Source: Eledone cirrhosa
Taxonomy: Eukaryota
Assembly: GCA_964016885.1 (NCBI GenBank)
Contig: OZ024742.1
Coordinates: forward strand, 198,462,001-198,526,000
Direction of reading: 5' to 3'
Length of the DNA stretch: 64,000 nt
Part shown: one piece after another, positions 1-64,000 of the stretch
Layout: each line of letters opens with the position of its first letter
Numbering within the stretch: position 1 is the first letter of the stretch
Position numbers and translations under genes: made by a program
Notes under the pieces: model-generated
What the model was told of the DNA's origin: nothing
What the model saw: the letters and a program-made list of their open reading frames with translations, nothing else
Databases searched by the model: none

Positions 1-3000
1 CCGTCAGTGACCACATGAAAGGTACCAACACATCTATCAGTGACCACATGAAAGATACCAACATATCAGTCAGTGACCACATGAAAGGTACCAACACGTC
101 AGTCAGTGACCACATGAAAGGCACTAACACATCAGTCAGTGACCACATGAAAGGTACCAACACATCAGTCAGTGACCACATGAAAGGTACCAACACATCA
201 GTCAGTGACCACATGAAAGGTACCAACACATCCGTCAGTGACCACATGAAAGGTACCAACACATCAGTCAGTGACCACATGATATGCACCAACACATCAG
301 TCAGTGACCACATGAAAGATACCAACACATCAGTCAGTGACCACATGAAAGGTACCAACACATCAGTCAGTGACCACATGAAAGATACCAACACATCCGT
401 CAGTGACCACAAATGTACCAACACATCAGTCAGTGACCACATGAAAGGTAGCAACACATCAGTCAGTTACCACATGAAAAGTACCAACACATCAGTCAGT
501 GACCACATGAAAGTTACCAACACATCAATCAGTGACCACATGATATGCACCAACACATCAGTCAGTGACCACATGAAAGGTACCAACACATCAGTCAGTG
601 ACCACATTAAAGGTACCAACACATCAGTCAGTGACCACATTAAAGGTATCAACACATCAATCAGTGACCACATGAAAGGTACCAACACATCAGTCAGTGA
701 CCACATGAAAGGTACCAACACATCAGTCAGTGACCACATGAAAGATACTAACACACCCGTCAGTGACCACATGAAAGGTACCAACACATCAGTCAGTGAC
801 CACATGAAAGGTACCAACACATCAGTCAGTGACCACATGAAAGGTACCAACACATCAATCAGTGACCACATGAAAGGTACCAACACATCAATCAGTGACC
901 ACATGAAAGGAACCAACACATCAGTCAGTGACCACATGAAAGATACCAACACATCCATCAGTGACCACACGAAAGGTACCAACACATCAGTCAGTGACCA
1001 CATGAAAGGTACCAACACATCAGTCAGTGGCCACATATGTACCAACACATCAGTCAGTGACCACATGATATGTACCAACACATCAGTAAGTGACCACATG
1101 AGAGGTACCAACACATCCGTCAGTGACCACATGAAAGGTACCAACACATCTATCAGTGACCACATGAAAGGTACCAACATATCAGTCAGTGACCACATGA
1201 AAGGTACCAACACGTCAGTCAGTGACCACATGAAAGGCACTAACACATCAGTCAGTGACCACATGAAAGGTACCAACACATCAGTCAGTGACCACATGAA
1301 AGGTACCAACACATCAGTCAGTGACCACATGAAAGGTACCAACACATCCGTCAGTGACCACATGAAAGGTACCAACACATCAGTCAGTGACCACATGATA
1401 TGCACCAACACATCAGTCAGTGACCACATGAAAGGCACCAACACATCAGTCAGTGACCACATGAAAGGTACCAACACATCAGTCATTGACCACATGAAAG
1501 GTACCAACACATCAGTCAGTGACCACATGAAAGGTACCAACACATCAGTAAGTGACCACATGAAAGGTACCAACACATCAGTCAGTGACCACATGATATG
1601 CACCAACACATCAGTCATTGACCACATGAAAGGTACCAACACATCAGTCAGTGACCACATGAAAGGTACCAACACATCAGTAAGTGGCCACATGATATGC
1701 ACTAACACATCAGTAAGTGACCACATGATATGCACCAACACATCCGTCAGTGACCACATGAAAGGTACTAACACATCAGTCAGTGACCACATGAAAGGTA
1801 CCAACACATCAGTCAGTGACCACATGAAAGGTACCAACACATCAGTCAGTGACCACATGAAAGGTACCAACACATCAGTCAGTGACCACATGAAAGGTAC
1901 CAACACATCCGTCAGTGACCACATGAAAGGTACCAACACATCAGTCAGTGACCACATGATATGCACCAACACATCAGTCAGTGACCACATGAAAGGCACC
2001 AACACATCCGTCAGTGACCCCATGATATGCACCAACACATCCGTCAGTGACCACATGAAAGGCACCAACACATCCGTCAGTGACCCCATGATATGCACCA
2101 ACACATCAGTCAGTGACCACATGAAAGGCACCAACACATCCGTCAGTGACCACATGATATGCACCAACACATCAGTCAGTGACCACATGAAAGGCACCAA
2201 CACATCCGTCAGTGACCACATGATATGCACCAACACATCAGTCAGTGACCACATGAAAGGCACCAACACATCCGTCAGTGACCCCATGATATGTACCAAC
2301 ACATCAGTCAGTGACCACATGAAAAGTACCAACACATCAGTCAGTGACCACATATGCACCAACACATCAGTCAGTGACCACATGAAAGGTACCAACACAT
2401 CCGTCAGTGACCACATGAAAGGTACCAACACATCCGTCAGTGACCACATGAAAGGTACCAACACATCCGTCAGTGACCACATGAAAGGTACCAACACATC
2501 AGTTAGTGACCACATGAAAGGTACCAACACATCAGTAAGTGGCCACATGATATGCACTAACACATCAGTAAGTGACCACATGATATGCACCAACACATCA
2601 ATCAGTGACCACATGAAAGGTACCAACACATCCGTCAGTGACCACATGATATGCACCAACACATCCGTCAGTGACCACATGATATGCACCAACAGATCCG
2701 TCAGTGACCACATGAAAGGCACCAACACATCAGTTAGTGACCACATGAAAGGTACCAACACATCAGTTAGTGACCACATGAAAGGTACCAACACATCAGT
2801 CAGTGACACATGAAAGGTACCAACACATCCGTCAGTGACCACATGAAAGGTACCAACACATCCGTCAGTGACCACATGAAAGGTACCAACACATCAGTCA
2901 GTGACCACATGAAAGGTACCAACACATCAGTCAGTGACCACATGAAAGGTACCAACACATCAGTCAGTGACCACATGAAAGGTACCAACACATCAGTCAG

Positions 3001-3404
3001 TGACCACATGAAAGGTACTAACACATCAGTCAGTGACCACATGAAAGGTACCAACACATCAGTCAGTGACCACATGAAAGGTACCAACACATCCGTCAGT
3101 GACCACATGAAAGGTACTAACACATCAGTCAGTGACCACATGAAAGGTACCAACACATCAGTCAGTGACCACATGAAAGGTACCAACACATCCGTCAGTG
3201 ACCACATGATATGCACCAACACATCCGTCAGTGACCACATGATATGCACCAACACATCCGTCAGTGACCACATGATATGCACCAACACATCCGTCAGTGA
3301 CCACATGATATGCACCAACACATCCGTCAGTGAACACATGAAAGGTACCAACACATCAGTTAGTGACCACATGAAAGGTACCAACACATCAGTTAGTGAC
3401 CACA
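1..3404. repeat. 33-bp minisatellite (consensus cagtgaccacatgaaaggtaccaacacatcagt), about 100 units, in the IPO11 intron after exon 8; runs off the window edge
   Basis: Directly visible tandem unit with two main variants (aaaggt / atatgc). The long MKGTNTSVSDH and WSLTDVLVPFM ORFs arise from a stop-free unit whose length is divisible by 3. Confidence 0.97.
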
Positions 3405-3465
3405 CCAGTAAGTATCCTGTTAGGTGACATTAGTGACATTAGTGACAAGAAAAGACAACACTTAC

Positions 3466-3565
3466 TTTCACCAGTATCCACAAAGTTGTACCTTGCTACA
3501 AACTGTAAAGTTGTTGGTATAAACTGGACAAAGGAAAGGGGGTGAACTTCCAACATATCTATCAG
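3466..3565 (-). CDS. IPO11: Importin-11 coding exon 8 (LIDMLEVHPLSFVQFIPTTLQFVARYNFVDTGE)
   Basis: cag acceptor after a pyrimidine tract, gtaagt donor, 100 nt, phase 0 in. Resembles the recalled vertebrate IPO11 segment LLDFLDQHPFSFTPLIQRSLEF. Confidence 0.9.
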
Positions 3566-4905
3566 CTGTTGAGGAGAAAAAGATAGAGTTATAGATAGAG
3601 ATGAACAGGTATATAGATGGACGGAGAGAGATAGAGTGAGAGGGTGGATTTCCACCACATCTGTCAGATGTATAGGATGTGTGTGTGTGGTTACATGATG
3701 AAATTCAAAACAGTCTTTCTATGGCTGAGTGAAGAAACAGACTGAACTTTTCTGGGGTCAAAATTTAATGTATTTATAAGGACTAGCAGAAAAACCACTC
3801 TTCGTAGTGTGCATATTGATATTATACATTAGATATGATACATCAAATAAAATCGTAATTGACAATATACACAGAAATTGAACGAAGACTGCGTTACACT
3901 GTCTTCTGTAATCAGTAACGTAATCCATGATACATTTAAAAAAGACGATATTATATATAAACTGCATTAGGAGAAAATTAGTGACAGAAAATTAGTATGT
4001 TTATTTAAGCGATGGCCAACCAGAAGTGTTGTTGACATTTCAGAAATTTTAAAGAAGTGAATCTTTAAATAATCAAAATATATTTAATCAACAGCCACAA
4101 AATTTAGTAGATAATTATATAATATTCATTCATTATTTATTTAAAGTAATGAATGAATATTACATAATTATTTATTCAAAGTAATCCAACTTATTTTACT
4201 AATGGGATAAAAAATTATAAACCGTACGCAGTCCCGCACTCCTTACTTTATTATAGTTTAGATTGGATTCCCAGAAACATTGAACAGATGTCCATGATAA
4301 TTTCCTTTTAAACAATGTTTATTTTGTTGTTTCGTTTTTTTTTCATAGAAATAGATTTTGGGTGGGTTGAATTCAAGAGGGTTAACTATTAACATCATGT
4401 AATGATTTAGCAGAAAATATCTAAAAACAGTTTCAAATGTTTATACCATATTTACTAGTGGACAGATCATTGTAAAACATTTGCAGTATTAGTGTAAAGA
4501 CTATTTTCTTTATGTGATGCAGTCATTGTACTCTTATGTACAAAATCTTTATACTATCTTTACCAGTGGACATATTTTGAGAAAATTTTCAGCATTAGAG
4601 TAAAGACTTAAAATTGTTATGTGATGCAGCCAGTTGTCTTGTACTTTTCAAGAATGTCTTGCTAATGCAGTTTATGTGGTACAGAACTTTAAGAGATTAA
4701 AACACAGTTTATGAAACACAGGTCTAAACAAAGTAAATAAAGCAAATCTGATCAAAATATCACATTTTATTAAATTATTTTTATCAATTGTTTCGGAAAA
4801 TTGGAAAAAAATCATGTGTGACACACTCAGCCAGAGGCAGTCAAATGTCAATCAAAGACCAAACATGTATCTCCAAACTGTATCTTTGCCCTTTTTTATA
4901 CAAAC

Positions 4906-5060
4906 CCTACAGATCAGCCCTACTTCTGATCCAAAGCCTACTGTTTTAACTCTTGATACTAATTCTACAGATCAGCCCTACTTCTGATCCAAAGCCTACT
5001 GTTTTAACTCTTGATACTAATTCTACAGATCACCCCTACTTCTGATCCAAAGCCTACTGT
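4906..5060. repeat. Tandem duplication of a ~59-bp unit (~2.6 copies)
   Basis: ctacagatcagccctacttctgatccaaagcctactgt repeated three times. Confidence 0.9.
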
Positions 5061-5525
5061 AATCAACTCCAGTATACATTTTATCAATCTATGTATTTTT
5101 TATATAAAATAAGTTTTAATTTAAATAGGAATCTTCTATGATAGAACCAGAGCTAGTTTTAGCAGGGTTGATATCAAACATCAGGGATAGCAGAATTTTT
5201 CTTTAAAAAGAATATATTAACTCTTTCATAACCATATTTTTGATGAAATATCCTGTATCTATAGTTAATTAAGAATTTTTAAGGAATTAACTAAAACTAT
5301 TGATTGTTTTATTTTAAAGATGATGCTTGAAAGATAAATTAACGAATGGCTCTTATATCAAATTGTGTTGGAAGATTTTAACTCAAGTAGAAACCTGTTA
5401 AAATGGGGAAGGGTTACTTCATAGAATATGATAGTTTTTGGCAGGTTGGTATCAAAAAGGTTAACATATAGATGTAGTAAATTATATCTGTATCAAATCA
5501 GAAGGATATGAATAAGTCTACCTAC

Positions 5526-5596
5526 CACTTTTGTCATCAGTAATATTAATTTCTCACATTTTTCAACCATCTGTTGATTGCCCCACAAACTACGCC
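5526..5596 (-). CDS. IPO11: Importin-11 coding exon 7 (RSLWGNQQMVEKCEKLILLMTKV)
   Basis: ttcttcag acceptor, gtaggt donor, 71 nt. Phases match both neighbours. Resembles IPO11 RLEKTIILFTKV. Confidence 0.87.
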
Positions 5597-6703
5597 CTGA
5601 AGAAAATAAATAGAAGATACCAAAAGTTTAATAATCAGTCAGCAACACACAGTAATATTAAAGGCGTTTTTTAACTCCTGATGGAGTCATAGGAGCACAG
5701 TCATGACAAACTTGAGCATTTCAAGTCTGAATATAGTTAATGAGAGAGAAAGAGAGAGCAAAAGATAGTGATAAAGAAAAATAGAGGAAAAATTGATCCC
5801 AGTATGAAAAAGAATCAAAGGCAAAACTAACCATGGTGGGATTTGAACTCAGAGCACATTGAGCCAGAACAAATAGTAAGGAATTTAATCCAACACCCTA
5901 ACAACTCTGCCAATTCACCATCTTCAAATATTACAGGGCCAATATATCTATCTGGTCAGTTGTTTTAACTATCATGCTAGTGTGGAAAATGGACGTTAAA
6001 CAATGATGATGATATGTCATATATGTAATGTTTCATATAAACTAACCATGGCAGATAGAACAAATGGAATGTCACTTTAACAAGAAGTATCATGTTTATT
6101 TTTTCTCTCTACTGTTTTAGTAAGGGAGCAAAGGGAAGAGCAGAGACCACAATTTCCAGACCCTCCAAGACTGGTGGGATGGAAGGAGGAAGGTATCCCT
6201 AAAGCAGAGACCTAGTCAGAATATTTACAACTGCATAGTCTCTGCTAAAGGGTACGCAAAAGGTCAAGTGGTGGTGTTAAGTCGGGTGACAGATTCATTT
6301 TAGCACCGTCATAGGCCACAGCAGGATTTGTAGTCAGAACACAAAGAGCTAGAGTTAATACTGTAAAAATGCCATCTCTGGATTGGTTCTTTATTTTATC
6401 AACACAAAGTATGAAAGGCAAAGTTGCAGGATTTTAACTCAGTGAGGAAAATAAAAATTGATAGGTTTTAATTTGTACTACAGACATGTGGTTAAAATGT
6501 TTCGCAGGATAGATTTTATGGAAAAAGCCAACCAACAGGTGACCTAGAGGTAAACAACGAGCATGAAGTTTGGATAACATCCATAAGCCTCACTTGGGGA
6601 TTCAGCTGGAACAGTTGCCTAATAGAACTCTCTGGAAGGCATGTCTATGACTCTGCCTGCTCAAGAAGAAATGGATGAAAAAGAATTTAATAACATTACT
6701 CAC

Positions 6704-6811
6704 TACATTCTAAAAATGGATCCAGTCTTGAAAATATCATGTTGATGAATACAATGACATCAGTGGGAAGTTGCTGATCTCGGAATCCAAAACAAACCAA
6801 CTTTCTTAATA
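6704..6811 (-). CDS. IPO11: Importin-11 coding exon 6 (LRKLVCFGFRDQQLPTDVIVFINMIFSRLDPFLEC)
   Basis: tttacag acceptor, gtgagt donor, 108 nt, phase 1/1. Resembles IPO11 VLRKLTVNGF...FERLKQFLEC. Confidence 0.92.
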
Positions 6812-8922
6812 CTGTAAACATACAAATAATAATATTAATTACAACCAAAAATCACAAAGAAAAGAAATACCAATTCCTATAGACAATAAAATATGAGAAA
6901 GTTATTTTACTAAATCCCTCCAATTTTTGGTATACTTTTAAAATCAATTGAAAGTTAAAGGTTTTTCAATATAAATATAGTAACAAAAAGGTTAAGTAAG
7001 GTTCCAAACACCAACTTAATCAGAAAGTTATATTACAAAATCCCTCCAAATTCTTGAATATTTTTAAAATTATTTGAAAACAATAAGCAAAATGGACCTA
7101 GTCCACCCTCTCAGGTGGTTGTACTGATGCTACAACAAACAGCACCCATTCCACCCTATAAGGTGGTTGTACAGGTGCCATAACAAAAAACCCAGCCCAC
7201 CCAATAAGGTGGACATACTGGTGCCACAACAAAAAGAACTTAGTCCAATCTGTAAGATGATCATGCAGGTGACAACAAAAAAAACACCCGGTCCATCTTA
7301 TAAGGTCATAGTGCTGGTGCCATGTAAAAGTTCCCTGTGTAAGCTATAATGTGGTTGGCATTAGAAGTGCAACCAGCAATAGAAAATCAAGCCAGAGTCT
7401 TGTATGAGCAAGACATGGTCACTTGATCTGTTTGGCCTCATAACATGGCAACTCATCTAAGCTTTGAATGGATGAAAAACATATTGGTAAACTGTGAAGA
7501 TGATGATGGTAAGGACACAAGGATACAAGAATTGTTTTCGATCGATCTGAGTAATTGAATGGTACTCTAGTTTATAGATAACCCTCCTTGGGAAAGATGA
7601 AGGGCAAAAGTTGATTTTGTATATTATAATCACTAGGTTATTATATACAATGGTTAATTCAATTAACTATATCCTTTGACTATCACTTGAGAAGATGAGA
7701 GGACTGTTCGGTGTTTCAAGGATACAGCAACCTCTCTAGTGCTTGTGACACAATAAAACACACCCAGTACACTGTAAATTGGTTGGTGCCAAGAGAACTA
7801 TTCAGTTGCGACAAAGACATGACAACTTCCCTTAATGCTGGTGTCACAATAATATATACTCAGTAAAGTGGTTAGTGATAGAAAGTAGAAAACTTGTCAA
7901 ACAAAGTGTTGAGAGGACCCTTCAATCTTATCCAAGACATGATAACCTCCCTAGTGCTGGTGGCACAATAAAGTACACTCTGTAAAGTAGTTAGTGATAT
8001 CCAGCTGTAGAAAACTTGCCAAACAAAATGTTGGGAGGACCCACAGTTTTGTCAAAGACAAGATCACCTCCTTACAGAAATGTATGTGAGATGTACTCCT
8101 CAGTCTATCTAAGAGATCAGTGGCTCCAATAAAGCACTGACTTGGTTTGTGACAACTTATCCAACCCTGAAAAAAAAAAGCATTATGATTTGGTGCTAGG
8201 AAGGGCATCTAGCCGTAGAAACCTAACCAGAAACAGTTCTATATGAGCAAAACATGGTCACTGACCCAACTTGCCTCAAATGTGACAACCCATCTAACCC
8301 ATGCTAGCGTGAAAAATGGACGTTAAACAATGATGGTGATGATTACTAACAGCACCACAATGCTAAAGACTGTTTTTTTAAAGAGTTTCTACTTTTCTTT
8401 TTTTTTTGGTGTGGGGTGGGGTCGGACACCTCTACTGGGAAGGGGCTATAGGGAGATGAAGCTGGTGATCTACAAGACTTGCAGTAGTGCCAAGGTCTTC
8501 CTCTAGCTCTGAAGCCTGAGGATTTGATGTTATAGGTCTGTAAGGCAGACTAGATAACCCTTTTGATATCAATCCACCCAGAATCACTTCTGCCTCTATG
8601 CAATAAAAACACCCTTTTTAAAGGACTCCTAAAATAAAGTCTTCCATCATAATTTTATATAGGAATCTTTTCAGTTAATGAAATAACTTAAAGAAATCTC
8701 CCCAAATTCTTCAGTCATTAATACAAATATTTCACTAGAAATATAATGAAAGGGTTAATTGGCATTCTTATCATGTAATCAAACGATTTGAAGGAATATT
8801 CAAGAATTTCAATATACCAAAGGAATTAAAATTTTCAGAATAGAAAGGAAACAAGATAAAAATTTAAAGAAAACACTTTAATTAAAGGGTGTTATAGACC
8901 CCTAATTCAAATGGAATCTCAC

Positions 8923-9052
8923 CTTTGAGCCCTAAAATACTTTTATCCAAGGATTCCAACACACCATCCTCGTACTTTGACGCAAGCTGCAGAAAGGTCG
9001 CCATGTGCGTATTCCACAAGTTCAGCACAAATGAAAACAAGTTGTCCGCTAC
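8923..9052 (-). CDS. IPO11: Importin-11 coding exon 5 (VADNLFSFVLNLWNTHMATFLQLASKYEDGVLESLDKSILGLK)
   Basis: gtgtag acceptor, gtgaga donor, 130 nt, phase 0/1. Resembles IPO11 SLWNHHTDTFLQ...SLERTLLSLK. Confidence 0.92.
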
Positions 9053-9255
9053 CTACACAACACAAAAAGACACAAACAAAATATTTATGTATACATCAAA
9101 CAAATAAATAAGTATATATATATTGTCTAACCCATGCTAGCGTGGAAGAACGGACATAAACGGTGATGATATATATATACATACACACACACACACACAC
9201 ATTAAACATTATATATATATATATCCCATGCTAGTGTGGAAGATAGATGTTAAAC

Positions 9256-9628
9256 GATGATGATGATGATATTTTATGTCCGCTTTTCCCTGCTTGCAAG
9301 GGTGGGACGGGAACTGATTTGGGCTTGATTTCTACAGCTGGATGCCCTTCCTAACACCAACCTCATTTACAGTGAGTGATGGGTGCTTTTTTGTGTCGCG
9401 CCTACACATCCACTTTACAGTGTGGGCTGGGTGCTTTTTTGCCATGGCACCTCCACAACCACTTTGCAGTGGAATGATAGGGACCCCAGTCCTATCATCT
9501 CATTTCTACAGCTGAGTAAACTGGAGGAATGTGAAATAAAGTGTCTTGCTCAAGGAAACAACACATCACCCGGTACAAGAATTGAACTCACAACCTTTCG
9601 ATTGCAACCACGAAACCATGTGCCTCCA
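9256..9628 (-). mobile_element. Composite SINE: tRNA-like head plus RTE-type 3' tail ending in (CAT)n. Related copies at 14695-15140 (-), 37058-37398 (+) and 58862-59150 (+).
   Basis: Four mutually similar copies with head ggaggcacatggcttagtggttagagc...gagttcaattc (A/B-box-like). Tail cttgcaagcagggaaaagcggacgtaaaatgatgatg is shared with the RTE 3' ends in this window. Confidence 0.8.
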
Positions 9629-9744
9629 TATATATACATATATATATAAATTAATTTATAACTTTATAACTGTCTCTTATACATAAACATCTCAATGAAA
9701 GGATAAGATATATTAATAAATTATCTACTCAGAGAAGTATTAAA

Positions 9745-10815
9745 ATATATCAAACTTAAGTCAAAATCTCATTTTGCGGGGATATAAGCCAAATCAGCTA
9801 AAAAAAAGTCAGCTTTAATTTATATAATAACCAAACCATGGTTTCTGAAACTCAAGATACAACAGGAATTCCAAGACATTGGAATAACCAATATTGGAAG
9901 AATTTAAGTTTCTTCATCAGAAGGTGAATTCTTCATAGAACTAAGGGGACAAGTTGAAAATATATCATACATACCATTTCGTTGCTAGACTGTATGGTGA
10001 ACAAAATGTATCATTGAATTACTATATGAATATATTACACCAATGAAAAAACTTAAATTCTTCCAATGTCTTGGAGTTCCTGATGTTGTACCTTGAGTTT
10101 CAGTATCTATGGTTGGGGTATTATCTATATATATAAAACTGAGGATGTCTGTCTGTCTGTGAGTTTGAATCCCTAAAACTCGAGAAGTACCCAACCATTT
10201 TTTTTCAAACTTTACATGTGTATCACTTATGCTTCAGGGAGTGTTATGCACATAAAAAAATTCAACTTTTTGATCCCCAGCATTAGATGAAAAACTGCGT
10301 TTTTTCAGTTTTTTAGGGTGTTTTTGAGGCGTTACGTCAGACCGATTTCCTTGAAATTGTAACTATGTATTAGTCAGTCTCTTCTTCATACCGTGAGTAA
10401 AGAAAATCCAACTTTTTATGGCCTAGGGCCCACATTAGGTGAAAAACTTCATTTTTTCAGCTTTTTAGGGCTTTTTTGAGGCGTTACATCTAGCCGAAAT
10501 TTCAAGGCATATTATGCACATAAAAAAAATTCATTTTCTTGATCCCCTAAGGCCCACATGAGGTGAAAACCTGCATTTTTCCTGCTTCATCGAGGAAAAT
10601 CTTTAAGATTATCCAGCCATCAGAGTATTCAGTTTATTTTCTTTACATATTGTCCAGGCATGCAGTTTTTCCACAATTAGGCCTGTTGGCAGCCCGTATT
10701 CCAAAATACCTTATCCCATGCAATGCCGGGTACCACTGCTAGTATAAGATAAAGCTGACCTTTTTAGCTGATTTGGCTTATATCCCTCCAAAATGACATT
10801 TTGGCTTAAGTTTAA
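9745..10815. mobile_element. Inverted-repeat Penelope-type terminus with a degenerate hammerhead (9829-9926, minus); its right arm is interrupted by a Helitron-like element
   Basis: Arm 9745-9920 is reverse-complementary to 10044-10125 plus 10743-10815. Minus strand reads CUGAUGA-A-GAAACUUAA...UUGAGUUUC-A-GAAA-CCAUGG-UU. Confidence 0.65.
10124..10743 (-). mobile_element. Non-autonomous Helitron/Helentron-like element (Lep1/DINE-type architecture); second copy at 33372-34285 (+)
   Basis: One end actagcag...cccggcattgc..ggg (short hairpin); the other end acagacagaca...tatagat. Both copies share these termini and have internal tandem duplications. Confidence 0.7.
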
Positions 10816-11607
10816 TAAATATACATACATACATATGTATGTGCGAGTCCCAGGTTCAATCAAAGGTAACCACAATAAGGTACTTAATACATTAGTAGAG
10901 TGTAAACATCATGTTTGATATAGAACAGTTTCATTCAAAAGAAATCATTAGCAAAGCCCTTATGATTTCTTTTGAATGAAACTGTTCTAGTCCTGCTAGT
11001 TGCAAAACATAACTTGTCCAACTGATGCCAACATCAAAAAACATATAAAACTGTGTACTCCACAAGCTAACTCTCCACCTGTGCCACGTTGTGAATCCCA
11101 AGAGGTTAAGAACCAGAGATTTTCCTAAATAACCAGTTATATTATCTTTGTGGCTCCTTAGCCCTAGGTCATCCCTGATCTAGAAGACTGATGATCAACA
11201 ACATTCCTGTTGTGACCATCCCATCTTTTTTTCTTCAGTCATTTTATAGCTAGGCCTATGTGTCCTTCGTTTATTTAAAACAGTTAAGGGTAATATGGAA
11301 GAGGTATGGCTGCTATTTCTAGCAGGTCAAACATCAGCATATAAGCTCCTTCACTGGCTTGGAGAAAGAAAACAGAAGAAAGATAGAAAAAAGTTCTGAA
11401 ACCATAATAATAATGTGGTACTGTAGATGTCATAGTTTTGGCAAGGTTTTTTTGGCTAGATGCCTTTCCTATTGCCAACCATTTTACAGCATAGACTGGA
11501 TGCATTTTATCGAGACACCATCACTAGAGAGGTTGTCTGCCAGTTTTCATTCAGAGTTTCTGCTCTCCTAGACAGGCTGCTTTCACTACAGTTCACAGCA
11601 TCTACAC

Positions 11608-12188
11608 AAGTGGTCTCCAACCTTTTTTATACCACGGACCGGCTTCATGCCGGACAATCTTTCCGCGGACCAGTAGTTGCACATACATGTAGTTTAAGTG
11701 CATTTCGATAAAGAGAGCAATAATAGAAAGAACAATTTATTAAAAGGAAGAAAAAGTGTATAATCTTTTTAAATTAAAGTCCAATATTCATCATCATCAT
11801 TTTACGTCCGCTTTTCCCTGCTTGCAAGGGGTGGGACACGTCTTATTCAGCACAGCATCTCTCCACTTGTCACGGTCCTTCGTCATCTCCACCGTGAGCT
11901 TCAGTGATCTGAGGTCTGTTCTCACCACCTCTGCCCATGTTTTTCGTGGTCTACCTCTACCACGTCTTCCTTCAACTGGCATTTCCTAGCTCTTCTTCAC
12001 CCATCGGTCATCCTCCATGCGCATCACATGTCCATGCCATCGCAGTCTTCTCTCTCGCACACTACATTCTATCCCTCTCAGACATCTCTATTATATAATT
12101 TTAAACAAGTTAATTATTTCTTTGTGGCCTGGTAGCAAATGATCCTCAGACTGGTACTGGTCTACGGCCCGGTGGTTGGGGACCTCTG
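11608..12188. mobile_element. hAT-like MITE containing a nested RTE 3' fragment (11787-12080)
   Basis: TIR-like ends agtggtctccaacc / ggttggggacctctg with an imperfect 8-bp TSD. Nested [23 protein letters not shown] is an RTE C-terminus. Similar MITE at 39009-39271. Confidence 0.7.
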
Positions 12189-14072
12189 ATTTACCCTCCC
12201 CCATGCAATTATTTATTTGTAACCACTACCCCACTCTTTTCCTAACTGAATAACTTTTCATTTATGGCTTATGGAGTCCACGGCTCCACAGCCTTAATAT
12301 CTATTCGGAGTTACAGCTCTCATAGACAGGTTACCATCAGTAAAGCTTACAGAGATCATGTCTCCTTCATACAAGTATTCATTCAGAGTTACTGCTTTCC
12401 TAGATAGGTTCTCTTCATTAGGGCTTAAAGAGTCCATGCCTGCCCCATACCGATCAATTGGTATCATCATCATCATATGGAGAAAAGAAAAAAAAGTGAG
12501 ATGACTCAAGAAAATATAGGCTAAGGAGTGGTAAGCTAATGAAGAGGGTAGTATTGTATGCTATATGCGTGAGAAGTGCCATGATTTATGGCAGCAAGAC
12601 ATGGGTGATGAATATGAAACAACAGAGAAGATTGGAAAGAACGGAAATGAGAACAGTTCAGTGAATGAGTGGGTTGTCACAGAACGAGGATGACAAAAAA
12701 TGAATTGCAGAGGATGATAAAGAGTAGCGCATGTTGTGAAGAGAAATGAGATGGTTCGGTCACATGTTGAGGAAGGATGAAAGTAAGTGGGTGAGAGTGA
12801 TGGAAATGTGGAAGGAAATAGAAAAAGGGAAGACCAAGAAAAACATGGCTAAAGATGATGGAAGAGGAAATGAAAACCAGAGTGTTGAAGGAGAATGCAG
12901 ACAATAAATAAAAAATGAAGTGGTTTGTCATGGGGCCAGCAAAGCTGACCCCTGCTTTAGCAGGAAAAAATGGCCATAAAATGCTTTTTGTCTTATGTTA
13001 TTGTAATAGTAGTAGTTTCGCTGAGTAATGTGTACAGATGTTGGCAGTACATTCCGGTAGTTTCCAATCCAAACAGTCTGGCTGTGAAAACATGGAACTA
13101 AACCAATGCCAGACACAATCTATACATTCTAGCAAGATATGAAAACTTGCTTATTGATTTTTTTTTTTTTTTGTAGTATAGGTAATATATATCTGTGGAG
13201 AACTGCAGCTGCTTGCAAATATGGAAAGGGTTAATTCCATTTATATGTAGCATTGAACAGTGAGCAGTTAATACTAACTAGCAGCTAATATTTCTCTCTC
13301 TCTCTCTTTCAATACAGTTTGTTGTGTGGTGGTGGTGGTGATGGTAGTAATGTAACAGTGATGTAATAGTGATGTGGTGGTGATATTATGATGGTGATGT
13401 GAAGGTGGTTTTGATGTGGTGATAGTTGTGATAGTATGATGATGGTAGTGGTGATGTATCCAACTAGATTAAATGAAGATTTTTGGCTAGCTTTGAGGTG
13501 CAGCACCATATTTTTCACTAGGTCATGTCACCCGATACAGACTATCATCATCATTATTATTACCATCATCATCACCACCACTATACTCTTCCTTAATGCC
13601 ATCACCATTCTCAATACCATTATTCATCATCAACACTACCATCATCATCATCATCCATAAAGATCATTATCAACACAACTATGATCACAGTTACGTCATT
13701 ATCACCAATACCACCATCATCAGTATCATTACTGCTATCACAATTATTTTTACGCCTACATCCTCCATGGCGGTATGGCTGGCTTGGACAAGACTATTGT
13801 GAAGTCTGTTTTTCTATAGTCGGATGCACTTCTTAATGCCAACACATGCTATATTTTCTTTTTCTAAGTGTATTATACACTGCTAACATTTTTTAAACCA
13901 CTCAGCTGTGGAACATACACAAATGTCACCGCTTGCTTCAACTATCTTGATATCAAACTACCCCCCAAAAAAACCCTGGTTCTGTGATACAAACCTGTTT
14001 ATTTTAAAGTGTTTATCTTCAATTATAATTTAATGTAAGAACCCTTGTTAAGTTATTCTCCAAATACCAGCT

Positions 14073-14279
14073 TAACCCTTTAGCATTTACATTATATTTA
14101 CTATTATATTTTCGTAGTAAAGTCTTTACCTCACATATCAAATCTATGAGATTTTGATGATATTTATTTTGAGAACAATACCTTAATATCAGTAAGAGCG
14201 GCCAGTTATAGCCAGTTTGAACAGAAAGAGGTGAGAGAATTCTGGCCGGATACAGCCAGTTTAAATGCTAACGGGTTAA
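14073..14279. mobile_element. TTAA-flanked MITE (piggyBac-like). Related copies at 17729-17956, 32710-32910 and 49369-49550; a second ttaaccc...gggttaa family at 5217-5464, 8557-8759, 22317-22868 and 23997-26144.
   Basis: ttaacccttt(agcattta) ... (taaatgcta)aagggttaa terminal inverted repeats with TTAA flanks, repeated through the window. Confidence 0.75.
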
Positions 14280-15787
14280 TAATGAGAAAGTTATATTACT
14301 ATAGCCTTCCAAATTCTTGTAGACACACACACACACACGTGTAAGCGAGATGCTGGCTTCTGGTTCCTCACAGAGGCCAGTAGCTCCACTTGAGTACTGA
14401 CATGGTGTGACAAATTGTCCAAGCCTTTCTAGCAGGAAAAATGATTCATCATCATCATCATTGTTGTTTAACATCCGCTTTCTCTGCTAGCAAGGGTTGG
14501 ATGGGTCTACATAGACCATGTCAGTACTGAAGCGAGGCTAGTGAACTCCCAAAGAGGCTAAGGGGAGTCTGCATCTCGTTTATGTAAGGTCATATGTTCT
14601 ATCAAGTGCACATGAGTTGTCATGTCTTTTAACACAAACTGAAGTGCCCTGCTAGCCCCTTGTTTTTATATATATATATATATATATAATATATCATCAT
14701 CATCATCATCACCGTTTTATGTCCGTTCTTCCACGCTAGCATGGGTTAGACGGGCTGTCCTGTTGTGGGCAGTGTCGGGTCGGATGACCTTGTCTTGCTC
14801 ATACGGGAACTGATTCTGGCTTGATTTCTACAGCTGGATGCCCTTCCTAACACTAACCTCATTTACAGTGAGTGCTGGGTGCTTTTTTTCCGTGGCGCCT
14901 ACACGTCCACTTTACAGTTTGGGTTGGGTGCATTTTTGCCGTGGCACCTCCACGACCACTTTGCAGTGGAATGATAGGGACCCCAGTCCTATCATCTCAT
15001 TTCTACAGCTGAGTGAACTGGAGCAATGTGAAATAAAGTGTCTTACTCAAGGAAACAACACATCACCCGGTACGAGAATTGAACTCACAACCTTTTCGAT
15101 TGCAAGGCCAATGCTCTAACCACTAACCATGTGCTTCCATTCATATATATATATGTGGTCTAGGTGCGTTTTTATCAAGTCACCAACACAACCACCTTAC
15201 AAGCTGAACTGAGTGTTTTTCATCATGTCACCAGTATGACCACCTTACAGGTTAGACTGGCTGCTTTTTTGTCATGTCACCAGCACGACCACTTTACAGG
15301 GTAGACAGGGTGCTTTGTTTTTGCCATGTCACCACTTTACAGGGACTAGGTTACCAACAGGAATGTACACACATCAACAGCATAGTTTAACAACCATTTT
15401 CCATACTAGCAAAGGTTGGACATGTCAAAGAGACCAATCAGTACTCAAGTAGAGCCCTTTGTGACTTCCAGGTGTGTCAGGGACCCAATATACAACCACA
15501 TGCTCTGCTGAGTACATTTTATCATGGCACCAACACTAGGGAAGCTGTCATGTCTTTGGGATAGCTGAAGAGTCTTCCTGATTTTTTGTTTGACAGGTTT
15601 TCTAGAGCTGGATGCCTTCCTAATACCAAATATTTAGGAGGGCATCCAGCTCTAGAAAACCTTTTGTTTTTTGTTATTTTAAGACTGTAGTAAGTAGATG
15701 CATGATTTGAACAAGAGATTTGGTTGCTGTTTCTAATAGGTCAAACAACAATCACATAGCTGCCCTCATTATTTCACATACATACAA

Positions 15788-15978
15788 GGACGGTGGATTG
15801 ACAGTATCGGTAGAGGGTCGGACGCCATACTTTCCAGCATAGTTACGTCCCTTTACGATCTGAGTTCAAATCCCGCCGAGGTTGACTTTGCCTTTCATCC
15901 TTACGGGGTCGATAAAATAAAGTACCAGTAATGCACTGGGTAATTGCTGGCCTTGTGCCTAAAGTAGAAACAATTATT
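15788..15978 (+). mobile_element. Second tRNA-derived SINE family. Copies at 29705-29912 (+), 24165-24300 (-), 24340-24485 (-) and ~5795-5920 (-).
   Basis: ggattggcagtatcggtagag...gagttcgaatcccgccgagg..ctttgcctttcatccttacggggtcgataaaataaagtacc recurs; A/B-box-like motifs. Confidence 0.8.
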
Positions 15979-16993
15979 TCACATACATCATTTTATGTCT
16001 GTTTTCCAGAGATGCTCTCCATTTTTGGCATGGTGTCTATGGCTTGACACCCTTCCCAACATAAACCACTTATAGAGTATTCTCTATACATTTTACCATA
16101 GCACCAGCACGAGAGAGGTTATGTTCTCAACAGGACTAAAGCTCTCTCAAGCCTACATTATCTCATTTCAGTTGCTACCACTTTACAGAGAGTACTGGGT
16201 GTATCTTATCATGGTACCTGCGCTAGAGAGTTTGCCTTAGGGATCGCAAGACATCATCATCATAGCTTTTCCATTACCTGCTTGAATAAGTTAGACAAGT
16301 CTTTTTAAGTATAGCATCTCTACACTTGTTTTTATCCTTTGAGGTTCAGCATCCTGAGATTAGCTTTCACCACTTCTGCCCAGTTCTTCTTGGACTTTCT
16401 TTTCTAAGGTTCTCTTAAACATAGGATTCCTGACACATATTTACCTCATTTGACCATATTCACCGTGTGTCAGTATCAACCCAGTCACCTTTCCTGCACA
16501 CTCCATAAGATTCCTCTCATACTCAGTTCTTGTCATTCATACACACTAACATTACACATCCAGTGGAGCACACTAGCATCATCTCTTTCCAACCTTCACA
16601 CATCCTGTGCATTAAATGCTCATTTTGCTACCACGGAGAAGGTGCATGGCCTAGTGGTTAGAGTGTTTGACTCAGAATCAGTCATGGGTTTCATTCCTGG
16701 ACTGGACAGCACATTGTGTCCTTCAGCAAGAAGCTTCATTTCACATTGCTTTTCATGACTAGGTGCCTATCATTAAAACACCCAATAAACCTCCCATGAG
16801 ACATAAACTTATAGGAGGTCAGCAGAACATGAATAGGTGCGAGCTGTAAATTTCATTTCATTTTGCTACCATGCAACATCACACTTTGTATGCAGACATC
16901 ATATAATCTACCCTTCACTTGGAGAGAGAAACCCTTTGTTGTCAATAACAGACACAGGTATAAAAATGTAACAAAAATGGAAGAAAGACTCAC

Positions 16994-17197
16994 TTCTTCA
17001 AAGAGCTTGCGGTCAGCCATGAGACGTTTTGAAGCCAGCGACTTAATAACATGATGCAGCACAAGGAGGGAACGTTCTTGTAGCAGTCTATCATTACAAC
17101 GCACAACCATTAACAGTGTGGGGATTAACTCGGGCCAATACCGAGGGCAGTCCATACGAGCTATCTTACCGATAAGAACAGCAAGCTGGGTAGCAAC
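16994..17197 (-). CDS. IPO11: Importin-11 coding exon 4 (VATQLAVLIGKIARMDCPRYWPELIPTLL...KSLASKRLMADRKLFEE)
   Basis: ttttccag acceptor, gtgagt donor, 204 nt, phase 0/0. Strong match to the IPO11 motif IATQIAVLIAKVARLDCPRQWPELIPTL...TLASKRLAADRKLF. Confidence 0.97.
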
Positions 17198-17987
17198 CTG
17201 GAAAATATAATGGTCATTTATACAATCAGAAATAATAATGTAATTATCATAAATTTTTAACCCTTTCGTGACCGTATAATGAAAGACACTCAAATAATTA
17301 ATTAATTTTGAGGGATTTACTAAAATTATTAATTATTTCATTACCAAGATGGTTTTTATATTAAACCGTTAGATTTTAATTTACCGTATTTCCCAGGGTC
17401 AACAACAAAAGCAACTTTACATTTATGGAAATGCTCATATGTAAATGAATATTCATATAAATGTATTACTTGCAGAATTCTATATATAAGAAGCTGCTTT
17501 CTTGCTTCAGTACCCAATGAGTAAATGATACTGAAGATGGATAAAAATCCTGAAATACTAGTATTTGATGTTCTCACATGGCTACTGAGCTATAGTAAGA
17601 CTCATGTATGTTTATAATACATAAACATGTTGTGTATGCATTCATATATGACACATGCTTAACCAAAATATTGCCCTGCCCCACCTAAACTAACACCACT
17701 GCACTAACCACTAAGCCATGGAACTTCATTAACCCTTCAGCATTTAAACCAGCCATATCCAGCCAGAACTCTCTCACCTCTTTCTGTTCAAACTGGCTGT
17801 AACTGGCCGCTCATACCTACATTAAGGTATTGTTCTCAAAATAAATAACATCAAAATTTCATAGATTTGATATTATGTGAGATAATTATGCAAGGTAAAG
17901 CCTTTACTGTGAAAATACAATAGTATATATAGAATAATGTAAATGCTAAAGGGTTACGTAGAAGAGTAAAAGTGAATAAATGTAAAA

Positions 17988-18266
17988 ACTGCTGATTGTT
18001 CAGTCAGGTAGGCAGATAAGAAAGTCTACTGATTGTCCAGTCAGGTAGATAGGTAGCCAAGCCTGCTGATTGTTCAAACAGGTAAGTAGATAAGGTCTGC
18101 TGATGGTTCAGTTAGGTAGGTAGATCTACTGATTGTTACGTCTAGGTAGATAGGTCTGCTGATTGTTCAGCCAACCAGATATATAGATAGGCAGGCAGGT
18201 CTGCTAACTGTTCAGTCAGGTAGGTAAATCTGCTGAATGTCCAGATAGGTAGATAGGCAAGTAGGT
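17988..18266. repeat. Degenerate ~30-37-bp tandem repeat (ctgctgattgttcagtcaggtaggtaga) abutting the exon 3 donor
   Basis: About 7-8 visible diverged units ending immediately at the gtaagt donor. Confidence 0.75.
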
Positions 18267-18272
18267 ACTTAC

Positions 18273-18345
18273 CTGTGGTACTGGCTCATTAAAGTTGTCA
18301 ATTAGACGCTTCTTTAGAGCATTCTTCTCTTCTTCTGCTATGGCA
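18273..18345 (-). CDS. IPO11: Importin-11 coding exon 3 (AIAEEEKNALKKRLIDNFNEPVPQ)
   Basis: tttag acceptor, gtaagt donor, 73 nt, phase 2/0. Matches IPO11 ALSEEEKTTLRAGLITNFNEPINQ. Confidence 0.95.
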
Positions 18346-18909
18346 CTAAATAATGGTAAAACAGTGGAAGAGAGAAAGAGTACATGAATTAGCTGTTAAC
18401 ATACTGTAATGATTTAGCAAAAAAATATTTGTTTGATTCAAATTTAGTATCTTTAGTACTGGACAGATTGTTGAACGTAAAGACTTTAATTTTTAATGAG
18501 ATACAGTCATAGTGTTGTTTTTTTTGTTGTTTTTTGTTTTTTTTAAATGTCTTGTTCATGTGGCATTAAGTGTTGTAGATTGAATACAACATTGGACAAC
18601 GTGCGTGAGCAAGAGAGAGCGGGGGAGTGAGAGAAAGTACAAGAACTAGAGGTTGTAGGTTGAATATAGGAGGGTGTGTGCATGTGTGAGAGAGAAATTA
18701 GCTGTAGATTGAAAATAAAATTGAATAATGTGTGCATGAGAAAGAAAAGTGGTAAATTGGAAAGGGAGAAGGAAAAGAGAGGTACTGACAAAATGAGAAG
18801 AGAGAGAGACAATGTGGTAGTGATATATATTAATTCACGTAATATAAACAGTTACTGTTCATCATTTAATGTCCTCTCCAAGGGTTGAACCACCTATATA
18901 TATATATAT

Positions 18910-20155
18910 ATACTGTGGTTTCCTTCCACTGGGATTTCTTGGCACTTCTTCACCCAGCATTCATCATCCATGCACATCACATATCCATGCCAATGCAGTC
19001 TTCTGTTGCATATACATCTACTCTTATTCCTAGTTTCTCAGTTCATCTGTGCTTTGTTGTTCAAGTACATTAATATTGCACATCTATCAAAGCATGCTTG
19101 CTTTACTTCTCTCCAGCCATTGCATATCCTCTGCATCATGTCTCACTACCGGCAAGCATCACACTTCACACACAGGCACCATACAACTGACCCTTTGTTG
19201 TCTAAAGATGTTGTAGCTCTCTAAGCTTCTTCCATCATGTTATTTTTCTCTCGGAGCACCATCTTCCACTGCTAATAATATCACCAAGGTATCAAATGCT
19301 ATCAACCACTTCTATGGATCCTACTTAAGATTGGGAAAGGTCAATATCACTGGCCCTCATTCTATGATTTGTCCCTGAACATCTACTGCATACAAAGGCC
19401 TACTTTCCCGTTATCCCACTAACTATCTGCTTGTTATCCCACTCACACCTCTTGTCTGCCCCAAATTTGCATTGTGTTCATCATATAGAATTTATGCCTA
19501 CTCCTTTTCTATATATCAAACAAAACCATTTCCATTAACACTTTGGTTTTTGCTAAGTTTACTCTCAGCCCTTTTGATTCTAAATTCTGTTTCCACAAAT
19601 GAAATTTATTCTCTAGTTCTACAGATTCAGCAATGAGAACTAGATCATCAGCGTACATAAGTTCCCATAGACTACCAGTCTTAAAACCCCTTTGTTATGG
19701 CCTGGAGGACTATAAGAAACAGAAGTGGGTTGAGGTCTGCGCCTTGAAGATCACCTACCTGTACTTTGAATTCCTCACTAAACTCATTTTCACTTTATTC
19801 ATAGTTCCTCTGCACATGACTTGCATTTCTTTCACAAGCCACTCTTCTATACCTAGTTTCCTTAAGGATCACCAGATGACAGATTATGGTGCTCTGTCAA
19901 AGGCCTTCTCTAGATATGAGGCTTACTCTTAGCAAGGAACTTCTCTTGTAGTTGTCTTATTAAAAAGAGAATGTTCCTCCCTGGCATAAAACTGAACTGC
20001 CTCTCATCTAACTTAACTCTTCCCTTAATTAGTGGTGCTAGAATACTTTTTCACTTTCATGCTAGCGTGGAAAGTAGACGTTAAACAATGATAATGATGA
20101 TATTTCATAACTTGATCTATTAGTTTTATACCCATGTAGTTGCTCCTTTCCTGAG
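18910..20155 (-). mobile_element. Degenerate RTE-clade LINE fragment (same family as 27081-28335)
   Basis: Reverse strand retains LEKAFDR, ELMYADDLVLIAES and RLERSKASML remnants with stops and frameshifts. Confidence 0.85.
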
Positions 20156-20161
20156 CACACA

Positions 20162-20234
<73 letters not shown>

Positions 20235-20274
20235 TGCACATATATCATCATTTTTACATCCGTTATATATATAT

Positions 20275-20875
20275 ATATCATCATCATCGTTTAACGTCCA
20301 TCTTCCACGCTTGCATGGGTTTGGACAGGAATTTTCCCCACTTGAGGCAAGATTGGTTGTATTGCTCGTATAGGACTGTCTGGCGGGTTTTCTACGGCTG
20401 GATGCCCTTCCTAACACCAACCACGTTTACAGTGTGGACTGGGAGGTTTTTACCGTGTTACCTACACGGCCACATTAAAGCGTGGACTGTGTGTTTTTTT
20501 GTCGTAACACCTACACGACCTCATTTATTTCGGACTGGATGTTGTGGTACCAACATAACTTTACATCGAAAGGGGTGGTGTGGATGGGGTGGGGGTGTAT
20601 TTTTGTTAAAGGTGCCTACTGACTGTAGGTTTCGCTTTGTACTTAGGCAAGGCAGGTCTTCTGTATTACTGCGTAGCGCCAAAGATCTCGGTCCAGTGAC
20701 ATTGTCTTGGAGAGGTGTAAGTGTGTGAGGTCGAAATTTATCAAGCCGTCCCAGGTTTTTCTGGGTCTGCCTACTCCGTGGCTACCGTCTATTTTTATCG
20801 CCCTGCACTTTTTTATACAGCTGTCGTCTTTCATGCGCATCATGTGACCGTACCAACGTAGTCTTCTCTCCAGGA
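20275..20875 (-). mobile_element. RTE LINE 3' end with 3' UTR and (CAT)n tail
   Basis: ORF MRMKDDSCIKKCRAIKIDGSHGVGRPRKTW nearly matches the C-terminus of the 428-aa RTE ORF. Confidence 0.85.
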
Positions 20876-22111
20876 TTTATATATATACACTCCCACACAC
20901 ACACACAAACATGCAATATGAATATATGTATATGAAATATAGATATCATAATCACTATTATTATTTGTGGTCGTGTAGGCACCCAGCCCAACTGTGAAGT
21001 GGTCATGTAGGTGTCATGACAAAAAGCACCCATCCCACACTATAAAGTGGTCGTGTAGGAGTCATGGCAAAAAGCACACAGCACACAGTGTAAATGTGGT
21101 TGGCGTTAAGAAGAGCATCCTGCTGTACAAATCTAGCCAGAAACAGTTCTGTATGAGCAGGACACAGTCACCTGACCCAACTTGCCTCAAATAGGGCAAC
21201 CCGTCTAACCCATACGAGTGTGGAAAGTGTACGTTAGATGACAATGATGAATGCCTGTTTTCCATCCTAGTAAACATGGCACACCCACCCCCACACACTC
21301 ATCATCATCATCATCATCATCGTTTAACGTCCATCTTCCACGGGTTTGCATATATATATAATCATTTAATATCTATTTTCCATGCCATATATACAATTAT
21401 GATAATATATATTTGATGACAGCAATGATGATGTGTGTGTGCATATATATATATGAAATTAAATTTGCATCTCACACCCATGAAGGTTTAGCTGGCTTCC
21501 TACAAGGCTGCATCTCATTGGAGGTTTGTTTAGCATTTTAATGATAGGAGGCCCTAGTCTTATCATGAAAAGCAACATGAAATGAAGTATCTTGCTCAAG
21601 AACACAACAAGCTTCCCAGTCAAGGAATGAAACAAATAACCTTATAATTGTGAGTCCAACACCCTAGCCACTAGGCCAGTTTGGGGTCAGTTTTATGTGT
21701 AGAGTACATCTGTGGTTCTGGTAAAGTTTCAGTGATCTCTCATTGCCAACTTGACCACTGCTGTTGCTGACCTCACTGTCAGGGGTTTGAAATTTAAGCA
21801 AGTCTTGACCAGAAGATTGTCCTGCAAGTTGGTCAAGAATATTGTGGACATGCCATGACAGACTTCTGTAGTGTCAACCCACCAAAATTTTACTCACAAG
21901 GAATTACTGAGCCTGAGGCTAATAGCAAAAGAAACTTGCCCAAGCTGTCACTCGGAAACTGCATAGTTGCAAAGTGAACTCATTAATCACATAGCCATGC
22001 TCAAAAACAACACACTGCTCAGTCTAGGAATCGAACCTCCAACCTTACGACTAAGTACAACACCCTAACCATGTGCCTTTCCCTTGAAACAATTAACAGT
22101 CGGATACTTAC

Positions 22112-22212
22112 TTGGGAGCATTTCGCCGCCAGTATCGTTCAATACCATTCTTAAAATAGAGCACAGCCAGCCACCGTATATTAAAGTCAATCTCATGATT
22201 TTGAAAGATTGT
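22112..22212 (-). CDS. IPO11: Importin-11 coding exon 2 (TIFQNHEIDFNIRWLAVLYFKNGIERYWRRNAP)
   Basis: tttacag acceptor, gtaagt donor, 101 nt, phase 0/2. Contains the IBN_N hallmark RWLAVLYFKNGI.RYWRR. Confidence 0.97.
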
Positions 22213-22480
22213 CTGTAAATTGAAAAAAAGAAAGAAATGGAAAAGAAAAGATGAATTATTACAATAAAGCCACAAAAGATTTTGCATTGGAAAGAGAAAG
22301 AACAAACCATTTCAGTTTTAACTCTTTTGCTACTATATTTCTAATGAAATAATTCTGTACTTTAAATTAACTAAAATTTTTCTCAACACACTGACATGTA
22401 TGTGTACATGTATGTGCATGTGTATATGTAGATTGTACACACAAGTGTAGTGAATGTTAGACGCTGTTTTAGGTAGTTTG

Positions 22481-22637
22481 TCATCCCTTCCTTCCTCAAT
22501 CATTTCTAGTGCATGACGTCATCACCCCTTCCTTCCTCAGTCATTTCTAGTGCATGACGTCATCACCCCTTCCTTCCTCCATCTCTAGTGCATGACGTCA
22601 TCACCCCTTCCTTCTTCAGTCATCTCTAGTGTGTGAC
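22481..22637. repeat. ~39-bp minisatellite (4 copies) inside a TTAA MITE
   Basis: tcatcaccccttccttcctcagtcatttctagtgcatgacg repeated. Confidence 0.85.
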
Positions 22638-22949
22638 GGAAACACAGATGGCAGTCACCTAAATTTATATATAGATTAGTGAAGAATTTGGAAGAATTTA
22701 CTAAAGGTATTAATTATTCCATTAAGATGATATTTCTAACATAACTTAAAAGATTCTATCAAAACTATGCTGAAAGATTTTAAATTTAAGTTGAAAGCAT
22801 TTAAAATGGGTGGTTTTACTTCATAAAACCATGGCCAGTTTGTGGCAAGTTGATGATAAAAGGGTTAATAATTAATGCCAAAACCTAAAGTAGAAACATT
22901 CAAAACAATTCCATTCCAAAGTTACTATTTCAGACCAGCATTCCTGGAA

Positions 22950-23860
22950 TCATGACACAAACCCTCTGAGTTCAGAGAACGTGAGGCCGCCTGTGAGACG
23001 TGGGACCGGCTGGGACTTAGCCCAGTAGACGTCCCTCCTCCTTCTCCCCTTGTTGACGTTAAGTCCTCCCCCCCAAAGCACTTGGGATGCCATCCAGTGC
23101 AGCCTGACTTCAGACAGGCTCACGCGCCAGCTCGACCAGCACCACCTTGCCTGTTTTCGTGCGGCCTGCAAACCCCACAGTGGTGCCTGGCTCCATGCCC
23201 TGCCCTCCTTTTCCACTGGCACGCAGCTAGACAACAATAGCCTGCACATCGGCATTTCACTGTGGCTCGGCCTCCAGATCTGCGAGCCACACCAATGTCG
23301 CTGCAGATCCACCGTGGACCCTTTCGGCTTCCACCCGCTTTCCTTTCGCCACAGTGCCGACCGCCTTCCACACCAACGAGATCATAAAGCACGGCTTGGA
23401 CGCTGCAGGCTTCCCTTTCCAGCTTGAGCTGGTAGGGACCGAGGGGACGGCAAAAGGCCAGATGATATGACCATCTTCCCGTCCCGCGGTGGCAAACCCC
23501 TCGTCTGGGATGCCACTTGCACCGACACTTTCTACAGCCACAACCTGGTGCAGTCTGCGACTAACCTGGATTCTGATGCACGTCGGGCTGAGGAGGCCAA
23601 GCTCCTCAAATACCGGTCGCTCTCCGACAGGTTTGCGGTTGTACCCCTGGCAGTGGAGACTTCTGGTGTCCTTGGCCCTAGGGCTACCTCCCTACTCACC
23701 ACCACAGGCACTGAGCTGGCCAGCTGCAGGTGTGAGCCCCGCGAGTTGGAGTGGCTTTTCCAGCGCATCTTCCTTGCTGTCCTTCAGGGAAACGCCTTCT
23801 CCATTCTGACCGCCGGGGCTGGGGGCATCGCGTATCATTCCATATTTAATTATGGTCGGT
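22950..23860 (+). mobile_element. 3' fragment of an RLE-type (CRE-clade-like) non-LTR retrotransposon, frameshifted
   Basis: GC-rich island. Peptides HSGAWLHALP...LWLGLQICEPHQCRC and RPDDMTIFPSRGGKPLVWDATCTDT...FAVVPLAVETSGVLG fit a PD-(D/E)XK restriction-like endonuclease region. Confidence 0.8.
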
Positions 23861-23923
23861 ATATGTATGTTTATGTTTTGGATGTTGACGAAGACAAAAC
23901 TGCTCTTATTACAATGTTTATAC

Positions 23924-23995
23924 TTATATTAAAATATTCTATCATCACTTTGAAAGATTGTCTGCAAATTGAAAAGAAAAGAAAAAGAAAGAATT
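23924..23995 (-). pseudogene. IPO11: Degenerate partial duplicate of IPO11 exon 2 with an intact acceptor (TIFQSDDRIF*)
   Basis: ttttcaatttgcag|ACAATCTTTCAAAGTGATGA versus the true ttttcaatttacag|ACAATCTTTCAAAATCATGA. Flanking intron is also duplicated (22874-22927 vs 26198-26249). Confidence 0.8.
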
Positions 23996-24737
23996 ATTAA
24001 CCCTTTTGATATGAAATTGCCTGAAACCAACTCTGGTTCTAAGATATAAAACTGCTCTAATGATTTTGCCAATCTTACACCCTTGAATAATATTGGTTTC
24101 TGATTTAGGCACATTTCCAACAATTTTGGGGAGGGGGGTGGGGAGAACTCAAATTGACCACAATATACTTATTTCATCGATCCCATAAAGATGAAAGGCA
24201 AAGCTAACCTCGGTGGGATTCGAACTCAGAATGTAAAGGGCCATAACTCTGTTGCAAAGTATGTTGTCTTTTGCTCTACCGATACTGCCAATCCACTGTC
24301 CTACCACCCTTGAATAATGATTTCTACTATAGGCCTATAGGCACAAGGCCAACAATTTTTTTAGTGCATTACTGGGGCTTTATTTTATCGACCCCATAAG
24401 GATGAAAGGCAAAGCTAACTACAGCAGGATTTGAATTCAGAACATAAAGTAACATAACTCTGATGCTCTACCAATTCACCGCCCTACCAGCCTTGAATAA
24501 TAAATAATAAAACACAAATCCAGATATTTAGTGGGAGGAGTAATCAATTATATTGTCCCCAGTACTTGACTGGTACTTTATTTTATTGACCTAGGAAGGA
24601 TGAAAATTAAAGTTGACCTCAGTTGGATTTGAGTTTAGAACATAAATTCACTGCTTTAACCCTTTTGATAACAAAATACCTGAAACTGTCCCTGGTTCTA
24701 TTATACAAAGCTGTTTATTTTAAAGTATTTCTATATA

Positions 24738-25662
24738 TAAGGTGTATTCAAGCATGTGTTGAGACGTTTTTAGGAGGAGTAGTTATAACTCTTAGATTAT
24801 TGTAATATTAGTATGTTAATATTATATGTCAATTAGCTGACTGCCAACTTTTGTTATCCCAGATTGATGGAGTCAACTGTAACAGCAATTTAAACACACC
24901 TTACTAAACACTGTTTGTCACAGTTGACTGGTTTACAGAATGTAGTTGGGACATGAAGAGAATTTGGAAGCTCACTATGCAATAAAGTTTTAAACTGAGT
25001 AAAAAGCCCTACAGGAACTTATGAAATGCTCCAAACTGCTTATGGATTAACTTGTATGAGCTGAGCATCTAGTTTTCACTGGCTCAAGAGGTTCAAACCC
25101 AAGAAGGCCAGGTATAACAAATCCACTGGAAAGCTCATGATGATCCCTTTCTTTGACAGCAAGGGCACCATCTACATCCATTGGCCAGATGATCAACAAA
25201 GAGTACTTTGTGAACATTTTGAGGGGGTTCAGGAAGAGATTTTGTCACAAAAGGCCAGAGCTCTTCCACTCAAGTCGGTGGCACCTGCACCAAGACAATG
25301 CACCAGTTCGCAATTCCATCCAGGTAATCAACTACTTGACAGAGATGGACATCAAAACTGTCCCTCACCCTTCCTACAGTCCAGATCTTGCTCCTTGTAA
25401 TTTTTGATTATTCCCCAAGCTGTAGAACCTCTGGGGCAGTCCTTTTGAAGACATTGAGAAGATGAAAGGGGTGACTAAGGTTTTGGACAGACACCTTCAT
25501 TTTGGAGGATTTCCATGGGACTTTCATAAAGTGGCTAGAGGGCTTCAACAAGTGCACTGGAATCAGAGGATCCTACTTTAAAGGAGATTAGAGCCTTGTA
25601 CTTCATAGAAATTAATAAATGTCTCTCCTAAAAAAGTCTAAAAACTTCTGGAAAGCACATAT
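24738..25662 (+). mobile_element. Defective mariner (Tc1/mariner) transposon
   Basis: HLHQDNAP...TVPHPSYSPDLAPCNF mariner signature; degenerate TIRs. Confidence 0.9.
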
Positions 25663-26624
25663 CTAAAATGAATCCTTCCATCATAATTATAAGTAAGAAA
25701 CTTTGTTAAGTTCCAAAGTTCAAATCCCTCCAAATTTTTTGTCATGATTGGGAAATCATAGTCTTTCATTAGAAATATGGTAACAAAAGGGTTAGAGTGT
25801 ATATTTATCTAAAAACCTTACATCACAATCTTATGTAAGGACATTTCTTATGTTATGCTCCAAACACCAGCTTAATAATGGGAAGGCTATTTATATCATT
25901 AAATCACTTCAAATTCTTGATTATTTTCAAAATAATTTGAAATACATAGGCATTAGAAATTTGTTAACTAAAGGGTTAAAGTATTTCGATTCATCTAAAA
26001 GATCTTTCATCATAATTATATGGAAGAACATTTATGTTAAAACACCAGATAAATGATGAAAAAATTATATTACTAAATTCCTCCAAATGTTTTGAAATAC
26101 ATATGCCGTCTCCTTTCATTAGAAATATGGTAACGAAAGTGTTAAAATAAAACTGAAGACGTTCGAAGGAGAAAAAAAGAAAGACCATTTTAGTTTCAAT
26201 GCCAAAAACTAAAGTAGAAACATTCTTATAATTCCATTCCAAAGTTACTTTCCATAGCTACCATCTCAACACTACCACTATCTGCTACAATAGTTGTCAG
26301 ATCAATTTCATAAAATGTAGCAGTTTATGTTAGAAAGTAGACCAACATGAAAACATATCTAAATATATATATATACACTTCATTTTTGTATTTGACACAG
26401 ACACACACAGAAATCAGGATATAACGCATGCGCAGCCCAAGTAGACAGCTCACAAAAACAAGAAAAGCAGTCACTGAGGAGCACACAATGTGTGATGTAA
26501 GAGTTTTGACAATCAACAACTAAACAACCACCCAGTTATTAAACTGACTGGGAGTTTATAATAATTTGAAGTGAAATCCAACAAGTGCATGCGCTTTATT
26601 GGCAGCATGGTCTTCCCAAAGTAT

Positions 26625-26660
<36 letters not shown>

Positions 26661-26777
26661 GGAAGCAGAAAATTGCTTTTTGTGATCCAGTTCGTAGTTA
26701 AGAAAGCCAGTTTCATGGATGGTTTCAACATACGGTTAACTCCACAAGTTTGTAAGAATTCTGTTCAATCTTGGAGT

Positions 26778-28335
26778 CATCATCATCATCATCATCACCA
26801 TTTTACGTCCGTTCTTCCACGCTAGCATGGGTTAGACGGGTTGTCCTGTTGTGGGCAGTGTCTGGTCGGCTGACCATGCCTTGCTCATACAGGAACTGAT
26901 CTGGCTTGATTTCTACAGCTGGATGCCCTTCCTAACACCAACCTCATTTACAGTGAGTGCTGGGTGCTTTTTCGTGGCGCCTACACGTCCACTTTACAGT
27001 GTGGGCTGGGTGCTTTTTTGCCGTGGCACCTCCACGACCACCTTGCGGTGGGGGGGGGGGGGGCATATTGTTTATATGCTTCAGCATGTACCCATGGGAG
27101 GTCGGGTACCCTGTATTACTGCGTGACGCCAGAAGTCACGGTCGTGTGTCATTGACTTTGAGAGGTGTAGTTGGGTAAGGTCGGCTTTTATCACCTCATC
27201 CCAAGTCATCTTGGGTCTCCCCACTCCGCGGTTTCCATCAACTTCTAGTGCTCTGCACCTTTTTATGCAGCTGTCATCCTTCATACGCATCACATGTCCA
27301 TACCAGCGTAACCGCCTCTCCTGCACGCAGCATTTGATTCCTCTTATGCTCAGTCTCTCTCTCAATTCATTTATGCTTTGTCGTTCACGTATATTACTGT
27401 TACACATCCATCGGAGCATGCAGGCTTCGTTTCTCTCTAATCTACGTAAGTCTTCCACCTTCAGCGCCCAGGTCTCACTACCATGCAACATCGCTGTTCG
27501 GATACACGCATCATACAGTCTGCCTTTCATTCTGAGGGAGAAGCCTTTTGCAGCTAGCAGTGGTAGTAGTTCCCTAAACTTCTTCCATCCCGTTCTTACC
27601 CTAGTTATTGTACTTTCTGAGCACCCACCTCCGTTGCTAATTCGGTCACCTAGGTAGCAGAAGCTGTCTACTGTTTCTACAGGGCCCTCCCAGAGATTGG
27701 TGGTACTTGTTTCCTGTGGCTGTTTGCTTGCTGTTTCAGCACAGCTGCTGCATGTGAATCCTACATTCTTAATTAAGCTTCCTGAGATCCCGCTACATCT
27801 CTTGTGTACCCATTGTTTGCATTTGGGGCAAAGAATGGAGTTCCTACCTACACCTTTCCTACATACTGAGCAAGGCCATTTCCCTGAGGGGATCTGGGTT
27901 CTGTTTTCTCGTCTACTTATAAGGACCTTAGTCTTTGTCATGTTGACTTTGAGGCCCTTTCTCTCTAGTCCCTGCTTCCAGGTTTGGAATTTATTCTCTA
28001 GTTCTACCATAGATTCAGCTATGAGTGCGAGGTCATCAGCATACAGGAGTTCCCATGGGCATCCGGTCTTAAACTCCTCCGTTATTGCCTGCAGGACTAT
28101 GATGAACAGGAGAGGGCTAAGAACAGAGCCCTGGTGGACCCCAACCTGTACGCTAAATTCCTCGCTATACTCATTGCCAATCCTAACTTTGCTGACTGCT
28201 CCCCTATACATGGCTTGTACCGCTTTCACAAGCCATTCATCTACTCCTAGTTTTCTAAGAGCCCACCAGATTACTGCACGTGGAACTCTGTCAAAGGCTT
28301 TCTCAAGGTCGACAAATGCCAGGTAGAGTGGCTTA
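26778..28335 (-). mobile_element. 5'-truncated RTE-clade LINE with an uninterrupted RT/C-terminal ORF (27081 to ~28335), 3' UTR and (CAT)n tail
   Basis: FVDLEKAFDRV, GVHQGSVLSPLLF and LLYADDL RT motifs; Cys/His finger; RRLRWYGHVMRM...GRPKMTW. Confidence 0.95.
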
Positions 28336-28389
28336 TAAAGTATAAAAGAAAAAACACAGGTAAGCATTAAGTGAAGGATTTTATCCAGG

Positions 28390-28491
28390 TATTTACGACC
28401 GTTTCATTGGTAAGTGCAACCTTATATTGCTATACTGCAAATAGCAGCCGCTCAATTATAATTGTTGTTCACAGTCCAAATTTTCAAAATA
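28390..28491 (-). ncRNA. Type I hammerhead-like motif with U3-A8 core and long stem II; sense in IPO11 intron 1
   Basis: Reverse complement of 29309-29410. Confidence 0.55.
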
Positions 28492-29308
28492 GTGAGTAAG
28501 TTATTCTTGAAATAATTCTTAATATATAGAGAAAAACATTTATTTGGAATTGTATTTACTAGTATATAGAGAGAGAGGAATCAGAAGGTGAGGGGACAAA
28601 CGGAATAGTATAACGAGAGAGGAAGGGGAAGAGGTAGGAAGTAGAGTGACAAACTGAAATGGAAGGATTCCTTGATCAGTTTTGCTATGTAGACTTCATG
28701 TCATGGAATGTAGTGAGTTAAAGAGAATTAAATTGATCATAGTGGGAGGGATGGATAGAGAGGGGGGGGAGATAAAGAGATAAATATATATATATAAAAA
28801 TAAAGATAAAGATAATAATGGCAAAAATAAAAGCAAAGAAGGGAGGAGAAAGAAGAAAAGAAAAGATAGCCAAAAAGGGGAGGGAAGGAAGGAAGAAATA
28901 GAAGAGGAATGAAGGAGAAGGGGGGGATATAGGTATTGGTTTTTGTGGGTAATTAAAAGGGTTTAGATACAACAAGAGAGTATAAAGTCTAAGTATATGC
29001 AGTTTGTCAGTTGGTAGTAAAAGGTTAAGGGTTCGATTTGCACTTGTAGTGCGAAAACTTCTATATTCCCACTATGATCAATTTAACTCACTACATTCCA
29101 TGACAAAGTCTACATATCAAAACTGATCAAGGAATCCTTCCACCTCTACCCCTCCCTCCATCTCTGTCACTCTACCCCCTTCCTCTCTCTATACTATTCC
29201 GTTTGTCCCCTGACCTTCTGATTCCTCTCTCTATATACTAGTAAATACAATTCCAAATAAATGTTTTTCTCTATATATTAAGAATTATTTCAAGAATAAC
29301 TTACTCAC

Positions 29309-29410
29309 TATTTTGAAAATTTGGACTGTGAACAACAATTATAATTGAGCGGCTGCTATTTGCAGTATAGCAATATAAGGTTGCACTTACCAATGAAACG
29401 GTCGTAAATA
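29309..29410 (+). ncRNA. Type I hammerhead-like motif with U3-A8 core and long stem II
   Basis: UAUU-UUGAAAA-U-UUGG...CCAA-U-GAAA-CGGUCG-UA-AAUA. Stem I 4 bp; stem II extends via GUG/CAC, CAAC/GUUG and UUAUA/UAUAA. Confidence 0.55.
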
Positions 29411-29472
29411 CCTGGATAAAATCCTTCTCTTAATGCTTACCTGTGTTTTCTCTTTTATACTATATATATATA

Positions 29473-30034
29473 TATTCATTAGTTAAGCAAAACAAGACCA
29501 CAAATTTCACAAGGAAGACATTATTAAAAGATTGTCAACATATTTTAGTTTGATGTAAGGAATGTAGAGAATAATAATAATATTATATTCCTTTGGAAGT
29601 TCCGATGAACTGCTCTATCTTTACCTATGTTAATTATTTTCAACTAAACCAGATCAATAATGATATATAATCATTTGATCCAAAAATATTATATGGAGTA
29701 GCGAAACAATTGTAAATGGACATTATGTGGATTGGCAGTATCGGTAGAGGGTCGGACGCCATGCTTTGATGCATTGAGTTACGGCCCTTGCCATTCTGAG
29801 TTCGAATCCCGCCGAGGTTAACTTTGCCTTTCATCCTTACGGGGTCGATAAAATAAAGTACCAATAATACACTGGGTATTTTGGTGGCCTTGTGCCAAAA
29901 GTAGAAACAATTATTATTAATATTATTATTATTATTCTCTACATTCCTTACATCAAACTAAAATATGTTGACAATCTTTTAATAATGTCTTCCTTATGAA
30001 ATTTGTGGCCTTGTTTTGCTTAACTAATGAATAT
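29473..30034. repeat. ~105-bp inverted repeat (29473-29578 vs 29930-30034) enclosing a SINE
   Basis: atattcattagttaagcaaaacaag...gtagagaataat and its reverse complement. Confidence 0.8.
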
Positions 30035-30774
30035 TTCCAGCTCTGCACGCCTAACTTCTGCATGAACCCAGCCACCTAGCTGCTTTCTACTGCATATTGC
30101 ACATTGAGCACATGCCTTTACGCTTTGGCTTCTAACTAATTCACCAATCTCTCCTCTCCTATCTCCATCTCTCTCTTTAAGATTGGTTACTCGTGAACTG
30201 TGTATATTTATATATATATATATAAATGTCTGAAAATTGAATTAGAAGCTTTTGCCATGTTTTTTTTTTTGCTGATATATCCTGTTATTACAATATTTTC
30301 TATAGTCAACTAATACAGCAAAATCCTCTAATTCAATTTTCCCTCAACATCTTTTAAAGATACATGGTTTATATATATATATACATTTTTTGTTTTTTGT
30401 TTACTGTCTCAACTTTAATATATATATATATAGTCAATCATTAGATTGGAGCAAGTGAACAATGTTTTTATTGCTGATACTATCTGCCTGTCACAACTCA
30501 TGGCAAAGTGAAATAAACTATCTTGCTGAAGAACACCATGTGCCATAAGATCCAAGAAGCAAAGCCAAAACCTTATGATCATAAGTCCAACACCCTAACC
30601 ACTAGGCAAGCACCTTCAAAAATAAACACTTCAAGGCACAGCCATGAGATATATCATCATGCTAGCATGGGTTAGACAAGCTGTCCCGTTGTGAGACAAG
30701 CCAGGTTAGAGGGCCATGTTTTGTTCACATAGAACTGATTTTGGCTTGGTTTCTATGGCTGAAGGGGATGCTCT

Positions 30775-32186
30775 AGAGAGGAGCAATTATAGGGGCATAA
30801 AGCTGATGGATCAGAGAGAATATTAGCGCAACTGATTAGAGAAAGGGTCAATTTAGATGAGATGCAGTTTGGTTCTGTGCCTCGGAAAAGTACAACAGAT
30901 GTCTTCTTAGTGAGGCAACTACAAGAGAGGTTCTTAGAGAAGAATAAGCCACTATACTTAGCTTTTATTGATCTAGAGAAGGCCTTTGATAGGGTACCCC
31001 GATCTGTCATCTGGTGGTCCCTAAGCAAACTAGGTGTAGAGGAATGGGAATGATTTGTGAGGACAGTGCAAGCTGTACAGGGGTGCTGTCAGTAAAGCGA
31101 GAATAGGAATGGAGTTTAGTGAGGAATTCCAGATACAAATAGGTGTACATCAAGGTTCAGTCCTCAGCCCACTCTTGTTCATTATAGTCCTCCAAGCCAT
31201 AACAGAGGAGTTTAAGACTGGATGCCCATGGGCACTTCTCTATGCTGATGATCTGGTTCTTATAGCAGAATCAGTAGAGGAGCTAGAGAATAAATTCTAG
31301 CTATGGAAACAGCAGTTGGAATCAAGAGGCCCGAGAGTGAACATAGCTAAAACAAAAGTGTTGATAAGTAGAAGAGAAGACAATACTCTAATTCCATCAG
31401 GGAAATGGCCATATTCGATATGTAGGAAAGGAACTGGCATAAATTCCATAAAATTTATGTAATGCAGATCTTGGGTACACAAGAGATGTAGTGGGATAGC
31501 AGGCAAACTAACAGGTAGGGTAAACTACGTATGCAGTAGATGTACAGGGAAAGTTGGCAGTAGTAATCGCTGTGATAGACTCATTTTTCCAATGCAGGTG
31601 GGTTCTATACAAGTGATTGATAGCTTCTGGTACCTAGGTGATCAGATTAGCATGGAAAGGGGGGGGGGGGTCCGAGGCCATAGTACCTAGAATAAGGACG
31701 GGTTGGAAGAAGTTTAGGGAGCTGCTTCTTCTGTTGACAAAGAAGGGTATCTCCTTGCGTATGAAAGGACGGTTATATGATGCCTGTGTGAGATGCGCGA
31801 TGCTGCATGGTAGTGAGACATGGGCAGCAACTGCTGAAGATATGCAAAGGCTGGAGAGAAATGAAGCAAGTATGCTCCGTTGGATGTGCAATGTCAATGT
31901 GTGTGAACGACCCAGCATAGACGAGTTGAGAAAGAAACTCTGTATAAGAAGGATAAGTTGTAGTATGGACATGTGAAGTGCATGGGGGATGACTACTGGG
32001 TGAAGAAGTGCCAGGAAGTCCCAGTGCAGGTAGACCACGAAAAACATGGGCGGAGGAGGTGAGAGCAGACCTCAGATCGCTGAAACTCACCAAGGAGATG
32101 ATGAAGGACCATAACAAGTGGAGAGATACTGTGCTGAATAGGACCCGTCCAACCCTTGCAAGCAGGGAAAAGCGGACGTATGATGA
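30775..32186 (+). mobile_element. Degenerate RTE-clade LINE fragment
   Basis: QFGSVPRKSTTD, FIDLEKAFDRV, LLYADDL and MLHGSETW in broken frames. Confidence 0.92.
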
Positions 32187-32255
32187 TATATATATATATA
32201 TATAAACATGAAGTATAAGTCAACTGGTTAAAATTAACTTCATTTAATCATAGTC

Positions 32256-32315
32256 GATGTTATATATATTTCAGTGATAACCGTTATGGAACAAGCTATG
32301 ACCTCATCAGACAGC
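32256..32315 (-). ncRNA. Type I hammerhead ribozyme motif with canonical core; sense in IPO11 intron 1
   Basis: GCUGU-CUGAUGA-GGUCAUAGCUUGUU-CCAU-AACGGUUAUCACU-GAAA-UAUAUA-UA-ACAUC; ~12-bp stem II, palindromic stem/loop III, short stem I. Confidence 0.7.
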
Positions 32316-34548
32316 TAAAATTTGAATAGAAAAAAAACAGAAAAATATAAGGTTGAAATATAGCTTACTTCTTTTGTTTCAATTCATTGAAAGAGAGAGG
32401 GGGGAGGGAGAGAGAGAGAGAGAGCTAATCAGAGTGGAATAATCCAGTATTATTTTAGTAAGGTGTGTCAAGCTCAATGTCTTATTAAAGTCAACAGCAT
32501 GCAAGAATCCAAGTCAAAGATGTACTCTAAAGGGCTACAATACTGGTAGATGAAGACAGTAAAAACCAGAGTATAAATGATTAATACAAAAGAAAAACTA
32601 AGGATGTTATTCAAATTCCATCTTTAATTTCTACAATTGCTTTTATTGTATTAATTACATATATCATTATCATCATCATTTAACGTCCACACCAGTAGGA
32701 TTCTTTTCTTTAACATTTAGATTATATATATACTATTGTAATTTTGTGGTAAATGTTTTATCTCACATAATTATCTCATATAATATCGAATCTATGAGAT
32801 TTTGATGTCATTTATTTTGAGAATACTTTAATGTTGGAATGAGTGGCCGGTTACAGCTGGTTTGAACAGAAAGAAGTGAGAGAATTCTAGACGGATATGG
32901 CCAGTTTAAATATATATATACCAAAATGGCTCACACCTTTTATATTTAACCACACCCTCTGAAGTTGCATCTCATAGAAGGTTTCTTGGGTATTTTAGTG
33001 ATGGGAGAACCCCAGTCTTATGTTATCAACTAAGTAAATTAGACACAATCTACAGGCAATGCAAGGTACAGGTTGACATCAAGAAGTGCATCTAAACGTA
33101 GAAAACATTGCTGGAAAAAAAAAAAAAAATCATCTAACCCATGTAAGACAGAGTAGAGAAAGACCAAGAAAGACCTGGACAGAGAGTGAGAGAGCTGACT
33201 TCAAAACGCTAAGACTGGCAGAAGAGATGACAAAGGAATGCGACTAGTGGTAAAATGCTGTGCTGAGAAGGACCCATCAAACCCATGCACGAGTTGAAAA
33301 GTGGAGGTAAAAACGATGATGAGGTCTGTTAATTCAAACATAGTATATTAGTATCCCCATTTTTAGAATAGACTAGCAGAATGGCCCGGCATTGCTCGGG
33401 ATTTGCTCTAGGGTTCTTATATATTTGATATATGTTTATCCTTATCGAGCCTCGTGAAATAAATACGTTTGTTTATATTTTGTTATTGTGTATGCAAAAA
33501 TATCTGTACACGAATATATAATTATATATATTAAAATAACAGATTAAAGTTTAAACAAAGAATCGCTGCTTTCACCCTTAACGGGATCTTCTGAAACTAA
33601 AAAAATCAATCTGTAAACGCAGAAAATGAATCGATGCTTTCACCCTTAACGGGATCTTCTACCTAAAAGCAGTGTGAAGTACACTAAGACTCACTGATGT
33701 AATCGTTGGCCTTGTTTGTTTATATTTTGTTTTTGTGTATGCAAAAATATCTGTACACGAGTATCTATATTAAAATAACATTCAAGTTTAAGCAAAGAAT
33801 CACTGCTTCCAACCTTAACGGGATATTCTGTAACTAAAAAAATCAATCTGTGAACGCAGATGTAAATATTTCGAAAAACGTTGCAACCGAAGGGAAACAG
33901 GAAGACGATACTTTGGTTCGTGAAGACGTTCCCTGGCATAAGAATATACACACACACACTATATATACATATATACACACACACACACTGATCACGTCAT
34001 AATGACGTAATGTAGAGTCAAGCATAAAGACAGATATTATAAAGGTGCGACATCATATCTATGTATCTATCTAAAAAGAGAAAGACTAAGAGAGAGAGAG
34101 AAAGAGATCGCTAAATCGCCTAATGCGGTCCCTAGGGCATTGAAAATTTGAATTTTTTTTGCTCAGAACACTCAATAGGACAAGTATTACATGTGTAAAG
34201 TTTTAAAACAATCGGTTGGGCGGTTCTCGAGTTTTAGTGATTGAACAGACAGACAAACAGACATTCTCTGTTTTAGTAATATAGATAAACCATATCCCTA
34301 CATGTCATAAGAGGTGACTAACAAGGTTGGTGTCATGAAGGGTATCCAGCTGTAAAACATTCTCAAAACATCCTGTCCAACCGATGCCAGTGTGGAAAAT
34401 GGACATAAAAACAATGATCATGTTGATAGTGGTCAGATCATTGTAAAAATATGTATCATTTAATTTTTTATGTGATGCAGTCATAGCATTGTTTTCTACG
34501 TTTTAAGAATACCTTTCTAATGTGGTTTCAAGTAGTAGAGTTGAATTA

Positions 34549-35316
34549 TGAGGTTTGTCTCAAAAGTAAGGGTACTGATGTTTTATTTACATGTATATTA
34601 GGCATTCATGAAATTACAAGATATCTCCTTCAAAATATGAATGACCCTTGGCAAGTCACAGTGGTTCAACCGTTTTTTTCCATTGATCATAGCAATACTG
34701 GGAGTCATTTTCTGTGAGTGTCCTTAGCTCGTCCGTTACAATTCTTTTTGTGTTTTCCACAGTCCAAAAATGATGATTCTTCAACATTAGTTTCAACTTA
34801 GGGCAGTGGTATAAATCACAGAGCTAGATCTGGAGTGTAGGGAGAATGAGGAAGAGTGGGAATGTTTTTCTTCATCAGAAATTCTCTAGTGCTGTGTGAG
34901 CAGGCACATTATTGTGGTGCAGTGCCCAATCTCCTGCAATGTCCTTTCATCCTTTCTGGACCATTTTCAAAGTTGTTCCAAGACATCTTCGTAGAAGGTG
35001 CAATTAACTGTTTGCCCTGGAGGTAAAAATTCTGTGTGAACAAAACCATGGCTGTTGAAATAAAAATGTTCACCCTAGATTTGCTCATGCGTGCTTTCTT
35101 CAGACAAGGAGAATTTTTCATGTGCCACCCTTCACTTTGCCATTTTGTCTCTGGATCGTACTCAAACCTGTTATTACTTTATTCAAGAAATTTGCCTCAC
35201 TTTCGAGACTTTCTAGCAGCTGAGGTCATAACCAACACACCTATACACATTGAAGTACTGCATTGCCATGTTGCACATAGGAAAAATCAATACCCTTACT
35301 TTTGAGACAAACCTCG
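34549..35316 (-). mobile_element. Internally deleted mariner element with TIRs and TA target duplication
   Basis: ta|tgaggtttgtctcaaaagtaagggta ... tacccttacttttgagacaaacctcg|ta; remnants KKARMSKSRV, HHNNVPAH and YTPDLA on the minus strand. Confidence 0.92.
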
Positions 35317-36863
35317 TATTAGTGGAACATTTGATTAATTTTTTTTTTTTTTAATCATATAAAGAGATTAGTTATCTTAAATATTTCAAGCCACCACTCC
35401 CCACTCATCCCATACACACAAAGCTCTCAATCCTACTTCAGATCTTATCAGAACAGTCCACTAACCTTGAACCAGACATGCTTTAGTTTTAGATTTTTTT
35501 TAGAAATTTCTTAATAACTATGCTGTGAGTCTCCTGGATTTTATAACAGGTGCACTGTATCGTTGCATATAATTATGTGACTAAAAGGGCCACACTGCTA
35601 AAAAAATTCAAAGCAATTTTGAAATTAGACATACCATTCAGAAAGTGAAACGGGCCGCAGTTTGCCCATGGCTGTCCTACACTCTAACAGCTCTGCTAAT
35701 TCACCATGCACTAAGAACAAAGCTTGAAGATACAAGTTGGAAACATATATATTTCTTCTTTACATTCTATAAATTTGTTGTGGTCGGACCTGTCGTTTCT
35801 GACAAGTGTTCCAGTTGATTCAATCAATGGAACGGTTTGTGAAATTAATGTGTAATGTGTAAGTGGCTGAGCATTCCAGTCATGTGGATCCTTTATGTAG
35901 TTCTCAGAGAGATTCAGTGTCACAATGTGTGACAAAGTTGACCTCTTGAATTACAAGTACAATTCATTTTTTGCTTGCAGAGTAAACTGAACCAATGTAA
36001 AATAAAGTGTCTTGCTCAAGGATACAAAGCATTGCAGTCTGGGAATTGAACGGATGACCTTATTCAGTGCTTCCTCAAAGATTTTCTTTGCCAGTCCAAG
36101 AACCAGATTGTTCTCTATGTTGCCATCCAATTTATTCTCCACATTTAAAAATTTCTCCATACATTTCTTCCACTTTTCCTAATTCCATCCATTGCCCCTC
36201 TATCACATCCCATCTCTCTCTTGCTAACTGCCTTGCAATCCTAAACCCATCTCTGAATCCAGTCAGTCTCTACACAATCTACTATATGCCCTTGTGCTCT
36301 TGCCACTTCTTTCTTTGCAGCCCTCTTGACTGCCTCATAACCCTGATGAGCTGCCTCTTCTGCTATCATATCCTTTATTTTCTGCTATTCTCTGAATCTT
36401 CTTTTCTCACCACTCTTCTTTCCAACTTCATCATTCCAGCATTGTTTCCCTGTCTCTTGGTGGTCTTTTCGCCCATCTACACATATCACCAACATCTAAC
36501 AAACCATTTTTCAGAGATTCCAAGTACTCTCAAGTTAATTCATGTCAGCATCTAACATACTTGGTTTCTCTCTTAGTGCCTCCTTCACTGTTATTTCTTT
36601 TAATCTCCACATCTTTAGCCTTGGTTGATATTTCCTCTGCTAAGCTCTCCCTCCACCCTTCACCCTCAGGTCACAGACAACTAAAGGGTGTTGTATAACA
36701 ACCTCCTCTCCTGGGATTACTTTTGTATAATGAATGTTCTTCCTAGTTCACCCACATTCAACGAGGGTAGTTGAGATCATATTTTCCCATGCTTGCTTAG
36801 GGTAGATGGGCTGCCACATTCTGAGAGTAGACCAGTTAGGTGACCATGCCTAACTTATATATT

Positions 36864-37043
36864 TAGAAGTAGATCCGCAACAGTTAATTCACCATTTCCA
36901 AGAACAATTATTTCACTAACTAAGGTGAAACAATTGTTCTCGAAAACGGTGAATTAACTGTTGTGGAACTACTTCTACCAAACTCGTCCCATGGACTGAG
37001 TGCTCCACCACTATGGATATAACCCATCAGTGTTCTACTATTA
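36864..37043 (+). mobile_element. 5'-inverted Penelope-type terminus with the 3' half of a hammerhead; same family as 52497-52667
   Basis: Hairpin agaagtag...aattatttcac / ggtgaaacaattgttc...ctacttct, followed by a tail homologous to the reverse complement of 52500-52620. Confidence 0.75.
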
Positions 37044-40000
37044 TATATATACATACATGGAGGCACATGGCTTAGTGGTTAGAACATTGGGCTTGCAATC
37101 GGAAGGTTGTGAGTTCAATTCTCAAACTGGGTGATGTGTTGTTTCCTTGAGCAAGACACTTTATTTCACATTGCTCCAGTTTACTCAGCTGTAGAAATGA
37201 GTTGATAGGACTGGGGTCCCTATCCTTCCACTGCAAAGTGGTCATGGAGGTGCCACGGCAAAAAAGCACCCAACACTCACTGCAAATGAGGTTGGTGTTA
37301 GGAAGGGCATCCAGCTGTAGAAATCAAGCCAGAATAATTTCCCGTCCCACCCTTGCAAGCAGGGAAAAGTGGACGTAAAATGATGATGATGATGATGATA
37401 CATATTCCAACCTATGCAAGCATGGAAAAACAGACATAAAACAGTGATGATAAAATCATCATCATTGTTTTTACATCCACTCTTCCATGCCAAATAGTCA
37501 GTTGACAAGACTCGTACAGATTCTTAAGTCCAAAATATTAAAGAAAATAAATTAGTATTTTAATAAACAAACACCATCTCAACTTCAGATTGTTTTTTTT
37601 TTACCTTTCCATTTACCAAACCAGATAAAACGGAGTCTGCTTCTATGAAACCAAACCATCCCATTATAAAGGGTTCCTATTTAAATCAAGTGGAGGCACG
37701 TGGCCTAGTGATAAGAATGTTGGACTTACGATCATAATGTTGTGGGTTCGATTCCTGGGTTGCGTGTTGTGTTCTTGAGCAAAACACTTCATTTCACGTT
37801 GCTCCAGTACACTCAGATGGAAATGAGTACCAGCAATAGCTGGAGGTTTAACCCTGTGATGGACTGGCGTCCTATCCAGGGGGAAGTCTTGTACTTTCAG
37901 TCGCTTCAGCCATGAAACGAAGATAAGCACCGGCCAAATGGGCCTTCTGGCTTAAGACAGACAGACTTTAGACTTTTTTATTTAAATCAAAATCTTCCAA
38001 CATAATTTTATATAAGAACTATTTGTTAAATTACTAATAATAAAATAATAATTTTAGTAAATCCGTCAAACTTCTTCATCTAATTTTGGACATGAAAAGG
38101 TTAATAATAATTTTAAAAAATAAATATGCGCAAATTCAGAATCAGCAAATTTACCCCATGATTAGAAAATATTTACCAGCTTGAGAACCCCTGAAATAGA
38201 AGGATCAAACTTAATTCCTGGTATTTCATAACTAAAACAACAGATCATCATCATTACCATTTAAAGTCTGTTTTCCAGGCTAGTAAGGGTTGGACAGGTC
38301 ATCAAAGACCAAGTTAGTATTTAATCGGAGCTAATGATCTCCAACAGGACGGAAGATTGCATTTTACTTGCATATATTCTCACACAAAGTGCACAAAGCG
38401 CATTTTCTCATAGCACCAATACTAAGATGGTTGTGATGTCTTTGGTACAGCTGAAGAGTCCTCTTGCAGGTTTTCTATGACCGGATGCCCTTCCTATCAC
38501 CAACCACTTTACAGAGTGTACTGAATGCGTTTGTGTAGAGCTTGTTGTGCACTTGACACAACTAAATCGTTCTCCTAACCCTTCATGTGTATTTTATCAG
38601 GAGGATAACATCAGCGTGAAGAATAAGGCACCTTAACTCTTAACAGCCCGTACCACATAAAACAGTATTAGCAAGAAATTCTTGAAAACTACAAAACACC
38701 ATGACTGCATCAGATTAAAAAATTGTGTTTTTAATGTTGTAAAGATATTATAAACATTTGAACAAACAACCCATATTAGTAAAATATTCTTGAGAAACTA
38801 CTTTAGACATTCTTAAGCACATCACTGACTACATTACATTAAATATTAAAGTCTTTAGTTTACTGCAAATTTTCACAATCATCTTTCCACTAGTAAAGAT
38901 ACTATAAACATTTAGATTAACAAACATTTTTAAAACATATTTTTTGGCTAAATCAATACAGGATGTTAAGAGTTAATTACTCAATACAATTTACTATATG
39001 TAGTAGATCAATGGTCTCCAACCTGAGTTTATATAAACACAAAGTGCTTACTAAAATATTTGAGGGTTTTGTTTTGTGAAAAAAGCAGTCTTCTACAGGT
39101 TTCTCAGTAAAGTTTAACAGTTTTTCATGCAGTTCTAAAGCTTTTTATGAAATGGTATATATTTTTGTATTTGTACATATATTCTTTCTCTTTATCAATA
39201 ATAAGGGTTCTTTATAAGTCTCTCAGTAATATTTGAACTGCGTATCGCGGAAAAAAGGTTGGGCACCACCGATGTAGATAACGAGAGGGACCTTTTTCCT
39301 TAGCATGGTCGTCGTAGCTCACTGTCCTGTTAGAAATAAATACCAAATATCCCTATATCTGCACTATGACTGTCTTTAACAAAAATGGAAGGCCATATTG
39401 GATAAAGTAGTCCTAGATACACTGTCTGAATAAATAAAAGCGGAGATGGTTACGGTTGGAACCGTCATGAACAAAGACCTGGTTAATCATAACTGATCAA
39501 GGGCCAACAACAAACAGTAAGTGTAATTGACGGTGACGGGGCTCCTACGTGGCGATCGCTCGAACTGCTAAAAATAGTAGCCGAATGTCATCTCAAATTA
39601 CATCACATGCATTCGTCTACAAAAAAATGGAAGAACACTAGATAATGTAGTGATTGAAACATACAGACTAAAAAGACGAGAGGGTCACGGTTGAAACATT
39701 TGATCATGTCTGCTATCGATGTTACATAATAAATGTAGTTATTGTATTGAATGCTAGCTAGTATTGGTTTTGACGATAAGTGTTCCAATTGTTCGATGAT
39801 CGGAACGGCCAACTCGCAAAATTAATATGCGAGCGGCTGGTTATTCCACAGACATGAGTACCCGTAACGTAATTATCATGGAAATTTAGCATGACAGTAT
39901 GTGACACGAGTGAACCTTTTAATTACTGGTACATTCTATCTTGTATTATAATGTAAGTGGTTGAGTATTCCAGATACGTTTGCCTTTAACGTATTTCTCA

Positions 40001-40893
40001 GGGAGATTCAGCGTGAAACTGTGTGACAAGGCTGAACCTTTTGAATTACAGGTACAATCGATTCAACAACTTTCAAAACAATTTCCGTTTACCCAATTTT
40101 ACTCTCAAAGCTTGGATCGACCTCAGGCGATGGTACGCGACACTTGCCTGAGGTACCATGTAGTGATTTCGCACCCGAAAATCTCATGATTGTGAATCAT
40201 TCGATCATACTGCGTGGGTTGATAAGGTTTAAAGATTTACTAAAATACACCAAGATGATGAATGAATGCACCAGAGATACACATTTTATTATAATTTCTT
40301 TATTAGTCACAAGAGCTTTGATATATAATACAATAAACATCATAAACATAGGAGTTGCAATATATGGGCTGGACAAACGAAGGTAAATAAAACAAGAGTA
40401 GGGATATTGTAGGATAGACAGCTAAATACGTATAAAAGTATTATAAAACAAGCAGTAAGAAACACAACACATTAAAAACATATATGTTTACCCGCCCACA
40501 CACTAGTTGAGTTAGGACAATCATCTAAATCACCCCAAAATTTTATTTGGTGGGTTCATCAAAAAAAGAACCCATATTTTCATAATAATGGTTTCTAATT
40601 TCGTTACAAGGCTAGCAATTTATAACGATTATAAGACCCGATTACTTGACTGGTATTTTAATAGTTCTTACTAATTTCGGCACAGAGCCAACAATTTCTG
40701 GGGAATGAGAAAAATCGATTACATCGACCCCAGTACGTGGAATGATACTTTAATTGACCCAGGAAGGATGAAAAGCAAAGTTGACATCGGTAGGATTAAA
40801 TGACATAAAATACATAGGGACAGGCACACACGCATATATAGTAATAAAGGAAGACATACATATAGATTTCTAAGTAGGGATAAATTGACTTAC

Positions 40894-41031
40894 CGACAGA
40901 ATAGTATAAAATCCAGGACTGGTCTCCCATTGTTTTAACTGGTGCACAGCAGGTTTGAGAACATCTGCATTTTGGCTGCAAGCATTAGTTAAAGTATGCA
41001 GCACGATAGGGCCCGCATTAGCCAAGTCCAT
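40894..41031 (-). CDS. IPO11: Importin-11 first coding exon (MDLANAGPIVLHTLTNACSQNADVLKPAVHQLKQWETSPGFYTILS); an in-frame upstream ATG at 41052 would add 7 aa
   Basis: 46 codons ending at a gtaagt donor, phase 0. Matches the IPO11 N-terminus MDLNSASTVVLQVLTQATSQDTAVLKPAEEQLKQWETQPGFY. Confidence 0.96.
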
Positions 41032-41474
41032 TTTGACTACAGTGCCACTCATTCAAAAAATATATACCAGCATACAAAGACAACAGCGGCCTCAAGCCCC
41101 TTTTCTCTCACCAACATGATCTTTGCAAACATGCACGAAACCGGTAGATTTTCATATTATTATATTATATAATAATTATATCTCAATATAAACCAGGTAA
41201 CTGTCGCCTCCGTGCCAGTAATTACGATAGGTTTTCTTATTAACAGTAGTATTGTTATTGCATTGTATTGTATTTTGTTTGTAGTTCTTGTGGACGAGAT
41301 ACGTTGTATATTTTTCTTTGGTATGTCTATAATAGCTTTGGTTAGGTTTAGGTAGTTTGACGATAATTTGGGTAGTATGCCTATAGTGGTGTAGGTTTAG
41401 TTTCAGGTCACTTCGTGTTGGTAAGAGGGCCGTATAAAAGATAGATATATATATATATATATATACAATGATAT

Positions 41475-41513
<39 letters not shown>

Positions 41514-41808
41514 ATATATATGAGAGAGAGAGGGGGAGTTGATTATAATAAATCTCTTAAGACACTACAAAATACATTTAATGTCTATATCAAATGTTGT
41601 GGGGAGGAAATATGAAATATTTTTTGGTTAACAAGTTCAAACGAGTTGCATATATAAAAATATACATACGACAATAGGTTTAAAAATATTTATGTAGCAA
41701 AGACACACGAAAGTAAATAATCTTCCTTCGAAGAAATTGGTTTAAGGTTCTTTAAATGAGTGTATATGAGAACTTGCGACTCTCAGAGAATAACTAATAC
41801 ACACACAA

Positions 41809-41855
<47 letters not shown>

Positions 41856-43374
41856 ATATATATATAATTATGTTTAACGATATGTCTTTAACAGTAACAT
41901 GGAGTCATGTGTGATGAAAGAACATACGAACGTTTAACAGTGCCAATTGTCTACAAATCCCACAAAAATATAGTAAAGGCCCTTCTCCGTCTGTCTCAGT
42001 GTACGTCTGTGAGAAAGGAGGATAAATTAAAATAAATGAGTCCGAGTATTTTTTTTTTTTTAATCACATGGTAAATTAAATGAGTAGGCTTGTTATATGC
42101 AATGTCTCAGGACTCATCAAATTAACTTTCAACACAACGTTAGTGTTTGGAGTAAATGGCGGTGCTTGTGATGGTTATTGTAGCTGGGTTTTGTTTTCGT
42201 CCTCAATCCATAGAAATGCACAAGCAGACAAACACGACACAAAACCAGACAATTACCAAAGTAACAGCATGGAATGTTAATAATTTTCATAAATAAATTT
42301 GCCTTCGTTTTTCACCCGCCATTCATTTTTAGTCTAACTAAAAGAAAATAACACATACACACACAACAAAAAACAAGCTTACTTTCTACCGGTTTGCTTT
42401 GATTTCTCACTTTTATACTTATTTTTTGTTTGTTAATTTATATATTTTTTTAACAAACCATCTTCTTAATGGATTTTATCCGAATTTGAAACCGCATTAG
42501 AGGAACACATGGGGCAAGATTTAATACAACTTCCGCTCAGATGTATTTTTAGTGTCGTCAACCGCGAGAGGAGAAAATATTTAGACAACTATTTTACGGA
42601 CCTCTCTCCGAACGACATTTTTGTTGCTTTATTTAATGTTAATAGCAATGTATAGCCAAATATGTTTTATTTTTTATTTTAATAAATAAGAAAAAAGAAA
42701 GATGATATTTACAGCTCACACCTATGCAGGTTTGACTGTCTTCCTACAAGTTTGTATCTCATTTCTCCCGTGTTTTAACAATTTTGTTACTAAACAACCA
42801 CTAGTTCTATATAATACTAAGCTGTTTATTTTTAAGTGTTTATATTTATCTAAAAGCCTTCCGTAATTTTATATAAGATTCTTTATTAAGTTATGTTCCA
42901 AACAACAGCTTAATTCTTGATTATTTTCAAAGTTATTTGAAAATCATAAACAGTGTTTTTCTTTAAAAATATGGTAACAAATGGATTAAGAATAAGAACC
43001 TGTAGTGCACCTGAGGGCTGTACACAATAATTTTTATTGCTTTTTTTTTAATTATTATTTCGACCCCCAGTTCTATCACACTCACGTGTGTGTGTGTTGC
43101 CGTTGTTGTTGTTATGGTTCACCTATGCAATTTTAGTTGTCTTCCTAAAGGGTTGTATTTCATAGGAGCTTTCTCGGGTGTTTTAATGATAGAAGCTCCA
43201 GACCTACCATGTAAAACAATGTGAAATGTGTTATTATTTTAATATGTAAAGAAAATAATTTTTTAATATTGAATTGTTTATAGATTTTCTCAGTAATTCT
43301 TACAGAATGAAAATGCACACATTCTTCTTCACCAACTTGTTCCTGATAGGATTGTGAAGGCAGAGTCTTCAAAC

Positions 43375-44765
43375 ACTACTTCCAGCAGGGCCTATTAGAA
43401 GCAACCATCTCCAATTGATCCAGCTGGATCCCCAAGCAAGATCTGCCTAGCACATGGATGTTATCCAACCATTTTACTCGAGATGTACCCTTGGGTCTCC
43501 TGCCAGTTGGTTTTGCCTGTAAAATGTGTTCAGCAATTCTTTCCTAAGACATTCTAACCACGTGCCCATAGTATCAGAGCTGTGATCTCTCAATTCGGAG
43601 AAGAGGCATCTCTACCTGGAGCAACTCTCTGATCTCTGAGCTACACACTCTATAAAGTAACATTATTTCAAAGAACCTTTGGAGGGACTCCATTTTGATT
43701 GCTTGTATTTGCGATCGTATTTTTTCAGCCATTACCAAAGATTCATGACCATAGGTAAGGGTTGGCACAAATTGAAGATAGCAAGTTTGGCTTTTACACC
43801 TACTTCCCTTCTGATTAGTGAGTAATGAAGCTGGTGCATTACTGCACCAGCTCTTGCAACTCTTGCACTTAATTCAGCCTCCTGCCTTCTATCATTCGTG
43901 AACACGGCCCCAAGATACGTGAACTTCTCCACCTGCTTCAGTAGAACTCCATTCACGTGTAGAGTGCACAGTGCAGGCTTCCTTGAGAGGACAAGTCTCT
44001 CTGTCTTCGCAGTACTGGTTTTTATTCCAGCCATGCAGCACTCAGCAGCAAACCTATCAAGTGCATGTTGGAGATCACCTTCTGACAAGATAAATAATAC
44101 CATGTCGTCTGTAAATTCCAGCCAACTGATCGTACACCAGCTAGTCATGATACTACATCCAAACAGGCTGCACATGTCAATCCTGTTCATGACGAAAATG
44201 AACAGGAGAGATGATAGTACGCACCATTGGCGAAGTCCAATTCCCACATTGAATGGTTTCAATTTAACACCATTCATCTGAAAACAAATACTAAAAGATT
44301 CATAGAGAGACCTCAGGGCAACAAGAAGCTCTCCAACAATCCCATATTCATGCAAAACCTTCAACAACAGATCCCATAGAATGCGATCATATGCCTTTTC
44401 ATGATCTACTAAGCAAGCATACACCTCTCAGCAGTGCTCCCACAATTTCTCAAAGACCTGCCACTGTGTAAATATTTGGTTGGCTGTGCTGTGTCCTAGG
44501 CGAAAACCACCCTGTTCATCAGCTAGCTTGGACTCGACAATTTCCTTACATTTTCTTGCCTGACACTTAGCATAAACCTTAAAGGGGAGACTTAACAAGG
44601 AGATCTCTCTATAATTGAATCAATCTCTCTTGTCTCCCTTTTTGAAAGTTAGGATTATCACTCCCGATTGCCATTGCTTAGGTGCCTTTCCAGAAATCCA
44701 GGCTTCCCGGTACACACACGTCAGCCAGAGAATACCTTCTCTATTTAAGGCTTTTAACATCTAGG
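43375..44765 (-). mobile_element. Degenerate RTE-clade LINE of a second family
   Basis: VDHEKAYDRI, GLRQWCVLSSLLF, FTDDMVL, QVEKFTYLG and PTLTYGHES. Confidence 0.9.
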
Positions 44766-45584
44766 GCCAAAGATGCTGTTGTGATCAGGTTTAGGAGATC
44801 AGCAAAGTATACACTCCTTGCACAGATGTACCTCTTTGAAGAGGAGAACCCCAGATGCATTCTTGATAGCAGGTCTGGAGGAGGACTTATTACAATATTG
44901 GTAGATGGTCTGCCAGAATACTTTATTTGCAGATCTGAAGTCAGATACCAGCTTAACCCCAAAGTCCTCCCATGTCTTAACTTTGGATTCCTTTACTATT
45001 CAATTATTAATTACAAAAATATTTCATCTAAAAATATGAAATCAAAACAAAATAAAATATTATTTCTACACTAATAAATCAGTTGCGCACCACAAGGGGT
45101 GCCGGAACCTCCCTCTAATACCTTTTGAGGCAAGCCAACATGCTTGCAGTATTACTATGAATGACAGTGAGGCTATAGTGCAGGAACAACCAAACAATCA
45201 CATTAGCACACCTCAGTAAGGCAAGCTGCCAATGATGACAAAAACTTCATTGTCAGTGGCCCAGATCCTTCAAACATCTTGTATGCCACAGGCTAGAAAA
45301 ATAATTTGACAATAATTTCCAGTATTTTAGCATTTTATGTTATATTTTACTAAAATACCTTGGTTTGAAATAAAATATTCTGATATAAAATATCTAAATA
45401 TCTTGTTTGCTATTTAACTTTCTAAAGATCTTTTTTTTTTTTTTTTTTGTATGAGATATATTACACTTGAATAATAGGTTCTTTTTCCCTCCCTCTATAA
45501 AGAAAGTGTGATGGACGGAGTGACAGACACGATTCTTATTATAGCATAGATTATACTTCAACAGCCTGCTGCAACTGTTGACCA

Positions 45585-46780
45585 AGGAGATGTAATGCTA
45601 TGAAAGATCAATCTCAGTAGATGAAGTGGTAGAAGTACTGAGCCACTGTGTGAGGGTCAAATCTTTGGGTTTGGAGGGATTACCTTATGAGCTTTACTTC
45701 TACATGCCAGACTTATTCATGGCAATAGATTTGGCAACCTTCTACTGCAACAAACAACAGACTTAGAGCACGCCCAGTCATGTGAACCAGGGAGTGGTGA
45801 CACTATTAAGATAGGGCTCAAACAAGGAGGACATGATAGAAAACTTCAGACCTGTAACACTACTGAACACAGACCTGAAGATTTTGGCAATGGTAGACCT
45901 AGCTGACCCTTGAGATCTATCTATAACAACTTCATGAGATACATCATAGAGTGGGTCAGAAATAGATCTGGCTTTGGTGGGGCATTGGTCAATCTAGAGC
46001 AGTCTAAACAGCGTTGACCATTACTATCTTGAGGCTGTTTTAAGAGTAGCTAGTTTCAGAAGCTGAATTGCAATGTTCTACAGTGGCATCTGTTCGGTAG
46101 TCAAACTAATCAGTCATTTACAAGACTATCTTGCTTCATTCTCCCTACTCTTCTATGTGTTGGCCTTGGAGCCTTTGCTGCAGAGAATGGAAATCATGAG
46201 AGGAATTCCACTTGCACTGTGTTTTATTAGAGCTATGTCTGTGTATGCAGATGATGTCACTGTCATGGTATCAGACATTGCAAATGTCGAGGCAGCTGAG
46301 ACAATACTGGAAGAATACCAACAAATTATAGGAGCGTACATTAATTGAGACAAGTTAGTGGGTTCACAACTGAGGGCATGGAGAGGCAGGTCCATGCTGG
46401 CCACCAGTAATTTCTGTTGCTTGACCAATAGCCTAGTTAAAATGCTTGGAGTCTGGTTTGAACTGGACCTCAAGCTAGACAAGAACTGGTAAAAAGTGAT
46501 GAATAGATTAACTAATCTCACTCCGAATTAGGCAGAGAGAAAGCTGTCATTGAAAGGTAGGGCTAAATTGGCCAATACCTACATCATTTTGGTGGTATAC
46601 TATTGCTTGACTGTTTCAACATGTCGCTACTGACCAGGCTAGAGTGAATGTTCTTATTGTGGAAATCCCTTTGTAAGAAAATTCATCTACTACCAACATC
46701 CACTTGGTGGTGGCCTCAGAATGTCACAATTAAAAAAGTGTAGACACATGCTGTGGCTAATGCAACTGTTATATTGTGTA
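45585..46780 (+). mobile_element. Degenerate L1/Tx1-like LINE RT fragment
   Basis: GLEGLPYELY, NFRPVTLLNTDLKILA, YVLALEPLL, SVYADDVTV and KLSLKGRA remnants. Confidence 0.85.
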
Positions 46781-47559
46781 TTGTGATGACAACAAAAGTG
46801 AAGGCCAACCAGTGTGGGCAAATTTTGTACTTATTATACCAGAGCTCATCTCCCTGATTGAGCTGTTATTAGATGCTCTGGTTCTCTGAAATAAAACCTT
46901 CATTTAAAAGGTTTCCAATTTAAATTAAAATCTTCCAACATAATTTGATATAAGAACTTTACATTAAGTTACTATTTTAGAAATGAAATAATTAATAATT
47001 TTAGTAAATCCCTCAAAATTCTTCATTAATTAAAATAGAGTGTGTTTCATTAGCAATGCAATCATAAAAGGATGAAAGTGTTTATATTTATTTAAAAACT
47101 TTCAATTTTATGTAAGAAGTTTTGTTATGTTCCAAACACTAATGAGCTTTTTATGTATTTTCAAAATGACTCATAAAATCATAGGCAGAGTCTTTCATTA
47201 AAAATTGTAAATCATATTCATTATATAAATTGTTTATATCAGAGATCGTGAACATAGACAGTAAACAGGCTTTCCCTTACTCTCAATTCCTAGGACTTTC
47301 AGATCCAGTCCTCTAACATGGTCTGATACAACATCTGTCAACTCTCCCCATCTGATAGGGAGATCTACCCCCCACTTTGAGGTAGGTGAGAGATATCTTT
47401 TCTTGTGCTATAGCTTACATTATGTAAAATTTCCCCATTTTGGGGCACTTTTTTCATGGTACTCCCCGTTTGGGTTTTTAGAGGTTGGCAGGTCTGTGAT
47501 ACTTTTATTGACATGGGTATCCCAACACATTAGTCCAAACCGCTTTCACCTGCACTCTA

Positions 47560-48030
47560 GCCCCACCCCTTTCCAAATACCTACCACTCCTCTATCATAA
47601 AATCAAGCCCCCTTTCTGTCTTCTCCAATGTAATTCCATCATCCTCTATTTCTTCTCCATCCCTCCCTTCAAGTGCCACTGTAACCTCTTAGTTCACAGC
47701 TCCATCCCCACCACTACCTCCCATCCAGATCTCAACCCTGTTTTCATATCTGTCCAGTCATCATCAGCACTACCTCCTTTACTGGATCTTGTGGCTACAC
47801 CTTTCATACTACGGACTCCTTTAGTTGCATTCCTTCTAACCTTATTTGCTCATTGTGCCCGGCCCATTACATCAGCAAGACAGAGCACTGGCTCACAGGT
47901 CACTTCACCAAGCACCTTTGTGGTATTTACATTACAAGCGATTCTTCCATCTGTCACTTTCAGTCTCCTGGATACTCGACCAGCAACTTAAACAAGTTCA
48001 GAGTCTGTCACCACTATGAGTCTAATCCAG
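47560..48030 (+). mobile_element. Degenerate Penelope-like element, GIY-YIG endonuclease region
   Basis: One frame reads TFHTTDSFSCIPSNLICSLCPAHYISKTEHWLTGHFTKHL...HFQSPGYS, matching the PLE pattern F.C.S.N.IY.I.C..C...YIG.T.R.L..RF.EH. Confidence 0.75.
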
Positions 48031-48280
48031 ATTACGCTATGAGCAACAGTTTCTACTTTTATTTTTTTTAAATAATTTTTTAAGCTTCCCCTTAAAAAAT
48101 TGTTCTTCGTTTTGCCTTATTTTCATTTATTGTCTTGTCCTCACTGTTAATTTTCCAAACTTTATCATTAATAATTTGTGTTGAATATGTTATCTCTTCT
48201 TCCCCCTTAATTTATATATATATGTTAAATGATGATGATGATATATATATATAAATTGTCTGAAATCCCTTTAGACATGT

Positions 48281-48385
48281 TGGCTATATCTTCTCTACAC
48301 CTGTTGACAAGCCATGAGAAGGTATGATACCAACACAGTATGGCGAAACATTCTCTTTTTTGAGAATGTCCAGGTGTTATAGTTA
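48281..48385 (+). ncRNA. Full-length type I hammerhead ribozyme candidate with U3-A8 core and predicted stem I/loop II pseudoknot
   Basis: UGGCUAUA-[UCUUCUCU]-ACACCUG-UUGACAA-GCCAU-[GAGAAGG...]-AUGGC-GAAA-CAUUCUC-U6-GAGAAUG-UC-CAGGUGU-UAUAGUUA; all three stems pair. Confidence 0.82.
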
Positions 48386-48613
48386 TAAAGGTGGCTTTTT
48401 TACATTTTAATTTTACCATTTGATTTGACTTTTCGCAGATCGTATATTCTTCACTATAGTGGTTCTACACCCCTTGTAACTGAAAACATACCACTTTTTG
48501 TGTTTTCTTCTCTATATACTGTATTATGAAGAGCCTGGAAATGTTTCCTCAAAGCTCATAAAATTACAGGGGATTAATGCGAGTCTATCTTCGTTTTTTC
48601 ATTTGATATATAT

Positions 48614-48940
48614 ATCATCATCACCGTTTTACATCCGTTCTTCCACGCTAGCATGGGTTAGACGGGTTGTCCTGTTGTGGGCAGTGTCTGGTCGGCTGAC
48701 CATGCCTTGCTCATACAGGAACTGATCTGGCTTGATTTCTACAGCTGGATGCCCTTCCTAACACCAACCACATTTACAGTGAGTGATGGGTGCTTTTTCG
48801 TGGTGCCTACACGTCCACTTTACAGTGTGGGCTGGGTGCTTTTTTGCCGTGGCACCTCCACGACCACCTTGCGGTGGGGGGTGTGGGGGCATATTGTTTA
48901 TATGCTTCAGCTTGTACCCATGGGAGGTCGGGTACTCTGT
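48614..48940 (-). mobile_element. RTE 3'-UTR fragment with (CAT)n tail
   Basis: Near-identical to 26778-27115. Confidence 0.85.
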
Positions 48941-50862
48941 ATATATATATATATATATAAATTACACAATTACAATATTGAGAAAGTTATTCATATAACT
49001 AAATCTCTCAAAATTCTTGATTATTTTCAAAATTATTTGAAAATCATATGTAATGAGTTATTTCATTAGAAATATGGCAACAAAATAGTGAAGTATGTGT
49101 AATATAGGTGTAATATGGTGTTTTAGCTTATGATATCAAGAAAATATATCTTGTTAATGTAATTACTCACTACAATATTTATATTGGTGTTAATTTAAAA
49201 CCAGTTATGGCTTCCTTAACCTTTCTGTACCTGTAGATGACTTTGAATTTAATACTGAGCAGTTTTTGCCAGTAAGTATATTTTTGTCTTTATTTAGATT
49301 ATTAGCCATTTTAATACCATAGCTGCTGTCACTGTTTCTGTTTATATGATACAAAACTTCATGATTTAATCCATTAGCATTTAAACCAGTTGTATCTGGC
49401 CAGAATTCACTCACCTCCTCCTGTTCAAACCGGTTGTAACCAGTAACTCATACTGATGTTAAGACATTGTTCTCAAAATAAATAATATCAAAATCTCATA
49501 GATTCGATATTATGTGAGGTAAACTCATTACAATGAAGATATAGTAATATAGTAATATTGGGGTTGATTTAAAACCAGTTATGTTTTCCTTAACCTTACC
49601 ATATCTGTAGACAACTTTGAATTTAATACTGAGCAGTTTTTGCCAGGGTCTTTCATTAGAAATATTGTAACAAAAGGGTTTAAAATAAAAGACAAAACAA
49701 AAAAGATGAAATGATTTTCATGTTTTTTTTTGGTTCTTTATTGTCTGAAGGAAGCATCAAGAATTTATTTTAACAGACATTAGACCTGCATCAGTGCTAA
49801 TAGAATCACAGATGGTAGCAACAACAGGGGTACATGTCTATGTTGGTGGATGGAAGATGGTGGAAGGGGGATGGTGGTAGATGGATGGTGGAGGGTGGAT
49901 AGTGAAGAATGAATGGTGGATGGTGGAGGATGAATGGTGGAGGAAAATGAAGTAATCAGAGGTGGCTAGGTGTTTTTCTTTTTCTCTTCATAATATCTTT
50001 TAAAAGTATGAGTGGTCACGAGCCTGAGTGAAGTATGAATACATATATATATACATATGTATATATATATACATACATATATATATATATATATGTACAT
50101 GTGTATACATATATATATACACATACATATATATGTCTATATATACACATACATATATGTGTATATATATACACATACATATATATGTATATATATACAC
50201 ATACCTATATATGTATATATATATACACACATACATATATATATATGTATATATATACACACATACATATATATATATGTATATATATACACATACATAT
50301 ATATATATATACACATACATATATATGTATATATGTATACACATACCTATATATGTATATTTATATATACACATTCCTATATATGTAGATATATATACAC
50401 ATGCCTATATCTGTATATATATATACATATACCAATATATGTATATATATATACACATACCTATATATGTATATATATATATACACATACCTATATATGT
50501 ATATATATATACACATACCTATATATGTATATATATATATATACACATACCTATATATGTATATATATATACACATACCTATATATGTATATATATATAT
50601 ACACATACCTATATATGTATATATATATACACATACCTATATATGTATATATATATACACATACCTATATATGTATATATATATATATACACATACCTAT
50701 ATATGTATATATATATACACATACCTATATATGTATATATATATACACATACCTATATATGTATATATATATATACACATACCTATATATACACATACCT
50801 ATATATGTATATATATATACACATACCTATATATGTATATGTACATATATATACACACACAT

Positions 50863-50896
<34 letters not shown>

Positions 50897-50912
50897 ATAC
50901 ATACATACATAC

Positions 50913-50981
<69 letters not shown>

Positions 50982-51044
50982 CATGTGTATATATATATAT
51001 ATATTTATTTATACACACATATACATACATACATATTATTACTA

Positions 51045-51092
<48 letters not shown>

Positions 51093-52014
51093 ATCAGAAA
51101 TCGTGATGATGATGCTGTTGCGTCATGGAAATTGTATGTAATTGTTCTGTTAGTGGTGGTCAGGTGATGGGTTGTTGTGGTCATGGTGGTAATAGTGGTG
51201 ATGGTGGCAGTAATCTGGGCTATGGGATGGAGGGTAAAGAATTCTTCACCTCCGGCACAGACATTGCCATCTTAAACGAAGTTCTGTATGTATATATATA
51301 CATATATATACACACAAATATATACTTATATACATACATACATACATATATTCTTATATACATATAGATATGGACATACATAATTATATACATATATACA
51401 TACATATATATATACATACATATATATATACATACATATGTACATACATACTTATATACATTTATATATACACACATATACATACATATATATACACATA
51501 CACACACGCATATATATCTATATACTTATATACATGCACACATATATAACTTATATACATACACACATATCACATATATACTCACACAGACACACACACA
51601 TATCATAATCATCATCATCATCATTGTTTAATGTCTATCTTCCATGCTAGCATGGGTTAGACGGGAATTATCTCACTCGAGGCAAAATTGAGCAGGTGAC
51701 CGTGTCTCGCTCGTATAGGACTATCCAGCAGGTTTCCTATGGCTGGATGCCCTTCCTAACACCAACCACATTTATTATATAATTATATAATTCAATACAA
51801 CAATGAAAACAATACATGGAGAAACAAAAAGCTCATTTCATTTAGTGAACTCAAATAATCAACTTTCAAGTTAAATATGGTGAGGTCATTTAATGAAACG
51901 CTTGTCCTTCCATTTTCCCATGTTATGCCTTTGTTGTAGTATTGAATTTAATATTAAAACTTGTTCCATGGGCTGAATGTTCTACACCCTAGAATCTTTA
52001 CCAAATTATTACTA

Positions 52015-52057
<43 letters not shown>

Positions 52058-52066
52058 TATATATAT

Positions 52067-52294
52067 CAGTGGCAAAGGGTAACCTGGAAAGCAAGGCATG
52101 CAGTCCAATCGCCATGGTGGAAAGTGGGGTTGTGCAGCCATACCCCCCCCCCCCTAATTCCCTCTAAATGACCCTCCCGGTCAAAGCCGCATGTAGGGTT
52201 ATCTAGTGTGTGTGTGTGTCTGTGTGTTATCTTTTTATGTGTCTACGATTTAGCAAGCAGCCACAATTCTGCTTGCTTCAACTGACGCTATTGT

Positions 52295-52349
<55 letters not shown>

Positions 52350-52470
52350 CTTTTTATGTGTCTACGATTTAGCAGGCAGCCACAGTCCTGCTTGCTTCAA
52401 CCGACGCAAATGATCAAGATACTATAACGCATACACTGCATGCGTTGCATGCACGCACCCTTCGCCCCTG
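52067..52470. mobile_element. MITE with 14-bp TIRs inserted in (TA)n
   Basis: cagtggcaaagggt ... acccttcgcccctg, with an internal duplication around (GT)n. Confidence 0.75.
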
Positions 52471-52503
<33 letters not shown>

Positions 52504-52593
52504 GAACACTGGAAGGTAATATCCGTAGTGGTAGAGCACTCAGTCCAAGGGACGAGTTAGGTAGAAGTGGTTACACAACAGTTAGTTCACCAT

Positions 52594-52635
52594 ACCGAGA
52601 ACAATTGTTTCACCTTAGTGGATCCTCAGCTCGGT
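52594..52635 (-). ncRNA. Minimal type I hammerhead ribozyme in a Penelope-type terminus (52497-52667)
   Basis: ACCGAG-CUGAGGA-UCCACUAAGGU-GAAA-CAAUUG-UU-CUCGGU; perfect 6-bp stem I, palindromic CAAUUG; inverted partial copy at 52639-52662. Confidence 0.75.
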
Positions 52636-52696
52636 TTACGAGCTGAAGATCCACTAAGGTGACCACTTATATATATATATATATATATACATATAT

Positions 52697-53587
52697 AATT
52701 ATGTAATAAACAACATGAGACAATTATTCCATTTACCAAAGGTTTAACGAAAACAGGAGAGTTCAACAGAGACGTCTGAAATTGGTCATCAGAATGAAAA
52801 TTTAATATGGACGTAAGATATGAAAGTAAAAACAAAGGCTATTACAAGTGAAAGCGAGGCTAAAATAAAATAAAATAAAATAAAATAAAAATAAGAAATA
52901 TATAAAATAAAATAACACGAAAAATATACACACTGATGCAGACCGTAAGGTTAGGGGGTAAAAATAAATACATATATATATACATATATACCTACACTTG
53001 CACACACATATATATATACGCACATATACATACACACATACAGACATATATACACACACACACATATATATATATATATACACACACACACATATATATA
53101 TACATACACACACATACATATATACATACACACACACACATATATATACATACGCACACACACACACACATATATATACATACACACACACATATATATA
53201 TACATACACACACACACATACACATATATATATATAAACATGCATGAGTATACATAGATACAAACATAAGCAGATTTCGAGTTATTGACTTAATAAATAT
53301 ATCCATCTGACCAGACAGCCGAGAAAGAAAAAAAAAAAAAATATTAAGGTATAAAAATATACAAAATATAAACACACGCACGCACACATGTATTTTATTT
53401 TATATATTTTTTATTTTATTTCAGACTTGCTTTCACTTGTAATAGACTTTGTTTTTACTTTCATATCTTACGTCCATATTAAATTTTCATGCTGATGACC
53501 AATTTCAGACGTCTCTGTTGAGCTCGCCTGTCTTCATGAAACCTTTGGTAAATGGAATAATTGTCTTATGTTGTTTATTACATAATT
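52697..53587. mobile_element. Inverted Penelope-type termini (52697-52930 vs 53385-53587) with a degenerate hammerhead
   Basis: Right arm: UUUCAUG-CUGAUGA-...-GAAA-CCUUUGG-UA-AAUGGAA; stem II does not close cleanly. Confidence 0.65.
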
Positions 53588-54120
53588 AAATAACTCTGTA
53601 GCATACATAGAGCACTCTCCCTTCCTTTACCCTTCTTACGGAAATACTTCAGATTTATATATATATATATATATATAAAACGAAGGAAGTGTGTTAAGGA
53701 ACCAGAAATAGCTGTCGAAACGGGCTTGTGCTCTGCCGTCGCGGTTAAACATTTTCCTATATATATATATATATATATATATACATACATACACATATAT
53801 GTATACATATATATATATACATATATATACATATACATATATATACATACATATACATATATATATACACATATATATATATACATACATATATATATAC
53901 ACATATATATATACATATATATATACACATATATATATACATATATATATACACATATATATATACACATATATATATACATATATATATATACATACAT
54001 ATATATACATATATATATAAATATATATACATATATATATATACATATATATATAAATATATATACATATATATATATACATATATATATAAATATATAT
54101 ACATATATATATATACATAC

Positions 54121-54153
<33 letters not shown>

Positions 54154-54200
54154 CATACATATATATATACACATATATATATACACATATATATATACAC

Positions 54201-54235
<35 letters not shown>

Positions 54236-54285
54236 CATATAGATACATATATATATATACATATAGATACATATATATATGTACA

Positions 54286-54348
<63 letters not shown>

Positions 54349-54361
54349 ATATACATATACA

Positions 54362-54414
<53 letters not shown>

Positions 54415-54435
54415 ATATATATATACAAATATATA

Positions 54436-54570
54436 CAAATATCATCATGTAATAACATTTGTGTTTTCATCAGATGAAATCACAAATGTTATTGCATGAT
54501 GATATTTGTTTTTGAAATGCGCATAATAAAATACATGGAACTCTTTTAACCATCTTTTGATCTGATATAT
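54436..54570 (+). mobile_element. 5'-inverted truncated copy of the 58643 hammerhead family
   Basis: Fold-back junction inside the CUGAUGA core (…tttcatcagatgaaat…); tail matches 58680-58740. Confidence 0.8.
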
Positions 54571-54727
54571 TATATATATATATATACATATATAGATACA
54601 TATATATATATATATATACATATATAGATACATATATATATATATATATATATACATATATAGATACATATATATATATATATATACATATATAGATACA
54701 TATATATATATATATATATATACATAT

Positions 54728-54768
<41 letters not shown>

Positions 54769-55295
54769 TACATACATATATATATATATATATATACATA
54801 TATACATATATACATACATATATATATATACACATATATACATACATATATATATATACACATATATACATACATATATACATATATACATACATATATA
54901 TATATACACATATATACATACATATATATATATACACATATATACATACATATATATATATACATATATACATACATATATATATATACATACATATATA
55001 TATATACATATATACATACATATATATATATACATATATACATACATATATATATATATATACATACATATATATATATATACATATATAGATACATATA
55101 TATATATATACATATATAGATACATATATATATATATATACATATATAGATACATATATATATATATACATATATAGATACATATATAGATACATATATA
55201 GATACATATATATATATATATACATATATAGATACATATATATATATATACATATATAGATACATATATAGATACATATATAGATACATATGTAT

Positions 55296-55497
55296 AGGAA
55301 ATGCCAGTTGAAGGAAGACGTGGTAGAGGTAGACCACGAAAAACATGGGCGGAGGTGGTGAGAACAGACCTCAGATCGTTGAAGCTCACGGTGGAGATGA
55401 CGAGGGACCGTGACGAGTGGAGAGATGCTGTGCTGAATAAGACCCGTCCCACCCTTGCAAGCAGGGAAAAGCGGACGTAAAATGATGATGATGATGA
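55296..55497 (+). mobile_element. RTE 3' end fragment
   Basis: Near-identical to the reverse complement of 11787-11988. Confidence 0.88.
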
Positions 55498-55930
55498 TAT
55501 ATATATATACATATATATATATACATATATACATATACATATATACCTATATACATATACATATATACATATACATATATATATATATATACATATACAT
55601 ATACATATATACATATACATATACATATATACATATATATATATACATATATATATATACATATACATATATACATATATATACATATATACATATACAT
55701 ATACATATATACATATATACATATACATATACATATATATATACATATATATATATATATACATACATATATACATATACATATATATATATATATACAT
55801 ATACACATATACATATATATATACATACACATATATATATATATATATATACATACATATATACATATACATATACACATACATATACACATACATATAT
55901 ATATACATATACATATATATATACATATAC

Positions 55931-55973
<43 letters not shown>

Positions 55974-56132
55974 TATACATATATATATATATATACATAT
56001 ACACATATATATATATATATACATATACACATATATATATATATACATATATATACATATACATATATACATATACATATATATATACATATACATACAT
56101 ATACATACATACATATATATATATATACATAC

Positions 56133-56165
<33 letters not shown>

Positions 56166-56170
56166 CATAC

Positions 56171-56201
<31 letters not shown>

Positions 56202-56206
56202 CATAC

Positions 56207-56237
<31 letters not shown>

Positions 56238-56242
56238 CATAC

Positions 56243-56273
<31 letters not shown>

Positions 56274-56278
56274 CATAC

Positions 56279-56309
<31 letters not shown>

Positions 56310-56337
56310 CATACATATATATATATACATACATATA

Positions 56338-57248
56338 TAACTTTGAATAACTTTGAAATGTTTTGGCCAGTATTGGCCCAGGCCATGTCTAACTTAATAG
56401 CACCACCTGGCGAAGTCTTTCAATTCAGGATTTGGGCACCATGGCCCATTCGAGAAGAGAATTACTGTTTGCGGAGACATATCCGGGTGTGGGTGGTTTG
56501 TCCGGGATTACTTGGAGGAATTTGTCCAAAGACTTCTTGAATTTTGTGTGGTCAGTTTCTGTTTTGACGTGTCCTGGTGTGATGTTGAAGAGAGCAGGGC
56601 CGATTGAGGTGAAATAATTGTGCCGTATTGTTGTTATGAGTTGCGATTTAGATTTTTGAATGGGACGGATAGCACGGGGCCCAAGCCTTGGGTGTATCTT
56701 GAAGGCGATGCCAACATCATTTGGGCAGTGATGATGGAACATTTTCCACATCATGCAGATAATATAACGCTCACGGCGACGTTGGAGTGAGTAAAGTTTC
56801 AGGTTTTCCAATCGACCCCAGTAGTCAAGGTCTGACATGCCATCTATCTTTTTCGTGATTGCCCTTTGAGGAGCTTCAAGTTTCATGATACTTTGTTTCG
56901 TGTGGGGAGACCACAGTGGACAACAGTATTCAAGGTGTGGTCGGGCGAAAGTAGAGAAGAGAAGGATAATGGTGCGGGAATCTCTCGACTGGAAGGTTCT
57001 GAGGATCCAGGAACACATTCTGCGGGCCATGTCAACTTTGCTGCTTATATGCGTGGTCCAGCTTATGTTGCTGTCCACGGTTACTCCCAAGTCTCTGATG
57101 TTGTTAGATGCCACGAGAGTTTCCCCGGAGGGAAGGGAGTACGGGAGTTTCAGAGCATCCTCTTTTCCAAAGTGGATCAGTTCGAATTTGTCTTCGTTCA
57201 GTAACATGTTGTTCTTTTCTGCCCATTGGGTAACAGCCAGTAGGTCTG
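56338..57248 (-). mobile_element. 5'-truncated CR1-group LINE (open RT C-terminal region plus 3' UTR) in (TA)n
   Basis: [20 protein letters not shown]...[10 protein letters not shown]...[14 protein letters not shown]...[10 protein letters not shown]. Confidence 0.88.
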
Positions 57249-57309
57249 TATATATATATATATACATATATATATATACATACATATATATATACATACA
57301 TATATATAT

Positions 57310-57364
<55 letters not shown>

Positions 57365-57447
57365 TATATACACATATATATATACATATACATATATATA
57401 TACATACATATATATATACATATACATATATATACATATATATATAC

Positions 57448-57497
<50 letters not shown>

Positions 57498-57516
57498 ACA
57501 TATACATATATATACA

Positions 57517-57582
<66 letters not shown>

Positions 57583-57700
57583 CATATATATACATATATA
57601 TAAATATATATATACACATATATATATACATATATATATATATACATATATATATATACACATATATATACATATATATACATACATATATATATATACT

Positions 57701-57732
<32 letters not shown>

Positions 57733-58137
57733 CACATATATATACATATATATATATTCATATATATATATATACATATATATATACATACATATATATA
57801 TACATACATATATATATACATATACATATATATACATACATATATACATAGATACATACATATATACATTCATATATATACATACATATATATATATACA
57901 TATACATATATATACATACATATATACATAGCTACATACATATATACATTCATATATATACATACATATATATATATAATATTAGGGATACTATTTATGG
58001 TTATGTATATACTAAAACTTTTTATAGTTACGTATATTTTAACCCTAAACAGTGAAAGACAGTAATTTATTACTACCTTAGTACCAGTAAGATAAATAGC
58101 TCAATGTAAGAACATCAGTTGTTCTACAGAGCAGTTA

Positions 58138-58502
58138 TATAGAATTCACAAGAATCAAAGCTATGTTCAAAGCATTTATTCACTTACAATTGTTTCATCC
58201 AAACCTAGACTTGGAGTATTCAGAGCATTTTTCAATGTTTGTACACATAATTGACCTCCTTTCAAACGCAAGAGACATACAGATACATATATATATATTG
58301 ATAGTATAGTATAATATATGCCACTCCACTGTACATCAATATATATATATATGTATCTGTATGTCTCTTGCGTTTGAAAGGAGGTCAATTATGTGTACAA
58401 ACATTGAAAAATGCTCCGAAGACCTCAAGCCTAGGTTTGGATGAAACAATTGTAAGTGAATAAAGGCTTTGAACATAGCTTTGATTCTTGTGAATTCTAT
58501 AT
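58138..58502. mobile_element. Palindromic Penelope-type element, each arm with a hammerhead (58181-58227 minus; 58412-58458 plus)
   Basis: ~165-bp inverted arms. Consensus UGCU-CUGAAGA-C-UCCAAGCC-UA-GGUUUGGA-U-GAAA-CAAUUG-UA-AGUG; each arm has one different core substitution. Confidence 0.8.
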
Positions 58503-58505
58503 ACA

Positions 58506-58574
<69 letters not shown>

Positions 58575-58642
58575 GGATTAAAAATATGATATGTTGATTT
58601 CACTATTCACAAGTGTTTTTTAACCTTCATATCAGGTATCCC

Positions 58643-58710
58643 TATTTTATCTGATGAAAACGCAGATGTCATCTCATGATATTTGTTTTTGAAATGCGCA
58701 TAATAAAATA
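58643..58710 (+). ncRNA. Intact type I hammerhead ribozyme candidate
   Basis: UAUUUUAU-CUGAUGA-AAACGCAGAUGUCAU-CUC-AUGAUAUUUGUUUUU-GAAA-UGCGCA-UA-AUAAAAUA; 8-bp stem I, 14/15-bp stem II, palindromic UGCGCA. Confidence 0.85.
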
Positions 58711-58816
58711 CTTGGAAATCTTTTAACAATCTTTTGATCTTATATTATACATACATATACATATATATATATATATATACATATATATTGATATATACAT
58801 ATATATAAATATATAC

Positions 58817-58847
<31 letters not shown>

Positions 58848-59222
58848 CATATATATATAATGGAGGCACATGGCTTAGTGGTTAGAGCATTGGCCTTGCA
58901 ATCGAAAGGTTGTGAGTTCAATTCTCAGACTGGGTGATGTGTTGTTTCCTTGAGCAAGACACTTTATTTCACATTGCTCCAGTTTACTCAGCTGTAGAAA
59001 TGAGATGATAGGGACTAGGGTCCATATCATTCCACTGAGGTTGGTGTTAGGAAGGGCATCCAGCTGTAGAAATCAAGCCAGAATCAGTTCCCGTCCCACC
59101 CTTGCAAGCAGGGAAAAGCGGACGTAAAATGAAATGATGATGATGATGAATGATATATACATATATATATATGTATATATATATATCCATATATATATAC
59201 ATACATATATATATATATACAC

Positions 59223-59253
<31 letters not shown>

Positions 59254-59823
59254 CACATATATATATATATACACATATATATATATATATACATATATAC
59301 ACATATATACATATATACACATATATATATATATATATATACATATATACACATATATATATATATACATATATACACATATATATACATATATATACAT
59401 ATATACACATATATATACATATATACATACATACATATATACATACATATATACATATATATATATACATATATATATATAGATATATATATACACATAT
59501 ATATATATACATATATATTTATTAAAATAACAGATGTATACATATATATATGTATACATATATATACATATATATATGTATACATATATGTATACATATA
59601 TATATACATACATATATGTATACATATATATATACATATATATATGTATACATATATATATACATACATATATGTATACATATATATATACATACATATA
59701 TGTATACATATATACACATACATACATATACGTATACATATACATATATACATATATATATACATATATATATGTATACATATATATATATATACATATA
59801 TATATATGTATCTATCTATCTAT

Positions 59824-60150
59824 CTAAGGCGGGTAAAATTCCCGAGATCCATGGACGAGTTCTCTCCAGCGGTCTCTGTCCCTCATTATCGCTGCCATAT
59901 CCTGCATCTCCAATAGACCTGAGTCTGTCCTTAGAGCATCAACATACGTTAACCTTGGTCTTCCTCTTCTAGTGTGTCCATGTAGGGGCTCCCAAAGGAG
60001 CACTGAGTGCAATGTCAACTCTGGATGTCGGTGAGCATGTCCAGCTAACCTCAGTCTCCTCTGTGTCACTTTTGAGCTGACTTTTGGGATGCTCCCATAC
60101 AGCTCTGAGTTTTTCATCCTCAGTATATACTGATTAATGTTCAAAGCCAT
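59824..60150 (-). mobile_element. RTE/RTEX-like LINE 3' fragment
   Basis: [29 protein letters not shown]...[21 protein letters not shown]. Confidence 0.85.
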
Positions 60151-61316
60151 ATATGTATACATATATATATATATATGTATATATATACATATATATATAT
60201 GTATATATATACATATATATATACATATATATATATGTATATATATACATATATATATATACATATATATATACATATATATATACATATATATACATAC
60301 ATATATATATATACATATATATATATACATATATATATACACATATATATATACATACATATATATATACATATAAATGTATACATATATATATGTATAC
60401 ATATATATATACATATATATATGTATATGTATACATATATATATACATATATATATACATATATATATACATATATATATGTATACATATATATATATAC
60501 ATATATATATACATATATATATGTATACATATATATATATACATATATATATACATATATATATACATATATATATACATATATATATATACATATATAT
60601 ATACATACATACATATACATATATATATATACATACATATATATACATATATATATGTATACATATATATATACATATATATATACATATATATATACAT
60701 ATATATATACATATATATATACATATATATATACACATATATATACACATATATATATACATACATATATATACATATACATATATATATATACATATAT
60801 ATATATATACATATATATATGTATACATATATATATACATATATATATACATATATATATACATATATATATACACATATATATATACATACATATATAT
60901 ATACATACATATATATACATATATATACATACATATATATACATATATATATATACATACATATATATACATATATATATACATATATATACATATATAT
61001 ATACATACATATATATACATATATATATACATATATATATGTATATATATACATATATATATGTATATATATACATATATATATGTATATATATATATAT
61101 GTATACATATATATATATATGTATACATATATATATATATATATGTATACATATATATACATGTATACATATATGTATATGTATACATATATGTATGTAT
61201 GTATACATATATATATATGTATACATATATGTATATGTATACATATATGTATATATAGATATATATGTATATATATACATAGATATAGATATATATGTAT
61301 ATATATACATAGATAT

Positions 61317-61363
<47 letters not shown>

Positions 61364-61398
61364 TATATACACATATATACATATATATATACACATAT

Positions 61399-61445
<47 letters not shown>

Positions 61446-61519
61446 TATGTAGACGTAATTTCATTTCATTTTTTCGGGACCCCGACGCCTGAGCTCCAGC
61501 CAACAGTTACTACCTCCAT

Positions 61520-61570
<51 letters not shown>

Positions 61571-61609
61571 CATACATACATATATATATATATATAAAGG
61601 GTATATGAA

Positions 61610-61835
61610 TAAAGGGTATAGAGCCTCGTCAGTCACGAATGACCATGGGATTTGCACTTAAAAAGTTCCTCTTCGAGACATGAGTCCAGGCACGGTTGTT
61701 TGTGGAAGATGAGCAATCGGCCATGCTTACCAGTTTCCTCTGTCCACGCCACCGATGCTGTCCAAGGGAAAGGCAATGGCCGATACACCTTGGCACCAGT
61801 GATGTCACAACTAACTTCCACAGCCGAGTGAATAC
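61610..61835 (-). mobile_element. GC-rich SINE-like island (probable 3' part of a SINE) in (TA)n
   Basis: Unique GC-rich block between microsatellites; family not established from sequence alone. Confidence 0.45.
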
Positions 61836-62147
61836 GTATATATGGATGTGTCTGCATGTATATATGTATGTGTATCTATATATGTATACATACATATATG
61901 TATATATATATATATATATATGTATCTATATATGTATACATACATATATGTATATATATATATATATATGTATCTATATATGTATACATACATATATGTA
62001 TATATATATATATGTATACATACATATATGTATACATACATATATGTATACATACATATATGTATACATACATATATGTATATATATATATGTATACATA
62101 CATATATGTATACATACATATATGTATATATATATATGTATACATAC

Positions 62148-62188
<41 letters not shown>

Positions 62189-62260
62189 TACATATATCTA
62201 TGTATACATACACATACATATATCTATATATACACACACACATATATATGCATGTGTATG

Positions 62261-62293
<33 letters not shown>

Positions 62294-62369
62294 ATATATA
62301 TATATCCTCATCATCATCATCGTTTTAATTTTCACTTTCCCTGTTAATGTTAAAACTATGATGATGATG

Positions 62370-62406
<37 letters not shown>

Positions 62407-62641
62407 CAAATTTGTACAAATGTTGATTCCAGAGATAGACTGTGGTAATGTTTATGGTGCCAAACATACTTACAGGCATACGCACACAAACATACATACA
62501 CACACACACACACACAGACCTGAATATTTGAAAAACCTGGCCAACACACACACACACACATCATGATCATGCTCATAATTATCACTGTCATCATCATCAT
62601 CATCATCATCATCCTCATCATGATAATCATATGGCATCAGT

Positions 62642-62827
62642 TCAGACTGTTTCCTCAGCTATCTCCCTCTTTACTAATGTGAATGTCTCTCGGTGACCAT
62701 TCTCTCGTACAACTTCCAGCTGTGCTGGATCATCGTTATCTTCCTCGCTGCTGTCGAAGTCATGTTTGCCGGAGGATGACTTATGCTTAGCTTGTGCATC
62801 TATCTGGCCCTGGATAGAGTTTCGTAG
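62642..62827 (-). CDS. Probable terminal coding exon of an unidentified upstream gene (LRNSIQGQIDAQAKHK...TFTLVKREIAEETV*)
   Basis: tgtgtttcag acceptor, 62 codons of non-repetitive higher-GC sequence ending in TGA, then (GAT)n/(GT)n 3'UTR-like sequence. The C-terminal ETV fits a class I PDZ-ligand-like end. Confidence 0.7.
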   Translation of the reverse strand, partial: LRNSIQGQIDAQAKHKSSSGKHDFDSSEEDNDDPAQLEVVRENGHRETFTLVKREIAEETV

Positions 62828-63854
62828 CTGAAACACAATGATAAAGTTTGGCTAGATTATTAGTATTATTATTGTTGTTATTGTTATTATTATTTTAAAT
62901 ATATGAAATCATTATGTGTTAAGCAATGATGTATGGATGATGTAGGGACCTCCTTCTGTCATTAAAGCACCTAAAAGACCACCTTGAAGATGGAACTTCA
63001 TAGGAGGCTGACTAAATCTATGCAATGGTGAGCTGTGATAACAACACACACATATATATATATATATATATTGAAGAAAAGACATATATAAACACTGTGT
63101 AAGGAGTAAATTTTGTTTTTAAATGTATTGCCTTCTCCTCCATATATTTTTGCTTATATATATAGAGAGGGAGAGAGAGAAAGCGACTATTATCCAATTG
63201 GGTAACTAGGTACTTGATACTTTAACCATTAGTCATTATTCATTAACCTTTAGTCATTATCCATTAATCATCAGTCATTATTCATTAGACAAAGCCCAGC
63301 CAAAATGCGGTCCTGCGGCGAGCAAGGTATGGCATGGCCAACAAGCCAGACATTCCTCATAATGGGATCAACCAGCTCCCAAAATACGGTTCTGCTATGA
63401 GCAAGTTACGACATGGTCAACTGGCCAGACTTGTCACATAACAAGAACAACCCACCTAACCCATGCAAGGGTGGAAAAAATAGATGTTAAATGGTGATGA
63501 TGTTGATATACACACATACATAATGAACATCATCGGTCAATGTCTATTTTTCCATGTTTGCATAGGTTAGCTGGGTTGTCACATTATGAGGCAATTCAGG
63601 TCAGGTGACTATGCCTTGCTCACACAGATCTGTATTTGGCTAATTCCAAACACCAATCATGTTACAGTGCCAATTGGTTACTTTTTATCATGGCATAAAA
63701 AAGACCATCCAACAGGCTAGACTGGGTGCTTAGTTGTTATAGCACCAGATCACCATACGGGGTGGATTTTGATTTTATATATACATATATATCCATATGT
63801 GGTTGACGGCTGAGAGAAAGGAGCACTCAATACCGAAGTAGAGTTTTAATATTC

Positions 63855-63940
63855 AATATTATTAAGGCTAAAAAATGACCCTGCGATAAACAGGTGAAAC
63901 TCCAGAGTAACAAAACTTACTTTTTAGCCTTAATTATTAA
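63855..63940 (+). mobile_element. 5'-inverted Penelope-type terminus with a hammerhead truncated in the core
   Basis: AUGA-C-CCUG-CGAUAAA-CAGG-U-GAAA-CUCCAGAG-UA, flanked by inverted ttaaggctaaaaa / tttttagccttaa. Confidence 0.65.
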
Positions 63941-64000
63941 CCATCTTGCCAACAACAACCCTGAGTACATTTTTGATTTCCATGTGTCTAACACACGTGG

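Follow-up and report, generated by a model that had tools for sequence, protein, structure and literature searches.

Natural hammerhead ribozymes with a U3-A8 core have been reported, U4C is described as weakening but tolerated, and pseudoknots between stems I and II are predicted in ~40% of non-repetitive hammerheads (PMC3088659). Some 1,300 U3-A8 hammerheads lie in Penelope-like elements (PLEs) of Schistosoma (PMC4209133). Animal retrozymes are regarded as non-autonomous derivatives of PLEs (PMC7229834; bioRxiv 10.64898/2026.07.22.740005), and the function of the hammerhead in PLEs themselves has been called unclear (bioRxiv 10.1101/2021.04.23.441226). The notation by blocks (CUGA, GAAA, cleavage site) is that of PMC10085705, and related literature includes PMC6765202, PMC6962438 and PMC3884650.

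The window analyzed here is a 64,000-nt stretch of the Eledone cirrhosa genome (contig OZ024742.1), in which direct reading of the letters placed a hammerhead at 48281-48385 on the forward (+) strand, as are all window features below. Stem I (ACACCUG, 48297-48303, with CAGGUGU, 48371-48377) opens into the catalytic core UUGACAA (U3 U4 G5 A6 C7 A8 A9, 48304-48310), followed by stem II (GCCAU/AUGGC, 48311-48315 and 48340-48344), of which only GCC/GGC is conserved when copies are compared. Stem II and loop II together span 48311-48344. Beyond them, GAA (48345-48347), stem III (ACAUUCUC/GAGAAUGU, 48348-48355 and 48362-48369) and C17 (48370), after which the predicted GUC site would be cut, form a block at 48345-48370. 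The preliminary description had extended stem I outward by a distal helix of UGGCUAUA (48281-48288) with UAUAGUUA (48378-48385), the latter a partner without covariation support, across the bulge UCUUCUCU (48289-48296), and had noticed that UCUUCUC in the bulge is complementary to GAGAAGG (48316-48322) in loop II. The stems, the core and this complementarity were all found as it had given them.

Three stems surround the core and stem I is open, which makes the motif a type I hammerhead; UUGACAA, GAAA and GUC stand for the CUGANGA, GAAA and UH of the consensus, U3-A8 being a reported natural variant. The earlier remark that it is unlike the minimal PLE type also holds, as stem III is stable: helix III has 8 bp in subfamilies A and B and 6-7 pairs in C-E, whereas in the minimal dimer type it is absent or short and palindromic. 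Rfam gave no hammerhead match for the motif at the gathering threshold or at E<=10, a silence consistent with the variant core and the long loop II. Scanned on both strands with relaxed hammerhead criteria, the window gave two matches, this motif and an AT-rich one at ~58650. The second has a canonical CUGAUGA core and AT-rich stems, has a near-identical counterpart at another locus (L208), and may represent another repeat family; a weak tRNA-like match nearby (58869-58932, 29.9 bits) is probably the head of a SINE. At the other end of the window, positions 3-3404 hold a tandem array with a 33-bp period (103 copies, 92% matches).

Repeat family, insertions and Hydra-clade elements

The hammerhead belongs to a repeat with a unit length and period of 516 nt. 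The window copy (48256-48615) is 5'-truncated (unit positions ~147-516), has (TA)n at its bounds and is a ~6% diverged insertion with its fold intact. The unit is non-coding: in the copy examined, stop codons interrupt every one of the six frames. A motif search of the species' own 3.0 Gb genome gave 318 candidates, and all 40 of those scored matched; further searches seeded from other copies and regions brought the total to 93 distinct ribozyme matches, reduced to 87 by dropping six partial ones. This sample is query-biased and a lower bound (at least 87 genomic copies), and an independent pattern search found 11 of its 14 matches already within it. Two hammerheads on the same strand occur at just one locus (L035) among these 87 copies, and long arrays were not seen in this lower-bound sample.

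At its 3' side the window copy directly adjoins an extremely high-copy repeat (48614-48900), presumably SINE-like, whose summed contig depth runs into millions (from three runs on one sample, their type not recorded). On its 5' side, 230 bp upstream and on the same strand, lies a decayed GIY-YIG endonuclease fragment of a PLE (47721-48026; 32% to the ORF at L133, E=1e-8), which we take to be Neptune-like by its cysteine linker.

The family is dispersed, and its copies, partial tandems and inversions among them, lie within (TA)n. Among 86 loci, 33 have an upstream tandem piece on the same strand and 27 an inverted piece; 58 end at one of two fixed sites (close to unit position 430 in 31 and to 515 in 27), and (TA)n follows 49. 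This combination of 5' truncation, inverted truncated copies and a microsatellite target is the insertion pattern described for PLEs (bioRxiv 10.1101/2021.04.23.441226). A short non-coding repeat unit with a type I hammerhead is in turn what characterizes a retrozyme, and the repeat is very probably a non-autonomous PLE of that kind.

Likely agents of its mobilization are Hydra-clade elements. ORFs of this type are abundant in the genome (55,471 candidates, 150 of them scored) and carry DKT and CxCX5C motifs in 719 aa; Pfam did not recognize the ORF, and the ESM Atlas placed it with PLE-like clusters at 0.99. Hydra fragments lie near 7 of 92 unit loci, no real excess over the ~5 expected from their density in the genome; only in orientation is there a bias, six of the seven lying downstream on the same strand. 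A single locus, L019, joins a little over one unit directly, with no (TA)n between, to a Hydra ORF truncated at its 5' end, the kind of product expected from a template switch. The unit does not behave as the pseudo-LTR of an autonomous PLE: the L019 ORF ends in a different hammerhead of its own, and the unit has no real homology to 58 Hydra loci. Nor was an autonomous element sharing the unit's sequence found in the two Hydra families with termini examined; since these carry different hammerheads, the unit's Hydra-clade partner is one that we infer. A 20-nt similarity to one Hydra family falls away from that family's hammerhead and was put down to chance.

One Hydra-clade family (L185-L204 and L205:4300-4345) carries a minimal CUGAAGA hammerhead with a palindromic helix III, ~35 nt before the (TA)n end of the element, and three further distinct hammerhead-like motifs occur near Hydra elements at L186, L188, L190 and L197, the last with a UUGAGAA (U3-A8) core.

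Core positions 3, 4, 7 and 8 across copies

Positions 3 and 8 are U-A in 30 of the 87 copies, U·G in 17, C-G in 29, C·A in 3 and other combinations in 8. Among the C-G copies, 23 carry U4C, many of which also have A·C as the basal pair of stem I, and six are canonical CUGANGA. At the subfamily level the cores read CCGAYGA, UUGACGA and UUGAYAA, the canonical core appearing in none of the five subfamilies. A genome-wide pattern blind to positions 3, 4, 7 and 8 made 14 exact matches: eight CC..G, two UU..G, and one each of CC..A, UC..G, UU..A and canonical. This count is fairer than that of exact-core patterns (canonical in 0 copies, U3-A8 in 8, U3·G8 in 5), because the latter carry U3-subfamily flanks. 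The paralogue comparison proposed in the preliminary description was thereby carried out, and the paralogues are not mostly CUGACGA, with canonical cores in 6 of 87 copies and 1 of 14 core-agnostic matches.

To place these states we used a tree of 80 copies from which the ribozyme columns were left out (seven copies were omitted for short flanks); it is unrooted and its bootstrap had not settled. The window copy falls in a clade of 31 rows (100/99) in which 28 have A8, 28 have U3 and 25 have both; U3·G8 copies mostly adjoin this clade, and C3-G8 copies lie beyond. Because U3-A8 copies form a clade in a tree built on flanks alone, U3-A8 was carried by source elements; judged from the aligned copies, it is an inherited subfamily state and not decay private to the window copy. 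The suggestion that the two core changes had decayed independently is thus at odds with the 25 of 31 clade rows that carry U3 and A8 together. CpG columns diverge by 17.5-25.8%, ~3x faster than other columns; decay of this kind in a source element may therefore be the origin of G8A, and CpG decay of CCGA may account for some copies that look canonical. If the ancestor was canonical, the order would have been C-G to U·G to U-A, a path inferred on an unrooted tree and resting on about one event per step. Rooting by age gave no resolution, as the subfamilies are all 5.5-7.6% from their column majorities. A Fisher's test of position 3 against position 8 (p=8e-7) was set aside because the copies are related.

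CpG decay also enters a reading in which the ribozyme is relaxed: elements would spread without cleavage, core changes would be drift helped by that decay, and the long hairpin described below would owe its retention to something else, such as its recognition by the reverse transcriptase, or be the relic of an inversion. That all subfamilies depart from CUGANGA, that 23 of 87 copies combine U4C with G8, that CpG columns diverge so fast, and that every full copy reads through the cut site all fit such a history, as does the report that eight of nine Xenopus retrozyme dimers stayed uncleaved in vitro (bioRxiv 10.64898/2026.07.22.740005). However, subfamily-level core changes are confined to positions 3, 4, 7 and 8, where natural tolerated variants have been reported (PMC3088659), C3·A8 founds no subfamily (3/87), the number of stem III pairs is higher in the U3-A8 lineage, and the presence of G-U pairs in the long helix suggests pairing at the RNA level. 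We consider a relaxed ribozyme unlikely.

Thirteen catalytic or core-closing positions are identical in all five subfamilies, an invariance that is not significant by itself (P=0.16 at the flank rate, 42/316 columns). The ribozyme diverges by 6.9-8.8% and its flanks by 5.6-8.1%; the two diverging equally fast, the copies have been under no selection since insertion. We predict that the RNA of source copies was likely cut at the GUC site.

Pairing between the 5' arm and loop II

The bulge/loop II complementarity turned out to be part of a longer one. A 5' arm, a (48277-48295; outer 48277-48283, middle 48284-48288, inner 48289-48295), faces strand a' of loop II (48316-48336) with 19 possible pairs, 17 of which are present in the window copy. 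Against 5,000 shuffled loops the long pairing has p=0.0002, and the seven pairs of the preliminary description alone p=0.019 (again 5,000 shuffles). As read from the copies, the 19-bp complementarity is conserved across the family. Changes that preserve the pairing include 11 copies in which both sides of a U-A pair have become C-G, 8 with A-U for G-C and 29 with C-G for U-G; cells changed on both sides number 41 in the extended model against 30 in shuffles, with 11 of 500 shuffles as high, and 23 against 21.5 in the model with distal stem I. On the other four measures, overall covariation score and percent paired among them, neither helix model beats the shuffles, which ignore relatedness. 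Subfamily E mostly has a purine mismatch at one position of the inner pseudoknot. A small subgroup (L085, L098, L099, L100 and L102) has compensated changes in the inner and outer helix together with a different core in each copy.

Distal stem I fares differently. It is intact in subfamilies A, B and C, but one of its pairs is mismatched in D (C·A in 8/12) and two in E (C·A in 17/24 and 21/24), and two pairs have 25 and 36 unpaired cells; the 5' letters mismatched there still pair with loop II. This helix of the preliminary description is therefore broken in two of five subfamilies while its 5' letters keep their loop II pairing. The model built on it, in which a monomer with this helix, its 8-nt bulge and a 7-bp pseudoknot would always be active, does have the best helix sum in the window copy (-29.6 kcal/mol, against -23.9 for the fully zipped arm and loop, loops ignored) and, for its nested part, an energy no more than 1.9 kcal/mol above the minimum. 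It leaves the conservation and compensation of the outer helix unexplained, and we find it very improbable. Of the pseudoknot itself, the complementarity stands; its seven pairs belong to a 19-bp helix, a competitor of the active fold.

In A-form geometry, 19 bp extend over ~53 Å. The linker from a' to stem II measures 3-8 nt (3 nt in 21/26 subfamily B copies) and cannot span 19 bp, so that a single molecule can have the full helix or stem II, not both. The nested minimum-energy fold is the long arm/loop II hairpin and not the hammerhead, with a stem II probability near 0, in folds that cannot score pseudoknots; the hairpin also forms in four of five natural units folded as circles. In helix sums without loop terms, the zipped and active folds lie within ~4 kcal/mol of each other at the median, and the zipped state comes out ahead of both cis folds in 26/80 copies, the window copy being one in which it loses.

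The account that we prefer, with our confidence about evenly divided for and against it, is that of a bistable ribozyme, in which a short pseudoknot would support cleavage and the full zipper would block it, the RNA being copied into (TA)n by a Hydra-clade protein. A source copy would first be transcribed. With only the inner 7-12 bp of arm and loop II paired, which corresponds to the known stem I/II pseudoknot, the RNA would cleave at C17. Zipping to 19 bp would then keep stem II from closing in cis, so that unit-length or circular RNA would be protected. A Hydra-clade reverse transcriptase/endonuclease could prime at (TA)n and copy through the intact site, giving insertions of 1-1.5 units. 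In one lineage, C3U would have produced the U·G wobble, and a later G8A would have restored a Watson-Crick pair.

The short linker is also what would be expected if stem II never had to form in cis. In that case the hammerhead would sense length: the 19-bp helix would always be formed, with the CUGA block in its loop, and in a tandem transcript the preceding unit would supply this block with its GAAA and cleavage-site partners, to form a type II hammerhead with a loop I/3'-tail pseudoknot, so that only more-than-unit RNA would be cut, at the upstream site. In the type II pseudoknot as described, loop I is joined to the 3' tail of stem II (PMC3088659); taken across units, the a/a' pairing has this topology. 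Insertion ends bear on this arrangement. Six of the eight insertions that approach the upstream cut site end <=52 nt from it, against a prior rate of 24/88 per 50 nt (binomial p ~0.007, calculated by hand and post hoc). However, no 5' end falls exactly at the cut site; ends lie 4-47 nt downstream in AT-rich sequence, where microhomology would also explain the junctions, and none of 13 pattern-selected loci begins at the site. Two loci pass it, one of which may be two insertions, and the zipped state is the best by helix sums in just the 26 of 80 copies mentioned, the window copy not among them. We regard length sensing as improbable, on a par with the relaxed ribozyme. If true, it would add to the double hammerhead of helix III a second means of confining cleavage to multimers, and would do so in a family whose 3-8 pair retains a natural series of C-G, U·G and U-A. 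The bistable ribozyme, for its part, bears on how PLEs use a hammerhead without destroying their own template, for which the family offers a concrete, testable switch.

Comparison with described retrozymes, PLEs and pseudoknotted hammerheads

As first posed, the case was one of two published features combined in an old repeat copy: both the U3-A8 core and the pseudoknot are already in the literature (PMC3088659; PMC4209133), and their novelty had been overstated. In the literature searched, we did not find a description of the 516-nt family, of U3·G8 activity or of so long an arm/loop II helix; supplementary alignments of PLE hammerheads could contain similar motifs. What the family provides is natural variation at core positions 3, 4, 7 and 8 among five subfamilies, the wobble intermediate included.

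Metazoan non-LTR retrozymes (PMC7229834; bioRxiv 10.64898/2026.07.22.740005) resemble it in their non-coding, low-GC unit with a type I hammerhead, in the co-occurrence of autonomous PLEs and in more-than-unit insertions. They differ in their ~170-400 nt units, against 516 nt here, and in forming long tandem arrays, where we see dispersed insertions of 0.5-1.5 units; the 8-bp stem III and the non-canonical cores also set the present family apart. Expression as circular RNA is a mark of the retrozyme class; for the 516-nt family the comparison made here is one of genomic copies.

The hammerheads of PLE pseudo-LTRs, which include the U3-A8 hammerhead of Schistosoma Cercyon, share the U3-A8 core, partial tandems, inverted truncated copies and microsatellite targeting, but as described (PMC4209133) they are minimal and need a helix III dimer, in contrast to the stable helix III, long arm/loop II helix and lack of an ORF here. 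Hydra-clade PLEs are similar in their (TA)n target and in having a hammerhead (bioRxiv 10.1101/2021.04.23.441226), and they abound in the same genome; the two families with termini examined differ in their hammerheads and have no real homology to the unit. Pseudoknot-stabilized hammerheads of types I-III, finally, likewise join the stem I side to the stem II side by Watson-Crick pairing, and in the tested examples considered here (PMC3088659) that pairing comprises 5-6 bp, against up to 19 bp here, a length at which it would exclude stem II in cis.
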